From a virus, in IMG/VR virus record IMGVR_UViG_3300045988_105534: DNA of 64,000 nt, one strand, 5' to 3'. Both the position numbers and the translations under genes were made by a program. This document shows, piece by piece, positions 1 through 64,000 of the stretch; positions within the stretch are counted from its first letter, which is position 1; every line of letters begins with the position of its first letter. The notes beneath the pieces were generated by a model. The model saw only the letters and a program-made list of their open reading frames with translations. It had not been told where the DNA came from and did not search any database.

Positions 1-153
1 ATCAAAACTTAACGACTTTTTGTTTTTTAGGATATTAGATAAATTAGCCGGGGAGATACCAATAGCCGTTGCAAGTTGTTTTTGTGTATAATTCTTTCTT
101 AATTGCAATTCTTTAATGGTTGCGATTAATTGAGTATTATCTATATATATCAT
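1..153 (-). CDS. XRE-family helix-turn-helix transcriptional regulator; N-terminal part only, the gene runs off the window start
   Basis: Minus-strand ATG at 153 preceded by AAGGAAGG. Translation MIYIDNTQLIATIKELQLRKNYTQKQLATAIGISPANLSNILKNKKS shows an HTH_XRE pattern. Confidence 0.7.
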   Translation of the reverse strand, partial: MIYIDNTQLIATIKELQLRKNYTQKQLATAIGISPANLSNILKNKKSLSFD

Positions 154-228
154 ATATGTTTTACCTTCCTTTACTTTTTATATTATTAAGTGTATAAAAA
201 TAATTTTAAAAAAAGATCAAATAAATAC

Positions 229-258
229 TTGACAAATCAAGTAAAAACTTGATATAAT
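229..258 (+). promoter_or_regulatory. Consensus sigma70 promoter P1: TTGACA, 18-nt spacer, extended -10 TGATATAAT
   Basis: TTGACA at 229-234 and TGaTATAAT at 250-258. Spacer contains the palindrome ATCAAGT-N5-ACTTGAT. Confidence 0.7.
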
Positions 259-358
259 AATAACTGTCAAAAGGATACAAGATATAAATCAAGTATCTAA
301 TTGATATTATATCATAATTTGATTTTAAAACAAATCAAAAAATAAATCAAATAAATGC

Positions 359-388
359 TTGACAAATCAAGTAAATACATGATATAAT
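359..388 (+). promoter_or_regulatory. Consensus sigma70 promoter P2, a tandem copy of P1
   Basis: TTGACA at 359-364 and TGaTATAAT at 380-388. About 50 bp is near-identical to the P1 region. Confidence 0.7.
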
Positions 389-1252
389 ATAAACAAGTTA
401 AGAGAGAGACATAAAAAACAAACCACATTGAGTTGTCGGTAGTTTTCAAAAGTCAATCAATTAGCAACAACTTATAAACAGTCTTAAAAAGGAGAGTCAA
501 ACAAAAGTAAATCTTAAAAATTAAAATGGTTGTACATGATGAAATGTACATAAGGATAATGAAAAAGGCTTTCAAATGCTGGTAACATTCAAAAGCCCAT
601 AGATAAGTATAAATTATACTTAGCCCTAAACAATCTAAGTATAACATATCTTAAAAAGTTTTGTCAATTCTGATAAAACAAATTTCATTTTTTGAACGGC
701 AGACAACTAAATAGTTTGTCTTGCATGATGATATATGATAAACCCTAGATAATAGCAAGGTGGTGCTTGCGGGGTTTTGATAAGGCAATAGCCAACGTGG
801 TAAGTAATAGACAAGTGTCAGAGTAGGGAATAAACCGTGACCATAGGGAACACTTGCAAGGAACAACAAACAAAACTTATATATTTATAATATATAAGGG
901 ATAACTTAACAATGAACGGATCTAAACTTAAGGGTGTCAATTTTTGATACTCTGTTTTTTTGTAACAAATTGTAGCAACTCTTTTCTTGCTTTAGAGTAA
1001 AAAAAGCATGGTTGGAACTTAAACCATTTAATGGTTGTTAGTGCTGATTATAGCACCATGGCAAGTATATCATCTAGTAGGATATTTGTCTTTATAACCG
1101 AACGCAAACGGCTTGTACCTTAGTAGTTAGTAGGTTATATACAAATTATATGAACAGTGATCACTGTCTTGCATACCGCTTTAATCGGCATTATAGAACT
1201 ATTAAAAAATCCAGCCTTGAAAGCTGGTCGTAGTGATAGGAGGTAAACAACT

Positions 1253-1438
1253 ATGAAAAGAATGAGATACTATATTGACTATGTCGATAAAAAAACAAAT
1301 ATGGAACATTCAACTAGTTTTGAAACAAAAATTGAATGTTGGGCTTTTATTCGAAAGAATGAAAAAGACATTCACTTGACGAAAAAACCATATACAAGTG
1401 ATTTTCTTGATTGGTTTTTTAGTGAAGGAATAGCGTAA
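1253..1438 (+). CDS. Hypothetical protein (61 aa)
   Basis: ORF with GGAGGT Shine-Dalgarno 8 nt upstream. Confidence 0.6.
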   Translation: MKRMRYYIDYVDKKTNMEHSTSFETKIECWAFIRKNEKDIHLTKKPYTSDFLDWFFSEGIA

Positions 1439-1448
1439 ATCATAAAGG

Positions 1449-1479
1449 CACGATCTAAAAAAAGATTGTGTCTTTTTTA
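1449..1479 (+). terminator. Rho-independent terminator candidate
   Basis: Hairpin CACGATC/GATTGTG followed by TCTTTTTT. Confidence 0.45.
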
Positions 1480-1541
1480 TTGCAAGCAAACAAAATCCCG
1501 CTTTTATAAGTCGGGTAACTAAAGAAAGAAGGTATATTATT

Positions 1542-1940
1542 ATGACAGCAACAAAAAAATATTTTACAAGAGAAGAAGCAATGAACGATATTATTGAGTG
1601 TTTAGAAAGTGGTTACGACGGTTATTACTGCGACTTACACGATGAAGTATTTAACACTGATTATTATATTATCGGTACTTATGAAGCAAAAGAAGCACTT
1701 AACCAGTACGACGTATTTAAAGCGATCGAAAAGGTTAAAGATTACGAAGAATTAAACTTCGGAGAAGTAACAACTGATATCTCAGATCCTGAAAAACTTG
1801 CCAATATGCTTTACTATATCGTCGGAGAAGATGTAATTTCCGATATGTATGAAATTGAAGAATACAATGATAATTGGAATTACTTAGCAACTGAAGAAAC
1901 GAACGCAATTATAGTTGCACAGTTAAAAGAAATGTTATAA
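1542..1940 (+). CDS. Hypothetical acidic protein (132 aa)
   Basis: ORF with AGAAAGAAGG Shine-Dalgarno. Confidence 0.65.
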   Translation: MTATKKYFTREEAMNDIIECLESGYDGYYCDLHDEVFNTDYYIIGTYEAKEALNQYDVFKAIEKVKDYEELNFGEVTTDISDPEKLANMLYYIVGEDVISDMYEIEEYNDNWNYLATEETNAIIVAQLKEML

Positions 1941-1955
1941 AAGGAGTGTTTTAAA

Positions 1956-2318
1956 ATGGAACAATATTTATATGCTGATGAATATGATGATAATGAGATT
2001 AAAATTCTAACGGTTGGGCAACTGTTGGAATTTTTTAATAAATCGGATGATAAAAAGAACGGTTCAGACTTAGAAAGTTACATTCAAGACAATATCAAAA
2101 TGGATCTTATTGAACCGTTTTGCCCACATAAAGAAGCAGAAACGATTGTTTGTGATTTACAGCCATTAGCAAAACAGTATATCTTGCAAGAAGCTGAGAA
2201 GGTTTTTAATGATATGTCGTGGGTAGATACTCAAGAAGAACTGGATAACGTGTATCATGAGAAAATCAAGAACTTATATGATACGGTTGATTTTTCAGAG
2301 TTTGTAGCGTATTTATAA
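1956..2318 (+). CDS. Hypothetical protein (120 aa)
   Basis: ORF with AAGGAG Shine-Dalgarno. Confidence 0.65.
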   Translation: MEQYLYADEYDDNEIKILTVGQLLEFFNKSDDKKNGSDLESYIQDNIKMDLIEPFCPHKEAETIVCDLQPLAKQYILQEAEKVFNDMSWVDTQEELDNVYHEKIKNLYDTVDFSEFVAYL

Positions 2319-2330
2319 GTCGAGCATTAT

Positions 2331-2363
2331 AGACAAGTCAAAACACGGCTTGTCTATTTTGTT
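2331..2363 (+). terminator. Rho-independent terminator candidate
   Basis: AGACAAG / CTTGTCT stem followed by ATTTTGTT. Confidence 0.5.
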
Positions 2364-2492
2364 GAACCTATAAAAAAGAAAGTCCCGTAAAGGGCAGAAA
2401 GAAGGAAAGATATGACAAAATACAGAGTGATTTATAGTTATTTTAGCGAACTTGTAACAGTTGACGAATAAAGAAACCAGGAGGAAAGCATA

Positions 2493-2684
2493 ATGGAAAA
2501 TAAGACACAATTACATAAACCAGCTATAACAGAAATAGCCGTTGCACTTGTAGGAATTGCAATGGCTATTATTACATTTATCAAGATACCGCAAGCCTTT
2601 ATATTAGAAGCGTTATTGGTAATGATTACCGCTGTCTATATGCTTGCTTGCGTTGGATTTTTTGATGATACAGATACAGAATAA
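2493..2684 (+). CDS. Small hydrophobic membrane protein (63 aa)
   Basis: AGGAGGA Shine-Dalgarno; two predicted transmembrane helices. Confidence 0.6.
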   Translation: MENKTQLHKPAITEIAVALVGIAMAIITFIKIPQAFILEALLVMITAVYMLACVGFFDDTDTE

Positions 2685-2709
2685 GAAAATAGAAAGAAGG
2701 TAAACGATT

Positions 2710-3318
2710 ATGAAAACAAAACAGAACAAAACAATCAAGATCCTATTAGCTGTAGCACTCATGTTTACGGCTTTTTTAATCTTTGGAAATACTGTACACG
2801 CAAAGACAAAAAGAAGCACGTACAGAACGATAAACGGCATTTATAACAGTGACGGCACAATTGACACGGCAGATGGTTATTGCTGGAAAGTTCGCAAGGA
2901 ATCATATGCCTATCCAGGGACTACCGTTGTCACTGTAAAATTTAACACACACGGCACTAGAAACAAGCTTGATGATTCTATTGTAAAGATCACGGCAAAG
3001 AATAAGAATATCCAACTTGTAAACGATTATATACGCAGAAATTATGACTTAAATGCCTATAAGGTAAAGTATATCAGCACTGGAAAACTAACGGATAAAA
3101 TGATCCGTGAACGTGCCACACGACATACAATTTATGTGGAAATTATTAAAAGTGTTTCTGCTGGAGGTAGACATGGAACGTATGGAAAAAACTACTATAT
3201 TGCCTATAACAAACGTGTACGCAAGGGAAAACACATAACAAGCTATTGTGTATGGAATCCTTGCAATAGTTATTGTGATGATGTAGAAGTCGTGGCAGAT
3301 AATGGAAAAATCAGATAA
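2710..3318 (+). CDS. Secreted protein with N-terminal signal peptide (202 aa)
   Basis: MKTKQNKTIKILLAVALMFTAFLIFGNTVHA looks like a signal peptide; AGAAAGAAGG Shine-Dalgarno. Confidence 0.7.
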   Translation: MKTKQNKTIKILLAVALMFTAFLIFGNTVHAKTKRSTYRTINGIYNSDGTIDTADGYCWKVRKESYAYPGTTVVTVKFNTHGTRNKLDDSIVKITAKNKNIQLVNDYIRRNYDLNAYKVKYISTGKLTDKMIRERATRHTIYVEIIKSVSAGGRHGTYGKNYYIAYNKRVRKGKHITSYCVWNPCNSYCDDVEVVADNGKIR

Positions 3319-3335
3319 AAAGAAGGTTGGAAATT

Positions 3336-3530
3336 ATGACAACTGTTACTATTTACAGAAACAAAAGAAACGAGAACAAATATATAGAAGTCCATAACGA
3401 TGGATATTATCACAACTCAGTAAAACAGTTTATGCAATGGAAGAAAGATCACAATGGGAATCAGCTTGCTAAACCTATCAGAAATGAAATGGGCGATCGA
3501 GTCTTACATAGATGGAAAAAGCAAACTTGA
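3336..3530 (+). CDS. Hypothetical protein (64 aa)
   Basis: ATG six nt after the GTG used by the ORF track; AAGAAGG Shine-Dalgarno. Confidence 0.55.
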   Translation: MTTVTIYRNKRNENKYIEVHNDGYYHNSVKQFMQWKKDHNGNQLAKPIRNEMGDRVLHRWKKQT

Positions 3531-3585
3531 TGGAGCTACTGGAAGATTATGAACTGATTACAGCATAGAAAGAAGGTATAGAATC

Positions 3586-3834
3586 ATGGAAAAGAAAATA
3601 ATTAATATTAATATCAAGGCATTTTTGGAAAAATTCAATGAAGCATACGACTTCTTATATGATAACTATGATCGAGTAGCTGGTTATACAGAAGCACTTG
3701 AAGCTGGTGATTCTTTTATAGAAAGTCATTTAGATTTTGTTAAAGAGTTTAATAATTATAGGGGAGATATTCTTTCTAGTGATAGAGAAGTTGTAGCATT
3801 TATGTTTGCATTAGAATCCATGGAGGTGGCATAG
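3586..3834 (+). CDS. Hypothetical protein (82 aa)
   Basis: AGAAAGAAGG Shine-Dalgarno. Confidence 0.6.
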   Translation: MEKKIININIKAFLEKFNEAYDFLYDNYDRVAGYTEALEAGDSFIESHLDFVKEFNNYRGDILSSDREVVAFMFALESMEVA

Positions 3835-3835
3835 A

Positions 3836-4147
3836 ATGAAAGATTATAGAACGATTATTTCTAGCGGTACAGTGGAAAATATCTGCGATGCTTTAGCGGA
3901 TTTCCTTGACGAATATTTTGTAGGATGTTTACAAGATAATTATTTCTTCAGTGTTGGAAATAACAATCTAAAGTTAGGCAGAATCAAACTAAGAAAGTAC
4001 GTGATGATCTTAGAAAAAGGCTTGAATGAATGGTCTAGTGTCAACGAATTGTACATGACAGACAGTGAAAAGAAGTATAGAGAACTGTTAGATATGTATT
4101 ATAAGGATCGTGAAGAGTACGAAAAAGAAGAACTAGAAACGGCATAG
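3836..4147 (+). CDS. Hypothetical protein (103 aa)
   Basis: GGAGGTGG Shine-Dalgarno; tight coupling to the upstream gene. Confidence 0.6.
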   Translation: MKDYRTIISSGTVENICDALADFLDEYFVGCLQDNYFFSVGNNNLKLGRIKLRKYVMILEKGLNEWSSVNELYMTDSEKKYRELLDMYYKDREEYEKEELETA

Positions 4148-4165
4148 AATAGGAGGAACGATAGA

Positions 4166-4471
4166 ATGGAAAAGAACTTCAAAGATTTATACTTTGTATC
4201 TGTTTATTACAGTTTTGATTGTGATTCACCGCTTTATGTTTTTAGTACAGAAGAAGAAGCGGCTGCATTTATTAGAAAACAATATAAGCATGAATTAAAC
4301 ATAGAATGTAGAGAATTGGAAATTGATATGAGTGTTTCTGAAAAGGATTATAGTGATTATGGATTATTTGTCAATATATCCGATGATGGAAACTTTGCAC
4401 GTATAGAACAAGTAAATGACGAACCATCATTTATTGAATGGAACCTAACAACATTAAGAAATGATTTGTAA
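4166..4471 (+). CDS. Hypothetical protein (101 aa)
   Basis: TAGGAGGAA Shine-Dalgarno. Confidence 0.6.
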   Translation: MEKNFKDLYFVSVYYSFDCDSPLYVFSTEEEAAAFIRKQYKHELNIECRELEIDMSVSEKDYSDYGLFVNISDDGNFARIEQVNDEPSFIEWNLTTLRNDL

Positions 4472-4489
4472 TAAAGGAAGGTACATAGA

Positions 4490-4762
4490 ATGGAAATTTT
4501 AAAGATGACAGAACGCAAAACAGTAGTGATTCAGACAGTAGAAAATGAAGAACGTAACACTTTTGACATTGGAAAAATCAGAGTCGCAGCCTTGCCACCG
4601 ATCGCAAAGAAAGATCTTATCGCAGAACTTAAAAGTAAAGGATTCTGTGATGGAATGATTCATATAGCTTTACAATGTAAGTTAGAAGATCTGAACGAAT
4701 ATGTGAACGTATGGAAGTATGTAGCATATATCCTTGCTGTAGAACTGATGGAAAGATTATAG
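4490..4762 (+). CDS. Hypothetical protein (90 aa)
   Basis: AAGGAAGG Shine-Dalgarno. Confidence 0.55.
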   Translation: MEILKMTERKTVVIQTVENEERNTFDIGKIRVAALPPIAKKDLIAELKSKGFCDGMIHIALQCKLEDLNEYVNVWKYVAYILAVELMERL

Positions 4763-4778
4763 AAGGAAGGTGGAAATT

Positions 4779-4955
4779 ATGATAGTAAAAAATACTTATC
4801 CCGATGGAAGAACAGAAATTTTTTGTGATACGCCCGATGAATACAATGACTTATGCTGTGAGTACGATCTTGAAGATTGCGGCAGGAGTGGAAAATACGT
4901 TGGATCTAGTTGGAGCCACGATGATAAGAACAACGTAGATGTTTATTATAAATAG
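4779..4955 (+). CDS. Hypothetical Cys-containing small protein (58 aa)
   Basis: GGTGGAAATTATG initiation cassette. Confidence 0.5.
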   Translation: MIVKNTYPDGRTEIFCDTPDEYNDLCCEYDLEDCGRSGKYVGSSWSHDDKNNVDVYYK

Positions 4956-4971
4956 AAAGTAGGTGGAAATT

Positions 4972-5130
4972 ATGTGGTACTCATTAGAAAACGGAAAAGA
5001 TTGTTGCTTAGGTGTGAAATACACATTGAATGATGCAGAACTAGAAGCACGGAATAATCCAATGATAAAAGAAATTTTTGAATATGATAATAACGATGAA
5101 TTAATTGGTTGTGTATGGTCAAGAAAGTAG
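4972..5130 (+). CDS. Hypothetical small protein (52 aa), not in the ORF track
   Basis: AGGTGGAAATTATG cassette; ORF reads MWYSLENGKDCCLGVKYTLNDAELEARNNPMIKEIFEYDNNDELIGCVWSRK. Confidence 0.45.
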   Translation: MWYSLENGKDCCLGVKYTLNDAELEARNNPMIKEIFEYDNNDELIGCVWSRK

Positions 5131-5139
5131 GTGGAAAGA

Positions 5140-5394
5140 ATGAGTCGCAGAACAACTATGGAAGCATTAGCGTGTCACATTGAACGAAAGTACAACACAC
5201 TGTACTTCACAGAAAATCCTCCGAACGCTGGAATTAACAATGATTTGTTTGGTTACAAATACTTCTTGCTATTCAAGAATACGTTCGGAATTTTTCGTAA
5301 ATACAGAACGCAAGAAGAAGCAATTAACGGCATGACGGAAATTTTAAAAGAAGATCCAGCTAATCTATTCAACTTCTCTATATGCCGTACATAG
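5140..5394 (+). CDS. Hypothetical protein (84 aa)
   Basis: AGGTGGAAAGAATG cassette. Confidence 0.55.
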   Translation: MSRRTTMEALACHIERKYNTLYFTENPPNAGINNDLFGYKYFLLFKNTFGIFRKYRTQEEAINGMTEILKEDPANLFNFSICRT

Positions 5395-5690
5395 TTTATT
5401 ACATAGCCAATTAAAGGCTTTTACTGTCTGTAATGAAGCAGACTACACCCTAACGGAAAGACTCGACTATTGAAGCTAATAGTTACTTTATATGAACGGA
5501 AATACTGTACTACTGGTTGATGGTAGTGACGTACTGGAACGGAAAAACGGTGGCGTATGGCAGATAAAAGAGTGCTTTTATTGGGCGGTTCAATTCCGCC
5601 CTCGCTACTTCACACGATGGAAATTATCGTGTATAATATAAGAGAACTGTTAATATTTTAAAGTCCTAAATAGGCAGAAAGAAGGAAATT

Positions 5691-6152
5691 ATGTACGAGT
5701 TTAAAGAACTGATCTTGCCCGAACATTTTAGACACGCCTCCTACGGTGGATTTTGTGTGAAACCTGGAATGTTTTATGGCGTAGAGAAAGAAACTGGAAA
5801 ATTGGTTGCCACAACTGGCTGGAACGTAAACGGATTAACAAATATCTATATCCAGCACGAGCCAAAGTCACAATGGAACAACGACTTGTGGGAAGATCTT
5901 TACGATGATTACGGAAAACCTTTAATCACGATTGAAGAGAACGACTTGCAACGGATTAGTGATAAGGTTAAAGATTTTCAGAAAACGGCAATGGATTTTG
6001 AAACGTGGGCAGACGAAAATGGATATGATGACGAAAGCTGGGATGAAGATCAGATAGAATCAGCATACGAGAGTTATTACTTTATGGAATATCCTGAGTT
6101 TGTTATCCAGCTTTTAAAAGAACATTGGGATTTAGAAAATTATGAAAGATAG
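5691..6152 (+). CDS. Hypothetical acidic protein (153 aa)
   Basis: AGAAAGAAGGAAATTATG; TGTATAAT promoter-like element upstream. Confidence 0.65.
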   Translation: MYEFKELILPEHFRHASYGGFCVKPGMFYGVEKETGKLVATTGWNVNGLTNIYIQHEPKSQWNNDLWEDLYDDYGKPLITIEENDLQRISDKVKDFQKTAMDFETWADENGYDDESWDEDQIESAYESYYFMEYPEFVIQLLKEHWDLENYER

Positions 6153-6165
6153 GATGGTGGAAATT

Positions 6166-6504
6166 ATGAAATCATATAAAGAATACGAAAGAGAATTTAT
6201 CGGAGATAGTGACATTGCAGCTTTAATTTTTGTAGGAACGACAAAGAACGGACTAGAAGCAAATATCTTAGATTTTGGTTGCGATGGAAGATACGATGCT
6301 TATATCGTTGACGAGAACGCAAAGATCGGAGATCACTATACATTAGAGATGGAGTTTGAAACGTCATCAGGTTTTAAGGCATGGCTTAAAATTTATGATG
6401 ATGAAGGATTGACAGCAGATTATAGGGCAGACAAAATTAGAGTATATCGTGCTGGAGATTTTGGTTGCATTATTCAGCTTATCGGAAAGAAAGAATGTGA
6501 ATAA
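6166..6504 (+). CDS. Hypothetical protein (112 aa)
   Basis: GATGGTGGAAATTATG cassette. Confidence 0.6.
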   Translation: MKSYKEYEREFIGDSDIAALIFVGTTKNGLEANILDFGCDGRYDAYIVDENAKIGDHYTLEMEFETSSGFKAWLKIYDDEGLTADYRADKIRVYRAGDFGCIIQLIGKKECE

Positions 6505-6518
6505 GGATGGTGGAAAAT

Positions 6519-6962
6519 ATGCTTAGATATAAAGATTATTACCATACAATTACAAAAACAGATCACGGATTAGATATTGACGTAAACAAATGTAATAATA
6601 CTTGTAATCATCATTCTTATATAGATTGTAGTAGTTGCGATTGCAAAGATGGATGCTTTGGAAAATCGTTTGCCAAAGACACTTTAAATGAATTCAAGAA
6701 ACATCATTTTACATGGAAAGATATCGTACAAGTCAATGGAAAATTATATGAAGAAGAGTTCATGATTAGTGGTTTGATGGATGATAAAAATACATATCAG
6801 ATTGATGATTTTTTAGAAGCTGTAGCAAAGAAGTATGATGTTAGTCCGAAGGATATTAAGACATATACAATGGATAATATACCATTAAATCCAACGGAAA
6901 TTATTCTTGCCGGAGATTGTGGTTGCTATATTGACGGAACGCCTGAATGGTGTATAGACTAG
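6519..6962 (+). CDS. Cys-rich hypothetical protein (147 aa)
   Basis: GATGGTGGAAAATATG cassette; cluster of CxxC and CxC motifs. Confidence 0.6.
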   Translation: MLRYKDYYHTITKTDHGLDIDVNKCNNTCNHHSYIDCSSCDCKDGCFGKSFAKDTLNEFKKHHFTWKDIVQVNGKLYEEEFMISGLMDDKNTYQIDDFLEAVAKKYDVSPKDIKTYTMDNIPLNPTEIILAGDCGCYIDGTPEWCID

Positions 6963-6992
6963 CGGAAAATTAAATAAGAACAAAGTAATCTA

Positions 6993-7023
6993 GGAAGATG
7001 CAGAAATGTATCTTCCTTTTTTA
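6993..7023 (+). terminator. Rho-independent terminator
   Basis: AGGAAGAT ... ATCTTCCT perfect 8-bp stem followed by TTTTTT. Confidence 0.7.
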
Positions 7024-7048
7024 ATGGAAAGAAACGAGGTAAGAACGA

Positions 7049-7336
7049 ATGAAAGTTAGCAGAGAAGAGTATGAAAGATTAGACTTTGAAGATTTTGTGG
7101 AAAAATTAAAACCACAATACAGCACATTATGTAGTTTAGAAGATATGAAGAACGCTTGCGTTCAGGCGGTAAACGTAATGGAAGTTAGTCTTGCGATCCA
7201 TATATTGGAACCGATTGAAGAATACGGTGTATGGTATTACGACTACGATCGAGAAAAGGGTATGCAGTATGTACCGCAGCCATTATCACAAAAAGAGGAT
7301 CTTGTGAAGGCTGGATACTTAGAATTAGTCGGATAA
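7049..7336 (+). CDS. Hypothetical protein (95 aa)
   Basis: GAGGT Shine-Dalgarno. Confidence 0.6.
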   Translation: MKVSREEYERLDFEDFVEKLKPQYSTLCSLEDMKNACVQAVNVMEVSLAIHILEPIEEYGVWYYDYDREKGMQYVPQPLSQKEDLVKAGYLELVG

Positions 7337-7377
7337 TAAAATGCAGATTTGAAAGAAAGATATGAGGTATACAGATT

Positions 7378-8526
7378 ATGAAATTTACATTAAATACAAA
7401 GGATTTTAAAGAAGTAGTAAGCAAGTTGGAAAAAACAATCAAGTATAGCGTAACAGATGATTGCATTGTATTTATGGGTGGAAATGTTGTGACATTTATT
7501 GCAAATACAGCAGATGCACGAATGATTATCGTAAAAGACAGTGTTTGTGATGATATCGGAAAATTCGTTGTGCCATTTGCTAAATTAAAACAAATATCTA
7601 AATTGAAAGCAAAAGATTTTACTTTTGATTTTCACAAACATGATGGAAAACTTATCGTAAAAGCCGATAAGAAAGTGCAGAGTATTATAGGATCAGAAGT
7701 CAATGTAATCTACAATGGACTGAAAAAATTACAACACGTTGCCATTATTCCAGGGAATGATCTTTTTGAGATGATGGAAAAACTTTCATTATTTAATAAA
7801 GAGTTAGACAAAAATAAACCGATGATGAATTGCTTTAATTTAAACATTATGAATAAAACAATAACTGTACTTGATGGGTACAGAATTATTCAGAAAGATT
7901 TATCTGAGTATATGTTTGGCGATACAGCACTGACGGAAATTAACATTCCATTAAGGGCATATATAATGCTTAAAAATTGCTTAAAAGGAAATAAAGGTAA
8001 CGTAGAGATTCAAGCCAATCAAGATTATGTACAGTTTACTGGAAATGATTTTACTTTCTTTATTGAAATGGTAGGTGGAAAATATTTTGATGTAGATGGA
8101 ATTTTAAAAGGGATTGAACCGACTGGATCAGTAGAGCTTGCAACAAAAGAATTAATAGAAATTACAAAGTATAATGTAAATCATGTTAAAGGTTCAAGAT
8201 TTCCAATGCTTCTACATAATAAAGAAAACAAATTAGTATCTTATTGTGAGAACAAACATAATGAGTCATCAATGGACTTTCTCGACACAAAGAACAATGA
8301 ATTATCAGAAAATTTTGCGATTGGATTCGATCCGAACTTTGTATTAGATGCTTTAAAAGTTATTCAAAATGATACGTTTACACTGGAAGTTATGAGTGAT
8401 AAAGCACCATGTAAAATTATTGATAATGGATATACGATTGTACTTCTTCCAGTAAATATTAACATGATTGACAAATTTAATGAGGTGTTAGAAAACATCA
8501 AAACTTTAAAACAGTCAATGGAATAA
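7378..8526 (+). CDS. dnaN: DNA polymerase III beta-subunit-like sliding clamp
   Basis: 382 aa. N-terminus MKFTLNTKDFKEVVSKLEKTIKY...FIANTADARMII resembles the DnaN N-terminal signature. Size fits a three-domain clamp. Confidence 0.65.
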   Translation: MKFTLNTKDFKEVVSKLEKTIKYSVTDDCIVFMGGNVVTFIANTADARMIIVKDSVCDDIGKFVVPFAKLKQISKLKAKDFTFDFHKHDGKLIVKADKKVQSIIGSEVNVIYNGLKKLQHVAIIPGNDLFEMMEKLSLFNKELDKNKPMMNCFNLNIMNKTITVLDGYRIIQKDLSEYMFGDTALTEINIPLRAYIMLKNCLKGNKGNVEIQANQDYVQFTGNDFTFFIEMVGGKYFDVDGILKGIEPTGSVELATKELIEITKYNVNHVKGSRFPMLLHNKENKLVSYCENKHNESSMDFLDTKNNELSENFAIGFDPNFVLDALKVIQNDTFTLEVMSDKAPCKIIDNGYTIVLLPVNINMIDKFNEVLENIKTLKQSME

Positions 8527-8535
8527 ATTAGTGTA

Positions 8536-8565
8536 AAGCGGCATCTATATCGGTGCTGCTTTTTG
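8536..8565 (+). terminator. Terminator candidate after the clamp gene
   Basis: AGCGGCA / TGCTGCT imperfect stem followed by TTTTT. Confidence 0.45.
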
Positions 8566-8604
8566 AGTTAAAAGAAAGTTTTATTACAGATAGGAGTGGA
8601 AATT

Positions 8605-8880
8605 ATGAAAGAAAATTATATTGTAGTTACATCAGGTGGAACAATACGTACGACATTAACAAGTAAGGTAAAAGAAATCTTAACTGAATTCAAGCCAAAA
8701 GGATGTCCGTTTGGAAATTATTCGATGTTAAATTTATTACAAGATTGGCTTGGTATGTATGCATGGCAGTTGCCAAAGAATAAGCCTATGTCAATAGTTA
8801 AATGTATTGAACGATTGGACGTGGATGGAACATCTATCTACAAAGAATCAATGATTCGATTGATTGAAGTAGTAGCATAA
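8605..8880 (+). CDS. Hypothetical protein (91 aa)
   Basis: Conserved cassette AGTTTTATTACAGATAGGAGTGGAAATTATG. Confidence 0.6.
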   Translation: MKENYIVVTSGGTIRTTLTSKVKEILTEFKPKGCPFGNYSMLNLLQDWLGMYAWQLPKNKPMSIVKCIERLDVDGTSIYKESMIRLIEVVA

Positions 8881-8914
8881 AAGAAAAGTTTTATCACAGA
8901 TAGGGGTGGAAATT

Positions 8915-9628
8915 ATGGATATCGAACTTACAAAAATGGATTATGTAAACTTTCCTATGGATGAACAATGTTATTCTAATGGAATGTATAATTTTTGGTT
9001 CATTAATAAAGACGTTGCACAAACATTGATCGGTAGATCGATTACCGATAACGAATTTATGTATGAATGTTGTAACAATGTTCGTCATTTAACAAGCAAT
9101 TGTGAATGCATGAATGTTTACGGAGAAGGCGTCTTATGTAATGGAAATACAGGGTTTTTAGACCGTGAATCATTAGGTTTGATTATATGTAGATTAAAAA
9201 ATATTTATGATAATTATTATAAATATTTTGAAAAATTCATGAATCAACAGTTCGATATATTTGTTCACAATTGTCGGAAATTTGAAGCAGAGCATGATTC
9301 GAATACGGTAAGACCTATAACTAAAAAGACACCAGCAGTTGCGAAAAATCCAAAAGGATATATCTATGTTATGAAATGCTGTGGATATTATAAAATAGGT
9401 CGAGCACAAATAGGCAGCACACGATTTGGTGAATATACAAAATTACCAGAAGAACCTGAGTATATTATTAAGCAAATTGTATGTAATTACCAAAAAGTAG
9501 AAATAGCATTACATGAAAGATACAAAGATAAACGGCAAAGAGAAGGAATGTGTGAATGGTTTGAATTGGAAGATTCAAACATAGAAGAAATTAGAGATTT
9601 TGTTAATCAATATGCAGTAGAGGAGTGA
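8915..9628 (+). CDS. T5orf172 / GIY-YIG-like domain protein with Cys-rich N-terminal region
   Basis: C-terminal YIYVMKCCGYYKIGRAQ...EWFELEDSNIEE resembles the T5orf172 (MUG113) domain motif. Confidence 0.5.
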   Translation: MDIELTKMDYVNFPMDEQCYSNGMYNFWFINKDVAQTLIGRSITDNEFMYECCNNVRHLTSNCECMNVYGEGVLCNGNTGFLDRESLGLIICRLKNIYDNYYKYFEKFMNQQFDIFVHNCRKFEAEHDSNTVRPITKKTPAVAKNPKGYIYVMKCCGYYKIGRAQIGSTRFGEYTKLPEEPEYIIKQIVCNYQKVEIALHERYKDKRQREGMCEWFELEDSNIEEIRDFVNQYAVEE

Positions 9629-9634
9629 TTAGTT

Positions 9635-9886
9635 ATGGAAAATAACGAAGTAAAAAGAATTGCAAACATCTTATTCAATATGTCTTTGGGAATGGACTAT
9701 GACACGTTCGTAGATGATTGTAAAGAAGATATGAAAATGCTGACTGAAAGCATTGGAAAATTATCTAAGGCAATCGGGAAATTGTCTAAAGCGGATGATT
9801 CTCTGTTTTATGTATTGCAGAATATTGCAGATAACAACGCAGATATGGAAAATAGATTGGTCAATGCAGATGGATCTATTAATTAA
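9635..9886 (+). CDS. Hypothetical protein (83 aa)
   Basis: GAGGAG Shine-Dalgarno; internal repeat SIGKLSKAIGKLSKA. Confidence 0.55.
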   Translation: MENNEVKRIANILFNMSLGMDYDTFVDDCKEDMKMLTESIGKLSKAIGKLSKADDSLFYVLQNIADNNADMENRLVNADGSIN

Positions 9887-9925
9887 TAGAATGTCAATTT
9901 TATTGTAGGAAGGATAGAAATAATC

Positions 9926-10267
9926 ATGAGAGTTTTAGTAGAATCAAATTATGGAACAACGACCAAACCAGATGGTCTTGGTGTAGTATGTAAATTGGTA
10001 TGCAGCCCAGACTCAAAAAGAAATTTTTATTGGTATGGAAATGATATGGAATTAAATAGTAGCTTAGGTCCCGACATCCGACAATGTGGAACACGAGAAG
10101 AATTGTTGGAAAAATTAAATAGACGAAAGAAAAATTATGAAATACGATTACAAAATCTTTCTTCTGATTTATTTCTTAATCAAAAAGGCAAAGTGGTCTT
10201 TGAGAACTGTCTTAAGCAAGATATTCTTATGTATAAGACTTTTATTGAAGCACTAGAAAAACAATAG
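9926..10267 (+). CDS. Hypothetical protein (113 aa)
   Basis: AGGAAGGA Shine-Dalgarno. Confidence 0.6.
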   Translation: MRVLVESNYGTTTKPDGLGVVCKLVCSPDSKRNFYWYGNDMELNSSLGPDIRQCGTREELLEKLNRRKKNYEIRLQNLSSDLFLNQKGKVVFENCLKQDILMYKTFIEALEKQ

Positions 10268-10284
10268 GAAGGATGGAAATTTAC

Positions 10285-10479
10285 ATGAAAAAATATATAA
10301 TAGATGTTGTAGAAACATATAAGAGATCAGTTGAAATTAAAGCAGAAACAGAGGATGAAGCAAGAAATATTGTAGCGGAAAAGATTAATACAGGAGATAT
10401 TGATATTCCTTGTGATGGCGGTGGTTACGACTATGAGTACGAGTTATTTGCAAGTGAGGTAGAGGAAAGCGAAGTGTAA
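10285..10479 (+). CDS. Hypothetical acidic protein (64 aa)
   Basis: AGGAAGGATGG Shine-Dalgarno. Confidence 0.55.
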   Translation: MKKYIIDVVETYKRSVEIKAETEDEARNIVAEKINTGDIDIPCDGGGYDYEYELFASEVEESEV

Positions 10480-10586
10480 TTTTTATGGACTGTTTACTAC
10501 AGTCAGAGAAGATGATGATATATACATATTAGTTGAGATACAAGACAAACAAAAAACTTAAAGAACAGAGCAAAGGAGAGTAAATT

Positions 10587-10757
10587 ATGCCATTGGTTTT
10601 ATTATTAATAATTATATTTATCGTTCCAGATGACACTTTGGAATATATGTTAGGAGCTATTTTAGGTGGTGGTTATGGAATTTTAATGGTTATAGCATTT
10701 GTTGCTATTCTGTATGGGATTTATAAGTTCTTTTCCGATCTTTGGAATGGAAGATAG
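10587..10757 (+). CDS. Small membrane protein (56 aa), not in the ORF track
   Basis: AAAGGAGAG Shine-Dalgarno; MPLVLLLIIIFIVPDD...ILMVIAFVAILYGIY shows two transmembrane helices. Confidence 0.5.
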   Translation: MPLVLLLIIIFIVPDDTLEYMLGAILGGGYGILMVIAFVAILYGIYKFFSDLWNGR

Positions 10758-10809
10758 AATGGAAAATATTATTTGATAAAGCAGATTATATATGGAAGGA
10801 GTTATGAAT

Positions 10810-11331
10810 ATGAATAAATTCAAGCATTATGGGAAAGATGTATGGGTTCAGACATTTACAGAAACAAACTGGGTAGATGGACTAAAGAAAAACGGATTAG
10901 AATATGTAGCACTTCCAGATCTTGAACATGAAGTATATAAATATGTTAAGAATGGAAAAGAGAGGTATGCTCTAATTCATTATCCTGATGTACCTGAAGA
11001 AGCATTACAAGAAGTATATATAATAGAAAAGATTCCTGATGATCTTAGTTGGGATAACATAATAGAAGATTACAGACAGCAGAGTAGAGGATATGAACCG
11101 ATGAAACTGCCAACACGAGCAAGGCTATTGTATGATAAAGCCGATCACATAGCATATGAATTGGAAAAAGAAGATCCCAATTTTGCTAAAAATTTTTGGC
11201 ATAGACCTACAGGATATATTGATCCTAAACGATTTAAGTCGGCTCTTACTTTGCTTGGAACAAGTATCGAAGAACTAAGGGAAATGGATCATTCCGATAC
11301 GCCAGAAATTGATGAACTAGAATTAGAATGA
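10810..11331 (+). CDS. Hypothetical protein (173 aa)
   Basis: TGGAAGGAG Shine-Dalgarno; third in-frame ATG chosen for spacing. Confidence 0.55.
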   Translation: MNKFKHYGKDVWVQTFTETNWVDGLKKNGLEYVALPDLEHEVYKYVKNGKERYALIHYPDVPEEALQEVYIIEKIPDDLSWDNIIEDYRQQSRGYEPMKLPTRARLLYDKADHIAYELEKEDPNFAKNFWHRPTGYIDPKRFKSALTLLGTSIEELREMDHSDTPEIDELELE

Positions 11332-11424
11332 ATACAAATTAATATAGGTAACTAGGACACTTATGGAAAATTCCAGAGTGTCTTTTTTAATACAAATTTT
11401 TACATAAGAAAGGTGGAATTAATT

Positions 11425-12777
11425 ATGAATCTAAACGAAATGGAAATCCCTTGCGATCCAATTTTGGACAAAGCAAAGAGGGATGAGTTGGTGCAGAACA
11501 CAGAACTTTTAAAACAGGTTACAATCAAGCCGATCCCGTGGCTTCCTGGACGAGATTATATTACTACAGAACAGGTAGCACGATTCTTTGATGGAAATGT
11601 TGACGAGGTTAAGAGGTTGTGTACGAAGTATCGCAAAGAGTTTTTAGACGATGGAATGGAAGTTAAGACAGTACAAGAGATCATTGACGGTCAGGACGCA
11701 ACAACGGAAAAACAGAAGGGAAGAATCATGGTAACGTATCCGAACGGATTGAATATCTCATTCGGCTATAAGGGTGCTAAGGTGTTTACTCTTAAATGTT
11801 TGATCAGGTTATCTTTACTAATGGAAACTTCAAAACTTGCCGAGAGCGTGAGGTATTATGTTTTCATTAATGATTATATCACGATAGAAGAGCAGAGAGA
11901 ACAAGAGCAGGTAGAGGCAGGTGTGCAGCTTGTAGACACAACGGAAATTTTAGGTAGAAGAATTGACTTATACAGAAGCATTGAAGATCCGTTATTCTTG
12001 GCAAGAGATGTTGCAGAATGGATTGATTATAGTAAACGTCCTGATGGAAGTTATAAAACAGATATGATGTTACAGGTGATTGATTCAGAGGAAAAATATA
12101 AGACCAAAATCTTAACCGCCAATAATGTTGGCGGGTCAAATTTAGGTCAGATTGATTCTACGGGAAAGACTATTAATCCATTTTGGTTTCTGACAGAAGA
12201 TGGACTCTATGAAGTGTGTATGCAGTCACGCAAGCCGATTGCAAAACAGATGAAGAAACAGATCAAAGAATACCTTAGAAACATCCGTAAGACAGGCGGT
12301 GCAGTTGACTTTGGAAAAGAATCACAGTTTATTGAACACTATTTTCCATCATTCTCTGAAGATGTCAAGCTTGCAATGGTAACGGATCTGAGAACACAAA
12401 ACAAGGAACTCAAAGAAGAAAATCAGAAGCTACAGAATGATAATAAGCTATTAGCAGCGGAAATTTTGACGTGGGATGATCGCAATAAGATGAACGCTGG
12501 TATTAGGAAATTAGCTGCGGTTACAGGAACACAGTTCTCTGTTATGTGGAACGAGCTGTATAAGAACTTACAGTATAAATATCAGATTGATGTTAAGAAA
12601 CGTGGAAAGAAACCATTTCTACAGTGGATTCAAGAACATGAATGGGATAAGGTACTGAAAGTCTTTTGTGCAATGTGTGAAGCTAGAAACCTATCTCCAA
12701 CAGATATGTTCCAACAGACGGCACCTGTGGAAAATTTATATGATAATGAAGATGAGGATGATGAAGTATGGAATTAG
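11425..12777 (+). CDS. Phage antirepressor-like protein (ORF6N/KilA-N-like N-terminal, ORF6C-like C-terminal)
   Basis: 450 aa. The central RRIDLYRSIEDPLFLARDVAEWIDYS...NPFWFLTEDGLYEVCMQSRKPIAKQ segment resembles ORF6N / Bro-N-type domains. Confidence 0.5.
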   Translation: MNLNEMEIPCDPILDKAKRDELVQNTELLKQVTIKPIPWLPGRDYITTEQVARFFDGNVDEVKRLCTKYRKEFLDDGMEVKTVQEIIDGQDATTEKQKGRIMVTYPNGLNISFGYKGAKVFTLKCLIRLSLLMETSKLAESVRYYVFINDYITIEEQREQEQVEAGVQLVDTTEILGRRIDLYRSIEDPLFLARDVAEWIDYSKRPDGSYKTDMMLQVIDSEEKYKTKILTANNVGGSNLGQIDSTGKTINPFWFLTEDGLYEVCMQSRKPIAKQMKKQIKEYLRNIRKTGGAVDFGKESQFIEHYFPSFSEDVKLAMVTDLRTQNKELKEENQKLQNDNKLLAAEILTWDDRNKMNAGIRKLAAVTGTQFSVMWNELYKNLQYKYQIDVKKRGKKPFLQWIQEHEWDKVLKVFCAMCEARNLSPTDMFQQTAPVENLYDNEDEDDEVWN

Positions 12778-13013
12778 AACAGATTATTCATGTCTTTGAA
12801 CAGTTCTGCGGAATATCTTTTGTGTTATATGTGATTGTTTTCCTAGCTTGGTTATCGCTAAGAAAAATTGATCGTGAACATAATAAGGTATATTTAAGCA
12901 AATATATAGACGTATTAGAGGAAATATTAGAAGCTATTATGAAGCCTATGAAAGTAATTACGACATTATGGGTTATCGTAGCTTTCGGAATGCTTATTTA
13001 TCAGCTGATTTAA
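12768..13013 (+). CDS. Small membrane protein (81 aa)
   Basis: Overlaps upstream stop; two hydrophobic helices. Confidence 0.55.
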   Translation: MELEQIIHVFEQFCGISFVLYVIVFLAWLSLRKIDREHNKVYLSKYIDVLEEILEAIMKPMKVITTLWVIVAFGMLIYQLI

Positions 13014-13033
13014 TTCCATATAATAATTTTGGC

Positions 13034-13066
13034 AAAGAACCGAGTGGAAGGTTCTTTTTATTTTAC
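13034..13066 (+). terminator. Rho-independent terminator
   Basis: AAAGAACC-gagtggaa-GGTTCTTT followed by a T-run. Confidence 0.7.
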
Positions 13067-13082
13067 GGGAATATTTGACGAG

Positions 13083-13108
13083 AACCGATTTGGCAGGTCG
13101 GTTTTTTG
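13083..13108 (+). terminator. Second tandem rho-independent terminator
   Basis: AACCGA-tttggcagg-TCGGTT followed by TTTTTT. Confidence 0.65.
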
Positions 13109-13335
13109 TCAAATTTATTATACACAAACTAATGATTCACTAAGCATATAATTGTTAATGGAAAGGGTGTTGATTACATAGAGAGCTAATAGGAATAGAA
13201 TAGGTTTCGATTAGGATTGGCACACTAATAGTTGGAATTAAATGTTGATTTTATTCCTATTGGTTTACGGAATACAGTTATACAAAAATAATGAGTGTAG
13301 AGAAAAATAAGACAGTTTAGAAAGGAAGATGAAGA

Positions 13336-14430
13336 ATGAACCTACAGTTAGTAAAAACGGAAAATTTTAATGATATAGCGTGTGATTTTTATAGTGCCGA
13401 GGACGATATTTGGATGACAAGAAAGCAGATCGGAGAGGCACTGGAATATGGAGATCCACAGAAAGCAATTGATAATTTGCACAATAGATATAGAGATAGA
13501 CTGAATAAATATTCAGTTACCCTCAAACTGGGGGCTACTGATAACAAGAAGTATGACACTACACTCTATAATGAACGTGGCGTGATGGAAATTTGTAGAT
13601 GGAGCAGACAGCCAAAGGCAAACGCCTTCATGGATTGGGTTTGGGACGTGATTTCCTCTTATCGTCATGGAAATTTAAGAACAGGAACTCCCGTAACAAC
13701 AGTGGAGCAATTTCTTACAGAACAGACAGAACTTATGAGGCAGATGGAAAGAAACAATGAACGCTTATACAATGTTACTATCAAAGGTTTCAATCAGTTG
13801 GCAGACATTGTAAAAGAGATGAAAGCCGAACGGAAAGAATTATATAAGCAGATTGGCAAGTCTACGAAAGATATTCCAGTAATGGATACGGAAAATGTTA
13901 TTGCAGAATACAAACTTAATGAATGGAAATCCAAGGTGTATTCTATCATTAATGATATTCTAAAAGAATCTGATGAACTAGGAACAACTACTAGAGATAT
14001 TCTTAAAGAAACATACAGGTATCTTACCAACACATATGGAATTGTGTGGGAACAGGATCGGAAAGAATATAAAGAGAAGTATAATATTAGCGAAAGAGGT
14101 AATGTACCAACGATTGATCTTTGCTATGACAAGTACCCTGATCTGCTAATCAATTCATTGGAAAAACTTCTGCGACAGTTCCGCAAAGAAAATGCACAGC
14201 CTGATTGGGAAGAAATGAAAATTAAGATTACTAATTATGCTAATCATATTGGAAATAAATCTAAAGGCGGAACGTCTGTGTATCGGAAAATCTACACTAA
14301 GATGACAGAGAATGGAGTTAACTGGGATGAATATGCTCATGGGCTATCTAAATCCCAGCTTATTAAAACAAATGCAACTTTGTACAACAGATTTTACGAA
14401 GCAGCGGTGGAAATTATTTCAGAAGAATAG
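13336..14430 (+). CDS. Bro-N domain antirepressor-like protein
   Basis: N-terminus LQLVKTENFNDIACDFYSAEDDIWMTRKQIGEALEYGDPQKAI...ERGVMEICRWSRQPKANAFMDWVWD matches the Bro-N pattern. Confidence 0.7.
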   Translation: MNLQLVKTENFNDIACDFYSAEDDIWMTRKQIGEALEYGDPQKAIDNLHNRYRDRLNKYSVTLKLGATDNKKYDTTLYNERGVMEICRWSRQPKANAFMDWVWDVISSYRHGNLRTGTPVTTVEQFLTEQTELMRQMERNNERLYNVTIKGFNQLADIVKEMKAERKELYKQIGKSTKDIPVMDTENVIAEYKLNEWKSKVYSIINDILKESDELGTTTRDILKETYRYLTNTYGIVWEQDRKEYKEKYNISERGNVPTIDLCYDKYPDLLINSLEKLLRQFRKENAQPDWEEMKIKITNYANHIGNKSKGGTSVYRKIYTKMTENGVNWDEYAHGLSKSQLIKTNATLYNRFYEAAVEIISEE

Positions 14431-14479
14431 AGAGTTGTGATATAATTATGACACAAAACGAAAAAGGAGTTGTCTCAAA

Positions 14480-14749
14480 ATGAATAAATTGGAAAACCGA
14501 AAAGAAGAAGCTAAAGAATATAGGAAATTAGTTGATAAATGTTTAGCTTTAATGGATAAATACGTTGGAGTAACATTTGGAATTCCTGTATGGATTAATC
14601 GCATAAATAGAAAATTACAATTTAAGAATGATAAAACTGGCGAATGGCGACTTTTGACTAAAGAAGAAGTGTTGTACATTATTGATAAATATGAGAAATT
14701 GGACAACTTTGTAGCAGAATTAGAAAAGGAAACGAATATTGGATACTAG
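14480..14749 (+). CDS. Hypothetical protein (89 aa)
   Basis: AAAGGAG Shine-Dalgarno. Confidence 0.6.
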   Translation: MNKLENRKEEAKEYRKLVDKCLALMDKYVGVTFGIPVWINRINRKLQFKNDKTGEWRLLTKEEVLYIIDKYEKLDNFVAELEKETNIGY

Positions 14750-14786
14750 AATAAAACAAATATTTGATCATAAGGAATGAGAGTAA

Positions 14787-15371
14787 ATGGAAGATAGATA
14801 TATGTATGAAGATATGAGCAAAATTTTAAAAGATAGACAGATTGGAGATTTTAAATTGTCTCATTTTACAATAAGCAACCATAATGGATACGCCATGTGT
14901 CATGGAATTGCACCAGGAGATTATGTGAGATTAGAACATAGAGGAAGTGTCTTAATGTCTAATACACCAATGGAAAAAAGAACAAATGAAGATTTTGTAA
15001 CAAATGCTCATGGGAAAGTTCTTATTGGTGGACTTGGAATTGGCTTGATTTTACTTGCGATTCAAGATGATCCAATGGTAGATAAGATAACTGTAGTAGA
15101 AAAGAATCAGGAAGTTATTGATTTGGTAGCAAGTCAGTTGCCATTGAGTAATAAGGTAGAAATCATCTGTTCAGATGTATATGATTATATCCCAGAAGAT
15201 TGGTATAATACAATTTACATGGACATTTGGAGTTTTATCAACGAAGATATTTGTTATAACGAAATGTATCCACTGATGGATAAGTACGAACAATATTTAG
15301 ATATTAATGATGAAGATAGATATCTTGATTGTTGGTGTAGATATGAGGCAGAACATGGTATTAGAATTTAG
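14787..15371 (+). CDS. Putative Rossmann-fold SAM-dependent methyltransferase (spermidine-synthase-like)
   Basis: GKVLIGGLGIGLILLAI is a glycine-rich motif I; an acidic VVEKN motif II follows. Weak assignment. Confidence 0.4.
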   Translation: MEDRYMYEDMSKILKDRQIGDFKLSHFTISNHNGYAMCHGIAPGDYVRLEHRGSVLMSNTPMEKRTNEDFVTNAHGKVLIGGLGIGLILLAIQDDPMVDKITVVEKNQEVIDLVASQLPLSNKVEIICSDVYDYIPEDWYNTIYMDIWSFINEDICYNEMYPLMDKYEQYLDINDEDRYLDCWCRYEAEHGIRI

Positions 15372-15547
15372 AAATTGAGGTGATAAAAATGGAAATATTA
15401 ACATTAAAGGGTATTGGAAAGTTCAAATTGTTAACACGATTATTAATGCAATGCCCACCAGAAAATTGTTTGATTACAGTTATCCAACTTGCATTGTAAT
15501 CTGCAAAGAATAAAATGAAACTTTGATGGAAAGGAAAGGGGATAAGT

Positions 15548-16537
15548 ATGGCTAAATATGAAGGCACTTACGCTTGTGGGCATGATGGAGTAGTAAATGT
15601 TATTGGAAAAATGAGTGAAAGACAGAGAAAGGTTGACTATGCTTTTTCTCATCTATGTCCACAATGTGAAAAAAAAGAAAGAGAAAAACAGATTACAGAA
15701 GAAAACAAAAACTCTGAGGCACTATCAAAAGAATATGGATTTCCAGAATTGACAGGAACAGAAAAACAAGTAGCGTGGGCTAATACAATTCGATTGGATG
15801 TTTATAATGAGTTTGAAAACGACAGAACAGTACAGGAAATTATAGAAAATGAAACGACAGCCTCTTTTTGGTTAGACTTAGATCGATTTATTAGTAAACA
15901 AGATTTTCTGCGAAAATATAAACGAACTAAGAGGGAGAAAGAGCGTCGAGAAAGAATCATTAGTATTGATGCTGTGGCACCAGAAAGACTAGAACATGAA
16001 GGTGTTGTGGAAATTGTTAAAAAACTTGATAAAATATGCTTGTTTTACCTGAAAGATCAGGATTTCATTAATTTGGTTAAATCAAAAGATTATAGATGGA
16101 ATGAAGATGATTGTTGTTGGTGTCGTTGTCTGACCGAGAAAAGCGGAAATTATGCTGACAGAGCAGCAGAAATTGGACACAGTTTATTACAAAATGGGTT
16201 TGCTATTTGTATTCATGATAGCGAAATCACAGAAATGGCAATCAGCGGTAACTATAAAAAAGAAAACACTCGTTGGATTAATTACGATTCAAAAGATAAA
16301 GTTCTAACATTGCGTTGGAGTGCAAGGAGTAATGAAATTTACAACGCTTCAAGGAAAATTGTGAATAATCGATATAATCGAGACAAAGGGTGCGTGGAAG
16401 TACCTATAGTCAATTACAGGTCTGTAAATAACTTTGCGAAAAAGTATGATTTTTGTTATACTGAAAATGCACTTGATGCTATCGAACAGTATAAAAAAGA
16501 AGTCAGAGAAATGAGAAGGGTTAAGGTGGACAAGTAA
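15548..16537 (+). CDS. Hypothetical protein (329 aa) with N-terminal Cys cluster
   Basis: GGAAAGGGG Shine-Dalgarno; CGHDG...CPQCEKK zinc-ribbon-like motif. Confidence 0.6.
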   Translation: MAKYEGTYACGHDGVVNVIGKMSERQRKVDYAFSHLCPQCEKKEREKQITEENKNSEALSKEYGFPELTGTEKQVAWANTIRLDVYNEFENDRTVQEIIENETTASFWLDLDRFISKQDFLRKYKRTKREKERRERIISIDAVAPERLEHEGVVEIVKKLDKICLFYLKDQDFINLVKSKDYRWNEDDCCWCRCLTEKSGNYADRAAEIGHSLLQNGFAICIHDSEITEMAISGNYKKENTRWINYDSKDKVLTLRWSARSNEIYNASRKIVNNRYNRDKGCVEVPIVNYRSVNNFAKKYDFCYTENALDAIEQYKKEVREMRRVKVDK

Positions 16538-17322
16538 TGGAATATATTAATCATTATACTCTGTTGACAGGGCATATGAGAAAATCTTATTCAGAGGAAA
16601 TCAGTAGTGAAATAAGAACTAGAATGAGAGAGCTTATCGAATTTGATAGGAATGTATCATCTAATTACACAGTACCGTTTATGGATGGAACTAAATTGCA
16701 TATTACTGCGGATAGATCTTTCTATTGTGCAGAAGTTATATTAGAAGCTGAAGGCGAAAATATTGTATTGCTGACAACAGTAGGATGCAAAGATAGAAGC
16801 GGATTATCCCTTGCAATGAAATCAATAGAGTGTGCTTACAAAGATTTGTTTGGAAAATCCTTGGGCGAATATCATCCAGAATTGCCATTCATTGTAGATA
16901 TTCCAACGCCATTTTGTACCATAATCTCAAACTGGTCAGGAGATTTTTGTAGAACATTAGCATGGTCGATCTTTGATGATAAAGATGATCAACCGACAGA
17001 AGAAAACGTAGAAACAAATACAATTCGTAGAAGTGTAGCAGATCTTCATGGAGTAAAGAAAGATAATTACGAAGGACTTCCAGAGGAATTAAAAGAATTC
17101 AATTATTACTTCGTGGATTGTGGACATTCTATTCTTGCAATTCCAGAATGTAAGTTAGACGAAGCAATTAAAGATGTAGATTTGGATATGTTTGAATGTC
17201 CATTTCCTGTTAAATATGTACTTGAAAAAGGATATAGAATGTATAAAGATCATGTAGTTTGCGAGGCAGAATATCATCCTGCATTTGGGTTAATAATTGA
17301 TGAAGAATGGGATGAATTTTAG
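16537..17322 (+). CDS. Hypothetical protein (261 aa)
   Basis: Translationally coupled with the upstream gene (overlapping TAATG). Confidence 0.6.
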   Translation: MEYINHYTLLTGHMRKSYSEEISSEIRTRMRELIEFDRNVSSNYTVPFMDGTKLHITADRSFYCAEVILEAEGENIVLLTTVGCKDRSGLSLAMKSIECAYKDLFGKSLGEYHPELPFIVDIPTPFCTIISNWSGDFCRTLAWSIFDDKDDQPTEENVETNTIRRSVADLHGVKKDNYEGLPEELKEFNYYFVDCGHSILAIPECKLDEAIKDVDLDMFECPFPVKYVLEKGYRMYKDHVVCEAEYHPAFGLIIDEEWDEF

Positions 17323-17413
17323 AGTAACTTAATAAGATGAAATAAATTAAAGCATATCATTTTTTGGTATGCTTTAAAAATACAAATAAAAATATAGAAA
17401 GGAAGTTGGATAA

Positions 17414-18142
17414 ATGAGAGAAAATGCTAGGAAAGAAGGAGATTATATAATATCAGAAGATGTTCTTGGAACATCATATAAACACCCATCATTTGGAATG
17501 TTATCATTCAATCGTACTCATGGTGGGCATAGCAATTTATTTGGCAGTAGCATTCAGCATAACGATACAATCCATATGGTATTAAAGGAAGGTGTGGTTA
17601 TAAGGGGACTCAATGATGATAGGTATGTTGGAGAAGATGAGATTCTGGAAGTAGAAATGTCGCAATCACAATTTGCGGAATTAATTACGTCTATGAATGT
17701 TGGAACAGGTATTCCATGTACTATTAAATATTTACGTGGTAAAGGACGTATTAACGAAGCGGATTTTATCAATAAAAGACAGCAGATAACAAATGAATTT
17801 AAAGAGTCTATGAACGAGCGTATGAGCGATGCAAAAGAATTTTATGATGAAGTCAAGGAGCTTTTTACTACGAAGAAATCTATTGGAAAAGGCGATCGAG
17901 AAATGATTCTGAGAAGACTTGCCAACGTGACTCAAGGTATGGAATCTAGTTCAAAATTTATCTTTGATCAATTCCAAAATCAGATAGACAAAACAATTAC
18001 AGAAGCTAAAGGAGAAATCGAGGCTTTTGCACAGAATAAAATTAATGCAATAGCTCAACAAGCTCTTGTAGAACAGAAAGAAGATATTTTAAAATTAGAG
18101 AATCCTGTTGATGTAAATCATATGGAACTTGATGAAGAATAA
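17414..18142 (+). CDS. Hypothetical protein (242 aa)
   Basis: GAAAGGAAG Shine-Dalgarno. Confidence 0.6.
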   Translation: MRENARKEGDYIISEDVLGTSYKHPSFGMLSFNRTHGGHSNLFGSSIQHNDTIHMVLKEGVVIRGLNDDRYVGEDEILEVEMSQSQFAELITSMNVGTGIPCTIKYLRGKGRINEADFINKRQQITNEFKESMNERMSDAKEFYDEVKELFTTKKSIGKGDREMILRRLANVTQGMESSSKFIFDQFQNQIDKTITEAKGEIEAFAQNKINAIAQQALVEQKEDILKLENPVDVNHMELDEE

Positions 18143-18170
18143 AACGAAAATTTGATAGGTGGTGGTACGA

Positions 18171-18545
18171 ATGGTGGATTTGAATGATCACAAATGTACG
18201 TTTGAATATACAGATGATGAACTGTTGGAGCAGGGAAAGTTAGACATTCAGGTAAGATCACATGGAATAAGAGACGATAGAACTTTTTTAGAACAATATA
18301 TAGTCTTGGAAGAAATCGGCAAGCGATGGATTCGAGAACATGAAAATATGAAGAAAGAAAATATCGTGAGTAATCAGTTCAAAAGCTGGAGCGATGATAA
18401 GTTGTTGAAATTTTATAAGGAACGAAAAGAAATTTATAATGGAAATTTCCCTATCTCGTATATTAATATGTTAGCGGAAATTTCTGATCGTTGGATTAAA
18501 CAAAATGAAATTAAAGAGATAGAATTAGAAGAAGGTGCTAAATGA
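18171..18545 (+). CDS. Hypothetical protein (124 aa)
   Basis: AGGTGGTGG Shine-Dalgarno; ATG four codons after the track GTG. Confidence 0.55.
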   Translation: MVDLNDHKCTFEYTDDELLEQGKLDIQVRSHGIRDDRTFLEQYIVLEEIGKRWIREHENMKKENIVSNQFKSWSDDKLLKFYKERKEIYNGNFPISYINMLAEISDRWIKQNEIKEIELEEGAK

Positions 18546-18787
18546 GAAAACCAATAACAAAATGTCCGCACTGCGGAAGTGATCGTGGAATGGCTGTTAG
18601 GTTTAAAGCTACTGGAACCGATATATATAGTTTTGATGGACATTTTCAAGATGAAGAAATTATTGAATGCTGTACATATAATAAATGTATGACATGCTGT
18701 GACTGTGGTAAACGTATAATGAGTTATGATGAATTTATGACACATTATGCAATTGATGAATTAACTGGTAAGCATTTAAAACAGTGA
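18542..18787 (+). CDS. Zinc-ribbon small protein (81 aa)
   Basis: CPHCGS ... CCDCGK four-Cys motif; overlaps upstream stop. Confidence 0.6.
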   Translation: MRKPITKCPHCGSDRGMAVRFKATGTDIYSFDGHFQDEEIIECCTYNKCMTCCDCGKRIMSYDEFMTHYAIDELTGKHLKQ

Positions 18788-18827
18788 AAGGAGAATTTTA
18801 TCTCCACATATAGAGGGGAGCGATGCC

Positions 18828-19553
18828 ATGAGTAACACAGGATGGATTAAACTCCATCGGAAAATTACAGATCATTGGCTATGGGAAGACAAACCATTTG
18901 CCAGAGGACAAGCAATGATTGACTTACTGATTCTCGCAGGTTATAATGATCAACCTAAGTATGTTGATGGAAACTTAGAAACAGTCGAGCGAGGATCGGT
19001 AGTTACTTCGATCAGAAGATTGTGTGATCGATGGGGGTGGAGCAATTCAAAAGTTGTCAAATTTTTAAAAATACTAGAAAACGACAGTATTATATATGTA
19101 AAAAGCGACACTAGAAAGACAGTCATAACTATAGTAAATTACAGTGTTTATCAAGGTTTTGTAGATGAAAAAACTACACAGAAACGACACCAAAACGACG
19201 CAGAAGCGACACATAAAAAGAAAGTAAAGAATAATAATAAATATAATAATAATAATAATATAAAGCGATTCACACCGCCTGATTGCGAGCAAGTCTCCAG
19301 ATATTGTCAACAAAGAAACAATGGGATTGATCCAGAAGAGTTTGTGGATTATTACACAGCCAAAGATTGGATGATGGGCAATAGCAAGATGCAAGACTGG
19401 AAGGCAGCAGTACGAAACTGGGAACGAAATCAGGCTAAGAAGAACGCTAAACAAAAGCCAAAGGTAACGAACCTTGCACACTTGGAATGTGATCGTGATT
19501 ATGATTTTGGTGCGTTGGAAAGACAGTTGTTTGAGAAGCAGATGACAGGATAA
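18828..19553 (+). CDS. DnaD-like / phage replisome organiser N-terminal domain protein
   Basis: WIKLHRKITDHWLWEDKPFARGQAMIDLLILAGYND matches Phage_rep_org_N-type motifs; the C-terminal part resembles a DnaD-like domain. Confidence 0.55.
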   Translation: MSNTGWIKLHRKITDHWLWEDKPFARGQAMIDLLILAGYNDQPKYVDGNLETVERGSVVTSIRRLCDRWGWSNSKVVKFLKILENDSIIYVKSDTRKTVITIVNYSVYQGFVDEKTTQKRHQNDAEATHKKKVKNNNKYNNNNNIKRFTPPDCEQVSRYCQQRNNGIDPEEFVDYYTAKDWMMGNSKMQDWKAAVRNWERNQAKKNAKQKPKVTNLAHLECDRDYDFGALERQLFEKQMTG

Positions 19554-19731
19554 ACCTGTATGACGAATGATGATAATTGCAAATTGAATAATGGCAATTT
19601 TGAGAAGCTTATGGGCTTCTTTTTATTTTACCTAAATTTAGAGAATGGGAGTGAGAATTATGGAATTAATCGAAGTAGAAATTAGACCAGAAGTACGTGA
19701 ACAGTGCAATAATTAGAGAGGAGAGATTATC

Positions 19732-20682
19732 ATGGCAGCAACACAGTTTGAAGTTATTGAAACAGTAAACAATAATAACGCAGAAGAATCTGAAACAAAG
19801 ATTAAAAGACGCAAGGACGGAAGTCCTAAATGGACTCGATCTAACAAACGGAAAGGCGTATCATCTTTAGTGTATCCGATTAAGAACAGAGAAAAATTTG
19901 CAGCCTTTAATGCATATTTTAGAGATCAGATTGATAAATCATATACAGAGTACAAACGATATGTAGCTGCTAGAAATAATCTTTTGGTTGCAGTTGGAAA
20001 TAATACAGCGTATCGTATTTCTGATATTGTTAGACTTAAATGGGGTGATTTATTAGACGATAAGACTCGTAAGCAGGAAAAGAAAACAAAGAAATTCAGA
20101 ACTGTATACTTTAACGATTTGGTAACTGAAGCAGTGGATATTTTCTTTGAAGCTGTTGCAGGAACTAAATATGATGTCAAGATTGATGGCAAAGTGCCAA
20201 TGGATGATTATGTTTTCGGAACATGTAAGTCTGGATCAGGGCATATGACTGAAGCAAATGCTTTGGATTTTGTTAAAAAAGGTGCTAAGGCAGTTGGAAT
20301 TGAGGATAACATTGGTACACATACATTGCGAAAAAACTTTGTATACTGGACACTTGTTGATCATAAGGATGATCAGAATGTATTGTATACACTTATGAGA
20401 TTACTGAATCATAGTAGTCCTGCAATGACGTTTTTATATGCTACAATTACAGAAGAGGAAACACATGTATTGTTCGATGATATTGCTCAGACGTATAAGG
20501 ATATTATCAGCGGAGTATTTAACGGATTAAAGGAAAATGTTATTAATGTGAGTTATGATAGAGTAATAGAGATTATCAAGTGTGCTTATGAGACAGGGAA
20601 AGATGATGCAGATAAAGATGATGGAGTACATGAGGATAATATGCAAGCATTAAAAGAATTACTGGAAGGAGTTATTTTATGA
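19732..20682 (+). CDS. Tyrosine site-specific recombinase (small integrase/Xer-like)
   Basis: Arg box AYRISDIVRLKWGDL; HxxR in GTHTLRKNFVYW; His-Tyr box LLNHSSPAMTFLYAT. Confidence 0.7.
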   Translation: MAATQFEVIETVNNNNAEESETKIKRRKDGSPKWTRSNKRKGVSSLVYPIKNREKFAAFNAYFRDQIDKSYTEYKRYVAARNNLLVAVGNNTAYRISDIVRLKWGDLLDDKTRKQEKKTKKFRTVYFNDLVTEAVDIFFEAVAGTKYDVKIDGKVPMDDYVFGTCKSGSGHMTEANALDFVKKGAKAVGIEDNIGTHTLRKNFVYWTLVDHKDDQNVLYTLMRLLNHSSPAMTFLYATITEEETHVLFDDIAQTYKDIISGVFNGLKENVINVSYDRVIEIIKCAYETGKDDADKDDGVHEDNMQALKELLEGVIL

Positions 20683-21425
20683 TATTTGTAACAGGAGATA
20701 CGCATGGGGATTGGATGACTCGATTAAACAGTCATTCTTTTCCTGAAGGCGTAGGGTTGACTAAAGATGATTATGTAATCATTTGTGGAGATTTTGGATT
20801 ATGGCATGACACAAAAGAAGAACGACATAATCTGAAATGGTTGGACAACAAACCATTTACTACTTTGTTTGTATGTGGGAACCATGAGAATTATGATAGG
20901 CTGTACGAATATCCTGTAGAGAAATGGTGTGGAGGAAAGATTCATAAGATTTGTAGCTCTGTTTTTCATCTCATGCGAGGACAGGTATTTGATGTCCATG
21001 GAAAGAGATTCTTTACGTTTGGTGGAGCTAGTTCTCACGATGTTCAGGATGGGATTTTAGAGCAAGACGATCCAAGAATTAATGAGTGGTATCGTGATTA
21101 TGACAAAATGTTTAGGATCAATCATACGTCATGGTGGAAAGAGGAGTTGCCTTCAGAAGAAGAAATGACAGAAGGTATGATGAATCTGGAGCAGAATGGA
21201 TCGCAAGTGGATTATATAATTACACATAGTCCATACACATCTGCATTACGTCAAATGGATCAAGGATCAGGAGTGTACAAAACAGATATATTGACGGATT
21301 ATTTGCAAGAGATTAAAGAATCTGTCGAATATAAAAAGTGGTTCTTTGGGCATATGCATGTTAATCAGAACTTTCCAGAAGATAACGCAATTGCAATTTA
21401 CGAACAGATCATTAGGATTTTATAG
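20679..21425 (+). CDS. Calcineurin-like metallophosphoesterase (lambda-phosphatase-like)
   Basis: GDTHGD, CGDFGLWH and GNHEN motifs in canonical order. Confidence 0.75.
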   Translation: MIFVTGDTHGDWMTRLNSHSFPEGVGLTKDDYVIICGDFGLWHDTKEERHNLKWLDNKPFTTLFVCGNHENYDRLYEYPVEKWCGGKIHKICSSVFHLMRGQVFDVHGKRFFTFGGASSHDVQDGILEQDDPRINEWYRDYDKMFRINHTSWWKEELPSEEEMTEGMMNLEQNGSQVDYIITHSPYTSALRQMDQGSGVYKTDILTDYLQEIKESVEYKKWFFGHMHVNQNFPEDNAIAIYEQIIRIL

Positions 21426-21436
21426 GAGAATTTTGT

Positions 21437-21757
21437 ATGAAGATAAATACGATTAGACAAAATAAGGAAGAAAAGAAAGCAAACCAGAATCTTATGTGGA
21501 TTTCAGCAGAGATTCCACCGCTAAAACCAGATAATGCATCACGTTATATGAGATATAAAACATATCCTGTTATCGTGGATTACCAATATAATGATGGATG
21601 TGTGGGCGAAGTGCTTGATTTCTGTGACTATGATTTTGAAGAAAAGAAATGGAAACTGGATAATCCGCATAAAGTTAGACAGTATTTCCCACTTCCAAGT
21701 AAGCACAAAGTAAAGTGTTCGAACAAAAAGAGAACACTTGTTCGAAAAATATCTTGA
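21437..21757 (+). CDS. Hypothetical protein (106 aa)
   Basis: TAGGAGAA Shine-Dalgarno. Confidence 0.55.
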   Translation: MKINTIRQNKEEKKANQNLMWISAEIPPLKPDNASRYMRYKTYPVIVDYQYNDGCVGEVLDFCDYDFEEKKWKLDNPHKVRQYFPLPSKHKVKCSNKKRTLVRKIS

Positions 21758-21829
21758 TTTTGTTCTATGGTAGCATTATAATAAGAAATGTAGAGATTCT
21801 TTGTTCACAATAAAAATTAACTTTCTTTC

Positions 21830-21867
21830 TTGCACCTATTGACAGGGTGCAAAAAGTATGGTATATT
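21830..21867 (+). promoter_or_regulatory. Operator-flanked sigma70 promoter (copy 1): TTGCACC-N-TTGACA-GGGTGCAA ... TATATT
   Basis: TTGACA at 21839-44, 17-nt spacer, TATATT at 21862-67. A 7-bp inverted repeat TTGCACC/GGTGCAA brackets the -35. Near-identical to 63789-63826. Confidence 0.6.
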
Positions 21868-21917
21868 TAATTCATGAAAATAAAAAATACAACTGGGGAA
21901 AGTTGAGGGACGTAAAA

Positions 21918-22367
21918 ATGAACGGATATACTAACAAAGAAAGAAAAGGAAACGATAACAGAAAAAGAAAAGAATATGTATATGGCAAATATCAAAATCC
22001 TCAAGTTTGGGGAATATATTTTGCAGATTTGCCGAAAATTGAAGGTAGTCACATCTTGCATGGGAAAAGACCAGTCATCGTATATTCTAATAATATTTGT
22101 AATAATACGAGCACAGAGATCAACGTGTATCCAATTACAAAAAAATTAAGGAACTGGATACCGACACATGTAACCATTTATCCAAATACCAGTAATGGAT
22201 TAAAAATGGTATCACAGGTGTATTTAGAGCAAGGAAGAACAATTCCAAAGAATAATCTTTTAGAGTATTGGGGAAGAATATCTGATCTATCTTTAATGTT
22301 AAAAATAGGACATGGCATTTTAATACAAAACGGCATGTTATCGTACATGAATGCAATGGCATCCTAG
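21918..22367 (+). CDS. MazF/PemK-like endoribonuclease toxin-fold protein with a basic N-terminal extension
   Basis: GIYFADLPKIEGSHILHGKRPVIVYSN and VYPITKK...TSNGL...LEQGRTI match PemK motifs. Start moved to the ATG with a GAGGGA Shine-Dalgarno, downstream of the promoter. Confidence 0.55.
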   Translation: MNGYTNKERKGNDNRKRKEYVYGKYQNPQVWGIYFADLPKIEGSHILHGKRPVIVYSNNICNNTSTEINVYPITKKLRNWIPTHVTIYPNTSNGLKMVSQVYLEQGRTIPKNNLLEYWGRISDLSLMLKIGHGILIQNGMLSYMNAMAS

Positions 22368-22381
22368 AAATGGAGAATATT

Positions 22382-23398
22382 ATGAATAATAAAGAATTGA
22401 TACAAAATTATATAGATTCTTACGTATCAGAATCACGTCGCCCAACATGGAATTGGTTATTAGATTCTGATATTGCGGACGACAATGAATCTGGGTTAAC
22501 GTATGCACCAGGTACAATCCAAGAGGCTATATTATCAGATACTAGAGGTAAAAAAACCAAAAGTATGAATTCTATTAAAAAAAGATATGACCAGCTTGTT
22601 AAACTATATACTTATGCATATGAACAAAATTACATTAAATATAATCCATTTGTTAATGATAAATTTATAAACTTGCAATTAGCAGTTGATATATATTTTT
22701 CAAATAGAGTTAACGTTAATTATGTTACACCAGATAAAATAAATGCGTTTATTTCGAATCTGATGTCGTGCAATGCATCAGCCGATACCAAATTGAATAC
22801 TAGATTTCACATTGTGAGTTTATATAATGGGATAAATGGAAAGGAGTTAAGAAATCTAAAATTCTCAGATATTAATCAAAATGATTTGACAATTTTTGGG
22901 AAACCAGTCTCCAAAGATTTTATCGAGACATTGAATGAATATAAATTGAAAATGGGAGATACGAATATATATGATGATTTTGTATTAATACCACGAAAAA
23001 AATGTAATAATATAGAAGAATATCAAGCAGAGCAAAAGAGGATATATAATAATGTGCAGTCTCAATTAGAATTAACTGGTAACACTTTATCTTATGAGAA
23101 ATTGACAACCATTGATGTTATTAATTCTGGTTTTATACAATATTTAAAATCTAAAATGGATATCAAGGCAATTGCAGATTTATATTATATTAAATCAAAA
23201 GAAGGAATCGCACGATCTTTAATCGCACGTCAATTTAGTGAAATTGCAATTGAATTTTATTATAATTATTATATATCATATAGATTAAAAAAGAAACAAT
23301 TTAGTGATCGTCAAACTGTAATTGGTAAAACTATTGGTTATCTATATAAAGATGAGGACTATAAGAATTATCGTGTACATCAAATTATGACAGAATAA
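22382..23398 (+). CDS. Hypothetical protein (338 aa)
   Basis: Long ORF with a weak Shine-Dalgarno (GGAGAA); no motif recognised. Confidence 0.5.
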   Translation: MNNKELIQNYIDSYVSESRRPTWNWLLDSDIADDNESGLTYAPGTIQEAILSDTRGKKTKSMNSIKKRYDQLVKLYTYAYEQNYIKYNPFVNDKFINLQLAVDIYFSNRVNVNYVTPDKINAFISNLMSCNASADTKLNTRFHIVSLYNGINGKELRNLKFSDINQNDLTIFGKPVSKDFIETLNEYKLKMGDTNIYDDFVLIPRKKCNNIEEYQAEQKRIYNNVQSQLELTGNTLSYEKLTTIDVINSGFIQYLKSKMDIKAIADLYYIKSKEGIARSLIARQFSEIAIEFYYNYYISYRLKKKQFSDRQTVIGKTIGYLYKDEDYKNYRVHQIMTE

Positions 23399-23412
23399 AG
23401 GAAGGTATATGT

Positions 23413-23778
23413 ATGGACAATCAAATATTAAAAACATTGGTAGCGAATCAATCAAATCAAATGCATATTGATGTACTTGATTTACACTCATCAGAAATGT
23501 CATCATGGTTTCTGAGTGAATATAAGATTCGAGCAGATGATAGAAAGATAAAGATCTATGGCAAAGATAAAGATCTTTCATATCATTGGATCGAATTTAT
23601 TCAAGATGAGAATTTGTTTTCTCATATTAAGCAGGACGACATATTTGACATAATCAAATGCCTGCAATTTACATACAAAGAGAGATACAATGTTGGCATA
23701 AAAATACAGACAATAAAAAAGAAAGCAGAAGTCTTTGATAAAACTTCTACTTTCACACAAACTAAAAATTTCAACTAA
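23413..23778 (+). CDS. Hypothetical protein (121 aa)
   Basis: AAGGAAGG Shine-Dalgarno. Confidence 0.6.
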   Translation: MDNQILKTLVANQSNQMHIDVLDLHSSEMSSWFLSEYKIRADDRKIKIYGKDKDLSYHWIEFIQDENLFSHIKQDDIFDIIKCLQFTYKERYNVGIKIQTIKKKAEVFDKTSTFTQTKNFN

Positions 23779-23852
23779 ACAAATCATAGATAACAAAAAA
23801 AGATTTTTTGAATCTACCGTGTTGGCAGCACGATAGAAAATCGAATTTGATA

Positions 23853-23929
23853 TTTAGAATTGTTTAATCTGAAAGGATAATAATATCCTTAAAATCATTA
23901 TAACAATTCTAAACATGTTCGTCAACATG
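23853..23929. repeat. Nested palindromes in an intergenic region
   Basis: 12-bp perfect inverted repeat TTTAGAATTGTT / AACAATTCTAAA encloses the hairpin AAGGATA-ataat-TATCCTT. A CATGTT-cgtc-AACATG palindrome follows immediately. Confidence 0.6.
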
Positions 23930-23971
23930 AAAATTTTTCCAAAAAACTACAATTAAATATAGGAGTGATGT

Positions 23972-24622
23972 ATGAAATACATAATTACGAATGAAGAGTT
24001 CTATGTAAAAAGAGATCATGCAAGAAATAGATACGTTCGTGATAATCGTAAGTCTGAAGCTACTCAGTTTACCTCCAAGCAAGCAAAGCACATTTTAGGT
24101 TTGAAGCATAAATATACGTGGATGAAAGACGGATTTCATGCCAGAGAAATTGAGCTAGGTAAAGTTGGAAAACCTATGGAATCTAGTGAAATAATGCGTA
24201 AAGGTAATGGAAATTGCTTTATGGATTGGAAATGTGATAATACATTGATCGACAATATAGAGACTGAGGAAAGAGCTATAGTAGGACTTCTAGCATATGA
24301 CTCAGATCAATTAGGAGAAAAGAAGTTTGAATTAGAGCAGGCATTATCATATGCCGATTCTGCTAGAAGTGATATTCTTCATGCGATTGAGTTTAAAAAG
24401 ATTGATGCTGCGAAACGTGCAGTGATTGTTGGGTATCTTAAAACCTTACAGGAATTACACAGAAAGATCAAGAATTGTATTCGATACATAGAAGTGATGC
24501 AGAATTGCATGGATAATCAGAAAGATATATGCACTTTGAAGAAAGAATTAAAAGATTCAGAACATAAGTCGTATGTCGGTAGAACAAAGTATTATGAGCT
24601 GATCCAGAATATAATCGGGTAG
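23972..24622 (+). CDS. Hypothetical protein (216 aa)
   Basis: TAGGAGTGA Shine-Dalgarno. Confidence 0.6.
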   Translation: MKYIITNEEFYVKRDHARNRYVRDNRKSEATQFTSKQAKHILGLKHKYTWMKDGFHAREIELGKVGKPMESSEIMRKGNGNCFMDWKCDNTLIDNIETEERAIVGLLAYDSDQLGEKKFELEQALSYADSARSDILHAIEFKKIDAAKRAVIVGYLKTLQELHRKIKNCIRYIEVMQNCMDNQKDICTLKKELKDSEHKSYVGRTKYYELIQNIIG

Positions 24623-24705
24623 AGTTTCTTCCTTATTATATATGATGACTCGCACAGGCATTTGTGCAAAATTAAAATGTAAAATTATAACTTAGGAGGT
24701 ATTTA

Positions 24706-25530
24706 ATGACAGAAGAAAAGGATATTGTAAATGAAGGATTAAACACATTAGTATTTAGCAATGATAAATTTGGGAATATCCGCACAGCGGTCTTAGATAA
24801 TAATCCGTGGTTTGTTGGCAAAGATGTTGCTGAATGTTTAGAGTACAAAAATACAAAAGACGCTCTTGCAAGACATGTAGATGCCGAAGACAAACAATTA
24901 ATCCTAAGGTCGCAAATCACGACCTTAGAAAATGTACCAAACAGAGGACTCACATTTATTAATGAGTCAGGACTTTATGCATTAATCTTTGGAAGTAAGC
25001 TTGATAAGGCAAAAGAATTCAAGCATTGGGTAACATCAGAAGTTCTTCCGCAGATTCGTAAGACGGGCGGATATATTCCAATTGAAAAAGATGATGATGA
25101 TTTAACTATCATGGCGAAAGCATTGAATATTATGCAAAACACTTTGGAGCAAAAGGATGAACTATTAGCCCAGAAAGAAGAAGTTATCAGTAAACAGAAG
25201 CCACTTGTTGATTTTGCTAATACGGTCAGTGCCACACCAACAATGGTTGATATGAAAACAATGGCAAAGCTTCTTGAGAAAGAGAATCAAGATATTCATA
25301 TGGGCAGAAACAAATTATTTGCGTGGTTAAGAAAAGAAGGGTATCTCATGTCAGATAATACCCCATATGAAAGATATGTTAAGCAGGGCATTTTCAAATT
25401 AACAGAAAGTGAAGTTGAAACTAAGAATGGAAACAAGTTGATTACCAAAACATATGTGACTGGCAAAGGGCAATTATACTTGGCAAAGAAATTAGCACAA
25501 TACTTTGCCTCACAGAGTGCATCAGCTTAG
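24706..25530 (+). CDS. Phage antirepressor (Bro-N N-terminal domain, KilA-C-like C-terminal domain)
   Basis: LVFSNDKFGNIRTAVLDNNPWFVGKDVAECLEYKNTKDALARHVD...GLYALIF is a canonical Bro-N domain; TAGGAGGT Shine-Dalgarno. Confidence 0.8.
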   Translation: MTEEKDIVNEGLNTLVFSNDKFGNIRTAVLDNNPWFVGKDVAECLEYKNTKDALARHVDAEDKQLILRSQITTLENVPNRGLTFINESGLYALIFGSKLDKAKEFKHWVTSEVLPQIRKTGGYIPIEKDDDDLTIMAKALNIMQNTLEQKDELLAQKEEVISKQKPLVDFANTVSATPTMVDMKTMAKLLEKENQDIHMGRNKLFAWLRKEGYLMSDNTPYERYVKQGIFKLTESEVETKNGNKLITKTYVTGKGQLYLAKKLAQYFASQSASA

Positions 25531-25544
25531 AGAGGAGACAAAGA

Positions 25545-26849
25545 ATGGAAGAAAATAAAACGGGCGTTTGGGTGCAGACTAAAGGCAGATATAGGAAGAG
25601 ACTTGATAGTGATGATGAAATTCGTTTGAGCATTGGAGATTATATACAAGTATTTTCCGATGTTGATAATGTACTTTTCAAGGTAGTAAGTGTCGAATAT
25701 AACAGAAGTAGAGGATCGAGCTTTCAAAAACTTTTGCCTGTATGTAGTGTATTTGGGGAAGATGATAAAGCCATTGATCCAACAGCTACAGGGTTACATC
25801 GTTTAATATATACGAAAATAAATAGTAATAATAAGATGTGGTTTGATGGTGATTTATATAGGTATATTAATTGTGTTGTTCGAACTTCAGATGAACTACA
25901 GGTTGTGCTTATTCGTAAAACAATGAATGAAGATATTGAGATTCAGACAGGTACGATTTTAGCTGACGAAATAAAAATTGGCACATTAGCCCCACCACCA
26001 CTTTCAGAAAGAAGAGGTTCTTTCCTGCCATACTATCAGCAAAAACCAATTACTGCAACGTCAGAAGCAGCAAAGAATTTTAAAAAAGAATATTATGGAA
26101 CATTTGGAGCTGAACGTGAATTAAAGTCACAGATACCGACAACAGAACTGGGTCAGACGTTAAAAAAGATTTCTGACAGAATGGGCGACATAACGATTAG
26201 CGATTTAGGAGAAAGTCACATCGAATTTAAGGAGAAAGAAATGTATACAAAAAATCTAAAAGAAATGATTAAGAAACCGATTTATGTTGATAAGGAAATT
26301 ACTGTGAAGGAACCAATGTTAGATAACAATGGTAAACAAATCGAAAAAGATGGTAAGCCAGTGTTTAAAGTAAAACATTATCATGGAATGGTTAAAATTT
26401 TATGGGTTAGTGGAGCAGAAACTGTTGCGTATGTAGAAGGAAATGATGTATATGACAGAGAAAATGGCTTCAAAACCTGTGTATTAAAATACCTTTGCGG
26501 CAACGCAGGTGCTCATGATGCAGTTGACTTCTGGACAAATAAATATGTGAAATATCCAAGCAGCTGCATTGAAGTGACAGAAAACTTATGTAAATTAGAG
26601 AAGATTCTTGAAAAGGATAAGTATAGAAAAGATGATCAGAAAGGTTTACCTCATGCGAAGTTCTTAAGAAGAATAGCTGTAAATTGTATTGCTGAATTTT
26701 CAAGCGATAAATTGCACTATATGCCAAATGATTCCAAGCTTGCAAGTGAATTCAAAAAACTTGCTAAGAAATATTTTCCAGAACTTAAAGGTACAGAAAT
26801 TTATATCAATAATAATAAACAGGATGAAGTTTTTGTAGCAATTAAATAA
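25545..26849 (+). CDS. Hypothetical protein (434 aa)
   Basis: GAGAGGAGA Shine-Dalgarno. Confidence 0.6.
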   Translation: MEENKTGVWVQTKGRYRKRLDSDDEIRLSIGDYIQVFSDVDNVLFKVVSVEYNRSRGSSFQKLLPVCSVFGEDDKAIDPTATGLHRLIYTKINSNNKMWFDGDLYRYINCVVRTSDELQVVLIRKTMNEDIEIQTGTILADEIKIGTLAPPPLSERRGSFLPYYQQKPITATSEAAKNFKKEYYGTFGAERELKSQIPTTELGQTLKKISDRMGDITISDLGESHIEFKEKEMYTKNLKEMIKKPIYVDKEITVKEPMLDNNGKQIEKDGKPVFKVKHYHGMVKILWVSGAETVAYVEGNDVYDRENGFKTCVLKYLCGNAGAHDAVDFWTNKYVKYPSSCIEVTENLCKLEKILEKDKYRKDDQKGLPHAKFLRRIAVNCIAEFSSDKLHYMPNDSKLASEFKKLAKKYFPELKGTEIYINNNKQDEVFVAIK

Positions 26850-26870
26850 TACATGAAAAGGAGATAAATT

Positions 26871-28940
26871 ATGTGTACACCAATGAATGAAAACTGGAGT
26901 AACTTTTTAAGCAAATTGTCAGAGCATTTAAATAAAATGCTCGACTATGTAGAGAAAAACAATTCTACATTGTATGAAACCGACATTGATAAGGATGAAC
27001 TTTGGGAAGTATATCTGAGTAGTTTTCCTGAAGGAACCAATAAGATGTATCGCAAGCGACGAGAATATGATTGTGGGCATTGCCGAAACTTCATTAAAAC
27101 AATCGGTGGAGCTGTGGCAATTGTTGATGGCAAGATTCATACGATCTGGGAGATTGATACCGATGACGTAGTATTTCAGCCAGTAGTTGATGCTTTACGA
27201 ACATATGTAGAATCAAAACCGATCAAAGACATTTGGAGACATTTTACAAATACAGTTGGTACAAAAACGACAAATGAGTATACAGAAGATAAGCAGATTA
27301 TCAAATGGACTCATATGTATACACCGATTCCAGAGAGATTACTGGAAAAGAAATCTGATATTCCTACAGCGAAAGCAAAAGTGAGGGATCGAAAGAATGT
27401 GTTCAAAAGATCACTTGATGAAATCACAGAAGAAGCTGTTGATACAGTGTTAGAGCTGATCGCTTCAAATACTCTTTACAGAGGACAGGAATGGGAAAGA
27501 GTATTAAAAGATTTTAGAAAATATCAGCGAGAATACAACGGTTTGTCTGATGTAGAAAAAGATACATACACATGGACAAAAGCCATGACGATCGGAGATG
27601 TAATTGGTCGTATTAGAAACCATAGTATCGGTACATTACTTGTGAATATCAGCGAAGGTATGGATTTAGATAATGCAGTAAAAGCTTATGAAAATGTTGT
27701 AGCTCCTGCAAATTACAAACGACCAAAGGCAATTTTTACAAAGAAAATGCTTGAGGATGCAAAGAAAACTGTAACCGATTTAGGATATATGGATTCATTA
27801 CAGCGTAGATTTGCAAGACTTGATGATATTACAGTAAACAATATTCTGTTTTGTAATCGTGATGCAGCACCACGTATTCAGGGTGGCTTAGATATTTTTG
27901 ACGAGATGAGCAAGGAAGTCGCTGTAAATCCTAAGAAATTTTCTAAAGTAGAAGAGATCAGTGCAGAGAAATTTGTATCAGATGTTCTACCAACAGCAAA
28001 AGAATTAGAAGTTCTGTTTGAAAATCGTCACAAGAAGAACATGGTCTCACTGATCGCACCTGTAAACAAAGATGCTAAGAATATGATGAAGTGGAGCAAT
28101 CCTTTCAGTTGGGTGTACTCAGGAAATATGACAGATAGTGAAATGAAAGAACGAGTTAAGAACGCAGGCGGAGCAGTTGATGGAGTCTTAAGATTTTCAA
28201 TTCAGTGGAACGCAGGAAAAGATTGGAATAGGGATGATTTTGATGCACATTGTAAAACACCTTGTCACCATATTTTCTTTGGACAGATGCTTGATCATAA
28301 AACACGAGGCAGACTTGATGTTGATGTGATTAATCCAGTAAAAGGCGAACCTGCCGTAGAGAATATCACATGGGCAGACAAAACCCAGATGGTTGATGGA
28401 GATTATGAATTTTTCGTACGCAATTATTGCCATAACAACGGTACATCAGGATTTACAGCAGAGATTGAGTTTGATGGTCAGATTTATGAATTTGAATACG
28501 ACAAACCTTTAAAACAGGGACAGAACGTACCAGTGGCTACAGTTACATTAAAAGATGGAGTGTTCACAATCAAAGAGAAACTTCCATCAACAACATCTTC
28601 AAGAGAAATCTGGGGCATCAATACAAATCAGTTTGTGCCAGTAACAGTAATGTGTTATTCCCCTAACTATTGGGACGAACAGACAGGTATTGGACATAAA
28701 CATTATCTGTTTATGTTAAACGGATGTGTAAATGATGATACTCCAAATGGATTTTTCAATGAGTTTTTGAAGCAGGAATTAGTACAGCACAAGAGAGTAT
28801 TCGAGGCTTTAGGAAGTAAGATGCATGTCGCAGATGATCCAAACCAGTTATCAGGAATTGGTTTCAGTTCTACAAAACGAGATGGTGTGATCGTCAAAGT
28901 CAAAGGTGCAACAGAAAGAGTTCTTAAAATTAAATTTTAA
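26871..28940 (+). CDS. Hypothetical large protein (689 aa)
   Basis: AAAGGAGA Shine-Dalgarno; YDCGHCRNF Cys motif; no confident family. Confidence 0.6.
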   Translation: MCTPMNENWSNFLSKLSEHLNKMLDYVEKNNSTLYETDIDKDELWEVYLSSFPEGTNKMYRKRREYDCGHCRNFIKTIGGAVAIVDGKIHTIWEIDTDDVVFQPVVDALRTYVESKPIKDIWRHFTNTVGTKTTNEYTEDKQIIKWTHMYTPIPERLLEKKSDIPTAKAKVRDRKNVFKRSLDEITEEAVDTVLELIASNTLYRGQEWERVLKDFRKYQREYNGLSDVEKDTYTWTKAMTIGDVIGRIRNHSIGTLLVNISEGMDLDNAVKAYENVVAPANYKRPKAIFTKKMLEDAKKTVTDLGYMDSLQRRFARLDDITVNNILFCNRDAAPRIQGGLDIFDEMSKEVAVNPKKFSKVEEISAEKFVSDVLPTAKELEVLFENRHKKNMVSLIAPVNKDAKNMMKWSNPFSWVYSGNMTDSEMKERVKNAGGAVDGVLRFSIQWNAGKDWNRDDFDAHCKTPCHHIFFGQMLDHKTRGRLDVDVINPVKGEPAVENITWADKTQMVDGDYEFFVRNYCHNNGTSGFTAEIEFDGQIYEFEYDKPLKQGQNVPVATVTLKDGVFTIKEKLPSTTSSREIWGINTNQFVPVTVMCYSPNYWDEQTGIGHKHYLFMLNGCVNDDTPNGFFNEFLKQELVQHKRVFEALGSKMHVADDPNQLSGIGFSSTKRDGVIVKVKGATERVLKIKF

Positions 28941-28959
28941 TATAAAAGGAGATTAAATT

Positions 28960-29349
28960 ATGACAACAGAAAATTTATTCGAAATGGCTACTAGAAACAA
29001 AATGAGATTCCCATCTACAAAAGGCGAATTATCTGTAGAAGATTTATGGGATTTATCTGATAAAGATTTAGACGTGGTTTACAAAAATCTGAAAGATCAG
29101 GAAGTTAAATCTTCAGAAGAAAGCCTGTTGGATGATGCAAATGTTGATTCAAAATTAACGGTTGCGATTGGTATTGTGAAGTATATCTTTACAACAAAAC
29201 GTAATGAGAGACTTGCTGAGAAGGAACGTATTAATAAGAAACTGACACAGAGAAAATATATTGATGCTCTTTCCAAGAAACAGGATGAGGCTATTGAGAA
29301 GATGTCAGAAGCAGAATTACGTGCGATGATTGATTCTTTAGAAGATTAA
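28960..29349 (+). CDS. Hypothetical protein (129 aa)
   Basis: AAAGGAGA Shine-Dalgarno. Confidence 0.6.
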   Translation: MTTENLFEMATRNKMRFPSTKGELSVEDLWDLSDKDLDVVYKNLKDQEVKSSEESLLDDANVDSKLTVAIGIVKYIFTTKRNERLAEKERINKKLTQRKYIDALSKKQDEAIEKMSEAELRAMIDSLED

Positions 29350-29406
29350 GACAATATGCCTGAGCGTCCGTTTGGACGTTCGGGTGCTTAAAGAAAGGAG
29401 ATTACG

Positions 29407-29874
29407 ATGATTTATAAATTAGAATTAGGTGATTGGTCGGGAGACGGACATAAAATATCAGAAAGTTTTTTATTTGATTGTAACTATGATATTCATAAAA
29501 TTCGACAAGCGTATAAAGACAGTTGTAAAAAGCTAGGAGTAGCTTTTAATTACAATGAAGATTATACGGGTCTAGGTCTTGGTTATAGAAGTGAGAGATT
29601 GATTTGGACAGAGTATCAAGAATCAGAAATGAGCGAAACAGCATTTGAAATTTTAAATAATTCTGGGTGTTTTAAAGAGGTTGATTTCTATAAAGAAGAT
29701 GGCGTGTATTATATCGAAGAAAGGAAAGACTGTGCAAAACTTATTATGAATTTTATTGCACTGTCTATGCCTAAAGATTTTCGATATAAGCTTGTCCAAG
29801 AGCCAAAAGTTGAATCGATTAATAGTTGGAATGATGAACTGAGACAGCACTTTGGGTATGGATTATTTGATTAA
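29407..29874 (+). CDS. Hypothetical protein (155 aa)
   Basis: AAAGGAGA Shine-Dalgarno. Confidence 0.6.
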   Translation: MIYKLELGDWSGDGHKISESFLFDCNYDIHKIRQAYKDSCKKLGVAFNYNEDYTGLGLGYRSERLIWTEYQESEMSETAFEILNNSGCFKEVDFYKEDGVYYIEERKDCAKLIMNFIALSMPKDFRYKLVQEPKVESINSWNDELRQHFGYGLFD

Positions 29875-29904
29875 TCAAACAGTAATTTAAAGGAAGGAGA
29901 GAAA

Positions 29905-30867
29905 ATGAGACAGATTACAGACACACATACAGGAGAAATTATCTCCGATACAGATTTAACATTAGAATACTTATTCGTTGGTGATTATGGCAAGAAAAAC
30001 AACATTAAGGCAGATTTTCTTGGGTATGATAAACGAATTGAAAAAGTTGAACATAAACCAGTTGATATTAGAGAAAAATTAGTTGTGACTGTTTCGTCAC
30101 AGAAAGGTTGCCCGATGCATTGCAATTTCTGTGATTGCCCTAAACTTGGATTTAAAGGAAACGCATCGTTGCCAGAGTTAATGATGGAGATCACTTCTGG
30201 AATTGCTTTATCAGGAATCAGACATGGAGAACGATTAAATGTACATTATGCAAGAATGGGAGAGCCTACATTTAATCAAAATGTAATTGCTTCGGCTAAA
30301 CAGATTGCACATATGTTAGCAGATCCAGACAGTGATATACATTTCAACACATATCATCCAGTAATTTCTACAATGATGCCAAAGGCAAATAATAATTTAA
30401 AAGAATTTTTACATAAATGGGTTAAAACTGGATTTGAATATGGTGAAGAAGATGGCTTTGGTCTTCAGTTCTCTATCAATACTCTTAATGAAGAACAAAG
30501 AAATGAAATGTTTCGAGGATGTTCATTATCTTTAACAGAGATCGGAGGCATTATTGATTGGTTACCAATGCCAAAGAAGCGTAAGTATACATTGAATTTT
30601 GCTGTTACATCCAAAAGTAATTTAGACGTAGATTTGATGAACAAGTATTTCGATAAGGAAAAATGCATTGTCAAGATTACTCCTATCCATGAAACAGTTG
30701 AAGCAGTTGACGAAGGATATGAGATTGTAACAGATTTTGATGTATATGAAAAATTTGAACAACCACTTGTAAAAGACGGTTGGGATGTAATTGTATTTGT
30801 TCCATCGAAAGAAGAAGACGCAGATAGAATTACATGTGGAAATTCATTAATTGCATTAGGAAATTAA
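29905..30867 (+). CDS. Radical SAM enzyme, RlmN/Cfr-like (putative RNA or DNA C-methylating enzyme)
   Basis: VSSQKGCPMHCNFCDC is a CX3CX2C cluster in RlmN-style VSSQ.GC context. RMGEPT is a glycine-rich SAM motif. C-terminal ITCGNSL resembles the RlmN AACGQL catalytic Cys motif. Confidence 0.6.
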   Translation: MRQITDTHTGEIISDTDLTLEYLFVGDYGKKNNIKADFLGYDKRIEKVEHKPVDIREKLVVTVSSQKGCPMHCNFCDCPKLGFKGNASLPELMMEITSGIALSGIRHGERLNVHYARMGEPTFNQNVIASAKQIAHMLADPDSDIHFNTYHPVISTMMPKANNNLKEFLHKWVKTGFEYGEEDGFGLQFSINTLNEEQRNEMFRGCSLSLTEIGGIIDWLPMPKKRKYTLNFAVTSKSNLDVDLMNKYFDKEKCIVKITPIHETVEAVDEGYEIVTDFDVYEKFEQPLVKDGWDVIVFVPSKEEDADRITCGNSLIALGN

Positions 30868-30887
30868 ATTGAAGAGGATGATTAAAC

Positions 30888-31220
30888 ATGGAAATTAAAG
30901 CAAAATGGACAGGTCGTGGTTTTGCACATTGCGTTGGAGAATGGAAGCTTTATGTTGATGGCAAAGATGTTACAGATAAGATTCCAGAAGACTTACGCAC
31001 AGAATCTATGAATACGTATAAGAGATATGAACGATGGTACTTTAAGGGTTGGGACGTAGAATGGGAATCATATTATGACGGACTAAAGCAAGATGAATGG
31101 ATTGAGTCTAATAAGTATTGGTTAGATGAAATTACAACAGACATTGATGTCCAGCGTCAGATCTTCAAAGCAATCAATGAAGAGGATTTTCGCACTAATT
31201 CTTGTGGCGGATGTATTTAG
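30888..31220 (+). CDS. Hypothetical protein (110 aa)
   Basis: GAAGAGGA Shine-Dalgarno. Confidence 0.55.
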   Translation: MEIKAKWTGRGFAHCVGEWKLYVDGKDVTDKIPEDLRTESMNTYKRYERWYFKGWDVEWESYYDGLKQDEWIESNKYWLDEITTDIDVQRQIFKAINEEDFRTNSCGGCI

Positions 31221-31285
31221 TAACAAGATTATGACATCTATATATGGTGTTGTGATAAATAAATTTTATAACAAAGGAGATATTT

Positions 31286-32746
31286 ATGATTGAAGTAATT
31301 GGAACAGTGGTACCAGTGGTTATTGCGGTAGGTGGCGTAGGAGCTATTATCGGTAGCGGTTATGTCAAAGCAAGTCCAGATAAAGCTTATATTATTTCTG
31401 GACTTAGAAAGACACCTAAGACATTAATTGGTAAGGCAGGGTTAAAAATCCCATTCTTTGAAAAAGCAGATCATCTTAATCTTGAGTTAATTCCAATTGA
31501 TGTTAAGACATCAAGTTCTGTGCCTACAGCAGATTATATCAATATCAATGTAGATGCAGCGGTCAATGTAAAGGTTAGCAGTAATCCAGAAAGATTAAAA
31601 CTTGCAGCAGAAAACTTCTTAAATAAGCCAGTAGGCGATATTGGACAGGTCGCAAGAGAAGTCCTTGAAGGTAATATGCGAGAGATCGTTGGAAAGATGA
31701 GCCTCGAAGAAATGGTTTCTGATCGTCAGAAATTTGCACAGCTTGTTACAGAAAATGCGAAGCCAGACCTTGCTGCAATGGGACTAGATATCATCAGTTT
31801 TAATGTGCAGAATTTTATGGATGATAATGATGTTATTGAAAATCTTGGTGTAGATAATGTTGTTAAAATTCAGAAGAAGGCTGCAATTTCCAGAGCTGAA
31901 AGCGAAAGAGATATTGAAAAAGCAAAAGCAATGGCTGAAAAAGAAGCGAATGATGCAAGGGTTGAGTCAGAAACAGCGATCGCAGAAAAGAATAACAATC
32001 TGGAAATTAAAAAATCTGAACTTGAGAAGATTTCAAAAGCAAAGAAGGCTGAGGCAGATGCAGCATACAAGATCCAGGAAGAAAAATCACGTAAAGAAAT
32101 TGAAATTGTAACTGCGGATGCTAATATTATGCGGCAGGAAAAAGAAATTGAACTGAAACGTAAAGACGTTGAGGTAACAGAGCAGACATTAGATGCACAG
32201 ATCAAGAAACAGGCAGAGGCTGAAAGATATGCCTCTCAGCAGAAAGCAGATGCAGATTTATATAAGAGACAGAAAGAGTCAGAAGCTAATAAATATGCTA
32301 AAGAAAAAGAAGCTGAATCTACAAAATATGCTATGGAGCAGGAAGCTGAAGGTATTCGTGCAAAGGGTGTAGCAGAAGCCGAGGCAATCAAAGCTAAAGG
32401 TATTGCTGAAGCAGAAGCAATCGAAAAGAAAGCAGAAGCCATGAAACAGATGGGTAAAGCATCTATTGTAGAAATGATGTGTCAGATGTTCCCAGAGGCA
32501 GTTAAAAATGCAGCCGCACCATTAGGAAATGTAGGAAGTATCACTATGTATGGAGAAGGAAACACAACAAAATTAACAAAAGATATTATGAATGTTGTGA
32601 ATCAGGTATCAGATGGTGTTAAAGGATCTACAGGTGTTGATCTTGCAAAGATGTTAAAAGATTTTGTTTCTGAAGATAACGAAGTAGAATCTACAGATAA
32701 TGTTGGTCAGCCAGAAGTATATTCAGACGATTATCGTGAGTTCTAA
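31286..32746 (+). CDS. Flotillin-like SPFH/Band-7 family membrane protein
   Basis: N-terminal transmembrane helix, then an SPFH domain, then a long E/A-rich coiled coil (AEAEAIKAKGIAEAEAIEKKAEA) and a C-terminal flotillin tail. 486 aa. Confidence 0.85.
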   Translation: MIEVIGTVVPVVIAVGGVGAIIGSGYVKASPDKAYIISGLRKTPKTLIGKAGLKIPFFEKADHLNLELIPIDVKTSSSVPTADYININVDAAVNVKVSSNPERLKLAAENFLNKPVGDIGQVAREVLEGNMREIVGKMSLEEMVSDRQKFAQLVTENAKPDLAAMGLDIISFNVQNFMDDNDVIENLGVDNVVKIQKKAAISRAESERDIEKAKAMAEKEANDARVESETAIAEKNNNLEIKKSELEKISKAKKAEADAAYKIQEEKSRKEIEIVTADANIMRQEKEIELKRKDVEVTEQTLDAQIKKQAEAERYASQQKADADLYKRQKESEANKYAKEKEAESTKYAMEQEAEGIRAKGVAEAEAIKAKGIAEAEAIEKKAEAMKQMGKASIVEMMCQMFPEAVKNAAAPLGNVGSITMYGEGNTTKLTKDIMNVVNQVSDGVKGSTGVDLAKMLKDFVSEDNEVESTDNVGQPEVYSDDYREF

Positions 32747-32760
32747 TAGGAGAAATTATT

Positions 32761-33495
32761 ATGACAATTATTATTATTTGTGTAATTATAGCGATTATCG
32801 CATATTTGCAATTTACTAAAAATGGAAAACAGATTAAAAATGTGGCATCTGGAACAGTTACAGAGAAAATCAAAGAAAATGCAATGACTCCAGAGGGAGC
32901 AAGAGCCAGATATAATACTGCAATTAAAGACAAGCAGGACTTCTACCAGAAAACAATGGGTACATACACAATGGTAGCTGGTCGATTGGCAACAATGGAA
33001 GATGACCTCAAAGAAACAAAAGAAGAAATTTCTAAAACCGAGGTAATGATCAACCAGTATCTTGATAACAATGATGATAAAAAAGCAATGTATTATGCTC
33101 AAAAATTAGCCACGTTAAAGGCACAAAAATCAGTGTACGAAAAGAAGATCCCAGAGTTGCAAGCAACAAAAGATAAGCAAGAAGAAATTAAAAACCAAGC
33201 ATATGATCAGCTTATTAAACTAAAAGGCGAAAAAGACACTGTAGTTCTCCAGATGGATGCAGATCAGCAGATTGCAGAATTGCAGAAAAATTTAGATCAA
33301 TACAATAGTTCAAATGCTGCTCAGGAAGGTTTGGAAGAGGTTCGAGAAGGAGCAAAGAAACTTAGCGAACAAGCCAAAGGCGTTGCTATTGCGTATGAAT
33401 CTAGTGCAGAAACATTGGATTATCATATGGAACAAGAAGAGCGACAGCAAGAAGCTAAAGCCATATTAGATCAGATGAAAAATGCTCGCAAATAA
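32761..33495 (+). CDS. Membrane-anchored coiled-coil protein, PspA/IM30-like (tentative)
   Basis: N-terminal transmembrane helix followed by about 200 aa of heptad-rich coiled coil. Adjacent to the flotillin gene, as in PspA-SPFH operons. Weak assignment. Confidence 0.35.
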   Translation: MTIIIICVIIAIIAYLQFTKNGKQIKNVASGTVTEKIKENAMTPEGARARYNTAIKDKQDFYQKTMGTYTMVAGRLATMEDDLKETKEEISKTEVMINQYLDNNDDKKAMYYAQKLATLKAQKSVYEKKIPELQATKDKQEEIKNQAYDQLIKLKGEKDTVVLQMDADQQIAELQKNLDQYNSSNAAQEGLEEVREGAKKLSEQAKGVAIAYESSAETLDYHMEQEERQQEAKAILDQMKNARK

Positions 33496-33536
33496 CGGAT
33501 AAATTCATCTACAAAAATTAATTTCACAAACATAAA

Positions 33537-33622
33537 ACTGGCATTTTATGACTCTATAAAACACAATATATAGTGATTATCCAATTATTGAACCACTATA
33601 TATAGTTGTATAAAGTGCCAGT
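33537..33622. repeat. Long imperfect inverted repeat abutting the tRNA 5' end
   Basis: ACTGGCATTTTAT...CACAATATATAGTG pairs with CACTATATATAGTTG...ATAAAGTGCCAGT. Confidence 0.55.
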
Positions 33623-33625
33623 CAT

Positions 33626-33763
33626 GGAAACATAGCTCAGTTGGTAGAGCAGGCAATACATAAACATTCATTTTTCTACCTCCATATAAGTATTTTTATT
33701 TATTTACATTTAATTTTCATCACATATAAATTGCCGACACAGGTTCGATTCCTGTTGTTTCCA
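33626..33763 (+). tRNA. tRNA gene (anticodon loop reads UACAUAA, so CAU-like for Met or Ile2) interrupted by a ~67-nt AT-rich insertion next to the anticodon loop
   Basis: Acceptor GGAAACA/TGTTTCC is perfect. D-arm GCTC-AGTTGGTA-GAGC. Anticodon stem GGCAA/TTGCC. T-arm ACAGG-TTCGATT-CCTGT. Discriminator A. 74 nt lie between the anticodon stem halves. Confidence 0.6.
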
Positions 33764-33765
33764 CT

Positions 33766-33802
33766 AAAAAAGACCTCAACCTAAATGGTTAAAGTCTTTT
33801 TG
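33766..33802. terminator. Bidirectional rho-independent terminator
   Basis: AAAAGAC ... GTCTTTTT hairpin with A-run and T-run on the two sides, between convergent transcription units. Confidence 0.6.
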
Positions 33803-33803
33803 G

Positions 33804-34007
33804 TTAATCGTTTGGTATGACCTCGATAACATCTTCAACTTTGCAATCAAGATATAAGCAAATTTTGTCAATGTTTTCGAGACTGATATACTGATTCTTT
33901 GCCATCTTGGCAATTGTACCAGACCCCATATTTAAAGCGGTTCGTAAATCAGATTTTGTCATACCCTTTTTCGCTAAAGTTACGAAAAGCGGTTTATAAC
34001 TTATCAT
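33804..34007 (-). CDS. XRE-family HTH transcriptional regulator (67 aa)
   Basis: MISYKPLFVTLAKKGMTKSDLRTALNMGSGTIAKMAKNQYISLENIDKICLYLDCKVEDV. GGAGGT Shine-Dalgarno 7 nt before the ATG at 34007. The track ORF was extended upstream. Confidence 0.8.
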   Translation of the reverse strand: MISYKPLFVTLAKKGMTKSDLRTALNMGSGTIAKMAKNQYISLENIDKICLYLDCKVEDVIEVIPND

Positions 34008-34028
34008 ATGATATACCTCCACATCTAT

Positions 34029-34057
34029 ATTGTAACATATTATATACAGGATGTAAA
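34029..34057 (-). promoter_or_regulatory. Leftward promoter for the XRE regulator (TTTACA-17-TACAAT on the minus strand)
   Basis: Read from the reverse complement of 34029-34057. Confidence 0.5.
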
Positions 34058-34088
34058 ATAAAATATTCAATAAGTTGAAGATTTTGTA

Positions 34089-34117
34089 TTGACACTATGT
34101 GCAATAAGTGGTATATT
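34089..34117 (+). promoter_or_regulatory. Rightward consensus promoter TTGACA-17-TATATT, divergent from the XRE gene
   Basis: TTGACA at 34089-94 and TATATT at 34112-17. Confidence 0.65.
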
Positions 34118-34173
34118 ATATTCAACAAATGAAAGATAAACTTCAAGAAAATGAAATATGAAGGAGTGAGAAA

Positions 34174-34581
34174 ATGTCAAATAAAATTTACAGATATTAT
34201 CAACCAAACGATAAAGATACAAAAGACAATCATTCAGATTGCGTGATCAGAGCATTAACAAAAGTGCTTGATAAAGAATGGTTAACAACATTTGATGATT
34301 TGTTACCATACGCAAGGGATATGCAGTGTATGCCATCAGAGCGAAAATGTTACGAAGAATATTTATTCGATAATGGGTTTGCTTATCAAGGTATTAGCAA
34401 CCGAAAAGGATCTAAACGACCAACAGTTGAAAGTTTTGCAAAAGATCATAAACAAGGCAATTACTTGGTAAATGTTGCGAATCATGTAGTTGCAATTTCA
34501 GACGGTTGTTATTACGACACATGGGATTCTGGAGATTGTTGCTTGTATGGATATTACTATAAGGAAGAAGGAGAGAAATAA
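34174..34581 (+). CDS. Hypothetical protein with conserved Cys/His pair (possible papain-like amidase or peptidase fold)
   Basis: NHSDCVIRAL ... NHVVAISDGCYYDTWDSG; GAAGGAGTGAG Shine-Dalgarno. Confidence 0.55.
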   Translation: MSNKIYRYYQPNDKDTKDNHSDCVIRALTKVLDKEWLTTFDDLLPYARDMQCMPSERKCYEEYLFDNGFAYQGISNRKGSKRPTVESFAKDHKQGNYLVNVANHVVAISDGCYYDTWDSGDCCLYGYYYKEEGEK

Positions 34582-34869
34582 ATGAGAAAGAAAATTTTGG
34601 CAACGGTTCTAGGAACAACGATTTGCTTAGGATCAATGACAGGATGTACCGCAGGATTCAAAAGAGGAGTTGTTGATATGAAAAGCAATTGGAATGGTGG
34701 TATGAATAGAGTCATTACAGTATACACGGCAGACGGTAAGAAGATTGCTGAATATAAAGGAAAAATTGATATTGATACAAATGATGGTGGATATGTCAAG
34801 TTTGACTACAAAGGTAAGAGATATATTTATTATAACTGTTTTGTAGAGAGTATCGCAGATATTGATTAG
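34582..34869 (+). CDS. Lipoprotein (95 aa)
   Basis: MRKKILATVLGTTICLGSMTGC shows a lipobox. Confidence 0.7.
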   Translation: MRKKILATVLGTTICLGSMTGCTAGFKRGVVDMKSNWNGGMNRVITVYTADGKKIAEYKGKIDIDTNDGGYVKFDYKGKRYIYYNCFVESIADID

Positions 34870-34884
34870 AGAGGAGAGAAACAA

Positions 34885-35277
34885 ATGAATTTAGAAGAAA
34901 CTATCAAATGCGCAAATGATATGACAACAAAGAAATACACAGAAGCCATGTTGTGTCATGCGAATCCAGACGATGAAGAACTTGATGGATTGATTGACTG
35001 TGCCTTAAATCATGAGCAACTTGCGAAGTGGCTGGGAGAATTGAAAGAGTTAAAAGAATATAAAGAAAAGTATAGATGGCATGACTTAAGAAAGAATCCT
35101 GATGATCTGCCAGAAGATATTAAGTACGTTTGGGTTTTTATAAAAGGTGAATGCACTCATAGGTCATGGCACGATTCTCATGGATGGAGAAGGCGTAACA
35201 GTAACATTTTATACTATAACGACGAAAGTGTTTTGGCGTGGAGAGAGATTGAAGAGTTTAAAAGTGAGGGGAAATAA
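34885..35277 (+). CDS. Hypothetical protein (130 aa)
   Basis: GAGAGGAGAG Shine-Dalgarno. Confidence 0.6.
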   Translation: MNLEETIKCANDMTTKKYTEAMLCHANPDDEELDGLIDCALNHEQLAKWLGELKELKEYKEKYRWHDLRKNPDDLPEDIKYVWVFIKGECTHRSWHDSHGWRRRNSNILYYNDESVLAWREIEEFKSEGK

Positions 35278-35790
35278 ATGAGTACAACAAAAACAATTGA
35301 TATTTCAGTGCTGCCAGAGGCAGAACAGGATCTAATAAAAGCATTATTTGATAAATGTTGTGAAAGAGCGAAACCAAAAGAAAAAACTAATTCAGGGTCT
35401 AAAGTTTGGAAACCAAAATACGGTGAAAGATATCATTACATTGATGGTAGCGGATCTATTTATAGTGCAATATGGTTTAATAGCATTGTCGATAACGGTA
35501 GATGGGTATTAGGCAACGTATTTAAAACACAAGAAGAAGCAGTATTTGCAAGAAAGAAAAGAAAAGTAGAAGTTGAACTTGAGCGGTATGCAAAGGAACA
35601 CAATGGCACAGAATTTGCCAATCGTTGTTATTGTATTCGATGTGAAGAAGACGGAAAAAGACTTCTTTGCGATACATGGGCTACAACAAAAATACAGGGT
35701 ACAGTTATGTTTACATCAAAAGATGTTTTAGTTGATGCAATTGAAGCAATCGGAAGAGACAGAATCATTAAATACATCTTTGGAGCATAA
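35278..35790 (+). CDS. Hypothetical protein, tandem paralog A (170 aa)
   Basis: Shares KTIDIS..L.EA.Q.L.K.LF...CER......NS ... LGNVFKT.....FA ... RIIKYIF with the next gene. Confidence 0.6.
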   Translation: MSTTKTIDISVLPEAEQDLIKALFDKCCERAKPKEKTNSGSKVWKPKYGERYHYIDGSGSIYSAIWFNSIVDNGRWVLGNVFKTQEEAVFARKKRKVEVELERYAKEHNGTEFANRCYCIRCEEDGKRLLCDTWATTKIQGTVMFTSKDVLVDAIEAIGRDRIIKYIFGA

Positions 35791-35806
35791 AGTGAGGTGA
35801 AAGAAA

Positions 35807-36340
35807 ATGGGTACAGAAAAGACAATTGATATTTCAAAATTATCTGAAGCACAACAGAATTTATTCAAATCATTATTTGAGCAATTTTGTGAAAGATCAG
35901 AAAAAGAAGAAAAAGCTAATTCATGTGGTTTAAAGAATGGGGATACGTATTATTTCATCACTGATGATGGGCATATCTGTATGGCAAAATGGCAAGGTAG
36001 AGCATCAGATTTTAGAAGATTAGCTTTAGGTAATGTATTTAAGACTGAAAAGGATACAGAGTTTGCTATTGAAAAGCAGAAGGTTAGGGTTGAATTGCAA
36101 ATATATGCTGATGAACATAATGATCCTGATCAAGAAGAATGGGATGGAGCGAATTTTCATTATTATATTGGATATGATGTGACTGAGGATGATTTGGCAA
36201 AAATCCCTGCCGTACAACTTAGACGCCTAAATGAGGTATATTTTTCTTCTAAAGAAATCGCTGAGGATGCCGCCAACAAGGTTGGAGCAAAACGCATCAT
36301 AAAATATCTATTTGATGTTGATTGTGGGGTGGATGAATGA
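35807..36340 (+). CDS. Hypothetical protein, tandem paralog B (177 aa)
   Basis: Paralog of 35278-35790. Confidence 0.6.
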   Translation: MGTEKTIDISKLSEAQQNLFKSLFEQFCERSEKEEKANSCGLKNGDTYYFITDDGHICMAKWQGRASDFRRLALGNVFKTEKDTEFAIEKQKVRVELQIYADEHNDPDQEEWDGANFHYYIGYDVTEDDLAKIPAVQLRRLNEVYFSSKEIAEDAANKVGAKRIIKYLFDVDCGVDE

Positions 36341-36660
36341 GTACATATAAAATCGGAGAAATCTTAGTATCACAAAGAGAAACAGAAGTTGAAACAATTT
36401 TTGGAAGAAAAGAGATAATTCCTAAAGGAAACAAAATTATTATTACCGCTCATAGGCTTGGGTATCATATTAGGAACGGCATGAAACAGCCTTTGCAAAA
36501 GGATGATGTTGTAAAAGGCTATGACACAGAAGGACTTGCAGAGTATTTGTTTACGTGTATGAAAAGTCATCTTCCGATGGATGATATGATGTGTGATTAT
36601 GATTTGACACAAACAGATGTTCAAGAAGTTATTGAAGAAGCATTGGATGAGATTTTTTAG
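36337..36660 (+). CDS. Hypothetical protein (107 aa)
   Basis: Overlapping start and stop with the upstream gene. Confidence 0.55.
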   Translation: MSTYKIGEILVSQRETEVETIFGRKEIIPKGNKIIITAHRLGYHIRNGMKQPLQKDDVVKGYDTEGLAEYLFTCMKSHLPMDDMMCDYDLTQTDVQEVIEEALDEIF

Positions 36661-36676
36661 AAGAGGAGGATGAATA

Positions 36677-37141
36677 GTGCTGATAACAATACTTGTAATT
36701 ACTATAATTGCTTCAATAACCTATTATCATCATGCTAAAAACAAGGATTACTCCTCTGGTGATCTTGATATTCTTAGTGTTGTATTAATTCTGATTAACT
36801 TTGCCATTATCGTACTTTTATGTTCACTACTGAGTAATCTATATGAAAATCAAGGTGTCAATCAGAAAATCAAAATGTATGAAACACAAAATCGGCAGCT
36901 TGAGAGAAAGATTGATGTGACTGTTAAGAGTTACATGAATCATGAAAAGGATACATACAAAGAATTTAAAGCTGGTGATGGAATGGCATTGATCACAACA
37001 TATCCTGAATTAAGAAGCAATGAACTTGTTAAAAAACAGATGGATACATACCAAAGCAATAATCGTAAGATTGCAAAATTAAAAGAAAAAGAAATTGATT
37101 GCAATGTTACCAAGTGGTGGATTTATTTTGGAGGAGAATAA
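36677..37141 (+). CDS. Membrane protein (154 aa), GTG start
   Basis: AGAGGAGGA Shine-Dalgarno before GTG; two N-terminal transmembrane helices. Confidence 0.55.
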   Translation: MLITILVITIIASITYYHHAKNKDYSSGDLDILSVVLILINFAIIVLLCSLLSNLYENQGVNQKIKMYETQNRQLERKIDVTVKSYMNHEKDTYKEFKAGDGMALITTYPELRSNELVKKQMDTYQSNNRKIAKLKEKEIDCNVTKWWIYFGGE

Positions 37142-37143
37142 TT

Positions 37144-37332
37144 ATGAAAGTTTTATATAAAGGTAAGAAGTACAAAGTGTATGGAGTAAGCCCTAGCCCA
37201 TACACACAAGGTTATTACTATGAAAAGGGTGCAGATTTCTTAATCTATATAAAAAATAGTTGGGTATGGGTATCTTCTGATTATTGTATACCATATAAAA
37301 AGAAAAAACATAAGAAGGAAGAGGGTAAATGA
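37144..37332 (+). CDS. Hypothetical small basic protein (62 aa)
   Basis: TTGGAGGAGAA Shine-Dalgarno before the ATG at 37144. Confidence 0.5.
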   Translation: MKVLYKGKKYKVYGVSPSPYTQGYYYEKGADFLIYIKNSWVWVSSDYCIPYKKKKHKKEEGK

Positions 37333-37432
37333 TATTAGATACGCACTTAGAGATGTTTCGCTATTTGCGCTTACTGACGATACAACCGATGAAGAAAAAA
37401 TAATATTTACAGTTCAAGGGAGTAAGGCTGAT

Positions 37433-37753
37433 ATGAATTATAATCTAACATTTCCTGTCGTAGTTCTAAAAGATGAGAATGACTCAGTTCCATATATGGC
37501 ATATATCCCATATTTTGACGTAATGACACAGGGATATGATGAAGAAGAATTGCAGATGATGGTCAAAGATTTGTTGAATCTCTGCTTAGAAGATAAAGAA
37601 TCTTATACAATTCCTGCATGGGCATATAGTTATTTCAATGAAGACGATGTCAAGGAACGAGGCAGAAAATATTTCACAGAACTTGATGATGGAGACGATA
37701 CATATTTTCAGAAGAATTTTTACACAGTATGGTGGTTTGATTTTAGGAAATAG
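37433..37753 (+). CDS. Hypothetical protein (106 aa)
   Basis: AAGGGAG Shine-Dalgarno. Confidence 0.6.
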   Translation: MNYNLTFPVVVLKDENDSVPYMAYIPYFDVMTQGYDEEELQMMVKDLLNLCLEDKESYTIPAWAYSYFNEDDVKERGRKYFTELDDGDDTYFQKNFYTVWWFDFRK

Positions 37754-37776
37754 TCGTAGAAAAGGAGAAAGATAAA

Positions 37777-37959
37777 ATGGACGTTTTGTTTTACATAATT
37801 TGGGTATTGGCGTTTATTGTAATCGTAGCAATTGGTGTTGGAGTACCGTATATGACATATTATAACTACAAAAGAATCAAGGCAATGGACAAGAAACTTA
37901 CAGGAATGTGTACGGGTCTTGGCATTATGTTAAGACCAGAAGAAGGTGATAATGAATGA
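37777..37959 (+). CDS. Small membrane protein (60 aa)
   Basis: AAAAGGAGAAAG Shine-Dalgarno; one transmembrane helix. Confidence 0.55.
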   Translation: MDVLFYIIWVLAFIVIVAIGVGVPYMTYYNYKRIKAMDKKLTGMCTGLGIMLRPEEGDNE

Positions 37960-38264
37960 AAGATATGAGAAATAATCCCATTGAAAATGGAAATCTGTGT
38001 TTTAGATCAAGAATGGTAAATGGAGAAACATTGATGGGATATGCATTAGTTATCTCAAACAAGCTGTTTTGGAAAGACGGATGGAATAACTATATTTCTA
38101 GCCACGACAAACTTAATTCTAAGCAATTAATTGTCATCGAACACCTAAATGATGATGAAAAGAAAATGAGAAAAGAATGGTTAAAGTTCATGGCAACAAC
38201 AAAATCAAAAAAGGTTAAAGATGCAGACCGAGTAATTGTGAAAGACTTATTGAGTGAAATATGA
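37956..38264 (+). CDS. Hypothetical protein (102 aa)
   Basis: Overlapping start and stop with the upstream gene. Confidence 0.55.
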   Translation: MKDMRNNPIENGNLCFRSRMVNGETLMGYALVISNKLFWKDGWNNYISSHDKLNSKQLIVIEHLNDDEKKMRKEWLKFMATTKSKKVKDADRVIVKDLLSEI

Positions 38265-38279
38265 GGTGCAAGGTATTAA

Positions 38280-38447
38280 ATGAGAAAATTAATTTGGTAT
38301 ATAAGATCTTGTTTCTGTAAGCATGATTGGGAACAGATATTTGATTCAGATATATACTGGAGTGAGAAATCAACTAGACCTTATAAGTGTGAAAAGGTTT
38401 ATCGCTGTAAGAAATGTGGCTGTGAGAAAAGATATGTAATAGAGTAA
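38280..38447 (+). CDS. Small Cys-rich protein (55 aa), not in the ORF track
   Basis: GAGGTGCAAGG Shine-Dalgarno; CxC...CxxC pairs suggest a zinc ribbon. Confidence 0.4.
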   Translation: MRKLIWYIRSCFCKHDWEQIFDSDIYWSEKSTRPYKCEKVYRCKKCGCEKRYVIE

Positions 38448-38480
38448 AATCTGAGTTTTATGTAAAGGGAGGTGATTAAT

Positions 38481-38780
38481 ATGGGAGCTAATATTGAGTT
38501 TGCCATTGGGTTTTGTATCGTTGGAGTGATTGTATTTCTAAGATATGAAAGAAAGTTAGATCGGATGAGACAGACAAATGTAAATCTGATCTTAGATAAA
38601 ATGTCATTCATGGCTGATGCGAACGACAAAGAAAATGGTACATATAATAAGGAAGAAACTCGTTCAGATGTTAAGGATGCAGTGAAGTATGCAATGAAGA
38701 AAAGTCATCCAGACAATGGTGGTAGTGCGGATGATTTTAGAAAATTTAGAGAGCTTTATGAAGAAATGGAAGGTAAGTAA
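38481..38780 (+). CDS. Membrane-anchored J-domain-like protein (99 aa)
   Basis: N-terminal transmembrane helix; C-terminal AVKYAMKKSHPDNGGSADDFRKFRELYEEM carries the J-domain HPD signature; AAAGGGAGGTGA Shine-Dalgarno. Confidence 0.5.
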   Translation: MGANIEFAIGFCIVGVIVFLRYERKLDRMRQTNVNLILDKMSFMADANDKENGTYNKEETRSDVKDAVKYAMKKSHPDNGGSADDFRKFRELYEEMEGK

Positions 38781-39062
38781 ATGCTAAAGGTCGGAGATAG
38801 AGTTTATATTTATAGAATGAAGCCAGCGGCTAAAGGAGGTTTGGTTAGAAATAACGACAAAGGTACAATTACTCGCATCGGAACAGATGAGATTGGTCGT
38901 AGATATGGGTATAGATATATGACCGTTAAATTTGACAAACCAGTAAACATCTCTAATCGTGATATTTACTCTTTAGAATTTTTTGAAAACAAGGATGATC
39001 GTAAGATAGGTAGAATACGAGATCTTGGATTCTTACTATATGGTAGAAAATGTGAGGAATAA
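38781..39062 (+). CDS. Hypothetical protein (93 aa)
   Basis: Translationally coupled (TAAATG). Confidence 0.55.
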   Translation: MLKVGDRVYIYRMKPAAKGGLVRNNDKGTITRIGTDEIGRRYGYRYMTVKFDKPVNISNRDIYSLEFFENKDDRKIGRIRDLGFLLYGRKCEE

Positions 39063-39067
39063 GACTC

Positions 39068-39253
39068 ATGAGTAAACAAGAATCATTGAAGTTTTTGCAA
39101 GGTTTGATTGACGAAGTAGAAAATTGGACAAAAGAAGATATTGAACGAGCGCAGAAGTTGATGGAGAAAATAGATAAAGAAGAGCCAAAAGAAGTTGAAA
39201 ATAGTGATGGGTATTGGGAATTTATAATGCCAGATGGTAAGGTAGTGAAGTAG
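39068..39253 (+). CDS. Hypothetical protein (61 aa)
   Basis: GTGAGGAA Shine-Dalgarno. Confidence 0.5.
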   Translation: MSKQESLKFLQGLIDEVENWTKEDIERAQKLMEKIDKEEPKEVENSDGYWEFIMPDGKVVK

Positions 39254-39255
39254 AT

Positions 39256-39471
39256 ATGGCTAAGAAACAAAATAAAAATTTTAAAATACTTGGTGTGTTT
39301 TGGGAATATATAAAATATTCTGCTCAAATAATATTGAGTACGCCAAAAGTGAGGCTTACTATAGCACTCACTAAAATCTATGTTATATTGTCGGATTTAT
39401 GTTATTTGGGGTTTGACAACTATAAAAATAACATAGGTACAAAACTAGATTGCTGGATCAGATGCTTATGA
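39256..39471 (+). CDS. Small membrane protein (71 aa)
   Basis: ORF; hydrophobic. Confidence 0.45.
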   Translation: MAKKQNKNFKILGVFWEYIKYSAQIILSTPKVRLTIALTKIYVILSDLCYLGFDNYKNNIGTKLDCWIRCL

Positions 39472-39493
39472 ATTGGTTTGACAACTATAAAAA
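39410..39493 (+). repeat. 19-bp direct repeat GGTTTGACAACTATAAAAA, two copies 65 bp apart
   Basis: Copies at 39410-39428 and 39475-39493; each contains TTGACA. Confidence 0.6.
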
Positions 39494-39506
39494 ATAAAGG
39501 AAAATT

Positions 39507-39674
39507 ATGAAAACAAGACAAGAACGTAAACAGGAAATAAAACGATTCTTTGATCGGTTGAGTCCGCAGGAATTGGACGCACTGTTAGAAAGAAATGGAA
39601 TCAATGATAAAGAGTCAAAAGAGGCTCTTTCATATAGAATTATTAAAGAAGAAATTGAGAAAGGAGAGATATAA
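39507..39674 (+). CDS. Small basic protein (55 aa), not in the ORF track
   Basis: MKTRQERKQEIKRFFDRLSPQELDALLERNG...; stop overlaps the next ATG. Confidence 0.4.
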   Translation: MKTRQERKQEIKRFFDRLSPQELDALLERNGINDKESKEALSYRIIKEEIEKGEI

Positions 39675-40021
39675 TGAACCACTTCTTATATATTGAATCA
39701 CGGGAAGAAGAGAATACATCCCTCGATTCTAAACGTGTTTTATTAAATGAAGAAAATTACAAACATATTATTTCATCATTAGATCATTATCCACCGACGG
39801 CAGATGAAGTTAAGAGAGCAATTTGTATTTTGATAGGACGATTGATCTATAGAAGCGTTTGGAATATGGAATCTGATATTGATAGTTTAAATATGAGTTT
39901 ATCCCCGCCAAAAGAAATGACGGTTGCAGAAATCGAAAAAGAACTCGGTCATAAAGTAAAAATTGTAGAGGAGAAAGAATGCCAATGGCAAAAAAGAAAC
40001 AAGGAATGTCGTTTGAAATGA
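39674..40021 (+). CDS. Hypothetical protein (115 aa)
   Basis: GAGAAAGGAGAG Shine-Dalgarno. Confidence 0.6.
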   Translation: MNHFLYIESREEENTSLDSKRVLLNEENYKHIISSLDHYPPTADEVKRAICILIGRLIYRSVWNMESDIDSLNMSLSPPKEMTVAEIEKELGHKVKIVEEKECQWQKRNKECRLK

Positions 40022-40290
40022 TGATGCAAAATATGGAAATTAATCCAAGACAATTGTATCGTCGTAGTTCGTGGAAGAAGACACGAACAACTTATGATTA
40101 TGTGTTTATGATGTGCGAAGAAGAATTAAATGAGATTATTCCATTTGATAAAAAATATAAAATGAAACCACTCTTATGTAGAGACCAAAATGGAGTTATA
40201 ACATTGGGATGGTTGCCTACACAAGAGGATATTTTCGCAAATGATTGGGTTGAGCAAGGATGGGATTTTAACAGTAAAAGGAAGAGGTGA
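40006..40290 (+). CDS. DUF2829 (Tad2-like) protein, copy 1; alternative start 39979
   Basis: N-terminus MSFEMMMQ...YRRSSW and C-terminus GWLPTQEDIFANDWV match the conserved ends of DUF2829 proteins. Confidence 0.5.
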   Translation: MSFEMMMQNMEINPRQLYRRSSWKKTRTTYDYVFMMCEEELNEIIPFDKKYKMKPLLCRDQNGVITLGWLPTQEDIFANDWVEQGWDFNSKRKR

Positions 40291-40298
40291 GTAATTAA

Positions 40299-40583
40299 TT
40301 GAATTTTATAAAAGCAATGACTGCAATAAAAAAAGACAAAACGACTATAAGAAGAGGCATTTGGGGAAAGGAAAAGTATTTGAAAATTTATTCGTCAGAA
40401 TTAACTAATGTTTATTTTGAGTGTAATGATATGGGTGAATATAAGCCAGATTCAATTATTTTTTTATTTGATAAAGAAAACGCAGAAGTTTGGATACCTC
40501 TTGCGGAAGATGTATATGCAGATGACTGGGAAATATATGTTGAGTCAATTAATAAAGGTGAGCAGATAAAGGAGGAAAAATAA
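40299..40583 (+). CDS. DUF2829 (Tad2-like) protein, copy 2; TTG start
   Basis: MNFIKAMTAIKKDKTTIRRGIWGKEKYL ... VWIPLAEDVYADDWEIY; AGGAAGAGGTGAG Shine-Dalgarno before TTG. Confidence 0.55.
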   Translation: MNFIKAMTAIKKDKTTIRRGIWGKEKYLKIYSSELTNVYFECNDMGEYKPDSIIFLFDKENAEVWIPLAEDVYADDWEIYVESINKGEQIKEEK

Positions 40584-41536
40584 TGAAGTGTTTTTATCAT
40601 GTTGATCAAGACGGAATCGTGTCTGGATTCTACGTCAGAAAAGCTTGTGAACAGCGAGGTTTAGCATTTGAACCAGAGGACTTCCGAAAAATTAATTACG
40701 GTATGAAATTCCCGTTTCATGACATTAAACAGGATGAATTTGTATTCATTGTAGACTACAGCATTGAGCCAGAAGAAATGTGGCAGTTGTTTAGTATTAC
40801 AAAGAATGTATTTTGGATCGACCATCATCAATCTACGATTGAAACGTATAAAGATTTTAAGTGTGATGTGAAAGGAATTCGAATCACTGGAGAAGGTATT
40901 TCAGGAGCGAATTTGACATGGTTATATTTTAAAGAAATGTGTGACGAAGATTGGGAACAAATTGAGAGGACGGATGAGAAAAATGTAAAAAGATTACTCA
41001 ATATATATAAATATAAAGAAGATTATCCAAAACTGGCAGAATATACAGCCATGTGGGATACATTTTATTTTGGTGCAACGTCAAAAAAATTCATAAAAGC
41101 ATTTCACTATGCATTTGAATCGTATGATTTTGATGCGTTAAGTCCATTGCTAAACACGTTAAATGAAGATCAAGGAATTTATGAAGCAGCAAAAATTATT
41201 GGTGATATGATAACAGATGGCTTATCAATTATTGAGTATTTAGCAGCAAATGCAGAACAGTATCTTAGAGCATATGGTTTTGAAACCACATTTGAGGGAC
41301 ATAAAGTCTATGCTATCAACCGAGCATTAATCAATTCTGATTTCTTTGAATCTATTGATGCTTCTAAATATGATATGTTCATTGGTTTTTCGTTCAATGG
41401 TAGTATGTGGGAATATCAGTTACGATCAGCAGAACAGGATAAAGTAAATGTGTATGAGCTTGCTGTGAAATATGGTGGTGGCGGTCATCCAAATGCAGCT
41501 GGATTTAGAAGTGAGAAATACATGTTAGGAGTGTGA
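40583..41536 (+). CDS. DHH-DHHA1 family phosphoesterase (NrnA/GdpP-like nanoRNase / pAp / cyclic-nucleotide phosphodiesterase)
   Basis: HVDQDGIVSG and IDHHQST are DHH motifs; GGGHPNAAG is a DHHA1 motif. 317 aa, the size of stand-alone NrnA. Confidence 0.8.
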   Translation: MKCFYHVDQDGIVSGFYVRKACEQRGLAFEPEDFRKINYGMKFPFHDIKQDEFVFIVDYSIEPEEMWQLFSITKNVFWIDHHQSTIETYKDFKCDVKGIRITGEGISGANLTWLYFKEMCDEDWEQIERTDEKNVKRLLNIYKYKEDYPKLAEYTAMWDTFYFGATSKKFIKAFHYAFESYDFDALSPLLNTLNEDQGIYEAAKIIGDMITDGLSIIEYLAANAEQYLRAYGFETTFEGHKVYAINRALINSDFFESIDASKYDMFIGFSFNGSMWEYQLRSAEQDKVNVYELAVKYGGGGHPNAAGFRSEKYMLGV

Positions 41537-41539
41537 TGT

Positions 41540-42301
41540 ATGGATAAAGGTATAACTATAGAATTTTATAGGAATTATGAATTTGATATTGTGCGAGGTA
41601 TTTGTCTTGGAGATGAATCAACAAAAATTGACTTCCCTATAAATGATGAAACTTTAAACATAATGGCTTCAGATTTTCAATATAATGAACAAACTATACA
41701 GTTAGATTATGGTTATAAATATAGAAGAAAAAATTATGTAAAAATCGACGAAATGCAAGCTACATCAACAAATATATTGTCATGTAACGGAATTATATTA
41801 AAAGATGGCATTAAGTTTTTTATTGGTGAAGCAGTAATGGATGTTTCTAGTGGAAAAGAAATATATAAATTATATGACAAAGATGTATATAAAGATAAAA
41901 CTTATTATAATCAAACGAAAGAAATGGTATTTGAATGGGCAAAGAAAGATATATATAAAGTTGTAATGATGATGGACAGGATTGCAGGAGAGGCAATTAA
42001 TCGAGCGATGACCGAATATGCTAATCACGGATCTTTGTATCGTATGTTCTTTCCACCTAATATTCCTGAGCCACAATATAGTTATTCTATGCATGATTTA
42101 TACTTGATGACTGATCCTAATATAATGAAGGGTGACATTCGTAGGCGTATATGCTGCAAGGTACCTAATTTTGATAGGAGGGTGAGGAAATGGGATTATA
42201 GTGCAGATCGTTATGAACATTACTTAGTGTTGGATTACAGTAAGGAAATCAATAAATTCATTAAAGAACAGGAGGATAAAAAATGTGAAGAAATTAAATG
42301 A
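41540..42301 (+). CDS. Hypothetical protein (253 aa)
   Basis: TAGGAGTG Shine-Dalgarno. Confidence 0.6.
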   Translation: MDKGITIEFYRNYEFDIVRGICLGDESTKIDFPINDETLNIMASDFQYNEQTIQLDYGYKYRRKNYVKIDEMQATSTNILSCNGIILKDGIKFFIGEAVMDVSSGKEIYKLYDKDVYKDKTYYNQTKEMVFEWAKKDIYKVVMMMDRIAGEAINRAMTEYANHGSLYRMFFPPNIPEPQYSYSMHDLYLMTDPNIMKGDIRRRICCKVPNFDRRVRKWDYSADRYEHYLVLDYSKEINKFIKEQEDKKCEEIK

Positions 42302-42818
42302 TGAACAGCGAAAGCTGATTGAAGATAACTATTCTTTGATTTGGCATTTGCATGAAAAGTATTTTACAAAATTTACAGATTTTGATACATATATGGATCT
42401 TGGGCGTATGGCAATTTGTAAAGCAGCATTAAAATGGGACGAGTCTAAAGGAACTTTTGGTACATATCTCTTCTGGGTATTACGTTCAGAAGTGAATCAA
42501 TATTATACAAAATGGCACAGACCAACAGAAAAAATGAATAGGAATGCTGAATCGTTAGATACGCCATTGGCAGGATATGAACCAGAAGATGATATTACAA
42601 TCGGAACAACACTGATGAGTGGGGATAACGTAGAAGATGAGGTACTTACAAAGGTACATTTTCAAAATGAGTTTGATAAATTGGCACCGAGAAATAAAAA
42701 GATTATTGTTTTAAAGCAGAAAGGTTTAACACAAAGACAAATTGCAAGTCAGCTTGGAATCACTCATCAGTGGGTTAGTCAAAATATTGTACAGTTTAAG
42801 AAAGCATTATGTGGATAA
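42285..42818 (+). CDS. Sigma-70 family RNA polymerase sigma factor (phage-encoded), paralog 1
   Basis: Region 2-like FGTYLFWVLRSEV and region 4 HTH LTQRQIASQLGITHQWVSQNI. GTG start with AGGAGGA Shine-Dalgarno. N-terminus parallels 48538. Confidence 0.8.
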   Translation: MKKLNDEQRKLIEDNYSLIWHLHEKYFTKFTDFDTYMDLGRMAICKAALKWDESKGTFGTYLFWVLRSEVNQYYTKWHRPTEKMNRNAESLDTPLAGYEPEDDITIGTTLMSGDNVEDEVLTKVHFQNEFDKLAPRNKKIIVLKQKGLTQRQIASQLGITHQWVSQNIVQFKKALCG

Positions 42819-42831
42819 AAGAGGTGAGATC

Positions 42832-43665
42832 ATGACAATTGAAGAAGTAAAGGATTACATAAACTCGTCTACAGAGTATGATTTTTTGCGAGATTATCCG
42901 CATAAAATTGCTTTTCTAACATTAGGTGGAAGTTATGCCTATGGAACAAATACAGAGGATTCTGACATTGATTTACGTGGCGTTTTCCTTAGTGATAAAA
43001 GAGAGATTTTGTTGAACAATAATCAAAACAATCTTGAGAAGACCGATGATCGTAAAGACGTTGATACTGTGATACATTCGCATATTAAGATGATCAACAT
43101 GCTTGCTAAGGGTAATCCTACGTTTTTAGAGTTGCTATACTTTGCACCAGATCGCTATTTGTATGTATCCGATATTGGTATGGAGTTGATCAAAAATAGA
43201 GATATGTTCTTATCTAAGAGAGTTTATCATGCATATAAAGGATATATATGTGATTGCCTGACTCGAACGAGTTTTAAGTATTATAAAAATAAAGATTCAG
43301 AGAAAGAAAAGCAAAAGGCGGAACGATACGCTAATAAATCAATGATGCACGCAGTTCGATTATTGTTACAGGGCATTGAATTATTGCATAACGGAACAAT
43401 GTTAGGATCTATGGATGACATAGGAAAAGATCTTGTAAAGATCAAAGAAGGATATAATAGTACGCATAAAACATATAGATTTGGCAAACACAATGAGCAT
43501 ACAGAATATTTCCCAAATCAGTCATACGATGTTTTTATTGAAGGATTACTTTATCAATTTGATTATGATTATATGAATACTGATTTGCCAGACGAACCAG
43601 ACTGGGATCGTATCAATAACTTCTTGATGACAACAAATGAACGAATTGTGAGAGGAATGGTGTAA
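42832..43665 (+). CDS. Pol-beta superfamily nucleotidyltransferase
   Basis: IAFLTLGGSYAYGTNTEDSDIDLRGVF matches the GS-x(9-10)-DxD nucleotidyltransferase motif; AAGAGGTGAG Shine-Dalgarno. Confidence 0.65.
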   Translation: MTIEEVKDYINSSTEYDFLRDYPHKIAFLTLGGSYAYGTNTEDSDIDLRGVFLSDKREILLNNNQNNLEKTDDRKDVDTVIHSHIKMINMLAKGNPTFLELLYFAPDRYLYVSDIGMELIKNRDMFLSKRVYHAYKGYICDCLTRTSFKYYKNKDSEKEKQKAERYANKSMMHAVRLLLQGIELLHNGTMLGSMDDIGKDLVKIKEGYNSTHKTYRFGKHNEHTEYFPNQSYDVFIEGLLYQFDYDYMNTDLPDEPDWDRINNFLMTTNERIVRGMV

Positions 43666-43667
43666 AA

Positions 43668-43937
43668 ATGTATGTAAAGATTGGAGACGAAATTGCTTTT
43701 CATCCTGGCGAATGCTTAGAAGAATTTGTTGAATCTTGCAGGATGACTCCTTATCAGCTTGCGAGTAAAATTGGCATGGATGTTGATTATGTTCAAGGGT
43801 TGATTGACGGATTACAAAGTATTACAAAAGAATTTGCAAAAGCAATGGCGGATCATTATGGGTTCGCTGACGATGGGCAGTTCTGGTTAAATTTACAAGA
43901 GACATTTGATAAGAAAGTAGGTGATAGAGATGTTTAA
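43668..43937 (+). CDS. Hypothetical protein (89 aa)
   Basis: Translationally coupled with the upstream gene. Confidence 0.55.
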   Translation: MYVKIGDEIAFHPGECLEEFVESCRMTPYQLASKIGMDVDYVQGLIDGLQSITKEFAKAMADHYGFADDGQFWLNLQETFDKKVGDRDV

Positions 43938-44463
43938 ATTAATAAAACAACCACGTTCTGATAACGATAAATATACTAAATATGATGTTGTGCTTGATAA
44001 AGAGTATACTGTAGAAGAATTTATTGATGCGATTGCAGATGGAAGAAATGGAACGCATGGTCAAATTACAATAAAAAATGATAAAGAAGCCATTGAATCA
44101 TTGGTCTATAATATCGAGAGTATTGATTATAGACATTCTATACTTCAAAATGCTGAAGAAAAAATTAAACAAGTATGGGCAGATGGTAGCTGGTTAAAAA
44201 TTAATTATACTATCTTACTTGAAAACAAAAAGGAAGCACAAAAAGGTTCGCTCAGGTTCATTGTTAAGAAGCCGAATGAGGAAGAATCAGTGGTGGTTAT
44301 TTTTAAGAACAAATCCGATGGCACATATTCATTTGTTAATTTGACAAAAGAGCATATTTGTTCATGTAAATTTAAAACAATTGAGGAAGCCATCCAGGAT
44401 ATGAATGATCGCTTAAGAAAAGGATTGATTGAGTCCTATATTGTGAAAGGAGAAAGAAAATAA
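43921..44463 (+). CDS. Hypothetical protein (180 aa)
   Basis: GTAGGTGA Shine-Dalgarno; overlaps the upstream gene end. Confidence 0.55.
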   Translation: MIEMFKLIKQPRSDNDKYTKYDVVLDKEYTVEEFIDAIADGRNGTHGQITIKNDKEAIESLVYNIESIDYRHSILQNAEEKIKQVWADGSWLKINYTILLENKKEAQKGSLRFIVKKPNEEESVVVIFKNKSDGTYSFVNLTKEHICSCKFKTIEEAIQDMNDRLRKGLIESYIVKGERK

Positions 44464-44801
44464 TGGATATACATATTGGAGATTTTTGGCAGAGTAAATG
44501 TAATCCAAAAGTAATTCAACATGTAGTTAATTTTTCATTTAGAATGGGTGGAGTCCCAAGTAGTAAAGATATGCTACTGGTCTGTGAAGAATTTCATTAT
44601 ACAAAGATAGGTGAGAATCCTGCCTCTGTCAAAGAAGATTCCAGATTCTTTTCACATATTACAGTGGATAATTTTAAAAAGATGAATCAATGTATTCTAA
44701 GTGCTGAGAGGATTATGAAAGATACTCAGGCATTTAAAACAGATAAAGATATTTTGGATTATTTAACGAAGAAAGTGGAGGAGAAATTAAATGCAAAATA
44801 A
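44463..44801 (+). CDS. Hypothetical protein (112 aa)
   Basis: AAAGGAGAAAG Shine-Dalgarno. Confidence 0.55.
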   Translation: MDIHIGDFWQSKCNPKVIQHVVNFSFRMGGVPSSKDMLLVCEEFHYTKIGENPASVKEDSRFFSHITVDNFKKMNQCILSAERIMKDTQAFKTDKDILDYLTKKVEEKLNAK

Positions 44802-45264
44802 TATATTTCAGATTTATTTGGCTGGCGGTATGCAGGATTTATCATTTGAAGAGCAGAATACTTGGAGAGAAAGAATTTGCAATCAAATTATTGCTATGCG
44901 TAGAATACTTAATGTTAATATGAAAGAAGTCAACATTATTAACCCCGTTGATTATTACAATTTTCAAACAGAGTTACATGATACAGAAAAAGAAGTAATG
45001 AGATTTGATACAAATTTTGTTAGAAATAGTGATCTTGTTGTGGTAAATGCGAATGATCCGAAGAGCATTGGTACATCTATGGAGATTGCAATTGCATATG
45101 AACGTCATATTCCTGTACTGATTTTGAATACAGAAAAGAAAAGATTGCATGCTTGGTGGGTGCAAATGTCTGACAAGATATTTGACGATGAGAAAAAATT
45201 ATGTACATATATATATGACTTTTATCTCAGGATGAATCATAGTAGTATTCGAGCATGGGTGTAA
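44791..45264 (+). CDS. Nucleoside 2-deoxyribosyltransferase-fold protein (NDT / dNMP N-hydrolase-like)
   Basis: IYLAGGM near the N-terminus; SDLVVVN ... GTSMEIAIAYERHIPVL carries the catalytic Glu in a GT-x-x-E context typical of the NDT/Rcl fold. Confidence 0.55.
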   Translation: MQNNIFQIYLAGGMQDLSFEEQNTWRERICNQIIAMRRILNVNMKEVNIINPVDYYNFQTELHDTEKEVMRFDTNFVRNSDLVVVNANDPKSIGTSMEIAIAYERHIPVLILNTEKKRLHAWWVQMSDKIFDDEKKLCTYIYDFYLRMNHSSIRAWV

Positions 45265-45425
45265 ATGCAATGATATAAAATAGGAATTTGAGGCAAAATG
45301 AAAGGAGTTGAAGTACTATCACAGCAGAAAAACAAGGCAAGTTTATTATTTTCCATCTGGATGATGGTAAAACTTGTAAATATGATTTATCAAATGGTGA
45401 TTGCTATGGCAAGAGCGGCAAGAAA

Positions 45426-46460
45426 GTGAAAGCTTTGAACAATATTCTGTCTGGACATTCAGCTGATGAATTGGATAAATTGTTTGTGTCCGATCCACAT
45501 TATGCAGAGTTTCTAAAATATGTAAATTGGCGAAGAAATTGTGAAATGGGAAGAACTACATGGGGCTTCATTGATTATAATTTAGGAACTTTGTTTGAAT
45601 ATGCAAATAAGTATTCTATGTGCGAGCAGTTCTTTGCTATAGGTTTTACACACAAACAAGTCACAGAAGATTTTAAATATTCAATTAATGAAGTACCAAA
45701 ATGGTTGAGAAATTATTGTCTTGGTGTGAAGAATAGACGATTGTTAAGTAATGATTTTGTTGATTTTTATAAGATGTATCCAGATTATGTACAAACGATT
45801 TTACAGACAGAGTATATGACATTAACTAAAGAATATTTAATAAATTTCTTTGAGGATAATCATAGATATCGTTTTACGAAAATTTTGGAGGCTTTAAATC
45901 AGGATTATGGCTATAATCTTGTAGATGTGTTTGTTTATATAGATAGAATAATTACATTTGAAGCTGCTACCAATAGTATAAATTGGTTACTCGGAGAATT
46001 GCGTGATTATGCCCGTATGATGGACGCAATCAGTCATAAATTTGATAGATATCCAAGACATTTCAAAACAACAATGGATATTGTCACAAGAAATTACAAA
46101 AGATTACAAAAAGAATTTTCGGAAGAAGTCTTTAAGAGCCGTATTAATAAAGAATACGAATTTACATATAAAGGACTGAGATTCTTTTATCCAGACTCCA
46201 CTCAAGACATTAAAGACGAAGCGGTGCAGCAAAATAATTGTGTGGCAAGTTACATAGATCGAGTCATTGATGGCGAATGCCATATCATGTTTTTGAGAAA
46301 CGCAAAAGAACCAAACAAATCCTTAGTGACGATTGAAATACAAAATGGACGAATCGTACAAGCACTGCAAAGATTCAATGATCCTCTAACTGCCGATCAA
46401 CAAGAAGCGGTCGATGCATGGAATGAACATTTTAGTAAGAAAGGTAAGGTGGCAGCATGA
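45426..46460 (+). CDS. Hypothetical protein (344 aa; GTG start)
   Basis: Long ORF with a weak Shine-Dalgarno; start uncertain. Confidence 0.5.
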   Translation: MKALNNILSGHSADELDKLFVSDPHYAEFLKYVNWRRNCEMGRTTWGFIDYNLGTLFEYANKYSMCEQFFAIGFTHKQVTEDFKYSINEVPKWLRNYCLGVKNRRLLSNDFVDFYKMYPDYVQTILQTEYMTLTKEYLINFFEDNHRYRFTKILEALNQDYGYNLVDVFVYIDRIITFEAATNSINWLLGELRDYARMMDAISHKFDRYPRHFKTTMDIVTRNYKRLQKEFSEEVFKSRINKEYEFTYKGLRFFYPDSTQDIKDEAVQQNNCVASYIDRVIDGECHIMFLRNAKEPNKSLVTIEIQNGRIVQALQRFNDPLTADQQEAVDAWNEHFSKKGKVAA

Positions 46461-46993
46461 TTAATATTAATGAATTGACTATAGATCATAAGATTAAATT
46501 AAAGAAGCCAATGGGATGCTTTGATAATCTTGGAGAGGTATGCGAGATTGTTAAGATTGATATAGATGAAAATGTTATTAATTTTAGATTTGGTGTAGAT
46601 GGAGTACATCTTGGCGTGATGTCAGGAGATGAATTGGAAAAATATTTTGATGTCATTGAACCAGCTGTTGTACCAGATGATTATGATTGGCATCCATATG
46701 GGTTTATTGACGGATATCAGGTTGAATATCGGGCGGATGTCAATGGAGGAATTCATATGAGCATTGGTTATAATGGATCAATTATTTCAGTTTCATATAA
46801 CCATCCAGAAATTGGATATCGTACAATTCAAAATGGACAGCAGGGTAAATTTTATGAAAATGATTTAAAGGTTGCATTTTTCAAATTACAGAAATCATAT
46901 TATGAGCAATTATATAAAGATGTTCGCTATGAAGTTGAATCTGAGTATTTTGCTAAGAGAGACGAATGTGGTCTTGAGCTTAATGAATGGTAG
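46457..46993 (+). CDS. Hypothetical protein (178 aa)
   Basis: AAAGGTAAGGTGG Shine-Dalgarno; coupled to the upstream gene. Confidence 0.6.
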   Translation: MININELTIDHKIKLKKPMGCFDNLGEVCEIVKIDIDENVINFRFGVDGVHLGVMSGDELEKYFDVIEPAVVPDDYDWHPYGFIDGYQVEYRADVNGGIHMSIGYNGSIISVSYNHPEIGYRTIQNGQQGKFYENDLKVAFFKLQKSYYEQLYKDVRYEVESEYFAKRDECGLELNEW

Positions 46994-47001
46994 AAGTAAC
47001 T

Positions 47002-47220
47002 ATGAAGGATGTAAAATTGATAATCCAATTAGCAAGTATTCTCATAGCATGTGTCGTTTATGTTGGAATATGGTGCTGGATTTATGACAATCGAGATGAA
47101 TACTTATATATATCATATCCAAAATGGATTCCTGGAAGATTCTTGAGTATGTTCTCTCAAATATGGTGTGTTATACATATTGTTGGTGCTATAGGTGTAA
47201 TTATATGGGCTTGGTGTTAG
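47002..47220 (+). CDS. Small membrane protein (72 aa)
   Basis: Two transmembrane helices; ATG five codons after the track GTG. Confidence 0.5.
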   Translation: MKDVKLIIQLASILIACVVYVGIWCWIYDNRDEYLYISYPKWIPGRFLSMFSQIWCVIHIVGAIGVIIWAWC

Positions 47221-47236
47221 AAAAAGGTGATGTAAA

Positions 47237-47635
47237 ATGTGCGATTTTAAGGTTGGAGATAAGGTGTATTTTGCTTGGTATGATGAACCATATACTGTTA
47301 AGTCTGGAATCATTACGGAGATTAAATGTCTTGGCAATCTAATATATATAATGATACAAGACAGTATAACGCATGGTTTATATATGGTTCTTTTAGAAGA
47401 GATATATCGCACTGAATCAGACATAAAAGCGGTTCTAAAACGAGAGTTTTATGGCAAGGTAAATGAGGTTAAAAAAGACATTCATACCTTAGAAGATTTG
47501 CTGAAATTTATGTATGACAATGATCTCACAAATTGGTCATCACCACATATAAATGGTTGGCAGACAGATTGGGTAAGTCGTGTTGCAGCACGAGAACTGG
47601 CAAAAGAAATTTGCGGTATTGAGTTAGGAGAGTAA
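47237..47635 (+). CDS. Hypothetical protein (132 aa)
   Basis: AAAAGGTGATG Shine-Dalgarno. Confidence 0.6.
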   Translation: MCDFKVGDKVYFAWYDEPYTVKSGIITEIKCLGNLIYIMIQDSITHGLYMVLLEEIYRTESDIKAVLKREFYGKVNEVKKDIHTLEDLLKFMYDNDLTNWSSPHINGWQTDWVSRVAARELAKEICGIELGE

Positions 47636-47641
47636 ATTCTT

Positions 47642-48046
47642 ATGAATAAACTTTATCAAGACAATGGAATGTATTGTCGAGCACAAAACCAATGTGATAA
47701 TAAATGGTTTGTCGGAACATATATCGGCAATGAGTGGTTGTTATTCCCAAGAACAGATAATACTGCTGTGTACGGATGTCAAATTAATCCAGAGTCTATC
47801 TGTAGATCAACAGGCAGAGAAAATGAGTTTGAATATGATGTAGTACAGTTGGTCGACGATGACGAAGACGTATATTTGATTATTTATAATGATGAAGATT
47901 TGGCGTGGCAGATGTTATCTGTTTATGGTTCTGATATGATTGACTTAGGAGAAATCAAGCCCAGTCAATATGTTAAACTTGGCAATATCAAAGAAGATGA
48001 TTATTGGAGAAAGGAATGGGAAAGACAGAGTGAAGAAAGAAAATAA
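47642..48046 (+). CDS. Hypothetical protein (134 aa)
   Basis: TAGGAGAG Shine-Dalgarno. Confidence 0.6.
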   Translation: MNKLYQDNGMYCRAQNQCDNKWFVGTYIGNEWLLFPRTDNTAVYGCQINPESICRSTGRENEFEYDVVQLVDDDEDVYLIIYNDEDLAWQMLSVYGSDMIDLGEIKPSQYVKLGNIKEDDYWRKEWERQSEERK

Positions 48047-48257
48047 GCAATATACACCTGAAGAAATTTTAAATGCATTGCATGTAATTCAGGATACATG
48101 TGAGTATTATCTTCATGGCAATGATGAAGATTGCAAAAAATGCCCATTATGTACAATGACAGGGAGAGCGCCAAGTTGCACAATTAGAGATTCTGATCCT
48201 TATGTTTGGGAGATTGATGACAATCCAGATACTACGTGGCGAGCATTTAAGAAGTAG
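47997..48257 (+). CDS. Cys-rich small protein, tandem paralog A (start uncertain)
   Basis: YTPEEILNALHVIQDTCEYY...C..C parallels the next gene; overlaps the upstream ORF end. Confidence 0.4.
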   Translation: MIIGERNGKDRVKKENKQYTPEEILNALHVIQDTCEYYLHGNDEDCKKCPLCTMTGRAPSCTIRDSDPYVWEIDDNPDTTWRAFKK

Positions 48258-48270
48258 GAGATGAAGATTT

Positions 48271-48507
48271 ATGGATGAGAAAAATTATGGAGAGTATACA
48301 AAGGAAGAAGTGGCTGTTGCACTAAAAACAATTCAAGATATTTGTGATTTTAATGGAGATAGTTGTGGTTGTAATATCACATGTCCATTTTTAGAATTAC
48401 TGGATGGAGGAACTAGGCAAATATGTCATATCTCCTATAATTATCCTGATAACTGGAAATTAAACAAATTTCCATCTGAGCAATGGGAGCCTTTCTACAA
48501 GGGATAA
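48271..48507 (+). CDS. Cys-rich small protein, tandem paralog B (78 aa)
   Basis: YTKEEVAVALKTIQDICDFNGDSCGCNITCPF; GTAGGAGATGA Shine-Dalgarno. Confidence 0.55.
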   Translation: MDEKNYGEYTKEEVAVALKTIQDICDFNGDSCGCNITCPFLELLDGGTRQICHISYNYPDNWKLNKFPSEQWEPFYKG

Positions 48508-48537
48508 TTACATAAACACAAGTAAATAAAGGAGTAA

Positions 48538-49080
48538 ATGTCGTTGAAATTAAATGACGAACAGAGAAAATTAGTAGAACAAAATCATAATTTGATTTAC
48601 TCTGCTATGACAAAATGCGGTATCCGCAGACAAGATTTTGATGACTATTATGGATTCGCTGCTATTGGGTTGTGTAAGGCAGCAATTGATTATGATAAAA
48701 CACGATCTAAATCATTTTCGACATATGCGTATTTATGTATACAAAATGAAATAACGGTATATAACAAATACAGATTTCGGCAGAGAAGAAAGGGTGATAT
48801 GAATACTATTTCATATAATCATATGTTAGATGATTGGGATGAAGACAAAAATGAAAATTCATTTCTTTTAAAGGATGAAGAAAATTTTGAAAAAAATATT
48901 ATTTTTAAGTTGAATTTTCAAGATAAATGTTACACACTAAATAATAAGGACAGAATGATTGTTGATTTAAAATCAAAAGGTTATACATATCAAGAAATTG
49001 CAAAAATGTTTGGTACATCATTTCAAGCGATACAACAAAAGATTAAAAAAATGCGATCAACAACATTTTCCAGATTATAA
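48538..49080 (+). CDS. Sigma-70 family RNA polymerase sigma factor (phage-encoded), paralog 2
   Basis: MSLKLNDEQRKLVEQNHNLIY; region 2-like FSTYAYLCIQNEI; C-terminal HTH YTYQEIAKMFGTSFQAIQQKI. Confidence 0.8.
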   Translation: MSLKLNDEQRKLVEQNHNLIYSAMTKCGIRRQDFDDYYGFAAIGLCKAAIDYDKTRSKSFSTYAYLCIQNEITVYNKYRFRQRRKGDMNTISYNHMLDDWDEDKNENSFLLKDEENFEKNIIFKLNFQDKCYTLNNKDRMIVDLKSKGYTYQEIAKMFGTSFQAIQQKIKKMRSTTFSRL

Positions 49081-49116
49081 AAGTTGAATAACGCAAACAA
49101 CTTTTATTATTTTTTT
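49081..49116 (+). terminator. Rho-independent terminator after the sigma gene
   Basis: AAGTTG-aataacgcaaa-CAACTT followed by TTATTATTTTTTT. Confidence 0.65.
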
Positions 49117-49291
49117 GACGCATTTGTTATAAACGTAATAGAACGATTATAACAATATAAGCCGATCAGATAAAATTATTTTTTGTTCCTGTTGACTTTG
49201 GCAGAGTTGACAGTGGATATAAATTGATGACTTATTTACAAACTAAAAACTAACTAAACAAATTTAATAACAAGAGGAGGAATTCTATTTA

Positions 49292-50536
49292 ATGAATTTT
49301 GAAATGACAGGGAAACTCAGCATTAGCAAGGACACAGAAAAATTTCACCCTTACAGTGAGACAAAATATGAAAAGTCAGGCTGGGTACGAAGAAGACTGT
49401 TATTTAATGTGACATGCGGTGACAGTAGACATATGTTAACTGTTGATGCAGGAAGTTTCGAAGATGGACACGGTGATGTCTATACATATTCCAAACCAGA
49501 ATACGACCCAAGTGGTAAGAAAATCAAAGATGGAGAAAAAATTCAGATTCCTTTTAAAGACAGATTAACATCTCCAAAACTGGAAGAAGTATCAGATTTC
49601 AGAAAATTTGTTTTTGATTTAGAAAAACCAGGAAGAAGATACAAATTAAAAAATGCTTTAGAAAAAATCAAAGAAGGTAAAGATCTTACAGATAAAGATC
49701 TTGCAGAAGTTGGATTAACATCTGTAGACGAACTTGAAAAAGAGTATGAGAAGAGTAAGAAGAGACATCATGAATTTATTTCTGAATGGGATTACGTAGA
49801 ATTCATCAAAAAAGTCATTGATAGTGGCAAATATGATGACTGTAACTTCCATATTAGAGGACGTGGAGATTATTCATATTCTGATGACAAAGAAAGATTT
49901 TATGAGAATCTGATCCCTAACAGAATTTATCTCGCAGCAGATGATGATGAACCATATTCTACAGCAACAATGAGTTTTGTATTTGGAGTTGATAGCTTAG
50001 ACGAAACAAGTGTTGAGGAAGACGGTAAATATTACGTTAATGGATTTGTCTTTGAATACATCCAGAGCAGAAAGAAAAAATTAGCCGTTCCAACAACAGT
50101 TGTTATTCCAGTTCCTGATAAAGAAAAAGACGAAAGCGGATACAAGAAGGCTAATGGCTTAAAGAGAAAATTCATTGTCGACGATGAAGACAAATACATG
50201 GAATACGGCATTGTCGTAGATATGATCAATGGTTCTCAGCGTGTAGAACTTACAGAGGACATGCTCTCAGAAGAACAGAGAGATGATCTTGAATGTGGAA
50301 TCATTACTATGGAAGAGATTCAAAAAGCGATTGGTGGAAGTGCTTATGGAGATAAGGTCAAAGAGTATCAGTTAATTAAGCCATCACGCAACGGTATTAA
50401 AGAGGGCGTTCAGGACACGGTTTATACAGCAGAAGATATGGAAGTACCTGCATTAGAGATTGACGAGAACGAAGATTTATTCTCAGAAGAATCAATCGAT
50501 AATGATAATGATGACGATGATGACTTATTCGATTAG
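49292..50536 (+). CDS. Hypothetical protein (414 aa) with SSB-like acidic C-terminal tail
   Basis: AAGAGGAGGAA Shine-Dalgarno. C-terminus DNDNDDDDDLFD resembles the SSB DDDIPF tail. N-terminus MNFEMTGKLSI is weakly OB-fold-like. Confidence 0.6.
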   Translation: MNFEMTGKLSISKDTEKFHPYSETKYEKSGWVRRRLLFNVTCGDSRHMLTVDAGSFEDGHGDVYTYSKPEYDPSGKKIKDGEKIQIPFKDRLTSPKLEEVSDFRKFVFDLEKPGRRYKLKNALEKIKEGKDLTDKDLAEVGLTSVDELEKEYEKSKKRHHEFISEWDYVEFIKKVIDSGKYDDCNFHIRGRGDYSYSDDKERFYENLIPNRIYLAADDDEPYSTATMSFVFGVDSLDETSVEEDGKYYVNGFVFEYIQSRKKKLAVPTTVVIPVPDKEKDESGYKKANGLKRKFIVDDEDKYMEYGIVVDMINGSQRVELTEDMLSEEQRDDLECGIITMEEIQKAIGGSAYGDKVKEYQLIKPSRNGIKEGVQDTVYTAEDMEVPALEIDENEDLFSEESIDNDNDDDDDLFD

Positions 50537-50614
50537 AGTTTAGAGCTTTTAGCTCTTTACTCGCTTGATGATTTATAAAACAAAATACTGTCTTTAAAAG
50601 GAGAAATTATACAT

Positions 50615-51823
50615 ATGGAATTACCAGTAATTAACGAAATTAAACCAGATATTAAAAACCTGTCAATCTATCTTAGATCAATTAAAAAGTTCGGAAAAAC
50701 TACATTGTTCAGAGATGTAATTGTTGCAAAATATGGAGATCCGTCATATGGACTTCTCGTACAGTGCGGATTCGAAAAAGGAACAAGGATGTTAGATAAT
50801 ATTAACACTCTGCGTATTACTTCATATGAAGATGCGGTAGAGTTAAAAGAATACTTAATTAACAAAAGAGTATTCAAAAGAGATAAGTCTGGCAAAATTG
50901 TTCGCAATGAAAAGAGAAAACCAGAATATGTTCCAGTAAAACACAATATTCAGATGGTTTGTTTTGATACCGTTGATGAAATTTGTCCATTATTTGAAGA
51001 AGAGACAATCAGGATCAGCAATAAAGAAGGACAGAAAAAGTGCAAAACTATCAACGCTGCTATGGGTGGCTATCAGGCAGGACAGAGATATACAGCAGAC
51101 ATGATCAAAGCTTACATGAGTGATATCGAAGATGCTGGCATTGGTGTTTGGGGAATTGCTCATACAAAATTCAAAACTATCAGAGAAAAAGGTGGCTTAG
51201 AAGAAGACGGATACCAGCAGTTAACATCCAATCTTGTAAGTGCTTATGAATCTGCTTTTGGTGATATCTTTGATGTAACTTTCACTGGTGTAATTGACAG
51301 AAATGTTGAAGTCAGAGGTGAAGGTGATAAAGCTAAGAGATATGCTACAGATGAAATTAGAAAACTTTATTTCCGTGGAACAACATTAATTGACGCTGGT
51401 GGTAGATTTGCTTCTGATGCAGTTCCTGAATATATGGTATTTGACAAAGGAAATATGGGAGAAGATTTCATTGAAGTGGTAGAAGACGGAATGGAGAAAT
51501 CTAAAACAGTTCTTTCTAAAAAAACTAAAAAGCCAACTCCTCAGCCAGAGCCAGAAGATGAGATCGAGGAAGACATCGATGATGTTATTGAAGACGATAT
51601 TACAGAAGCTGACGAAGATTTAATGGAAGATATCGTTGATGATATTGATGAAGATACATCAGACGATTATCCAGAAGATTTAAGAGAACATGTAAAAGAG
51701 TTATGTAAAACTTGTGAAGACGCAGAATTAAAAACAAAAGTCAAAGGAATCATTAAGCAGTATGGAAAACTTAGTGAAGTCGACGATGATGGGTTAAAAG
51801 AAATGTATGATCTGCTGAAATAG
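50615..51823 (+). CDS. Hypothetical protein (402 aa) with degenerate P-loop-like motif and very acidic C-terminal region
   Basis: IKKFGKTTLF ... MVCFDTVDE could be deviant Walker A/B; 60-aa D/E-rich tail. Confidence 0.6.
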   Translation: MELPVINEIKPDIKNLSIYLRSIKKFGKTTLFRDVIVAKYGDPSYGLLVQCGFEKGTRMLDNINTLRITSYEDAVELKEYLINKRVFKRDKSGKIVRNEKRKPEYVPVKHNIQMVCFDTVDEICPLFEEETIRISNKEGQKKCKTINAAMGGYQAGQRYTADMIKAYMSDIEDAGIGVWGIAHTKFKTIREKGGLEEDGYQQLTSNLVSAYESAFGDIFDVTFTGVIDRNVEVRGEGDKAKRYATDEIRKLYFRGTTLIDAGGRFASDAVPEYMVFDKGNMGEDFIEVVEDGMEKSKTVLSKKTKKPTPQPEPEDEIEEDIDDVIEDDITEADEDLMEDIVDDIDEDTSDDYPEDLREHVKELCKTCEDAELKTKVKGIIKQYGKLSEVDDDGLKEMYDLLK

Positions 51824-51834
51824 GAGTCTGAGCA

Positions 51835-52371
51835 ATGCTTGTAAAATGTAGAATTTGCGGCAAAAAAGTAGACAGAAACGAAGCTTTTAAAGTAGCAGTA
51901 GAAGGTAAACCAAATGCCTACTACTGCTCAGAAGCTGAGTATAACAAAATGATGGAGAACCGCAAAAATAGAAATGATACATATTATTGTATTTATGATA
52001 TTTTCGGCTATACGGTAACGAACACTGTATTAAATAAGGAAGTAAATGCTCTTGGCAAGATTTACGGATTTAAGCTGATATTAGAATACTTGCATGACAA
52101 TCAAGAATATTTAACAAGAATTGTTGGGAGAGAATACAATAGCGAATTTGCTAAGATTAAATATTTTTCAGCAATTTTAAAAAATAGTCTGGTTGATTAT
52201 AGGGACTCAGACGATGGAGTTCCACAGAGACAACAGGCTATTGTTAAACATCATATTGTAAGCAAGCAGATCAATGAAAATATCGGAGCTGAAAAAACTA
52301 AATACAAGAAGAAAAAGAAATCTCGTAGATGTATTAACGATATTTTGACGGAAGTTGGTGAGAAAGAATAG
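51835..52371 (+). CDS. Hypothetical protein with N-terminal zinc ribbon (178 aa)
   Basis: CRICGKK...YYC; position upstream of the helicase suggests a loader-type accessory protein (inference only). Confidence 0.55.
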   Translation: MLVKCRICGKKVDRNEAFKVAVEGKPNAYYCSEAEYNKMMENRKNRNDTYYCIYDIFGYTVTNTVLNKEVNALGKIYGFKLILEYLHDNQEYLTRIVGREYNSEFAKIKYFSAILKNSLVDYRDSDDGVPQRQQAIVKHHIVSKQINENIGAEKTKYKKKKKSRRCINDILTEVGEKE

Positions 52372-52427
52372 CAGATTTTGTTGCAGGAGTTAAAGACAAA
52401 TATCCGTCAAAATTATTAAAAGGTCGT

Positions 52428-53918
52428 ATGGAGGCAGAGGGAAATGTAATTAGTTGTTTCTTTAAAGATATGTTGCTTTTGGATGACACTACATTCGAAC
52501 AACACGATTTCATTACAAAAGATGGACTTTTTTACTTTTCTATGCTCAAAAAATTACGTGAACAGGGCTTCTATTCTCTGGATGAAATCACGATTTTATC
52601 CAATCTGTCTAAGAACGCTATAAAAAGATACACTGACATGGGAGGATGGGATTCTATTCAACATCAGATAGATATTATCAACACACAGAATTTTGATGTG
52701 TATATCGACATTCTGTATAGAGAAAACACTATGCTGAAGATGTATGATGATGGATTTAACCTGTTCAAAGAGATAGACATTGACGGCAAGAAAATCGTAC
52801 CAGTAACACTTTTCAGAAGAATGACTGCCGAGGAAGTTACGGATTGGTATGATGCAAGACTAAGTACATATGGTACGGGATATTCCAGTAAGATTCTGGA
52901 AGAAGAAGAAATTGATTTTGATGATGATTTTATTGATTCCTGCGTGGAAGGTGAAGAAAATGGAGTTCCATTTGATGTGGCAGGGATTGATATTAATGGC
53001 GAAGAAATGAATTGCTTTCCGTTTCTATCCAGACAGATCATGGGTATTCTTGAGGGAACACTCACTATGATGGGCGGATTCAGTAGTGCAGGTAAGTCAA
53101 CATGGTTTATTACTTTGCTTATGGCGTTACTGAATTATGATAGGAAAGTGCTAATTATTTCAAATGAAGAAAAAGTAAAGAAATTTAAAGTCAAGTTTAT
53201 GATCTGGCTTTTAGCGAAGCATAATCGTTATTTTAAGCTGACAAAGAAGAAAATGATGTCTGGGCAGATTGATGATGCAAGCCGAAGAGAACTAAAAGAC
53301 GTGCAACAGTTATGGCGAGAACAGTATAAGGGTAGAGTGAAATTCTTACTTATCAATGATGCTGATATGACTGTTGTCAAGAAGAAAATCAGAGAGCATG
53401 TACTTCGCTATGGATATGACACAGTGTTGTATGACACTTTTAAGATTCAAGAAGGAGATTTTAAAGGCAATCGTACTGACTTATCTTTGGTTCATGACAG
53501 TCGAGAGTTAGATAAACTTGCGAAAAAATATAACATTATCATGTTGGCATCTGTGCAGTTAGCAGAGTATATGAGAGGAAGGCTATTTCTTGATAGTTCT
53601 GTTCTTTCAAACTCTAAACAGATCAAAGAAGTATTAGAGAATCTTTTCTTGATGAGGACTGTATATGATGAAGAACTTGATGAAAAGAGTAAATTCTATT
53701 GTCGTCCATTTAGGCTAAAAAAAGTTAATGATAAATGGATTGAGGAAGAATATCATCCTGATCGTACTGCGGTGTGGAGAGCTTTATTTGTTGAGAAATG
53801 TCGAAGCGGTTCAAACTCATCAGATACAGGAGTTGGTTATCTACTTAAATTCGATGGAGATCATTGTATCTTTAGAGAAGTTGCGCAGGCAAGATTTAAA
53901 CATGGAGAAATCAAATAA
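52428..53918 (+). CDS. dnaB: DnaB-like replicative DNA helicase
   Basis: Walker A GGFSSAGKSTW in a RecA-like C-terminal domain; DnaB-like N-terminal domain; 496 aa. Confidence 0.75.
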   Translation: MEAEGNVISCFFKDMLLLDDTTFEQHDFITKDGLFYFSMLKKLREQGFYSLDEITILSNLSKNAIKRYTDMGGWDSIQHQIDIINTQNFDVYIDILYRENTMLKMYDDGFNLFKEIDIDGKKIVPVTLFRRMTAEEVTDWYDARLSTYGTGYSSKILEEEEIDFDDDFIDSCVEGEENGVPFDVAGIDINGEEMNCFPFLSRQIMGILEGTLTMMGGFSSAGKSTWFITLLMALLNYDRKVLIISNEEKVKKFKVKFMIWLLAKHNRYFKLTKKKMMSGQIDDASRRELKDVQQLWREQYKGRVKFLLINDADMTVVKKKIREHVLRYGYDTVLYDTFKIQEGDFKGNRTDLSLVHDSRELDKLAKKYNIIMLASVQLAEYMRGRLFLDSSVLSNSKQIKEVLENLFLMRTVYDEELDEKSKFYCRPFRLKKVNDKWIEEEYHPDRTAVWRALFVEKCRSGSNSSDTGVGYLLKFDGDHCIFREVAQARFKHGEIK

Positions 53919-53939
53919 TTAAAATGTGCGGTGTGATAT

Positions 53940-54968
53940 ATGTTAGACAATATAAAAAAAGAACTATTGTCTAATCCTGAAAAAATAAGAGAAGTCTTGG
54001 AGCATTTTGATTATTATCATGTAGTGATCAGAAACACATATATGTCATTTGGTCGAGATGAGGTCTCTTCAAAGAAGTCCATAGTAATCAATCTGAAAAA
54101 TAACAAAGCGTTGTTTGTGCATGATTATGCTAGAGCAATCCAAAAAGATTTGTTCTCATATATTATGCAGCAACGTGGAGTTGATTTTGCAGAGGTTTTA
54201 GGAGTTGTTAAAAACATCTTAGGGATTACTGATTACTATGATTTCTTTGATAGACAAGGTATTTTTGGCGGATTTTATGAAAGGATTAGAAATCACAATG
54301 TAGTTCGAATCCAAACTTATGATGAATCTATATTAGATAAATACAATAATGTAGGGAATTTAAGATTCCTTAAAGATAATATATCACTTGAAGCACAAAG
54401 AACTTTTGGCATTCGGTTTGATACATCATCTCAAGGGATCGCAATTCCGATTAGAAATCAATTAGGACAACTAATTGGCGTAAAAGAAAGATTTAACTAT
54501 GACGTTGAAGATGGTGAAATGAAATATTTCTACGATGTTCCGTGTCAAATGTCTCAAACATTATATGGATATTCTCAGAATTATCAGTATTTAGCCAACG
54601 GTGTTGTGTTGATATTTGAGGCAGAGAAATCTGTAATGCAGTGTTTTACATATGGAATTAGAAACTGTGTGGCACTTGGTAGTGGAACAATCAGCAAGAA
54701 ACAGGTGCAATTATTATTGGAATTAAATCCTAAAAAAGTAATATTTATGCATGACGTTGGCTATGATATTAAGAATATCATGAGAAATATTGACATGGTA
54801 AAAGGATATTCAAGATTTGCTGAGATTGAGTTAGGATACTGGGACTTTAATTTAAGTGAGTATTCCAATAAGGTATCACCGTCCGATATGGGAAAAGAAA
54901 AGTTAAATTACATATTAGAAAACGAAATAAAAATGATAGGGGATGAAGACGTCGAAGAAGAAATATAA
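53940..54968 (+). CDS. Toprim-domain DNA primase (DnaG-like catalytic core)
   Basis: Toprim motifs IFEAEKSVM (Glu) and FMHDVGYD (DxD). Confidence 0.6.
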   Translation: MLDNIKKELLSNPEKIREVLEHFDYYHVVIRNTYMSFGRDEVSSKKSIVINLKNNKALFVHDYARAIQKDLFSYIMQQRGVDFAEVLGVVKNILGITDYYDFFDRQGIFGGFYERIRNHNVVRIQTYDESILDKYNNVGNLRFLKDNISLEAQRTFGIRFDTSSQGIAIPIRNQLGQLIGVKERFNYDVEDGEMKYFYDVPCQMSQTLYGYSQNYQYLANGVVLIFEAEKSVMQCFTYGIRNCVALGSGTISKKQVQLLLELNPKKVIFMHDVGYDIKNIMRNIDMVKGYSRFAEIELGYWDFNLSEYSNKVSPSDMGKEKLNYILENEIKMIGDEDVEEEI

Positions 54969-56562
54969 CATTTTGAACGATTGCAGAGGACTTTTTGAAG
55001 ATGAGGTATTTGAAATTATCATGCAGGAGCGTGGTATTGACGATCCAGAACATTTTCTAAATCCTACGGAAGATGATTTACTTTCTCTTGATGACTTAAA
55101 AAATATTGATAAAGCATACAGACTCGTGATGAGTGCGGTGAATGAAGATAAACGTATTGCAGTACATTTTGATACAGATACTGACGGCATCACATCTGGT
55201 GCCGTTATGACACGATATTTAAAAAACATGACAGAAAATCCAGTAGATGTATACATTAACCGAGGCAAACAGCATGGATTAGCAAATCAGGACATTGCTA
55301 AGTTTTATGGGTATGATTTACTGATTGTCGTTGATAGTTTGGATAAAGACGAGACTCAGTATAAGGATTTAAAAGAAACAGGAGTTGATGTGATTGTGTT
55401 AGACCACCATGCCATCGATCCAGATGTTCCTTATGACAACTATTGCACATTAGTTTCTTCTCAGAGAGAATATGAAAATCCACAGTTATCTGGTGCAGGT
55501 GTTGTCTGGAAGTTTTGCAAGTATATTGATGAGCAGAATGGTACAGATTATGCAGATAATTTGGTCGATCTAGCAGGCGTTGGGCTGATTGCAGATATGA
55601 TGGATATGAGAGTAATGGAGAATCGTTACATTGTATCCGAAGCTTTGAAAGAAATTAGAAATCCTGCGATTAAGAAGATTATTGGTGGATTTGAATTCAA
55701 CAGCACAGCAGTTGCTTTTAGTATTGCACCGTTGGTTAATGCTGCAAACAGAATGGATCAGAATGAAATTGCTCTAAATGCTTTCCTTGAAGATGACAAT
55801 AAAAAGTTACGAGGATATATTAAACAATTAAAGCAATGCAAAGAAGACCAAAATGAAGAGGTCGCACAGCTGATGCCAATGATTGCGGAACAGTGTGAAG
55901 CTCAGAGTGATAAAAAGATGATCACAACTTTTATCGACACTGATTATGGTATTTCTGGGTTAATTGGAAACAAATTGCTTGAAAAATACCAGAAGCCGAT
56001 TCTTGTGCTAAAGAAAAATGAAGATACATATGCAGGATCTATGAGAGCAGTTGGTGTAAAAGACTTCCGACAGATGTGTAATAACAGTCAGTTGGCTGAA
56101 GCAAATGGACATGAACTTGCCAGTGGTATTGAAATTCCTAGAAAGAACTTTGCTGAGTTCACCTCTTATATAGAAGAAACTCTTCCAGATAAGCCAGAAG
56201 ATACAACAGTTGATGTCGATATTATGCTTGATATTTCAGACATCACAAGAAAAATGGTTGACATGATTAAGAAAATTGATCGTATTTCTGGGCAAGGATT
56301 TAAACCTGTAAGAGTTTATATTGAAGAGATTGACGACTATGACATTGGTCAGATGAGCAATTATAAACATCTTGTCCTGAAACCATGTAACAATGATAAA
56401 TTGTGGATCATTAAATGGAACTATGATGGATCGTTTGAGGATATGGAAGACCATTCTATGATGAATGATGAGTTTTGTGCAGTTACTACACTTGATTGCG
56501 GATTCTTTGGAAGAAAGTTTGTGCTGAAAGCTGTGTGTGATTCACTTGAAGAGGTGGGATGA
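54943..56562 (+). CDS. RecJ-like DHH-family single-stranded DNA exonuclease (start uncertain; alternative ATG at 55021)
   Basis: AVHFDTDTDGITSGAV and VLDHHAID are DHH motifs; RecJ-like linker; 513-539 aa. Confidence 0.7.
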   Translation: MKTSKKKYNILNDCRGLFEDEVFEIIMQERGIDDPEHFLNPTEDDLLSLDDLKNIDKAYRLVMSAVNEDKRIAVHFDTDTDGITSGAVMTRYLKNMTENPVDVYINRGKQHGLANQDIAKFYGYDLLIVVDSLDKDETQYKDLKETGVDVIVLDHHAIDPDVPYDNYCTLVSSQREYENPQLSGAGVVWKFCKYIDEQNGTDYADNLVDLAGVGLIADMMDMRVMENRYIVSEALKEIRNPAIKKIIGGFEFNSTAVAFSIAPLVNAANRMDQNEIALNAFLEDDNKKLRGYIKQLKQCKEDQNEEVAQLMPMIAEQCEAQSDKKMITTFIDTDYGISGLIGNKLLEKYQKPILVLKKNEDTYAGSMRAVGVKDFRQMCNNSQLAEANGHELASGIEIPRKNFAEFTSYIEETLPDKPEDTTVDVDIMLDISDITRKMVDMIKKIDRISGQGFKPVRVYIEEIDDYDIGQMSNYKHLVLKPCNNDKLWIIKWNYDGSFEDMEDHSMMNDEFCAVTTLDCGFFGRKFVLKAVCDSLEEVG

Positions 56563-57824
56563 TTATGGCAGGAAAAGAAGTATTTTGTTCAGTCTGCGGT
56601 TTATCATCTACTTTGGACGGACATTTTTGGAAAGAAAAGAAGTTGTGCAACAGACACAATATGCAGTTAGAAAAACATGGAAAACTGTTAGATAAAGATA
56701 TAGTGATCCCTAAAAAGAGACATAGATGGACTCCAGAAGAAGAAGTCAGATTAGAAGAGTTGTATAAACAAGGAGTTTCTTTTGAAAAAATTAGTAAACA
56801 AATGAATCTATCCGTGGCAGCCATAGCGGCTCGAAGTCGTCATTTGAATCTTGGCAATAAGTATATGAGGTCTAATAATCCTAATTTTAAAGCCACATAT
56901 CAGGATTATGATTGGTGTTATGAAAGATATGTTGTTAAGGGAATGACTCATCAAGAAATGGCAGATGAATGTGGTGTCTCGTTAAGAGTTATTCAGAAAT
57001 GGTGTTCTGAAGTTCATAAATTAAATTGTTGGACTTTCAAAAACAATAAGACATTAACCGATAAACAGTATCAAATTATTTTATTTGGCACATTAGGGGA
57101 TGGGCATATTGATAAAAGAGAGACGCAACCTTTGTATATTGAATGTCATTCTATAGCAGAAAAGGATTACGTGTTTTGGAAATATGAAGAATTAAAAGAT
57201 TTATGTAACTCTGAGCCAAAGTATTATGAAGGTGGCTATAAAGATTTTGGTTCTGGTACAAAGTATTGGTGTAAACCACATTACAGATTTGAGACAAGAA
57301 TTATTAATCAATTGAAGGACATTCGAGACATGCCAAGAATCAATAAGATTTGGCAATTGAATGAATTTGGATTATCTCTTCATTGCTTAGACGATGGATG
57401 CAGAGGTAAATCAGCGTGGGAATTATGTTTGGCAGAATATACTCAGCAAGAAATTGATTTATATATCAAGCTGTGTAAAAAGAGATTTGGGTTATATGCT
57501 AAACAGCAGACAGATAAAAGATATATAAGATTTGATTCAGATTCAAGTAGAATTATTGATCAAATTATTTTAAACAATATTCCTAATTCGCTTGACATTA
57601 TCAAAAAGAAGATATTAGAAAACGATAAAATTTCTAAAAAAGTAAGATACATTTATGTTGTCATGCAGAACGGAGAACAGATTGGTTTATCTACATATTG
57701 TAGATCTCATGGTATTCCATATGAAAAGACAAGAAAATATGTCATTGAGCACAATATCTCTCGAATTCAAGAAGCTGATCTACTAAATAGATTAAAAGCT
57801 GGAGGATTAATGAATGCGGTATAA
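56559..57824 (+). CDS. Free-standing LAGLIDADG-family homing endonuclease with N-terminal zinc-ribbon/HTH region
   Basis: Two LAGLIDADG-like motifs, ILFGTLGDGHI and LHCLDDGCRGKS; N-terminal CSVCG...CNRH and an HTH-like RWTPEEEVRLEELYKQGVSFEKIS. Confidence 0.6.
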   Translation: MIMAGKEVFCSVCGLSSTLDGHFWKEKKLCNRHNMQLEKHGKLLDKDIVIPKKRHRWTPEEEVRLEELYKQGVSFEKISKQMNLSVAAIAARSRHLNLGNKYMRSNNPNFKATYQDYDWCYERYVVKGMTHQEMADECGVSLRVIQKWCSEVHKLNCWTFKNNKTLTDKQYQIILFGTLGDGHIDKRETQPLYIECHSIAEKDYVFWKYEELKDLCNSEPKYYEGGYKDFGSGTKYWCKPHYRFETRIINQLKDIRDMPRINKIWQLNEFGLSLHCLDDGCRGKSAWELCLAEYTQQEIDLYIKLCKKRFGLYAKQQTDKRYIRFDSDSSRIIDQIILNNIPNSLDIIKKKILENDKISKKVRYIYVVMQNGEQIGLSTYCRSHGIPYEKTRKYVIEHNISRIQEADLLNRLKAGGLMNAV

Positions 57825-60800
57825 CAATTATCATAAACACGATCATGTATCAAATATCTTTACCCCAGATACAAATACTAAACAAGAAGAGTATATTCTT
57901 AAAGCATTGGAGTATGGGCATACAAGTTATTATAGTACGAATCATGGCAGTTTTGGAGATATCTTTGAAGCCAGAACATTGTGTAATAAGTATGGATTGC
58001 GTTGTATTGCAGGCATCGAAGGATATATTGTCCCAAATGCGTCGCAAAAAGACAAAAGGAATTATCATATTATAGTGATCCCTAAAACCGATGAAGCCAG
58101 AAAGAAGATGAATTATGTATCAAGTATGGCAAACATCAAAGGGTTTTATTATAAACCAAGATTTTTTTTATCTGATTTATTAAAACTTGATCCCAATGAT
58201 GTTTATATTACAACTGCATGTGTAGCAGGATTATTACGAGATGAGGATTCAATTAATGAGATTTTTATGCCTCTATATAAGCATTTTAAAGAAAATGTAA
58301 TGCTAGAAGTTCAGACTCATGATGATCCGTTGCAAATTGAAATCAATAAAAAGGCAATATATCTGTCTGATCAATATGGGTTAAGCTTAATTGCTGCAAA
58401 TGATTCACACTATATTGACGAATCAGGCAAAGAAGAACGTCTGGAATTATTGCGAGGTAAACATATCAATTACGGCAGTGAAGACGATTTTATATTAGAT
58501 TATCCTACTGCTGAAACAATGATTGAAAGATTCAAAAAACAAGGCGTTTTGACAGATAGACAAATCTCAGATGCATTAAATAACACATTGTTGTTTGATG
58601 AATGTGAAGAAATACAACTCGATTATTCAATTAAAATGCCTACGATTTATCCTAACTTGACTCCCGAACAAAGAGTGGGTCTTCTAAAAAAAGAAGTAAA
58701 TAAACGGTTCAAGGAGATTCGAAAAGAAGAACATATTGAAGGAGAAGAGTTTAAAAAATATAAAGATGGAATTCGATATGAGATGAAAATCATCGAGGAT
58801 ACTAACGATGAAATACATACAGCGGACTATTTTTTGTTTAATGAGAAAAATGTAGATCTTGCAGTTAATAAATATGGTGGTGTATTGACTCGTGGTGGAA
58901 GAGGTAGTTGCGGTTCCTTCTATATAAATAGGATATTGGGAATGACACAACTAGATAGATTTAAAATTAATCTTCCGCTTTTCCCAGACAGATTTGCTTC
59001 TACTGCCAGATTGCTAGAGAATCGCTCATTGCCCGATATAGATTTTAACGTAAAATCCCAAGAACCATTTATTAAAGCTTCAAGGGAATTGCTTGGTGAA
59101 CACGGGTGTTATCCAATGTATGCACCAGGAACCATGCAAATATCTGAAGCATTTAGAAATGTATGTAGATCTAAGAATATGTCATTTGACGAATTTAATC
59201 ATGTGGCAAAAAATCTGGAAGAATATCAAGATGATCCGAAATGGAAACCGATTATCGAAGAGGCAAATCGCTATGTTGGAACAATTATATCTGGTTCTGT
59301 ACATCCTTGCGCCCATATTTTAAGCAACACTAATTTGCTTTATGAGTACGGTGTTACTCGTTTAGGTGAAAACGTATGTGTTTTAATTACTTCATCTGAA
59401 GCAGATGAATATAAGGTACTTAAAAACGATTATCTTATCGTCACGGTCTGGAAGCTTATTGACGAAACATTTAAAGAGATTGGAATTCCGATTATTAAGG
59501 CAAATGAATTATTGGATAAAATTAAAGATGATCAGAGAATATGGGATTTATTTAAAAATGGTATTACATGCACTTTAAATCAGGTTGATAGCGACAATGG
59601 ATGTAGACAAGCAAAACAGTATGGTATTTCGTCATTTGAGGATGGCGCCCATATTGCAGCAGCCATAAGACCGTCTTTTGATTCATGGAGAGAACAGTTT
59701 TTAGACAGAAAACCATATACAACTGGTTCAGATCAGCTTGACGATGTTTTGAAAGATACTCATGGATACATTTTATTTCAAGAATCATTAATGCAATATT
59801 TTGACTGGTTGGGGGTTAGTCCAGCTGAATCTATTGGTTTAATTAAGAAAATTTCCAAGAAAAAAATTAAACAATCGGATTTTGATAATCTTGAGGAAAG
59901 AATCAAAAAGCAATGGATTATTAATACTGGCTCAGAAGAAATGTTTTCCGAAACATGGCATTTGGTACAAAGTTGTATGAGTTACGGATTTTGTTCAGCC
60001 CATGCAGCAGCAACCTCATTGGACATGTGTTATGGAGCATATCTAAAGGTCAATTATCCTTACGAATACTACAGTGTTTGCTTCAATAATTACGTTGGAG
60101 ACAAAGAACGAACGAATAAACTAACAAATGAGTTAGAGTATTTTGGTATTAAATTAAGCGACATTAAGTTTAGACACTCTAACTCAAAATATTCTTATGA
60201 TAAAGAGGGTCATACAATATTCAAAGGCATGTCGTCCATTAAATTTGTTGGAGATAATGTTGGAGAAGAACTGTATGCATTACGAGATAATCAATATGAT
60301 TCTTTTATAGATTTGTTGCAAGACATATCTAATACATCTGTCAATTCTAAACAGTTAGATATTTTAATTAAATTAGATTTCTTTTCTGAATTTGGAGACA
60401 TTAATTATCTACTTAAACAGGTTGAGTGCTATGACAAATTCTATGGCAGAAAACAGTTTACAATTTCGAAGCTCCAAAAAGAAGGCGAAGATATTGAATT
60501 AATCAAAAAGTATTGTCAGAAACAGACAGAAAAAACATTGAAAGAATTTGATTATATTGGATTTTTGAAAGATATGACATCAAGTATGGCATATTCACTA
60601 GTTTCAATAACTGAACGGATGGATTATCAGAAAGAATATATTGGTTACATCAGTTACATTAACCCTAACATTGGCAAGCGATATTACTATGTCAAAGATT
60701 TATCTGTAACAAAATCCATCGTTAACATTCAGTTATATGAAATTTACTCTGGAAAAACACAGAAAGTAAAAATGTGGACAACCCAATATAAGAAGAACCC

Positions 60801-60978
60801 ATTCGATGAAGGAGATATTCTATATCTGAAATCAGTTGAGAAGAAACATAAAAAAGAACCAACTGGGGAGATCAATACAAAAACAGGAAAGAAAATCTAC
60901 AAAGATGTACCAGATAAATTTGAGTTTTGGCTTAAGAATTTCACTATTAAAAATGACGCAAAGGAGGAATTAGTATAA
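57814..60978 (+). CDS. dnaE: DNA polymerase III alpha subunit (DnaE-type) with N-terminal PHP domain
   Basis: 1054 aa. PHP motifs NYHKHDHVSN, YSTNHGS, IVPKTDEA; polymerase core follows. Confidence 0.8.
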   Translation: MRYNNYHKHDHVSNIFTPDTNTKQEEYILKALEYGHTSYYSTNHGSFGDIFEARTLCNKYGLRCIAGIEGYIVPNASQKDKRNYHIIVIPKTDEARKKMNYVSSMANIKGFYYKPRFFLSDLLKLDPNDVYITTACVAGLLRDEDSINEIFMPLYKHFKENVMLEVQTHDDPLQIEINKKAIYLSDQYGLSLIAANDSHYIDESGKEERLELLRGKHINYGSEDDFILDYPTAETMIERFKKQGVLTDRQISDALNNTLLFDECEEIQLDYSIKMPTIYPNLTPEQRVGLLKKEVNKRFKEIRKEEHIEGEEFKKYKDGIRYEMKIIEDTNDEIHTADYFLFNEKNVDLAVNKYGGVLTRGGRGSCGSFYINRILGMTQLDRFKINLPLFPDRFASTARLLENRSLPDIDFNVKSQEPFIKASRELLGEHGCYPMYAPGTMQISEAFRNVCRSKNMSFDEFNHVAKNLEEYQDDPKWKPIIEEANRYVGTIISGSVHPCAHILSNTNLLYEYGVTRLGENVCVLITSSEADEYKVLKNDYLIVTVWKLIDETFKEIGIPIIKANELLDKIKDDQRIWDLFKNGITCTLNQVDSDNGCRQAKQYGISSFEDGAHIAAAIRPSFDSWREQFLDRKPYTTGSDQLDDVLKDTHGYILFQESLMQYFDWLGVSPAESIGLIKKISKKKIKQSDFDNLEERIKKQWIINTGSEEMFSETWHLVQSCMSYGFCSAHAAATSLDMCYGAYLKVNYPYEYYSVCFNNYVGDKERTNKLTNELEYFGIKLSDIKFRHSNSKYSYDKEGHTIFKGMSSIKFVGDNVGEELYALRDNQYDSFIDLLQDISNTSVNSKQLDILIKLDFFSEFGDINYLLKQVECYDKFYGRKQFTISKLQKEGEDIELIKKYCQKQTEKTLKEFDYIGFLKDMTSSMAYSLVSITERMDYQKEYIGYISYINPNIGKRYYYVKDLSVTKSIVNIQLYEIYSGKTQKVKMWTTQYKKNPFDEGDILYLKSVEKKHKKEPTGEINTKTGKKIYKDVPDKFEFWLKNFTIKNDAKEELV

Positions 60979-61028
60979 TTCAATTTTACAAATATACCGA
61001 CAAGGAAATCAAAGAACTCATCAGCTCG

Positions 61029-61511
61029 ATGACAATCCTGGTCGACACAAGGGAGCAAAAGGCTGATCATATCATAGGTTACTTCGATAGAAAAAGCGTA
61101 AATCATAAAAAGAAAGCATTGAATTATGGAGACTACAGTTTCCTGATTCCTGCAAATGAGAAGCTTGGTATTCAGAGAGATATGTATTTTGACAGCAAAG
61201 TATGTGTTGAGCGCAAAGGAAGTCTTGAAGAAATCAGTGGCAATTTATCAAAAGATCGTGCCAGATTTGAAAAAGAGCTAAGTCTTGCACCAGAGACAAA
61301 AGTTATCTTACTTGAAAATGCCAATTATTCAGATATTGCAGATGGCAATTACAACACGCAGTATAACAAGAAATCATTCATTGGATCATTGCATAGCTTC
61401 TGGTTCAAATACGATGTGCCGATATTCTTCATGCCAGATAATAAATATTCTGGGCTGTTTATTAGATTATATTTCGAGTATTACTTTAAAAATTATTTAA
61501 AAGGGAAATGA
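61029..61511 (+). CDS. ERCC4-type (XPF/Mus81/Hef-like) nuclease domain protein
   Basis: ILVDTREQ ... GDYSF ... VCVERKGSLEE matches the ERCC4 signature. The ATG lacks a close Shine-Dalgarno; a strong AAGGAGGAA at 60961 might drive an upstream non-ATG start. Confidence 0.55.
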   Translation: MTILVDTREQKADHIIGYFDRKSVNHKKKALNYGDYSFLIPANEKLGIQRDMYFDSKVCVERKGSLEEISGNLSKDRARFEKELSLAPETKVILLENANYSDIADGNYNTQYNKKSFIGSLHSFWFKYDVPIFFMPDNKYSGLFIRLYFEYYFKNYLKGK

Positions 61512-61526
61512 GGTGTTGCCTAAATA

Positions 61527-63779
61527 ATGGAGAGTCAGACATGCGGAAAGGTATGCGAGTTTGAAATGATTCCTACATATCAGATATTTTATGATGAAGA
61601 ATCAATGTTTGGTATCTATGCGTTTTGTACAAAAGACCAGATACCACAATTCAGTCCATACAATGATAATAAATTTGATGACTCAGGAGATAAAGAATAT
61701 GTTGCAAGTAAACTTGTTGGAGAAGTTCAACAGTTATATATTGGGACAAAGTATAATGTAAAAGCGACATGTATTTATTCTCAAAAATATCATGAATATC
61801 AATATAAACCGATTTCGGTTGTTGCAGACGTTCCAAAAACACAGACTGATCAGTTAATGTTTTTAAAAACACAAGCGAAAGAATCAATTGCTGAAAGCTT
61901 GCTTGCTGAATATCCAAATATTATTGAGGATGTTATGGCAGGAAAATGTAAGACGATTGACACATCTATGATTAAAGGACTTGGCAACAAGACATGGGCG
62001 AAGCTCAGAGAGAAGATCATTAATAATTATGTGATTTCTGAGGTTGTAGTTATGCTACAGCCTCATGGCATTACTTTTAATATGATTAAGAAATTGGTAG
62101 AAGCTGAGCCAGATCCAGAAAAGTTAAAGTATAAAATCAACACAAATCCTTACATTTTAACTAAGATCAGAGGTCTTGGATTTAAGAAAGTTGATGATAT
62201 TGCTTTAAAGATCCGTCCAGAGTTGAGAGATTCTAAGTATCGACTTGATTATTTTATGACGTATTATTTAACGAATCTTGGCGAAAGTGACGGACATACA
62301 TATATGGCGATTGCCACATTGCGATCAGAAGTTAGTACAACAGTTGGAGAGTGTCTGCATATATTTGACGATTATGTTGAAAATGATTTTCCTCCAGACA
62401 TCTATGTTAGTGGCGAACTAATTGGTTTGAAAAAGTACCATGACACAGAAATGAATATACTGGCATTGTTGCAAGAACGCAGAGATACTAATTCTACCAA
62501 GAAGAAAGAGATAATCACTGTAAACGAAATTGGACAAGTTATTGCTGAAGTTGAAAAAGAAGAAGGATTTACTTTTAGTGAAGAACAAAACAAAGGTATT
62601 TATACTGCATTACAAACAAATGTTGTCTTGATCAGTGGTGAAGCTGGAACTGGTAAAACTACTTTATTAAAGCCGATCATCAGATGTTATAAGAAAAGAA
62701 ATTACAGCATTGCTGCATGTGCGTTATCTGCGAAAGCAGCACAGAGAATCCAAGAGGCAACAGGATTAGAAGCAAAAACTATTCATAGATTGCTTGAGGC
62801 ACAAGGCGTAGATTCATTTATGCACGATGCCAACAATCCGTTGCCAATAGATGTAGTTCTTTTAGATGAGGCAAGTATGGTTAATGCAGGATTGTTTTAT
62901 CAGTTGCTTTTAGCAATTCGTCCAGGTACAAAAATTATTATTAGCGGAGATCATATGCAGTTACCACCAATTGGATATGGTAACATTTTCTCTGATCTAC
63001 TCAAAATGGATGAGTTAGATTCAGTGCAATTAACGAAGCCAATGAGACAAGCAGAAAAGTCTGGTATTCTTAGTGATGCTAGAAAAGTGCGTAGAGCAAT
63101 TTCTCCAATTGAGGATTTTAGTGCTAAACAAGTTCATGGAGAGCTACATGATATGTTTTACATTTTCAGAAATAATCGTGAGAATATTTTTAATTTGGTT
63201 GTAAAGCAGTTCATGACGTGTGTTAAACAAGACGGTATGGATAATGTGGTTGTAATCTCTCCTCGTAAGTCAGGTTGCATAAACTCTACAGAAGAACTTA
63301 ATGTAGCAATTCAGAAAGAATTGTATAAAAATAAATCCAATGCAAGGTTTGTTACATATGGCAAAACAAAGAAGTTTTATGTGGGAGATAAAGTGCTTCA
63401 AACCAGTAATGACTATGAAAGAAACACATTTAATGGAGATATTGGATACATTACTGGCATTAATTATGATAAGAAAGTTGTTCATGCCATGATGAATCCA
63501 GACATGGATAAGAAGATGATTGAATATTCTTTTGCTCAGTTAGGACAACTTCAATTGGCATATGCATTAACAACGCATAAGCTTCAAGGATCGGCTGCTC
63601 AAACTGTAATTGGCATCATTGACAACACACATTACAAATTGCTTGATAACTGTATGCTATATACAATGTTAACACGAGCTAAGAAAAGATTTGCGCTCCT
63701 TGCAGAGCCAGAAGCGTTTAAGAGATGTATCGTGACAAATCATAATAAGAGGCGCACATGGTTAAGCTTAAAAAATTAA
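61527..63779 (+). CDS. recD: RecD-like (RecD2/TraA family) SF1 ATP-dependent DNA helicase
   Basis: Walker A VVLISGEAGTGKTT; Walker B VVLLDEASMV; C-terminal YALTTHKLQGSAAQTVI motif; 750 aa. Confidence 0.8.
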   Translation: MESQTCGKVCEFEMIPTYQIFYDEESMFGIYAFCTKDQIPQFSPYNDNKFDDSGDKEYVASKLVGEVQQLYIGTKYNVKATCIYSQKYHEYQYKPISVVADVPKTQTDQLMFLKTQAKESIAESLLAEYPNIIEDVMAGKCKTIDTSMIKGLGNKTWAKLREKIINNYVISEVVVMLQPHGITFNMIKKLVEAEPDPEKLKYKINTNPYILTKIRGLGFKKVDDIALKIRPELRDSKYRLDYFMTYYLTNLGESDGHTYMAIATLRSEVSTTVGECLHIFDDYVENDFPPDIYVSGELIGLKKYHDTEMNILALLQERRDTNSTKKKEIITVNEIGQVIAEVEKEEGFTFSEEQNKGIYTALQTNVVLISGEAGTGKTTLLKPIIRCYKKRNYSIAACALSAKAAQRIQEATGLEAKTIHRLLEAQGVDSFMHDANNPLPIDVVLLDEASMVNAGLFYQLLLAIRPGTKIIISGDHMQLPPIGYGNIFSDLLKMDELDSVQLTKPMRQAEKSGILSDARKVRRAISPIEDFSAKQVHGELHDMFYIFRNNRENIFNLVVKQFMTCVKQDGMDNVVVISPRKSGCINSTEELNVAIQKELYKNKSNARFVTYGKTKKFYVGDKVLQTSNDYERNTFNGDIGYITGINYDKKVVHAMMNPDMDKKMIEYSFAQLGQLQLAYALTTHKLQGSAAQTVIGIIDNTHYKLLDNCMLYTMLTRAKKRFALLAEPEAFKRCIVTNHNKRRTWLSLKN

Positions 63780-63788
63780 CTTTATTCT

Positions 63789-63826
63789 TTGCACCTATTG
63801 ACAGGGTGCAAGAAGTATGGTAAAAT
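63789..63826 (+). promoter_or_regulatory. Operator-flanked sigma70 promoter (copy 2), near-identical to 21830-21867
   Basis: TTGCACC-tat-TTGACA-GGGTGCAA-gaagtatgg-TAAAAT; 17-nt spacer. Confidence 0.6.
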
Positions 63827-63856
63827 ACCAATATGTTAAGGAAAGGAGATGCAAAA

Positions 63857-64000
63857 ATGAGAAAAAGATTTTTAATGAAAGTTGTTTCATTTAGCTTCTT
63901 AGCAATGTGTTCGGGCTTTATGACTCACACAGTTAAAGCAGAGGAGCGACCCTCGGTAGAGACTTCAACCTTATCAACAGAGACAACTGTTGCAGAAAAT
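63857..64000 (+). CDS. Secreted or cell-surface protein, N-terminal part (runs off window)
   Basis: AAGGAAAGGAGA Shine-Dalgarno; MRKRFLMKVVSFSFLAMCSGFMTHTVKA is a signal peptide, followed by a Ser/Thr-rich region. Confidence 0.6.
   Translation, partial: MRKRFLMKVVSFSFLAMCSGFMTHTVKAEERPSVETSTLSTETTVAEN

Follow-up and report, generated by a model that had tools for sequence, protein, structure and literature searches.

Three promoter-embedded dyads that change type together in a probable Anaerostipes phage family, and a recombinase-like candidate reader

Why would a large phage carry the same strong promoter, bracketed by the same inverted repeat, in front of distant operons, and which protein would read it? 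The question is raised by a stretch of 64,000 nt from the IMG/VR virus record IMGVR_UViG_3300045988_105534, hereafter the window, in which such an element lies at 21.8 and at 63.8 kb. The phage is probably a gut phage of about 160 kb that infects Anaerostipes. The host link comes from a contig of an Anaerostipes isolate, a gut Lachnospiraceae bacterium, and the isolate Anaerostipes sp. Marseille-Q3525 (GCA_018223505.1, contig JAGTTT010000010.1) carries a related element. The relatives used for comparison are IMG/VR phages of about 150-170 kb. The nearest cultured phages are phiCD211 and C. botulinum c-st, not SPbeta, and near-identity searches (20-26 kb) against plasmids and phages gave no match.

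The duplication described in the original prediction was confirmed. The 23-mer TTGCACCTATTGACAGGGTGCAA occurs at 21830-21852 and 63789-63811, both times on the + strand, as two exact copies in the 64-kb window, and no chance match appeared in 100 shuffles. Within the window, no further site was found at up to three mismatches, nor by a search for the arms only at up to two mismatches. The similarity exceeds the length originally reported, and forms a direct repeat (D6) of 52 nt with 92% identity, whose A/T-rich upstream part is AAAAATTAACTTT. In copy B, this upstream part overlaps the final codons and the stop codon (63777-63779) of a RecD-like helicase gene (61527-63779).

Both copies have the promoter anatomy claimed for them, with a perfect TTGACA, a 17-nt spacer and a TATATT or TAAAAT -10 box, and in addition both carry a TGn extension (TGG at 21859-21861 and at 63818-63820). 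The match to the sigma-70/sigma-A hexamers covers 11 of 12 positions in copy A and 10 of 12 in copy B, where the -10 box is TAAAAT. Copies A and B belong to a group of just five + strand sites that reach 12 or more on our promoter scale in the 64 kb, and in both copies a ribosome-binding site and a start codon are found 31-51 nt 3' of the -10 box. Their sequence supports a role of copies A and B as near-consensus promoters ahead of the genes originally named, a MazF/PemK-like gene behind copy A and a signal-peptide protein behind copy B (Table 1). The inverted repeat TTGCACC/GGTGCAA brackets the -35 box in both copies, with arms of 7 bp.

Table 1. Coordinates of the modules, their parts and the adjoining genes in the window
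Feature	Position	Strand	Details
Upstream context of copy A: GAAC-N4-GTTC motif and second promoter-like site	21732..21782	+	motif/promoter scan
Promoter-operator module, copy A (A/T-rich part, dyad, -35, spacer)	21812..21863	+	direct repeat D6
Dyad, copy A	21830..21852	.	arms TTGCACC 21830-21836 and GGTGCAA 21846-21852; 9-nt core including the -35
Core promoter A	21839..21867	+	TTGACA 21839-21844, 17-nt spacer, TG 21859-21860, TATATT 21862-21867
MazF/PemK-like gene, 149 aa, basic N-terminal extension of ~30 aa	21918..22367	+	PF02452, E 1.7e-15
ORF342, 338 aa from ATG 22382	22382..23398	+	predicted tyrosine-recombinase fold
Promoter-operator module, copy B	63771..63822	+	direct repeat D6
Dyad, copy B	63789..63811	.	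arms 63789-63795 and 63805-63811; symmetry centre G63800
Core promoter B	63798..63826	+	-35 63798-63803, 17-nt spacer, TG 63818-63819, TAAAAT 63821-63826
Signal-peptide 3D-domain protein gene, start only (window end)	63857..64000	+	PF06725 (3D) on homologues

The two copies are not a lone pair. The suggested scan for further copies gave nothing more within the window, but it revealed a third copy, site C, in the relatives just outside, on the opposite strand and about 2.9 kb to the left of window position 1. Site C was found in all 40 relatives' loci that reach that far; it is oriented leftward, towards a small ORF and a replication-initiator-like gene. Copy A sits at the same position in 50 type-1 relatives, and copy B was found in 49 type-1 relatives. 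Each genome has three promoter-embedded copies, about 25 kb and about 42-47 kb apart, and the module was found in no other context in the 3.3 Mb of family DNA that was fetched. A scan of one genome per species with TTGCACCNNTTGACANGGTGCAA returned a single chance match, in Microvirga, and the degenerate pattern TATTGACAG-N8-AAGTATGNTA was discarded, as it mostly fetched unrelated consensus promoters from other phages. A promoter at 34089, which shares GTGCAA and AAGT..GGTATATT, was considered as a diverged fourth copy and rejected because its GTGCAA is not kept in the relatives. No half-site iterons were found in the ORF-poor 2.8 kb beside site C, and the ORF-free region 400-1250 had no Rfam match even at E<0.1.

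Six sequence types of the module were found, each of them a dyad whose centre is the G of TTGACA. Examples are the IMG/VR contigs 3300045988_131791 (type 1) and 3300045988_132849 (type 2) and ERZ28620591 scaffold_4 of 204,764 bp (type 3). The five complete types have 9-11 symmetric pairs out of 12, and type 5, truncated by a contig end, has 7 out of 8. Individual complete copies have 8-11 out of 12 (nine in copy A, centred on G21841), against window-wide null values of P(n>=8)=0.005 and P(n>=9)=0.001 per position. Furthermore, the arms change in a compensatory manner, as nine of the twelve arm pairs are altered on both sides. In the covariation test 87% of the cells were paired, compared with 65% after shuffling and 40-46% in a slid register, and the covariation score of 0.614 (0.244 when shuffled) was attained in none of 500 shuffles. 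Type 1 alone comprises 49 distinct sequence variants, all maintaining the arm core TGCAC...GTGCA; arm changes are rare there, and confined to the outermost or innermost arm positions. Because the dyad is kept across six types with compensatory changes, and because every copy in a genome has these arms in common, a protein very probably uses the inverted repeat at the -35 box as its operator, in line with the original prediction. CIRCE/HrcA, Rex, LexA and other host regulator boxes were also considered; CIRCE does not fit the arm spacing.

The operator type is concordant throughout the genome. Sites A and B were of the same type in all 46 contigs typed at both, 41 of them type 1 and five type 2. 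In type 4, one contig holds both site A and site B, which share their arms, and the type of site C matches in types 1-3. At site B, the difference between types is limited to the module, with 65% identity inside it and 93-99% in the flanks; the swapped patch measures just about 100-200 nt, the flanking sequence on either side shows 97% identity or more, and the allele of the adjoining helicase is independent of the operator type. At site A, the type-specific block consists of the module, the mazF-like gene and ORF342 (70, 71 and 66% nucleotide identity, respectively), and the genes flanking this block are 90-96% identical between types. This association survey covered the window from 7.3 to 51.5 kb, from about 58.5 to 64 kb plus a few kb beyond, and about 1.5 kb on each side of site C. 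These regions make up roughly 40% of the ~160-kb genome, so another type-linked gene could exist. The protein at 2710-3315, used as an anchor for the left region, retrieved no type-2 genome, so that in the window's first 7 kb the association concerns only an XRE-family gene at the window start, through an isolate contig.

The copies have also exchanged short patches. The type-1 loop comes in two haplotypes, TATTGACAG and CGTTGACAA, each seen at all three sites between variable flanks, and in one genome (L187) the site-A copy bears a site-C flank. Short-patch gene conversion among copies could therefore contribute to the concordance. The original idea that the repeat could mediate recombination holds to this extent; as for larger events, no deletion or inversion between copies was seen in 42 contigs.

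ORF342, the second gene of the type-specific block at site A, is the main candidate for the reader. Its ribosome-binding site (GGAG, 22372-22375) follows the mazF-like stop codon by 5 nt, and the two genes are tightly coupled. A structure model points to a tyrosine-recombinase fold, with a core-binding and a catalytic-like domain. The ORF342 family is tiny, with two additional full-length representatives among 1.84 billion proteins, and the model therefore rests on 10 sequences. A first AF2 model from eight sequences reached a pLDDT of 57, with a top Foldseek match at E 0.014; adding two distant homologues to the alignment raised the pLDDT to 79. ORF342 does not match PF00589 at E<=0.01. By eye, [I/L]NSGF takes the HxxR position and the expected Arg-I position has N, S or D (LYNG-I-N/S/D), while K174 and several Tyr are invariant. 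The absent Pfam match and these motifs suggest that the catalytic Arg-His-Arg residues may have been lost. No relation to the neighbouring integrase was found by hhalign, and neither phmmer nor a profile search against all PDB sequences, including 8a0a and 9rd5, linked ORF342 to MrpR/SroF (none at E<=1 and E<=10, respectively). The identity matrix of the ORF342 alleles mirrors that of the operator arms, and the MazF-like allele co-varies with ORF342. As both genes adjoin copy A, their linkage to the operator type could in part be hitch-hiking. From this covariation, ORF342 is probably the type-specific repressor that reads the dyads.

The MazF-like gene (phrog_1936) is the first of the copy-A operon, and its allele co-varies with the operator type, with 68-72% amino acid identity between type 1 and the other types. 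In the PDB it matches 4hke and other MazF/PemK chains at E 3e-10 to 2e-8. No antitoxin gene was found upstream; the ORF at 21437-21757 has no Pfam or PHROG match, and is set apart from the MazF-like gene by two promoter-like sites. One of them, TTGATT-17-TATAAT at 21754-21782, would read through copy A. A LexA-box-like GAAC-N4-GTTC lies at 21732-21743, upstream of copy A, and its arms are kept in all operator types around a variable centre. A bona fide integrase gene (19732-20682; PF00589, E 1.8e-13) is located 1.1 kb upstream of copy A, and is not strongly linked to the type. Behind copy B, the relatives encode a 212-aa 3D-domain protein followed by an NAD-dependent DNA ligase.

Taken together, we consider it fairly probable that the three promoters form one regulon, repressed at the -35-centred operator by a type-specific phage protein, most likely ORF342. 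Each promoter would be of the host sigma-A type (TTGACA, 17 nt, TGnTAnnnT), with its -35 box inside the 7-bp core of a dyad with arms of 7-12 bp. One sequence- and type-specific phage protein would read all three operators, and by covering the -35 box repress all three promoters. Site C would control the small ORF and the replication-initiator-like gene, site A the mazF-like gene and ORF342, and site B the secreted 3D-domain protein, the DNA ligase and further DNA-metabolism genes. The reader would most likely be ORF342, possibly jointly with the MazF-like protein. Being encoded in the copy-A operon, ORF342 would be autoregulated. We infer the binding of a protein, its identity with ORF342 and repression as the effect.

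The original prediction had put forward two XRE regulators as binders, encoded in the window on the - strand at 33804-34010 and 1-153. Both are HTH repressor-like and adjoin a strong divergent promoter, and the promoter at 34089 contains GTGCAA, like the right arm, which however is not conserved in relatives. Neither gene tracks the operator type; the mazF-like gene and ORF342 do. Of the five type-2 genomes, four match some type-1 genome at 97% identity or more over the XRE gene at 33804-34010 and its 21-kb surroundings; in the fifth (L410) this stretch is diverged or missing, with no consistent pattern, and there is therefore no consistent type-linked difference at this gene. The XRE protein at the window start is identical at 76 of 78 positions in an isolate contig (L450) with a type-2 operator, as judged at site C. 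Furthermore, the XRE genes have their own, different palindrome nearby (ACTTGA-N4-TCAAGT at 229 and 359). An XRE reader is thus quite unlikely, and the palindrome arms, which change in step with mazF-like/ORF342, point instead to a switch of the SPbeta kind, in which a recombinase turned repressor. Another explanation would need no dedicated reader, if paralogous strong promoters were kept alike by gene conversion and the palindrome were incidental. The two loop haplotypes shared by the three sites and the mixed flank in L187 would suit it, yet gene conversion does not explain a dyad about the same base in six types with compensatory changes. Conversion from type 1 to type 2 would have to start from at most about 10 nt of shared flank, yet all 46 genomes are concordant, and the site-B swap is confined to its short patch between near-identical flanks. 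We regard this explanation as unlikely. A nucleic-acid hairpin or cruciform, formed for example in ssDNA, or in read-through RNA as a signal for 3'-end formation or processing, would predict the covariation equally well, and five of six tested modules folded as DNA better than shuffled controls (dG -3.8 to -10.2 kcal/mol). It does not, however, need arms that are shared among the three sites of one genome, as they are; the stem of site B in type 2 is marginal (-2.3 kcal/mol, z -1.15), the -35 hexamer would form the loop of 7-9 nt, and the transcription start predicted for the element falls downstream of it. The stem is followed by AAAAGTATGG or GAAGTATGG with no T-run, and is therefore not an intrinsic terminator; copy A was also absent from the list of a terminator scan of 15-30 kb. 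A structural role of this kind appears very unlikely.

Three further explanations take the gene neighborhood into account. The dyads could be core sites at which an active recombinase, either ORF342 or the PF00589 integrase, resolves dimers, inverts DNA or excises it. Their layout, with arms of 7-12 bp round a 7-bp core, would be suitable, as would the predicted ORF342 fold and the nearby integrase gene. Nevertheless, 42 contigs carry the mazF-like gene together with a homologue of the protein at 2710-3315, encoded between sites C and A, and in all of them the two genes have the same relative orientation. The order from A to B is constant, with a spacing of about 41-47 kb in several contigs checked, and no inversion or deletion polymorphism is therefore seen. 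In addition, the replication genes would be lost as an excised segment if the direct copies A and B recombined, ORF342 has no PF00589 match, and the integrase is not strongly linked to the type; such a role is highly unlikely. Dispersed centromere sites that overlap promoters are known from coliphage N15, and the dyads could likewise serve the partition of a plasmid-prophage, with the types as incompatibility groups. The closest cultured relatives include c-st and phiCD211-like phages, which we take to be plasmid-prophages, several co-diversifying palindromic sites would suit partition specificity, and the one-genome-per-species scan gave just the one chance match. Against this, a Pfam scan of ~50 window ORFs found no ParA, ParB, ParM or TubZ-like domain, the type is linked to a mazF-like and an integrase-fold gene rather than to partition genes, and the exact centring on the -35 box points to transcriptional control, which leaves partition improbable. 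The operator might also belong solely to a reverse-order toxin-antitoxin pair, with the MazF-like protein as toxin, ORF342 as antitoxin and autorepressor, and copies B and C as by-products. The two genes are tightly coupled and co-varying, an upstream antitoxin gene is absent, and type II toxin-antitoxin operons are autoregulated at promoter palindromes (PMC4803016, PMC3879964). However, copies B and C are kept in every genome and switch type with A, which implies that they are used, and no precedent for a 338-aa recombinase-fold antitoxin was found in the literature. We judge this restricted role to be very improbable.

A phage repressor with a recombinase fold would not be the first of its kind. 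MrpR (YopR) of SPbeta and SroF of phi3T are integrase-fold master repressors with a repeated element (SPBRE) in many promoter regions; their monomers recognize a long asymmetric box rich in A/T, 15-26 bp in size and 26 bp for SroF (PMC10516654; bioRxiv 10.1101/2025.11.27.690993). The proposed regulon resembles them in the fold predicted for ORF342 and in an element that recurs in several promoter regions. In contrast, the element described here has dyad symmetry over 23-31 bp with the -35 box at its centre, which suggests a dimer, and there are three sites instead of about ten. Where those phages have the small Sar antirepressor, the partner here is a MazF homologue carried by the phage. The host belongs to the Lachnospiraceae of the gut, and sequence searches detected no similarity of ORF342 to MrpR/SroF. 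With regard to a LexA-controlled, co-evolving antirepressor partner of the MrpR/SroF type, the sequence offers the LexA-like GAAC-N4-GTTC motif and the co-varying MazF-like gene.

Other known systems share single features. The C1 repressor of phage P1 controls promoters of unlinked operons across a large plasmid-prophage, through operators that overlap sigma-70-type promoters; these are asymmetric 17-mers, more than ten in number, and C1 is not recombinase-like. A single repressor with dispersed, promoter-overlapping operators is also what we propose, though with dyads, three sites and a recombinase-like candidate. In the lambdoid immunity regions (imm-lambda, imm434, imm21), repressor allele and operators change together, giving rise to heteroimmune types in genomes that are otherwise mosaic and nearly identical, and the operators are found on the two sides of the repressor gene, within about 2.5 kb of it. 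Here, in contrast, they lie about 25 kb and about 42-47 kb from the candidate gene and are swapped as small patches. Like the core sites of tyrosine recombinases (loxP, dif, lambda COC'), with their inverted arms round a centre of 6-8 bp, the dyads have a 7-bp centre and arms of 7-12 bp; unlike them, their centre is a -35 hexamer, no rearrangement was seen in the 42 contigs, and the candidate has no catalytic-domain match. A MazF-family gene behind a palindrome-bearing promoter recalls MazEF, PemIK and Kis-Kid (PMC3879964), but a MazE/PemI-type antitoxin is missing upstream, a 338-aa protein of predicted recombinase fold follows downstream as the partner, and the operator is reused at two other operons.

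The proposed regulon can be extended, tentatively, to a portable specificity cassette with at least six mutually insulated types. A catalytically dead ORF342 would, in contrast to the monomeric MrpR and SroF, still bind as a dimer to a recombinase-core-like inverted repeat built round the -35 box, together with a co-evolving MazF-like partner that acts as co-repressor, as antirepressor or as a toxin held in check. This cassette might operate in a family of gut phages or phage-plasmids of ~160 kb from Anaerostipes, where sites separated by as much as 47 kb would place the operons for the replication initiator, the toxin and DNA metabolism under its control. Such a system would either have arisen when a recombinase was recruited independently as a phage master regulator, or be related, very distantly, to that of SPbeta.

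Integrase-fold master repressors have so far been described, from 2023 to 2025, only in SPbeta-like phages of Bacillus. If the proposed regulon is real, they also occur in large phages of an abundant butyrate-producing gut genus, where they bind DNA in a different geometry, at a dyad round the -35 hexamer. With a protein allele for every operator type, the natural series of six provides a data set for how a recombinase fold reads DNA and shifts its specificity. The concordant small-patch swap of three operators up to 47 kb apart would be an example of epistatic selection shaping mosaic phage genomes. Moreover, the three promoters mark control points of an uncultured phage family that depend on the host RNA polymerase, and at least one isolate, Marseille-Q3525, makes experiments possible on the related element that it carries.

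The promoter module occurs exactly twice in the window, as the + strand 23-mer TTGCACCTATTGACAGGGTGCAA (21830-21852 and 63789-63811). No other site was found even at three mismatches, shuffled sequence gave 0 matches, and a search of the whole window with the arms only, at up to two mismatches, returned the same two sites and no more. Both copies have a TTGACA, a 17-nt spacer and a TATATT or TAAAAT, as described in the original prediction, and this last element is preceded by TGn. The repeat is longer than thought then, with 52 nt at 92% identity including an A/T-rich upstream stretch. Only five + strand sites in the 64 kb score at least 12 on our own promoter scale, these two among them. The genes assigned to them, one MazF/PemK-like and one for a secreted or surface protein, also held up: the former by its Pfam and PDB matches, the latter by its signal peptide and by its version in relatives, a 212-aa 3D-domain protein followed by an NAD-dependent ligase, a methyltransferase and an SNF2-type helicase.

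Coordinates of the module copies and of other features in the window
Feature	Position	Strand	Remarks
XRE repressor gene	1-153	-	78 aa; 5' part in window
Twin promoters	197-264; 327-394	+	TTGACA-18-TATAAT with TG
ORF-free stretch	400-1250		~850 nt
GAAC-N4-GTTC motif	21732-21743 (with second promoter-like site to 21782)		LexA/Cheo-box-like
Module copy A	21812-21863	+	51 nt upstream of MazF/PemK-family gene
mazF-like gene	21918-22367	+	149 aa; Pfam E 1.7e-15; PDB MazF/PemK matches
ORF342	22382-23398	+	338 aa; most likely start 22382, RBS 5 nt past mazF-like stop codon
tRNA-like gene	33626-33763	+	Rfam tRNA, 46.4 bits
XRE gene	33804-34010	-	68 aa
Divergent promoter region	34010-34173		between 68-aa XRE gene and operon from 34174
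Direct repeat	35276-35394; 35805-35923		119 nt, 76% identity
Sigma-70-family genes	42285-42818; 48538-49080		regions 2 and 4
LAGLIDADG homing-endonuclease-like gene	56559-57824		HTH motifs
RecD-like helicase gene	61527-63779		ends inside copy B
Module copy B	63771-63822	+	begins within last codons of RecD-like helicase gene

A scan of relatives for further copies revealed a third one to the left of the window. The exact motif is present in 93 IMG/VR stretches, all of them closely related contigs of ~80-170 kb, and in only three contexts, namely sites A and B and a site C on the opposite strand (~2.9 kb left of window position 1 in contig 133811). Site C was found in 40/40 relatives' loci extending far enough, and in 3.3 Mb of (redundant) sequence retrieved for the family the arm pair was absent outside the three contexts. 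Behind site C come an ORF of 130 aa and a gene for a 287-aa protein whose PHROG matches are replication-initiator-like; an ORF-poor stretch of ~2.8 kb and the 78-aa XRE gene separate it from the window start. This stretch (2.8 kb; L337 2350-5130), a possible origin, is strand-skewed, contains internal repeats (245 and 488 nt) and adjoins the replication-initiator-like gene.

The module exists in several sequence versions. The window carries type 1, while relatives whose MazF-like protein is 70% identical have type 2 at site A (TTTAAATGCTaTTGACAAGCATATAAA) and type 2, not type 1, also at sites B and C. Four further site-A types were reached via ORF342 homologues: type 3 (TATTGACACTgTTGACAAGTGGCAATA), with a matching module at sites B and C, type 4 (TTAATTGGCACTgTTGACAAGTGGCAATTAA), with one at site B of the same contig, and types 5 (TTGAAACTaTTGACAAGTATCAA) and 6 (TTATCTGCTaTTGACTAGAAGATAA), both known from site A only, type 5 from a truncated contig at whose end its sequence stops. 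The symmetry centre in every type is the G of TTGACA, with a 7-bp core and arms of 7-12 bp. In the five complete types, 9-11 of 12 symmetric positions are complementary in the best copy per type (8-11 in individual copies); the null across all window positions gives P(n≥9) = 0.001, and only copies A and B among the window's 91 TTGAC[AT] sites reach at least 8 symmetric pairs. When 13 representative modules were aligned without gaps, 87% of the cells paired; shuffling lowered this to 65%, and sliding the register by 1-3 columns to 40-46%. Both sides had changed in 9/12 pairs, and the covariation score (0.614 vs 0.244) was attained by 0/500 shuffles. These dyad and covariation statistics argue that the symmetry itself is under selection.

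Type 1 was represented by 49 distinct sequence variants over three sites, plus other type-1 variants seen. Its arm core TGCAC...GTGCA is near-invariant, changing only at the outermost pair and singly at the innermost base, and the upstream flanks and -10 vary. The loop has two haplotypes, TATTGACAG and CGTTGACAA; each is present at every one of the three sites, and a single site-A copy (L187) bears a site-C flank, indicating that short-patch exchange between copies happens. To this extent the recombination suggested in the original prediction does take place, yet the C-A segment kept its orientation in 42/42 contigs.

Types are concordant within genomes. Of the site-A loci, 50 were type 1 and five type 2; of the site-B loci, 49 were type 1 and six type 2. 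All five type-2 site-A contigs are among the six for site B, the sixth being a short contig with site B only. The same type thus stood at A and B in 46/46 contigs (41 type 1, five type 2). Linkage to type was surveyed in sliding windows, comparing type-2 loci with the nearest type-1 sequence, over window 7.3-51.5 kb, ~58.5-64 kb plus a few kb beyond, and ~1.5 kb on either side of site C, in all ~40% of the genome. Divergence was confined to 100-200 nt with the module at site B (65% identity to the window in the module vs 93-99% in the flanks) and to ~150 nt at site C. At site A, the diverged block comprises the module, the mazF-like gene and ORF342 (70, 71 and 66% nucleotide identity), between genes at 90-96%. 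The RecD-like helicase gene has two alleles (~100% and ~75% amino acid identity over the C-terminal 300 residues; L238-L290), and either occurs with either module type, which places recombination near module B.

An operator for a dedicated regulator, as originally predicted, is in line with covariation and concordance, whereas the XRE regulators proposed as its readers are unlikely, since neither is linked to module type. No segment of window 30.6-51.5 kb, a 21-kb stretch covering the 68-aa XRE gene and both sigma genes, was consistently diverged among the five type-2 genomes, and the 78-aa XRE protein is 76/78 identical in an Anaerostipes isolate contig with a type-2 module at site C. That the copies are alike through pure gene conversion is very improbable, as this accounts for neither the kept symmetry nor the surgical, concordant swaps. 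Partition sites have a similarly small chance, with no partition genes found among the ~50 window ORFs scanned. A hairpin is harder still to credit: it would work without the three sites sharing the same arms, and at type-2 site B it would be marginal (-2.3 kcal/mol). The least probable reading, an active recombination site, is at odds with the constant orientation of the C-A segment.

ORF342, the second gene after copy A, is our best candidate for the binder. Its identity matrix and that of the arms mirror each other: types 3 and 4 share 85% protein identity and 19/24 arm positions, types 2 and 6 73% and 18/24, type 1 with types 3 and 4 66-68% and 15 and 13/24, and type 1 with types 2 and 6 56-57% and 10/24 each. 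A tyrosine-recombinase fold is predicted by a structure model, and the protein matches PHROG 1 (integrase; E 3.6e-10); Pfam gave a sub-threshold SAM-like match only and no PF00589, and no sequence relatives were found in the PDB. Among 1.84 billion proteins, its very small family had only two additional full-length members. By eye, N, S or D stands at the expected Arg-I position and [I/L]NSGF at the expected HxxR position, and the invariant residues include a Lys (K174) and several Tyr. The integrase-fold proteins MrpR and SroF act as master repressors; they have lost the catalytic Arg and His residues and, in SPbeta-like prophages, bind a repeated element in ~10 promoter regions. SroF and a LexA-controlled antirepressor co-evolve as specific pairs, and SroF-operon proteins act on the host MazEF system (PMC10516654; bioRxiv 10.1101/2025.11.27.690993). 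The ORF342 pattern, read by eye and not structure-mapped, resembles that of MrpR (V/S, N254, K169, Y304). ORF342 would be an SPbeta-like integrase-fold repressor, with an operator that differs in geometry by being dyad-symmetric.

Other control regions were also observed. The twin promoters diverge from the 78-aa XRE gene, and in each the palindrome ACTTGA-CAAA-TCAAGT overlaps or directly follows the -35 and is accompanied by additional half-sites, an arrangement that looks like a separate classical immunity switch. The ORF-free stretch downstream, where Rfam found nothing at gathering score or E<0.1, may hold an unannotated non-coding RNA or form a long leader. A + strand promoter at 34089 (TTGACA-17-TATATT with TG) resembles the module superficially; this resemblance is not kept in relatives, and the site was discarded.

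The window has 33% G+C, and nearly all its genes lie on the + strand. Their products include a Pol III alpha subunit, sliding-clamp-like, DnaB-like helicase and DHH/RecJ-like proteins, an ERCC4-type nuclease, Bro-N/ANT proteins and two sigma-70-family paralogues with a common 5' DNA repeat (D9), presumably middle or late sigma factors. The LAGLIDADG gene lies between the DHH/RecJ-like and Pol III alpha genes and overlaps both. The tRNA-like gene matches model positions 1-71 across 138 nt, implying an insertion of about 67 nt; ARAGORN called no tRNA in the entire window. Each unit of the direct repeat lies at the start of one of two neighbouring ORFs (170 and 177 aa, without Pfam match), indicating a tandem gene duplication. 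In the region matching window 8-14 kb, further members of the family have additional toxin-antitoxin pairs, namely Phd/YoeB and RelE plus an HTH_3 partner (L439 807-1316; L441 1031-1677, 3732-4241), so this part of the genome gathers addiction or defence modules. Among cultured phages, the closest are Clostridioides phiCD211/phiCDIF1296T, C. botulinum c-st and Geobacillus E3 (~42% amino acid identity, Pol III alpha). No close DNA match was found among deposited phages and plasmids or in one genome per species. The relatives compared are metagenomic contigs; Anaerostipes sp. Marseille-Q3525 has a related element on a contig of 88.8 kb, which suggests Anaerostipes as host genus.

Upstream of copy A, the GAAC-N4-GTTC motif is present with all six promoter types, its arms kept and its centre variable, and 10 nt downstream lies another promoter-like site (TTGATT-17-TATAAT), transcription from which would run through copy A. 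Together they hint at an SOS input at site A.

The reading as promoter plus operator is supported and extends to a putative three-site, multi-type regulon; the module's anatomy, covariation, concordance and linkage and the predicted fold are what the sequences show, whereas it is inferred that a protein binds, which protein this is, that it represses, and whether the MazF-like protein takes part. Host RNA polymerase would fire the three near-consensus promoters, and a type-specific phage protein, most likely ORF342 and possibly dimeric, given the dyad, would sit on both arms and occlude the -35 centred at ~-33. It would repress its own operon at site A, the replication-initiator operon at site C, and the operon for the secreted 3D-domain protein and DNA metabolism at site B.

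What the first reader, a model, noticed from the sequence alone, without database searches (positions are those of the whole stretch)
29905..30867. Phage-encoded RlmN/Cfr-like radical SAM enzyme
The VSSQKGCPMHCNFCDC segment (CX3CX2C in the RlmN-specific VSSQ-GC context), the RMGEPT glycine motif and the C-terminal ITCGNSL (like RlmN AACGQL, which holds the methyl-carrying Cys) together indicate the RlmN/Cfr family. That family methylates C2 or C8 of A2503 in 23S rRNA and A37 in tRNA. At 320 aa it is shorter than the cellular enzymes. A phage copy might remodel host ribosomes or tRNAs to favour phage translation, or could have been recruited for C-methylation of adenine in phage DNA as a hypermodification. 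Cfr-type activity would also confer multi-antibiotic (PhLOPSA) resistance.
Basis: partly seen in the sequence, partly recalled or inferred. Interest (0 to 1): 0.7.

Follow-up and report, generated by a model that had tools for sequence, protein, structure and literature searches.

The report
Phage RlmN-like enzyme tied to NAD
A large phage carries a real but divergent relative of the ribosome-methylating enzymes RlmN/Cfr that has lost the parts needed to work on RNA, and whose relatives sit inside NAD-vitamin salvage operons, so it probably modifies a small NAD-related molecule rather than ribosomes or tRNA.

The parts
29905..30867 (+). ORF of 320 aa: divergent class-A (RlmN/Cfr-clade) radical SAM enzyme, member of PHROG 24834
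   Evidence: (phrog_24834, E 3e-80)
29892..29899 (+). Shine-Dalgarno sequence GGAAGGAG; its last base lies 5 nt before the ATG at 29905
   Evidence: read directly from the sequence
29905..30078 (+). N-terminal 58 residues: short beta-strand extension. It replaces the roughly 100-residue N-terminal region of RlmN, which includes the helical accessory (RNA-binding) domain
   Evidence: DSSP of the model; alignments start at RlmN residue 101-109
30088..30090 (+). Thr62, at the position of RlmN Cys118 (the cysteine that resolves the enzyme-substrate crosslink): absent here
   Evidence: never Cys in 81+166+77 family members
30109..30132 (+). CX3CX2C (C69, C73, C76): the [4Fe-4S]/SAM cluster motif
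   Evidence: invariant in alignments A2, A3 and A4
30133..30135 (+). Asp77 directly after the third cluster Cys: family-specific and near-invariant (RlmN has Ser here)
   Evidence: 72/81, 165/166, 77/77; RlmN sequence FCST
30253..30267 (+). RMGEP (residues 117-121): the GxGEP-type SAM-binding motif shared with RlmN (GMGEP)
30835..30843 (+). Cys311-Gly312-Asn313 in the C-terminal loop, aligned with RlmN Cys355-Gly-Gln (the methyl-carrying Cys)
   Evidence: hhalign; invariant in A2/A3; present in 164/165 and 75/77 full-length members

Best explanation
The gene encodes a class-A (RlmN/Cfr-type) radical SAM enzyme from a distinct, uncharacterised family that works on a small molecule of the pyridine-nucleotide (NAD) salvage pathway, not on rRNA or tRNA. 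Shown: it has the [4Fe-4S]/SAM site and the RlmN fold. It keeps the C-terminal loop cysteine (Cys311) that in RlmN/Cfr is first methylated by SAM and then activated by the 5'-deoxyadenosyl radical. It lacks the second cysteine (C118) and the N-terminal RNA-binding domain. Its relatives are operon partners or fusion partners of NAD salvage enzymes. Inferred: Cys311 is used in the same way, as a methyl carrier or radical relay, to attack an electron-poor sp2 carbon next to a ring nitrogen in a nicotinamide/nicotinate or adenine moiety of an NAD-pathway metabolite. This is chemically analogous to C2/C8 of adenine. The adduct would be resolved without C118, and the family-specific Asp77 or an external reductant are candidates for that step. 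In phages the gene travels alone as accessory cargo in early or variable regions and would act together with host or phage NAD salvage enzymes. The most plausible benefit is sustaining or altering the NAD pool during infection, for example against NAD-depleting defence systems. The exact substrate and product are unknown.
Against: No NAD gene was detected in the 64-kb window itself using nine seed proteins. That seed set lacked NadD, NadR, NMNAT and PnuC types, so the scan was not exhaustive. Most phage copies (about 85%) have no NAD gene nearby. Other cargo recurs next to the gene in phages: SPFH/PspA/Ter membrane-stress genes, an RlaP plus CCA-adding-enzyme RNA-repair-like module, and tRNA arrays in two phages. 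The operons already contain a complete canonical salvage route, so no 'missing step' identifies the reaction. Every characterised member of the RlmN/Cfr clade acts on RNA. Many of the cellular loci are MAG bins, where taxonomic labels and phage contamination are uncertain. No riboswitch or ligand evidence was found. The chemistry is inferred from homology only.
Confidence: 0.45

Rival explanations
1. It is a trimmed RlmN/Cfr-type RNA methylase that methylates an adenine in host or phage tRNA or rRNA, perhaps as part of phage RNA repair or protection against anticodon nucleases.
For: The closest homologs and folds are RlmN and Cfr. The methyl-carrier Cys is conserved. In about 11 loci the gene is followed by RlaP and a CCA-adding enzyme. 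In Stenotrophomonas phage BUCTxx99 and Pectobacterium phage Arno162 distant homologs lie beside tRNA arrays. JGI pipelines name close relatives '23S rRNA (adenine2503-C2)-methyltransferase'.
Against: The C118 equivalent is absent in all 324 members surveyed. In RlmN the C118A change leaves the enzyme covalently cross-linked to tRNA (PDB 5hr6/5hr7 titles). There is no N-terminal accessory domain. The protein is acidic. Scores are far below the RlmN and Cfr curated cut-offs. Fusions to a transporter component, a nucleosidase and isochorismatase, and the NAD operons, make no sense for an RNA enzyme. There are no tRNA genes in the window.
Confidence: 0.17
2. It acts on an NAD-related small molecule but is not a methylase. 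Cys311 would serve as an H-atom donor or radical relay in a lyase- or repair-type reaction, for example regenerating usable nicotinamide/nicotinate or NAD from a damaged or conjugated pyridine compound under anoxic conditions.
For: The same context evidence as the best explanation applies. Loss of the resolving Cys argues that the RlmN catalytic cycle is not retained in full. The group-b partner is a flavoprotein reductase. The habitat is mostly gut, rumen and sediment, which are anoxic.
Against: The CG[QN] loop is conserved exactly as in the two known methyl synthases. The MTAN-like fusion fits an enzyme that releases both SAH and 5'-deoxyadenosine, though that is also compatible with any radical SAM enzyme. 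No candidate substrate is indicated by the data.
Confidence: 0.15
3. It belongs functionally with the membrane or ion-stress cargo (SPFH/flotillin, PspA-like, TerC/TerD, vWA-TerF, P-type ATPase) that repeatedly lies next to it in phages, for example by making a metabolite used by those modules.
For: Window: SPFH/flotillin at 31286-32746 and a PspA-like gene at 32761-33495 lie just downstream. The 99%-identical copy in L088 has a P-type ATPase, vWA-TerF and TerD at the same place. Kehishuvirus has SPFH one gene upstream. Yersinia phage P778 has TerC and two TerD genes within 2 kb. SPFH homologs lie near 57%-identical copies in L170, L172 and L174.
Against: The neighbours differ from lineage to lineage and replace each other at the same slot, as expected for a cargo hotspot rather than an operon. 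No fusions and no conserved order were seen. In cellular genomes the conserved partners are NAD genes, not Ter or SPFH genes.
Confidence: 0.08
4. It hypermodifies phage DNA by C-methylation of adenine.
For: Only the homology to adenine C-methylases and the presence of orphan DNA methylases in the same accessory regions.
Against: The arguments against a nucleic-acid substrate apply here too. The gene also occurs in chromosomal NAD operons of cellular organisms. No DNA-modification partner genes are conserved.
Confidence: 0.03
5. It is a queuine lyase (QueL)-like enzyme that salvages preQ1. I considered this because of the QueT-like transporter fusions.
For: Pfam QueT hits just above threshold on the fused transporter domain. 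QueL is a radical SAM enzyme encoded next to an ECF component and a nucleosidase (PMC11477304).
Confidence: 0.01

Closest known systems
RlmN (dual-specificity 23S rRNA A2503 / tRNA A37 C2-methyl synthase), class A radical SAM methylase
   Different: About 17% identity. No N-terminal accessory domain. Thr instead of Cys118. Asp after the third cluster Cys. Acidic protein. 35 bits against a 290-bit family cut-off. Genomic partners are NAD salvage enzymes, isochorismatases and transporter or nucleosidase fusions.
Cfr (23S rRNA A2503 C8-methyltransferase, PhLOPSA resistance)
   Different: More distant than RlmN. 21-24 bits against cut-offs of 530-550. Lacks the same two features (C118 equivalent and N-terminal domain). 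Nothing suggests ribosome targeting.
NARP1 (phage Adps + Namat NAD+ reconstitution pathway; Osterman et al., bioRxiv 10.1101/2024.02.11.579819)
   Same: In the Vibrio phages inspected the homolog is the next gene after a Prs-like plus Nampt pair of NARP1 architecture. Other phage copies lie within 8 kb of such pairs.
   Different: The radical SAM gene is not part of NARP1 as described; the NARP papers held do not mention a radical SAM enzyme. The window phage has no NARP genes detected.
Preiss-Handler / pyridine-nucleotide-cycle operons under NrtR (PncA, PncB, NadD, NadE, PncC, NadK)
   Same: Homologs at 40-57% identity are embedded in such operons in MAGs assigned to several phyla.
   Different: No radical SAM step is known in NAD salvage. 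All canonical steps are already encoded in those operons, so the enzyme adds an unknown function.
Queuine lyase QueL (PDB 6p78)
   Same: A radical SAM enzyme acting on a salvaged small heterocycle, encoded with an ECF component and a nucleosidase.

Membership tests
RlmN/Cfr (class A radical SAM methyl synthases) | CX3CX2C [4Fe-4S]/SAM motif in a partial TIM-barrel radical SAM core most similar to RlmN/Cfr | tested here: met
RlmN/Cfr (class A radical SAM methyl synthases) | C-terminal loop cysteine that carries the methyl group (E. coli RlmN C355) | tested here: met
   C311 aligns with C355; conserved in 164/165 and 75/77 full-length members. Methylation itself was not tested.
RlmN/Cfr (class A radical SAM methyl synthases) | Second conserved cysteine, seven residues before the cluster motif (C118), that resolves the covalent enzyme-substrate adduct | tested here: not met
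   Thr62 at that position; 0 of 81, 0 of 166 and 0 of 77 family members have Cys there
RlmN/Cfr (class A radical SAM methyl synthases) | N-terminal helical accessory domain used for RNA recognition | tested here: not met
   Homology starts at RlmN residue 101-109. The query has only 58 residues, mostly beta-strand, before the core. That this domain binds RNA is from my knowledge of the RlmN structures.
RlmN/Cfr (class A radical SAM methyl synthases) | Score above the curated family models (TIGR00048 RlmN 290 bits; Cfr models 468-550 bits) | tested here: not met
   35.5 bits for RlmN, 21-24 bits for Cfr, matching only residues 47-134
RlmN/Cfr (class A radical SAM methyl synthases) | Methylation of A2503 of 23S rRNA or A37 of tRNA | not testable with these tools
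   Needs nucleoside mass spectrometry or primer extension
PHROG 24834 (phage protein family of unknown function) | Full-length match to the family profile | tested here: met
   E 3.3e-80, residues 17-316 against profile positions 21-322 of 336
Queuine lyase QueL | Fold and family of the solved QueL (6p78) and Q-salvage neighbours or a preQ1 riboswitch | tested here: not met
NARP1 phage NAD+ reconstitution operon | Prs-family Adps followed by Nampt-family Namat | tested here: not met
   The window protein is neither of these, and no such genes were detected in the window. Homologs are only neighbours of NARP1-like pairs.

The most novel reading that the evidence does not exclude
A radical SAM enzyme of the RlmN/Cfr type has been recruited to edit a pyridine nucleotide or its base, for example by C-methylating the nicotinamide/nicotinate ring or the adenine of NAD or ADP-ribose. 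This would be a previously unknown enzymatic step in NAD metabolism. Phages and reduced-genome symbionts would use it to keep a usable NAD pool, or an NADase-resistant NAD analogue, in the face of NAD-depleting immunity.
Probability: 0.15. Interest if true: 0.9.

Novelty: new variant of a known kind. Interest (0 to 1): 0.72.

Why it matters
All characterised class-A radical SAM methyl synthases act on one adenine in rRNA or tRNA. A sister family that has dropped the RNA-binding domain and the resolving cysteine, and is wired into NAD salvage operons and next to phage NAD-reconstitution genes, would be the first small-molecule branch of this clade. It would also point to an unrecognised reaction in NAD metabolism, which is currently a central battlefield between phages and bacterial immunity (NARP1-3). 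Two practical points follow. Automatic annotation of these phage genes as '23S rRNA (adenine2503-C2)-methyltransferase' is probably wrong. The concern that such phage genes spread Cfr-type multidrug resistance is not supported.

Tried and rejected

2. A conserved small partner protein or RiPP-like substrate. The 110-aa downstream ORF ends in CGGCI. The small ORFs flanking homologs in five phages are unrelated to each other, and the 110-aa ORF is conserved only in the near-identical phages.

3. Near-identical annotated phages. Megablast of 20 kb against the phage collection found nothing.

4. Curated family labels. Pfam gives only sub-threshold Radical_SAM. NCBIfam gives only weak RlmN/Cfr hits for all 32 aligned members and has no dedicated model.

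5. Riboswitch search on 12 loci, including the monocistronic fusion gene and the NAD operons: only tRNAs and a T-box.

6. Literature. Nothing was found linking a radical SAM enzyme to NrtR regulons, nicotinamidase, NARP pathways, Thoeris or NADase counter-defence, or describing phage RlmN-like enzymes. The PNAS QueL paper and the MMBR review were not held.

7. The first genome scan with the broad alignment failed for lack of a conserved stretch. It was repeated with the group-a alignment.

8. The model's substrate pocket could not be inspected, because coordinates are not exposed.

Full report
**1. Observation**

The ORF at 29905..30867 (+ strand, 320 aa) is real. It has an ATG start preceded by a strong Shine-Dalgarno sequence, GGAAGGAG (29892-29899). 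It lies in a tightly packed run of + strand genes.
- VSSQKGCPMHCNFCDC at residues 63-78, with cluster cysteines C69, C73 and C76
- RMGEPT at residues 117-122
- ITCGNSL at residues 309-315

The window belongs to a large phage. It encodes a DnaB-like helicase, primase, RecJ-like exonuclease, DNA polymerase, sliding clamp and Dda-like helicase, plus several Bro-N/ANT antirepressors and tyrosine recombinases. Copies of the protein at 99% identity lie on IMG/VR viral contigs of 54-165 kb. Megablast found no near-identical annotated phage.

**2. Relationship to RlmN/Cfr**

The resemblance is genuine homology, not a motif coincidence.
- phmmer against the PDB finds E. coli RlmN at E about 1e-6 over residues 40-134.
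- BLASTP against E. coli RlmN, fetched from MG1655, gives E 6e-12.
- A profile of 44 family members aligns with RlmN residues 109-363 at 98.8% probability and E 1e-16.
- An AlphaFold2 model built on that alignment is confident (pLDDT 92.2, pTM 0.91).
- Foldseek's top ten hits are all RlmN entries, nine from E. coli and one from Sphaerobacter.
- In the profile alignment the query's EEDADRITCGN matches RlmN GDDIDAACGQ, so Cys311 is the equivalent of the methyl-carrying Cys355.

**3. Why it is not an RlmN or a Cfr**

- The residue aligned with Cys118 is Thr62.
- In a survey of the family the C118 position is never Cys: 0 of 81 cluster representatives, 0 of 166 group-a genes from fetched loci, and 0 of 77 group-b genes.
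- In the same survey the C-terminal CG[QN] is present in 32/42, 164/165 and 75/77 full-length members. An Asp directly after the third cluster Cys (RlmN has Ser there) is present in 72/81, 165/166 and 77/77. No other Cys is conserved.
- The importance of C118 is visible in the PDB titles. C118A RlmN is isolated covalently cross-linked to tRNA (5hr6 and 5hr7).
- Homology starts at RlmN residue about 100. The query has only a 58-residue, mostly beta-strand N-terminus, so the N-terminal accessory domain is missing. From my knowledge of the RlmN structures, that domain contacts RNA.
- The protein is acidic (pI 5.28, net charge -13), and the group-a median pI is 5.6. The RlmN core has pI 8.2.
- Curated models score it far below threshold: RlmN 35.5 bits against a 290-bit cut-off, and Cfr 21-24 bits against 468-550.
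- It does match PHROG 24834, a phage family of unknown function, at E 3e-80.
- The family has 6,887 members at 90% clustering and 567 clusters at 50% identity.

**4. What the relatives are linked to**

*(a) Fusions.* Members at 33-40% identity are fused to an N-terminal ECF-transporter S-component (a QueT-like Pfam hit, just above threshold). Most of these also carry a C-terminal PNP_UDP_1 domain. Its sequence (DMESAG...KAVSD) looks to me like an MTA/SAH/5'-deoxyadenosine nucleosidase, the usual by-product scavenger for radical SAM enzymes. Other members carry a C-terminal isochorismatase-family domain.

*(b) Cellular operons.* A scan of one genome per species returned 79 loci at 40-76% identity. 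Their taxonomic labels are strikingly mixed, as expected for a mobile or phage-borne gene. Clustering of neighbouring ORFs with Pfam verification showed that in 11 loci the gene is embedded in an operon made otherwise only of NAD genes:
- NAPRTase (PncB), a nicotinamidase-like isochorismatase (PncA), the rSAM, NAD synthase (NadE), DUF5662 and NrtR in six Alphaproteobacteria/'Enterousia' MAGs
- PncA, NAPRTase, NadE, the rSAM, NadD-type adenylyltransferase, CinA/PncC, NrtR and NAD kinase in two low-GC loci (L034, L050)
- similar sets in Patescibacteria, Peregrinibacteria and Woesearchaeota bins

*(c) Phages.* In Vibrio phages 496E54-1 and PS17B-2, which I inspected, the homolog directly follows a Prs-like gene and a Nampt-family gene. 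Five further Vibrio phage records gave near-identical hits but were not opened. Prs followed by Nampt is the architecture by which NARP1 was defined (bioRxiv 10.1101/2024.02.11.579819). IMG/VR contigs with copies 64-83% identical to the window protein also carry NAD genes within 8 kb. L117 has isochorismatase, DUF5662, NAPRTase and NadE. L126 and L127 have a Prs-like plus Nampt pair. L125, L133 and L165-L168 have an isochorismatase. In L008, a MAG contig binned as Methanobrevibacter, an isochorismatase gene lies about 60 bp downstream. In total, 24 of 174 loci have NAD genes in the flanks.

*(d) Group b.* The distant GSNCGQ-type members from sediment and groundwater metagenomes have a different but very tight context. 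An EntB-like isochorismatase is present in 32 of 80 loci. A TrxR-like flavoprotein without a conserved CxxC is present in 62 of 80 loci, about 3 bp upstream of the rSAM. An isochorismatase-superfamily hydrolase is therefore the common partner across the whole family.

**5. What the window itself shows**

Using nine seed proteins, I detected no NAD gene in the 64 kb. That seed set did not include NadD, NadR, NMNAT or PnuC types. There are no tRNA genes. Upstream lie DUF8224 (689 aa) and two small PHROG families of unknown function. Downstream lie a 110-aa ORF, an SPFH/flotillin gene and a PspA-like gene.

Across 88 phage loci no neighbour is conserved beyond the near-identical phages. The slot just downstream is variable:
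- a P-type ATPase with vWA-TerF and TerD in a 99%-identical copy
- RlaP with a CCA-adding enzyme and orphan DNA methylases in 83%-identical copies
- TerC and TerD in a Yersinia phage
- SPFH in a crAss-like phage

So in phages the gene behaves as a self-contained accessory gene in a cargo hotspot. I give more functional weight to the operons and fusions in cellular genomes than to phage adjacency.

**6. Interpretation**

Shown:
- The protein is a radical SAM enzyme of the RlmN/Cfr structural clade.
- The methyl-carrier Cys is retained.
- The resolving Cys and the RNA-binding domain are lost.
- There is a family-specific Asp after the cluster motif.
- The family is linked by genome context and fusion to NAD salvage enzymes, isochorismatase-type hydrolases, a vitamin-type transporter component and a nucleosidase.

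Inferred:
- The substrate is a small heteroaromatic metabolite of the pyridine-nucleotide pathway.
- Cys311 is used as in RlmN: methylated by one SAM, then turned into a thiomethylene radical by the 5'-deoxyadenosyl radical from a second SAM.
- That radical adds to an electron-poor ring carbon next to nitrogen in a pyridinium or adenine ring. This is the same kind of carbon as adenine C2 or C8.
- The adduct is released without C118, perhaps with Asp77 as a base or with an external reductant.
- For a phage the benefit would be to support or reshape the NAD pool during infection, plausibly against NAD-depleting defences.

Open problems: the canonical salvage route is already complete in the operons, so the data do not say which reaction is added. 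A non-methylating lyase or repair role is a serious alternative.

**7. Rejected and rival readings**

The RNA-methylase reading retains some support from the RlaP/CCA-enzyme neighbours and from tRNA arrays near distant homologs. It fails three of the family's defining features.

Cfr-type resistance is unlikely. DNA hypermodification has no specific support.

I found no publication describing this family or any radical SAM enzyme in NrtR, NARP or NADase contexts. NARP3 is PnuC plus NadR.

**8. Verdict**

The gene is a new variant of a known kind: a class-A radical SAM enzyme family that has apparently left RNA for small-molecule, NAD-linked chemistry, and that is widespread in phages. Interest is high for a specialist, because it offers a directly testable lead to an unknown step in NAD metabolism and phage counter-defence. 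Current database names for these genes are probably wrong.

Noticed in passing
L016, L021, L025, L027, L031, L054, L117 (DUF5662) versus L034, L050, L075 (NadD-type): In the NAD operons around rSAM homologs, DUF5662 (about 165 aa, with an HD-like 'HDLSKF' motif) is present where no NadD-type adenylyltransferase is encoded, and absent where NadD is present. It also sits between isochorismatase and NAPRTase on a phage contig. It may supply the missing NaMN adenylyltransferase step or another NAD function.
   Followed up: partly
window 31286-33495; L088 11376-15494; L089/L092 9009-13272: The slot just downstream of the rSAM is a cargo hotspot. It holds SPFH/flotillin plus a PspA-like gene in the window, a P-type cation ATPase plus vWA-TerF plus TerD in a 99%-identical phage, and RlaP plus a CCA-adding enzyme plus two unknown genes of 308-320 aa in 83%-identical copies.
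   Followed up: partly
L002 4914-5873 (Stenotrophomonas phage BUCTxx99, OR529408): A distant homolog (22% identity) keeps both cysteines (VICCSTQSGC and GGGCGQL), lacks the family Asp, and sits inside the phage's tRNA gene array. It is annotated as 'prohibitin family protein', which looks like an annotation error. It may be a truer RlmN/Cfr-like RNA enzyme than the window protein.
   Followed up: partly
L178-L257 (metagenome contigs): Group-b relatives form a conserved three-gene cassette in sediment and groundwater metagenomes: an EntB-like isochorismatase, a TrxR-like flavoprotein without CxxC, and the radical SAM enzyme. The flavoprotein gene ends about 3 bp before the rSAM start. The function is unknown.
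   Followed up: partly
window 26871-28940: A 689-aa protein (PHROG 1735, E 4e-261; Pfam DUF8224 by its 99%-identical copy in L088) with an N-terminal CxxC-containing region lies about 1 kb upstream of the rSAM. It is conserved only in the near-identical phages.
   Followed up: no
window 30888-31220: A 110-aa ORF (PHROG 20678) 21 bp downstream of the rSAM ends in ...NSCGGCI. It is not conserved next to homologs in other phage lineages, so it is probably not a substrate or partner.
   Followed up: partly
window 1-64000: Almost all sizeable ORFs are on the + strand, and GC skew is positive in every 2-kb bin (0.12-0.36) at about 33% GC. The window also holds two tyrosine-recombinase-like genes (19732-20682 and 22370-23398), a metallophosphoesterase, a PemK-like toxin (by the L088 annotation) and at least three Bro-N/ANT antirepressor genes.
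   Followed up: no
P0015, P0036, P0055, P0079 (close relatives): JGI names these 83-89% identical proteins '23S rRNA (adenine2503-C2)-methyltransferase'. Given the failed membership tests, this is probably over-annotation that propagates in databases.
   Followed up: yes
L260 716-1156 (Vibrio phage PS17B-2): A gene annotated 'phosphatase' sits directly upstream of the Prs-Nampt-rSAM run. A 2026 preprint reports phage phosphatases countering a RES-type NAD-depleting defence (title and abstract only). The four genes may form one counter-defence block.
   Followed up: no
L005 3938-4726 (Kehishuvirus 'tikkala'); L003 4845-5720 (Pectobacterium phage Arno162): The crAss-like homolog (262 aa) and the Felix-O1-like homolog (291 aa) end before the C-terminal Cys loop, so they lack both RlmN cysteines. 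They must work differently or be degenerate.
   Followed up: no

Follow-up and report, generated by a model that had tools for sequence, protein, structure and literature searches.

PspA/IM30 proteins are known for membrane sealing and remodeling. In Bacillus subtilis, an SPFH protein is needed to put PspA on the membrane (PMC8581546). Bacterial PspA has further been linked to proteins that combine a transmembrane segment, band-7 and flotillin, and PspA/Snf7 homologues with a transmembrane segment are found in ABC and PBPB-OmpA operons (PMC11237479). In phages, a pspA-like gene beside terD is already known from gut jumbo (“Jug”) phages, in which the terD region is reported to be highly transcribed (PMC12880540, 2026). 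Phage-borne TerD, TerF-vWA, and TelA have also been proposed to build sub-membrane structures directed against superinfecting phages (Iyer et al. 2021, PMC7824862).

We analyzed a 64-kb window (the whole stretch of DNA presented above) in which a flotillin gene is followed by a gene for a membrane-anchored PspA-like protein. The two ORFs are 14 nt apart and each has an AGGAG ribosome-binding site; with no terminator in between, this short gap and the site on each gene suggest that the pair is transcribed as one unit. The features of the locus are listed in Table 1.

Table 1. Features of the flotillin/PspA-like locus and its flanks (positions in the window)
Feature	Position	Strand	Remarks
Radical-SAM protein, 320 aa, phrog_24834	29905..30867	+	Pfam Radical_SAM 3.7e-4; phrog_24834 3e-80
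PM0253-family protein, 110 aa	30888..31220	+	Left border of the variable cargo slot, conserved
Flotillin, 486 aa	31286..32746	+	N-terminal membrane anchor, SPFH/Band_7, EA-rich coiled coil, Flot C-terminal domain
Membrane-anchored PspA/IM30-like protein, 244 aa, PHROG 33389	32761..33495	+	TM helix, linker motif, helical hairpin (predicted)
tRNA-like gene	33626..33763	+	Rfam RF00005, 46.4 bits; ~66-nt AT-rich insert in anticodon arm
Cro/C1-type HTH regulator, called as 67-88 aa	33804..34070	-	Pfam HTH_26 3e-14
Divergent sigma70-like promoter pair	34029..34117	both	Between the HTH gene and the + gene 34174-34581; consensus matches only

Comparison with related phages revealed that what stays constant at this locus is the PspA-like gene, a phage element, and that flotillin is one of several interchangeable partners. 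Near-identical siblings hold genes for a Ca-type P-type ATPase, a vWA-TerF protein, and TerD in the flotillin slot, and one sibling phage has the PspA-like gene alone with no partner. Below, flotillin marks variant A, the Ca-ATPase/vWA-TerF/TerD set variant B, and the lack of a partner variant C. The backbone around the swapped cassette is otherwise 86–100% identical among siblings. Partner and PspA-like allele switch together between them, the allele being 95–100% identical where it accompanies flotillin and 74% identical in the cassette with ATPase, vWA-TerF, and TerD. More distant phages carry either ATPase/TerD or an ABC transporter and an NMT1-OmpA protein with the PspA-like gene (the latter including Bacillus phage G gp243-250), and these two sets, the first with vWA-TerF, are its usual partners. 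TerD, TerF-vWA, TerC, and TelA were absent from the window itself and occurred only in sibling or distant phages at the equivalent position.

The genes bordering the slot are shared among the variants. The PM0253-family gene adjoins the cargo in all three variants with 86–95% identity and, as the conserved left flank, was assigned to the backbone rather than to the module. The HTH gene, the sole clear minus-strand gene nearby, forms the conserved right flank in variants A, B, and C. The position of the radical-SAM gene, just upstream, is a second variable cargo slot, where many siblings carry NAD-salvage genes (isochorismatase, NAPRTase, and NAD synthase in six of them).

Downstream of the pair, the tRNA-like gene is, judged by its Rfam match, real yet aberrant. 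The match to RF00005 covers model positions 1–71 with 81 nt replacing 15, and the cloverleaf folds; ARAGORN missed the gene. Each of the 45 copies found across the window and related loci has the insert, with a total length of 134–142 nt. A mini-ORF on the minus strand of the insert, with a GGAGG site, was rejected as a gene, since neither its frame nor its length is maintained from variant to variant. The transcription unit ends with the tRNA-like gene, after which comes a hairpin-like sequence. In a 5.7-kb scan, the divergent pair beside the HTH gene gave the two best matches to a promoter (plus strand, TTGACA-17-TATATT, 11/12; minus strand, TTTACA-17-TACAAT, 10/12; both with TG). The initial annotation had described a tRNA and a repressor switch after the pair; the HTH_26 gene with its divergent promoters and the Rfam match bear this out, with the reservation that the tRNA is aberrant. 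Its description of the pair as a moron fared less well. Because the same scan found no promoter-like site of at least 10/12 matches upstream of flotillin and the pair sits at the end of a long same-strand gene array, we do not regard it as a classical moron.

The first gene of the pair is, on the evidence of domain and structure searches, a flotillin that is FloT-like, though not a strict FloT equivalog. The Band_7 domain (PF01145) was matched with E=7.8e-24 (85.1 bits against a gathering cut-off of 23.6), and the match to the Flot domain (PF15975) was marginal (27.7 bits against a cut-off of 27, E=3.2e-6). Residues 29–455 aligned to the solved structures of human flotillin-1 (E=5e-54) and flotillin-2 (1e-48) in a PDB search. 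The NCBIfam FloT match spans the entire profile at 298.5 bits, short of the equivalog cut-off of 700 bits. Direct inspection located a hydrophobic stretch, VIGTVVPVVIAVGGVGAIIGSGYV, at residues 4–27 as the N-terminal membrane anchor, as well as the repeat AEAEAIKAKGIAEAEAIEKKAEAMK. These results agree with the original description of this ORF as a flotillin with a transmembrane helix, SPFH domain, EA coiled coil, and flotillin tail. The usual but not obligatory partner gene NfeD/YuaF was not found beside it, and the PM0253-family and PspA-like neighbors gave no NfeD match.

The presence in siblings of a calcium pump and TerD in place of flotillin makes the pair look like a swappable membrane-protection kit, a function that we put forward as a proposal, and the swap with Ca-type ATPase, vWA-TerF, and TerD points to a common task, namely membrane leak and ion (Ca2+) influx. 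Our preferred reading, to which we give about even confidence, is that the pair keeps the membrane of the infected cell sealed and energized. The analysis establishes what the two proteins are, that they reside in phages, the cassette exchange, the host source of the flotillin, and the purifying selection; polymerization, the interaction of the two proteins, expression timing, and the protective phenotype are what we infer. The PspA-like protein would be the core, polymerizing on the cytoplasmic face of the membrane and thereby sealing or stiffening the stressed bilayer. It would sit permanently at this face because a true transmembrane anchor replaces the amphipathic helix. Flotillin, presumably co-transcribed with it, would most likely be a scaffold that concentrates or organizes the PspA-like polymer, as YdjI does for PspA in B. 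subtilis. Together they would hold the membrane tight and energized until the phage is ready for lysis. Candidate threats are damage during DNA entry, superinfecting phages, membrane-attacking abortive-infection effectors, and the phage's own membrane proteins. Membrane stabilization, lysis timing, and exclusion, the functions listed in the initial annotation, are likewise hypotheses. A search of PADLOC-DB with the pair and six neighboring proteins gave no match at E≤0.01.

The alternative that survives best, although we still consider it unlikely, is superinfection exclusion or inter-phage competition, in which a sub-membrane layer of PspA-like protein and flotillin would block DNA entry by later phages (or colicin-like agents). 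The sibling phages hold TerD and vWA-TerF in the same slot, and phage Ter components are the very proteins proposed to form sub-membrane structures against superinfecting phages (PMC7824862). The module also adjoins an HTH regulator with divergent promoters. However, receptor or channel blocking is not what PspA/IM30 proteins are known for, and the module has no strong promoter-like site of its own, as would be expected of an exclusion gene expressed in lysogeny. Exclusion overlaps with the membrane-repair reading because the same structure would be involved, with a different beneficiary.

An extended form of the repair reading, which we regard as doubtful, would see in large phages a dedicated, transmembrane-anchored ESCRT-III/PspA repair machine whose “front ends” are interchangeable. 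It would be the viral equivalent of ESCRT-III repair triggered by Ca2+, directed against membrane-permeabilizing abortive-infection effectors or rival phages. The front ends would then be the flotillin scaffold; the Ca2+ pump with Ca2+-binding TerD and the copine-like vWA-TerF; and the ABC transporter with a peptidoglycan-binding protein.

A role in lysis timing seems improbable. PspA preserves the proton-motive force under membrane stress and holins are triggered when this force collapses, so that a pair sustaining it could delay premature holin triggering and lengthen the latent period; both proteins are indeed predicted at the cytoplasmic face of the membrane. However, the neighborhood consists of cargo and regulatory genes and includes no holin or endolysin gene, and it is not obvious how replacement by a Ca pump and TerD would relate to the control of holins.

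A further alternative is that the 244-aa protein is a generic membrane-anchored coiled coil (spanin-like or a scaffold) with a compositional resemblance to PspA, which we judge very improbable. Taken alone, the protein scored 17.9 bits (E=0.0024) against PF04012, below the gathering score of 33.9, and PDB searches with the single sequence or a 7-sequence profile gave nothing meaningful. This weak match nevertheless spans profile positions 29–217 of 220, and PF04012 was matched at E≤0.01 by 58 of 97 family members (best, 6.6e-13), against at most 5 members for any other family. The 97-member profile did reach Vipp1/PspA, which provided its best four PDB matches (6zvr, 8qbr, and others; 1e-6 to 2e-6); query residues 46–205 aligned in register with chain residues 27–187 over 160 residues, whereas generic coiled coils entered the match list only from ~3e-4. 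AlphaFold2 predicted helices at residues 44–102, 106–183, and 185–243; past the linker these would form a putative ESCRT-III-type helical hairpin (pLDDT of the hairpin above 90) followed by C-terminal helices. Foldseek ranks 1–4 and 6–10 were Vipp1/PspA, aligned full-length. The ABC and PBPB-OmpA context of relatives likewise fits the bacterial PspA/Snf7 homologues with a transmembrane segment.

The membrane topology of the protein is also distinctive. A single-pass transmembrane helix (residues 3–18) is followed by a conserved DAxTPEGA..YN.AI linker motif, and the Lys-rich region past the helix predicts, by the positive-inside rule, that the helical body lies in the cytoplasm, unlike the coiled coil of a spanin. 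This predicted topology, together with homology to PspA and a neighborhood free of lysis genes, led us to reject the spanin-like reading. The amphipathic helix alpha0, which mediates peripheral membrane binding, is absent from the protein, the Vipp1 alignment beginning at alpha1, and a hydrophobic transmembrane helix takes its place in 98 of 102 full-length relatives. The family, comprising 233 representative clusters, can thus be described from profiles and predicted structures as a divergent membrane-anchored clade of PspA/IM30/Vipp1, clear at the family level, and among the contexts examined it appears to be mainly phage-borne. The annotators' reading of the second gene as a transmembrane helix plus about 200 aa of PspA-like coiled coil is therefore upheld by the 97-member profile and the PF04012 matches.

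A large gut phage (~160 kb), whose host is probably an Erysipelotrichaceae-like Firmicutes, carries the pair as accessory cargo. The same arrangement with phage flanks was found in ~38 independent IMG/VR contigs of 80–166 kb, in addition to many ENA and Logan assemblies, which answers the suggestion that homologous pairs be sought in other phage genomes. Replication genes typed by PHROG lie in the window. Both genes are under purifying selection, with a median dN/dS of 0.065 for flotillin (among 22 phage alleles) and 0.095 for the PspA-like gene. A search with a 7-member alignment of the PspA-like gene returned 55 IMG/VR viral loci and 3 “genome” loci, at least one of the latter with phage-like flanks; such an alignment favors close relatives, and these counts are no fair census of phages versus bacteria. 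That the pair is host DNA, whether through chimeric assembly, a host flank, or a functionless decaying passenger, is extremely improbable: a bacterial gene matches the flotillin at 71% identity, and two GenBank “Bacteriophage sp.” scaffolds that encode related flotillins have a bacterial look, but the gene order and phage flanks recur across these independent contigs and assemblies, the ORFs are intact and constrained, and GC content and GC skew run through the pair without a break from the remainder of the window. The pair is thus phage-borne, as had been assumed from the start. A source label of Caudoviricetes sp. also counts toward phage residence.

The flotillin nevertheless has a bacterial origin. 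It shares 71% identity over 445 aa with a flotillin of Longibaculum muris, at a locus with PadR-HAAS upstream and no PspA-like gene. On sequence comparison, it is a recent capture from the bacterial host, inserted beside a PspA-like gene that the phage already had. The initial annotation had instead suggested an imported bacterial SPFH-PspA operon of the pspA-ydjGHI type; given the host-derived flotillin, the Longibaculum locus, and the phage-resident PspA-like gene, the pair is no such imported envelope-stress operon. A related 121-kb phage carries a second flotillin that is only 39% identical, suggesting repeated capture. Two further ideas were discarded. Capture of a host block including the radical-SAM gene was rejected, as the phage gene upstream is unrelated to the radical-SAM gene after the Longibaculum flotillin. 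The GenBank “Bacteriophage sp.” entries MT836322 and MT839823 (flotillins 51–53% identical) were not accepted as independent phage cases, given their bacterial housekeeping neighbors and no PspA-like gene.

Many abortive-infection effectors permeabilize the membrane, and phage entry and holins damage it too. Counter-measures to DNA-targeting, nucleotide-based, and NAD-based defenses are well known; to our knowledge, hardly any phage counter-measures to membrane attack have been described. If our proposal is true, a phage-encoded and permanently anchored homologue of PspA/ESCRT-III that many large phages conserve alongside exchangeable partners would offer a concrete, testable candidate for a counter-measure of this kind, or else for exclusion at the membrane. 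PHROG 33389 and Bacillus phage G gp247 would thereby acquire a function, as would the phage SPFH/flotillin and TerD genes that have been noted repeatedly but left unexplained. The natural variants with flotillin, Ca-ATPase/TerD, or no partner in near-identical backbones offer a ready comparison set.

Among known systems, Bacillus phage G gp247 is a full-length homologue of the PspA-like protein (25% identity over 91%) of the same PHROG-type family. Its neighbors (gp243, gp245, gp246, gp249, and gp250) are an ABC permease, an ABC ATPase, a ~190-aa conserved protein, and two OmpA-domain proteins; the latter are 45–56% identical to an NMT1-OmpA protein, and the locus has no flotillin. The “Jug” phages share with the relatives of this phage, siblings included, a PspA-like gene beside TerD and a Ca-type P-type ATPase, a likeness drawn by gene content only. 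They are, however, 360–402-kb Bacteroides phages, and their description (PMC12880540) includes no flotillin partner, transmembrane anchor, or cassette swap.

Compared with FloT/YuaG, which usually occurs with NfeD/YuaF, the phage flotillin shares the anchor, SPFH domain, EA coiled coil, and Flot tail but is phage-encoded, falls below the equivalog cut-off, and has no NfeD/YuaF partner. The 244-aa protein resembles PspA/IM30/Vipp1/LiaH from alpha1 to alpha4/5, in register with Vipp1, in its predicted helical hairpin and in its best structural neighbors. It differs in having a transmembrane helix and DAxTPEGA linker in place of alpha0, in its ~15% identity, and in its score below the Pfam gathering threshold.

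The closest parallel is B. subtilis pspA-ydjGHI/samGHI, in which a PspA/ESCRT-III homologue likewise lies beside an SPFH-family gene. YdjG/YdjH-type membrane recruiters and a dependent YdjI-type SPFH protein were not found among the neighbors of the phage pair. Whereas YdjI relies on YdjG/H for the membrane, the phage SPFH protein is a classical membrane-anchored FloT-type flotillin, and the phage PspA-like protein, unlike B. subtilis PspA, would need no recruiting because it has its own transmembrane anchor. The gene order is reversed and the phage pair was assembled from separate sources, but it probably follows the same logic.

The first ORF of the pair is identified by homology as a flotillin, in agreement with the initial annotation. 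It matches Band_7 in Pfam (E=7.8e-24), its Flot domain barely exceeds the Pfam cut-off, and the solved structures of human flotillin-1 (E=5e-54) and flotillin-2 (E=1e-48) align to residues 29-455. The NCBIfam FloT model is covered end to end at 298 bits, below the strict equivalog cut-off of 700, and the translation, read directly, shows a hydrophobic N-terminus and an AEAEA-type repeat. The PspA-like ORF follows on the same strand after 14 nt, and an AGGAG ribosome-binding site precedes each ORF.

The second gene had been described as encoding a transmembrane helix and about 200 aa of PspA-like coiled coil, and this description held. The N-terminal transmembrane helix spans residues 3-18 and is followed by lysines, so the rest of the protein, made up of ~200 residues of helix, is predicted to face the cytoplasm. 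Searched alone, the window protein matches PF04012 below the cut-off (E=0.0024, 17.9 bits against 33.9), with the match still covering positions 29-217 of the 220-position profile; the PDB gave no match to this sequence alone or to a profile built from 7 sequences. In a profile search, 1.84 billion representative proteins yielded a discrete family (233 clusters, ~245 aa each) in which an N-terminal hydrophobic helix is present in 98 of 102 full-length members and a DAxTPEGA..YN.AI motif is conserved between the membrane anchor and the coiled coil. With the profile of a 97-member alignment of this family (A3), the four top PDB matches were Vipp1/PspA chains (E=1e-6 to 2e-6), aligned in register from helix alpha1 to about alpha4 (query 46-205 to chain 27-187), and designed or generic coiled coils entered the ranking only from ~3e-4. 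Individually, 58 of the 97 members matched PF04012 (best 6.6e-13), and no other Pfam family was matched by more than five. An AlphaFold2 model (mean pLDDT 74) contains a confident long hairpin (44-102 and 106-183); Foldseek ranks 1-4 and 6-10 were Vipp1/PspA with near full-length alignments, the best E-value being only 8e-3. Mainly on the A3 PDB search and the PF04012 matches, we assign the 244-aa protein to a divergent clade of the PspA/IM30 (bacterial ESCRT-III) superfamily.

The pair is phage-borne. Almost all substantial window ORFs lie on the + strand, GC content (~33%) and GC skew are uniform, and PHROG-matched genes encode a DnaB-like helicase, a primase, a RecJ-like exonuclease, a 1054-aa DNA polymerase, an ExoV/Dda-like helicase, a sliding-clamp-like protein, several Ant-like proteins and two tyrosine-recombinase-like proteins. 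The neighbours of the pair likewise belong to PHROGs, and the flotillin is labelled 'Caudoviricetes sp.' in one source. We recovered 55 IMG/VR loci with the PspA-like protein, many of them on 140-166-kb contigs, pointing to a genome of ~160-166 kb. Within the lineage, purifying selection acts on the two genes: median pairwise dN/dS is 0.065 over 22 flotillin alleles and 0.095 over 33 alleles of the PspA-like gene. The phage replication genes, the PHROG neighbours, the recovered loci, the uniform GC and the purifying selection therefore led us to reject host DNA or a chimera as the source, and the initial reading of the pair as phage cargo stands. Elsewhere in the window, between the RecJ-like exonuclease and DNA polymerase genes, an ORF with PHROG matches to HNH/LAGLIDADG homing-endonuclease-like and D5-like regulator proteins may be a mobile endonuclease insertion.

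We used tblastn to compare the slot between the PM0253-family gene and the tRNA-like gene across 58 related loci, and then extended this comparison. The backbone flanks are kept at 86-100% identity (PM0253-family gene on the left; tRNA-like gene, HTH gene and a 135-aa gene on the right), and between them the slot has three states, listed in the table; the homologous pair recurs in state A. In state B, the ATPase/vWA-TerF-like/TerD set occupies the exact flotillin position of the window. Here the partners and the PspA-like allele were exchanged together within nearly identical flanks, and this joint exchange argues for a match between each PspA-like allele and its own partner set. Flotillin is a swappable partner of the PspA-like protein.

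In every one of the more distant phages (PspA-like proteins 33-43% identical), the PspA-like gene is preceded by the ATPase gene, by one to three TerD genes, or by both. The same ATPase/TerD/PspA-like cassette was found at three GTDB 'genome' loci, the species-representative MAG contigs L072, L073 and L074. The last (JAFQBM010000040.1, a 378-kb contig of a 'Lachnospiraceae' MAG) has phage-type flanks (PNK/RNA ligase, NAD-dependent ligase, sigma factor and NMNAT) and is probably a huge phage binned as a bacterium. In a third context, an ABC permease, an ABC ATPase and a conserved ~190-200-aa protein precede the PspA-like gene and an NMT1-OmpA protein follows it, with one or two OmpA-type proteins after the PspA-like gene in L007, L009 and L076. 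Bacillus phage G gp247 is 25% identical to the PspA-like protein over 91% of the query, and the gp246-like ~190-200-aa protein had no Pfam match.

Coordinates of features in the window and at compared loci
Feature	Locus	Position	Strand	Description
Flotillin	window	31286-32746	+	486 aa
PspA-like protein	window	32761-33495	+	244 aa, N-terminal transmembrane helix
tRNA-like gene	window	33626-33763	+	Rfam tRNA 46.4 bits
Cro/C1-type HTH regulator with divergent sigma70-like promoter pair	window	33804-34117	-	Sole clear minus-strand gene in region examined; switch-like
Radical-SAM gene	window	29905-30867	+	phrog_24834
DUF8224 gene	window	26871-28940	+	689 aa; phrog_1735, E=4e-261
Tyrosine-recombinase-like genes	window	19732-20682, 22370-23398		Two genes
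Ant-like genes	window	11413-12777, 13336-14430, 24706-25530		Three genes
Homing-endonuclease-like ORF	window	56559-57824	+
State A	~38 loci			Flotillin + PspA-like protein, 95-100% identical to window
State B	L048-L055	1882-5937 (partner set)		Ca-type P-type ATPase, vWA-TerF-like, TerD; PspA-like allele only 74% identical
State C	L041			PspA-like protein alone, directly 3' of PM0253
NAD set, second slot	L001	4041-8125
NAD set, second slot	L013-L016	5938-9600
NAD set, second slot	L041	1904-5605
Ca-type P-type ATPase, vWA-TerF-like (copine-like), 1-3 TerD	L075	1830-5998		Distant phage; immediately before PspA-like
Ca-type P-type ATPase, vWA-TerF-like (copine-like), 1-3 TerD	L004	5444-10000		Distant phage; immediately before PspA-like
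Third context	L007, Bacillus phage G	171533-178618		gp243-gp250
Third context	L009	1469-5528		38-kb gut phage scaffold; ABC ATPase not seen in stretch examined
Third context	L076	2345-6912		14-kb metagenome contig; NMT1/solute-binding and OmpA by Pfam

The closest non-phage relatives of the phage flotillin are from Longibaculum muris, Coprobacillus and Lachnospiraceae (~63-71% identity; 71% over 445 aa for Longibaculum), which hints at an Erysipelotrichaceae-like host. At the Longibaculum locus, a PadR-HAAS pair and a small ORF lie 5' of flotillin and a radical-SAM gene lies 3'. Because this locus has no PspA-like gene and its radical-SAM gene is unrelated to that of the window, flotillin was, on this comparison, captured alone and put beside an already resident PspA-like gene; the earlier proposal of a bacterial SPFH-PspA operon carried as a unit is not upheld. 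Flotillin capture by phages recurs, since a related 121-kb gut phage (L008) carries a different flotillin (39% identical, without a PspA-like neighbour) and flotillin-family genes are also annotated in one crAss-like phage and one Vibrio phage. In L008, a DUF8224 gene directly follows the flotillin; this gene also adjoins the cargo region in the window phage and in more distant large gut phages. Two 'UNVERIFIED Bacteriophage sp.' faecal scaffolds, L077 (MT836322.1) and L078 (MT839823.1), with flotillins 51-53% identical to that of the window, were rejected as phage examples: their neighbours, judged from translations, resemble housekeeping genes of bacteria (lgt-like, YbaK-like, GreA-like, glycoside hydrolases), and both are probably bacterial DNA.

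The pair closes a long + strand array, with the tRNA-like gene and then a hairpin-like sequence on its 3' side, and a promoter scan found no promoter-like site with at least 10 of 12 matches 5' of flotillin. Because it stands at the end of this array and no such site was found before it, the pair is cargo in a variable hotspot and not a self-contained moron, although a moron had initially been suggested. The repressor switch said to follow is represented by the HTH gene. Between this gene and the next + strand gene lie the two best-matching sigma70-like sites, arranged divergently, which is switch-like by sequence. The tRNA said to follow the pair is real by Rfam, and its folding shows normal acceptor, D and T arms with an anticodon stem of 6 bp, but ARAGORN did not detect the gene, a ~66-nt AT-rich insert lies within the anticodon arm, and no anticodon is assignable. 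All 45 copies of the gene found in the window and related loci (134-142 nt in total) carry the insert and none is uninterrupted; its length falls far short of that of a group I intron.

Cargo also varies in a second slot just 5' of the pair, filled in the window by a radical-SAM gene whose product has weak RlmN/Cfr-like similarity around a CxxxCxxC motif. In many siblings, this slot holds genes for an isochorismatase (nicotinamidase-like), a 278-aa protein, NAPRTase and NAD synthase. This set resembles an NAD-salvage cassette, a type that has been linked to counter-defence; PMC11662467 concerns NAD-pathway genes of gut jumbo phages.

Both proteins of the pair are predicted to lie at the membrane, on its cytoplasmic side. 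If the analogy with PspA/Vipp1 holds, polymers of the anchored PspA-like protein would form on membrane under stress, sealing it and keeping it energised, and flotillin, by analogy with B. subtilis YdjI, would organise or concentrate this assembly. Its alternative partners are a Ca2+ pump, a Ca2+-binding TerD protein and a copine-like vWA-TerF protein, which would point to ion leak as the shared problem. We consider the chances evenly balanced that the pair maintains membrane integrity. One candidate benefit would be protection of the productive infection, be it from damage at entry, from abortive-infection effectors that attack the membrane, or from holins firing early; the other would be the exclusion of rival phages, which parallels the proposal of Iyer et al. 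for phage Ter genes (PMC7824862). As the primary role, exclusion appears unlikely, and a role in lysis timing is more improbable still. None of the PADLOC models matched. Natural slot variants in near-identical backbones would make the function of the pair directly testable.

In bacteria, PspA is already known with SPFH partners (PMC8581546), and some of its homologues carry a transmembrane segment (PMC11237479); SPFH genes have been noted in phages, for a reason called unclear there (PMC13239085). In gut jumbo phages, a pspA-like gene has been reported beside terD, in a terD region described as highly transcribed (PMC12880540). Our literature search turned up no phage described as carrying a flotillin/PspA-like pair, no account of the cassette swap, and none that treats the anchored PspA-like clade as an element conserved in phages. 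According to Ravi et al., bacterial PspA/Snf7 homologues with a transmembrane segment occur in the same ABC/OmpA context as the third phage context (PMC11237479). PspA of B. subtilis requires the SPFH protein YdjI for its placement on the membrane (PMC8581546); the phage pair likewise joins an SPFH protein to a PspA homologue, and the putative role of its flotillin is modelled on YdjI. In contrast to PspA/IM30, the phage clade has a transmembrane anchor in place of the amphipathic helix alpha0.
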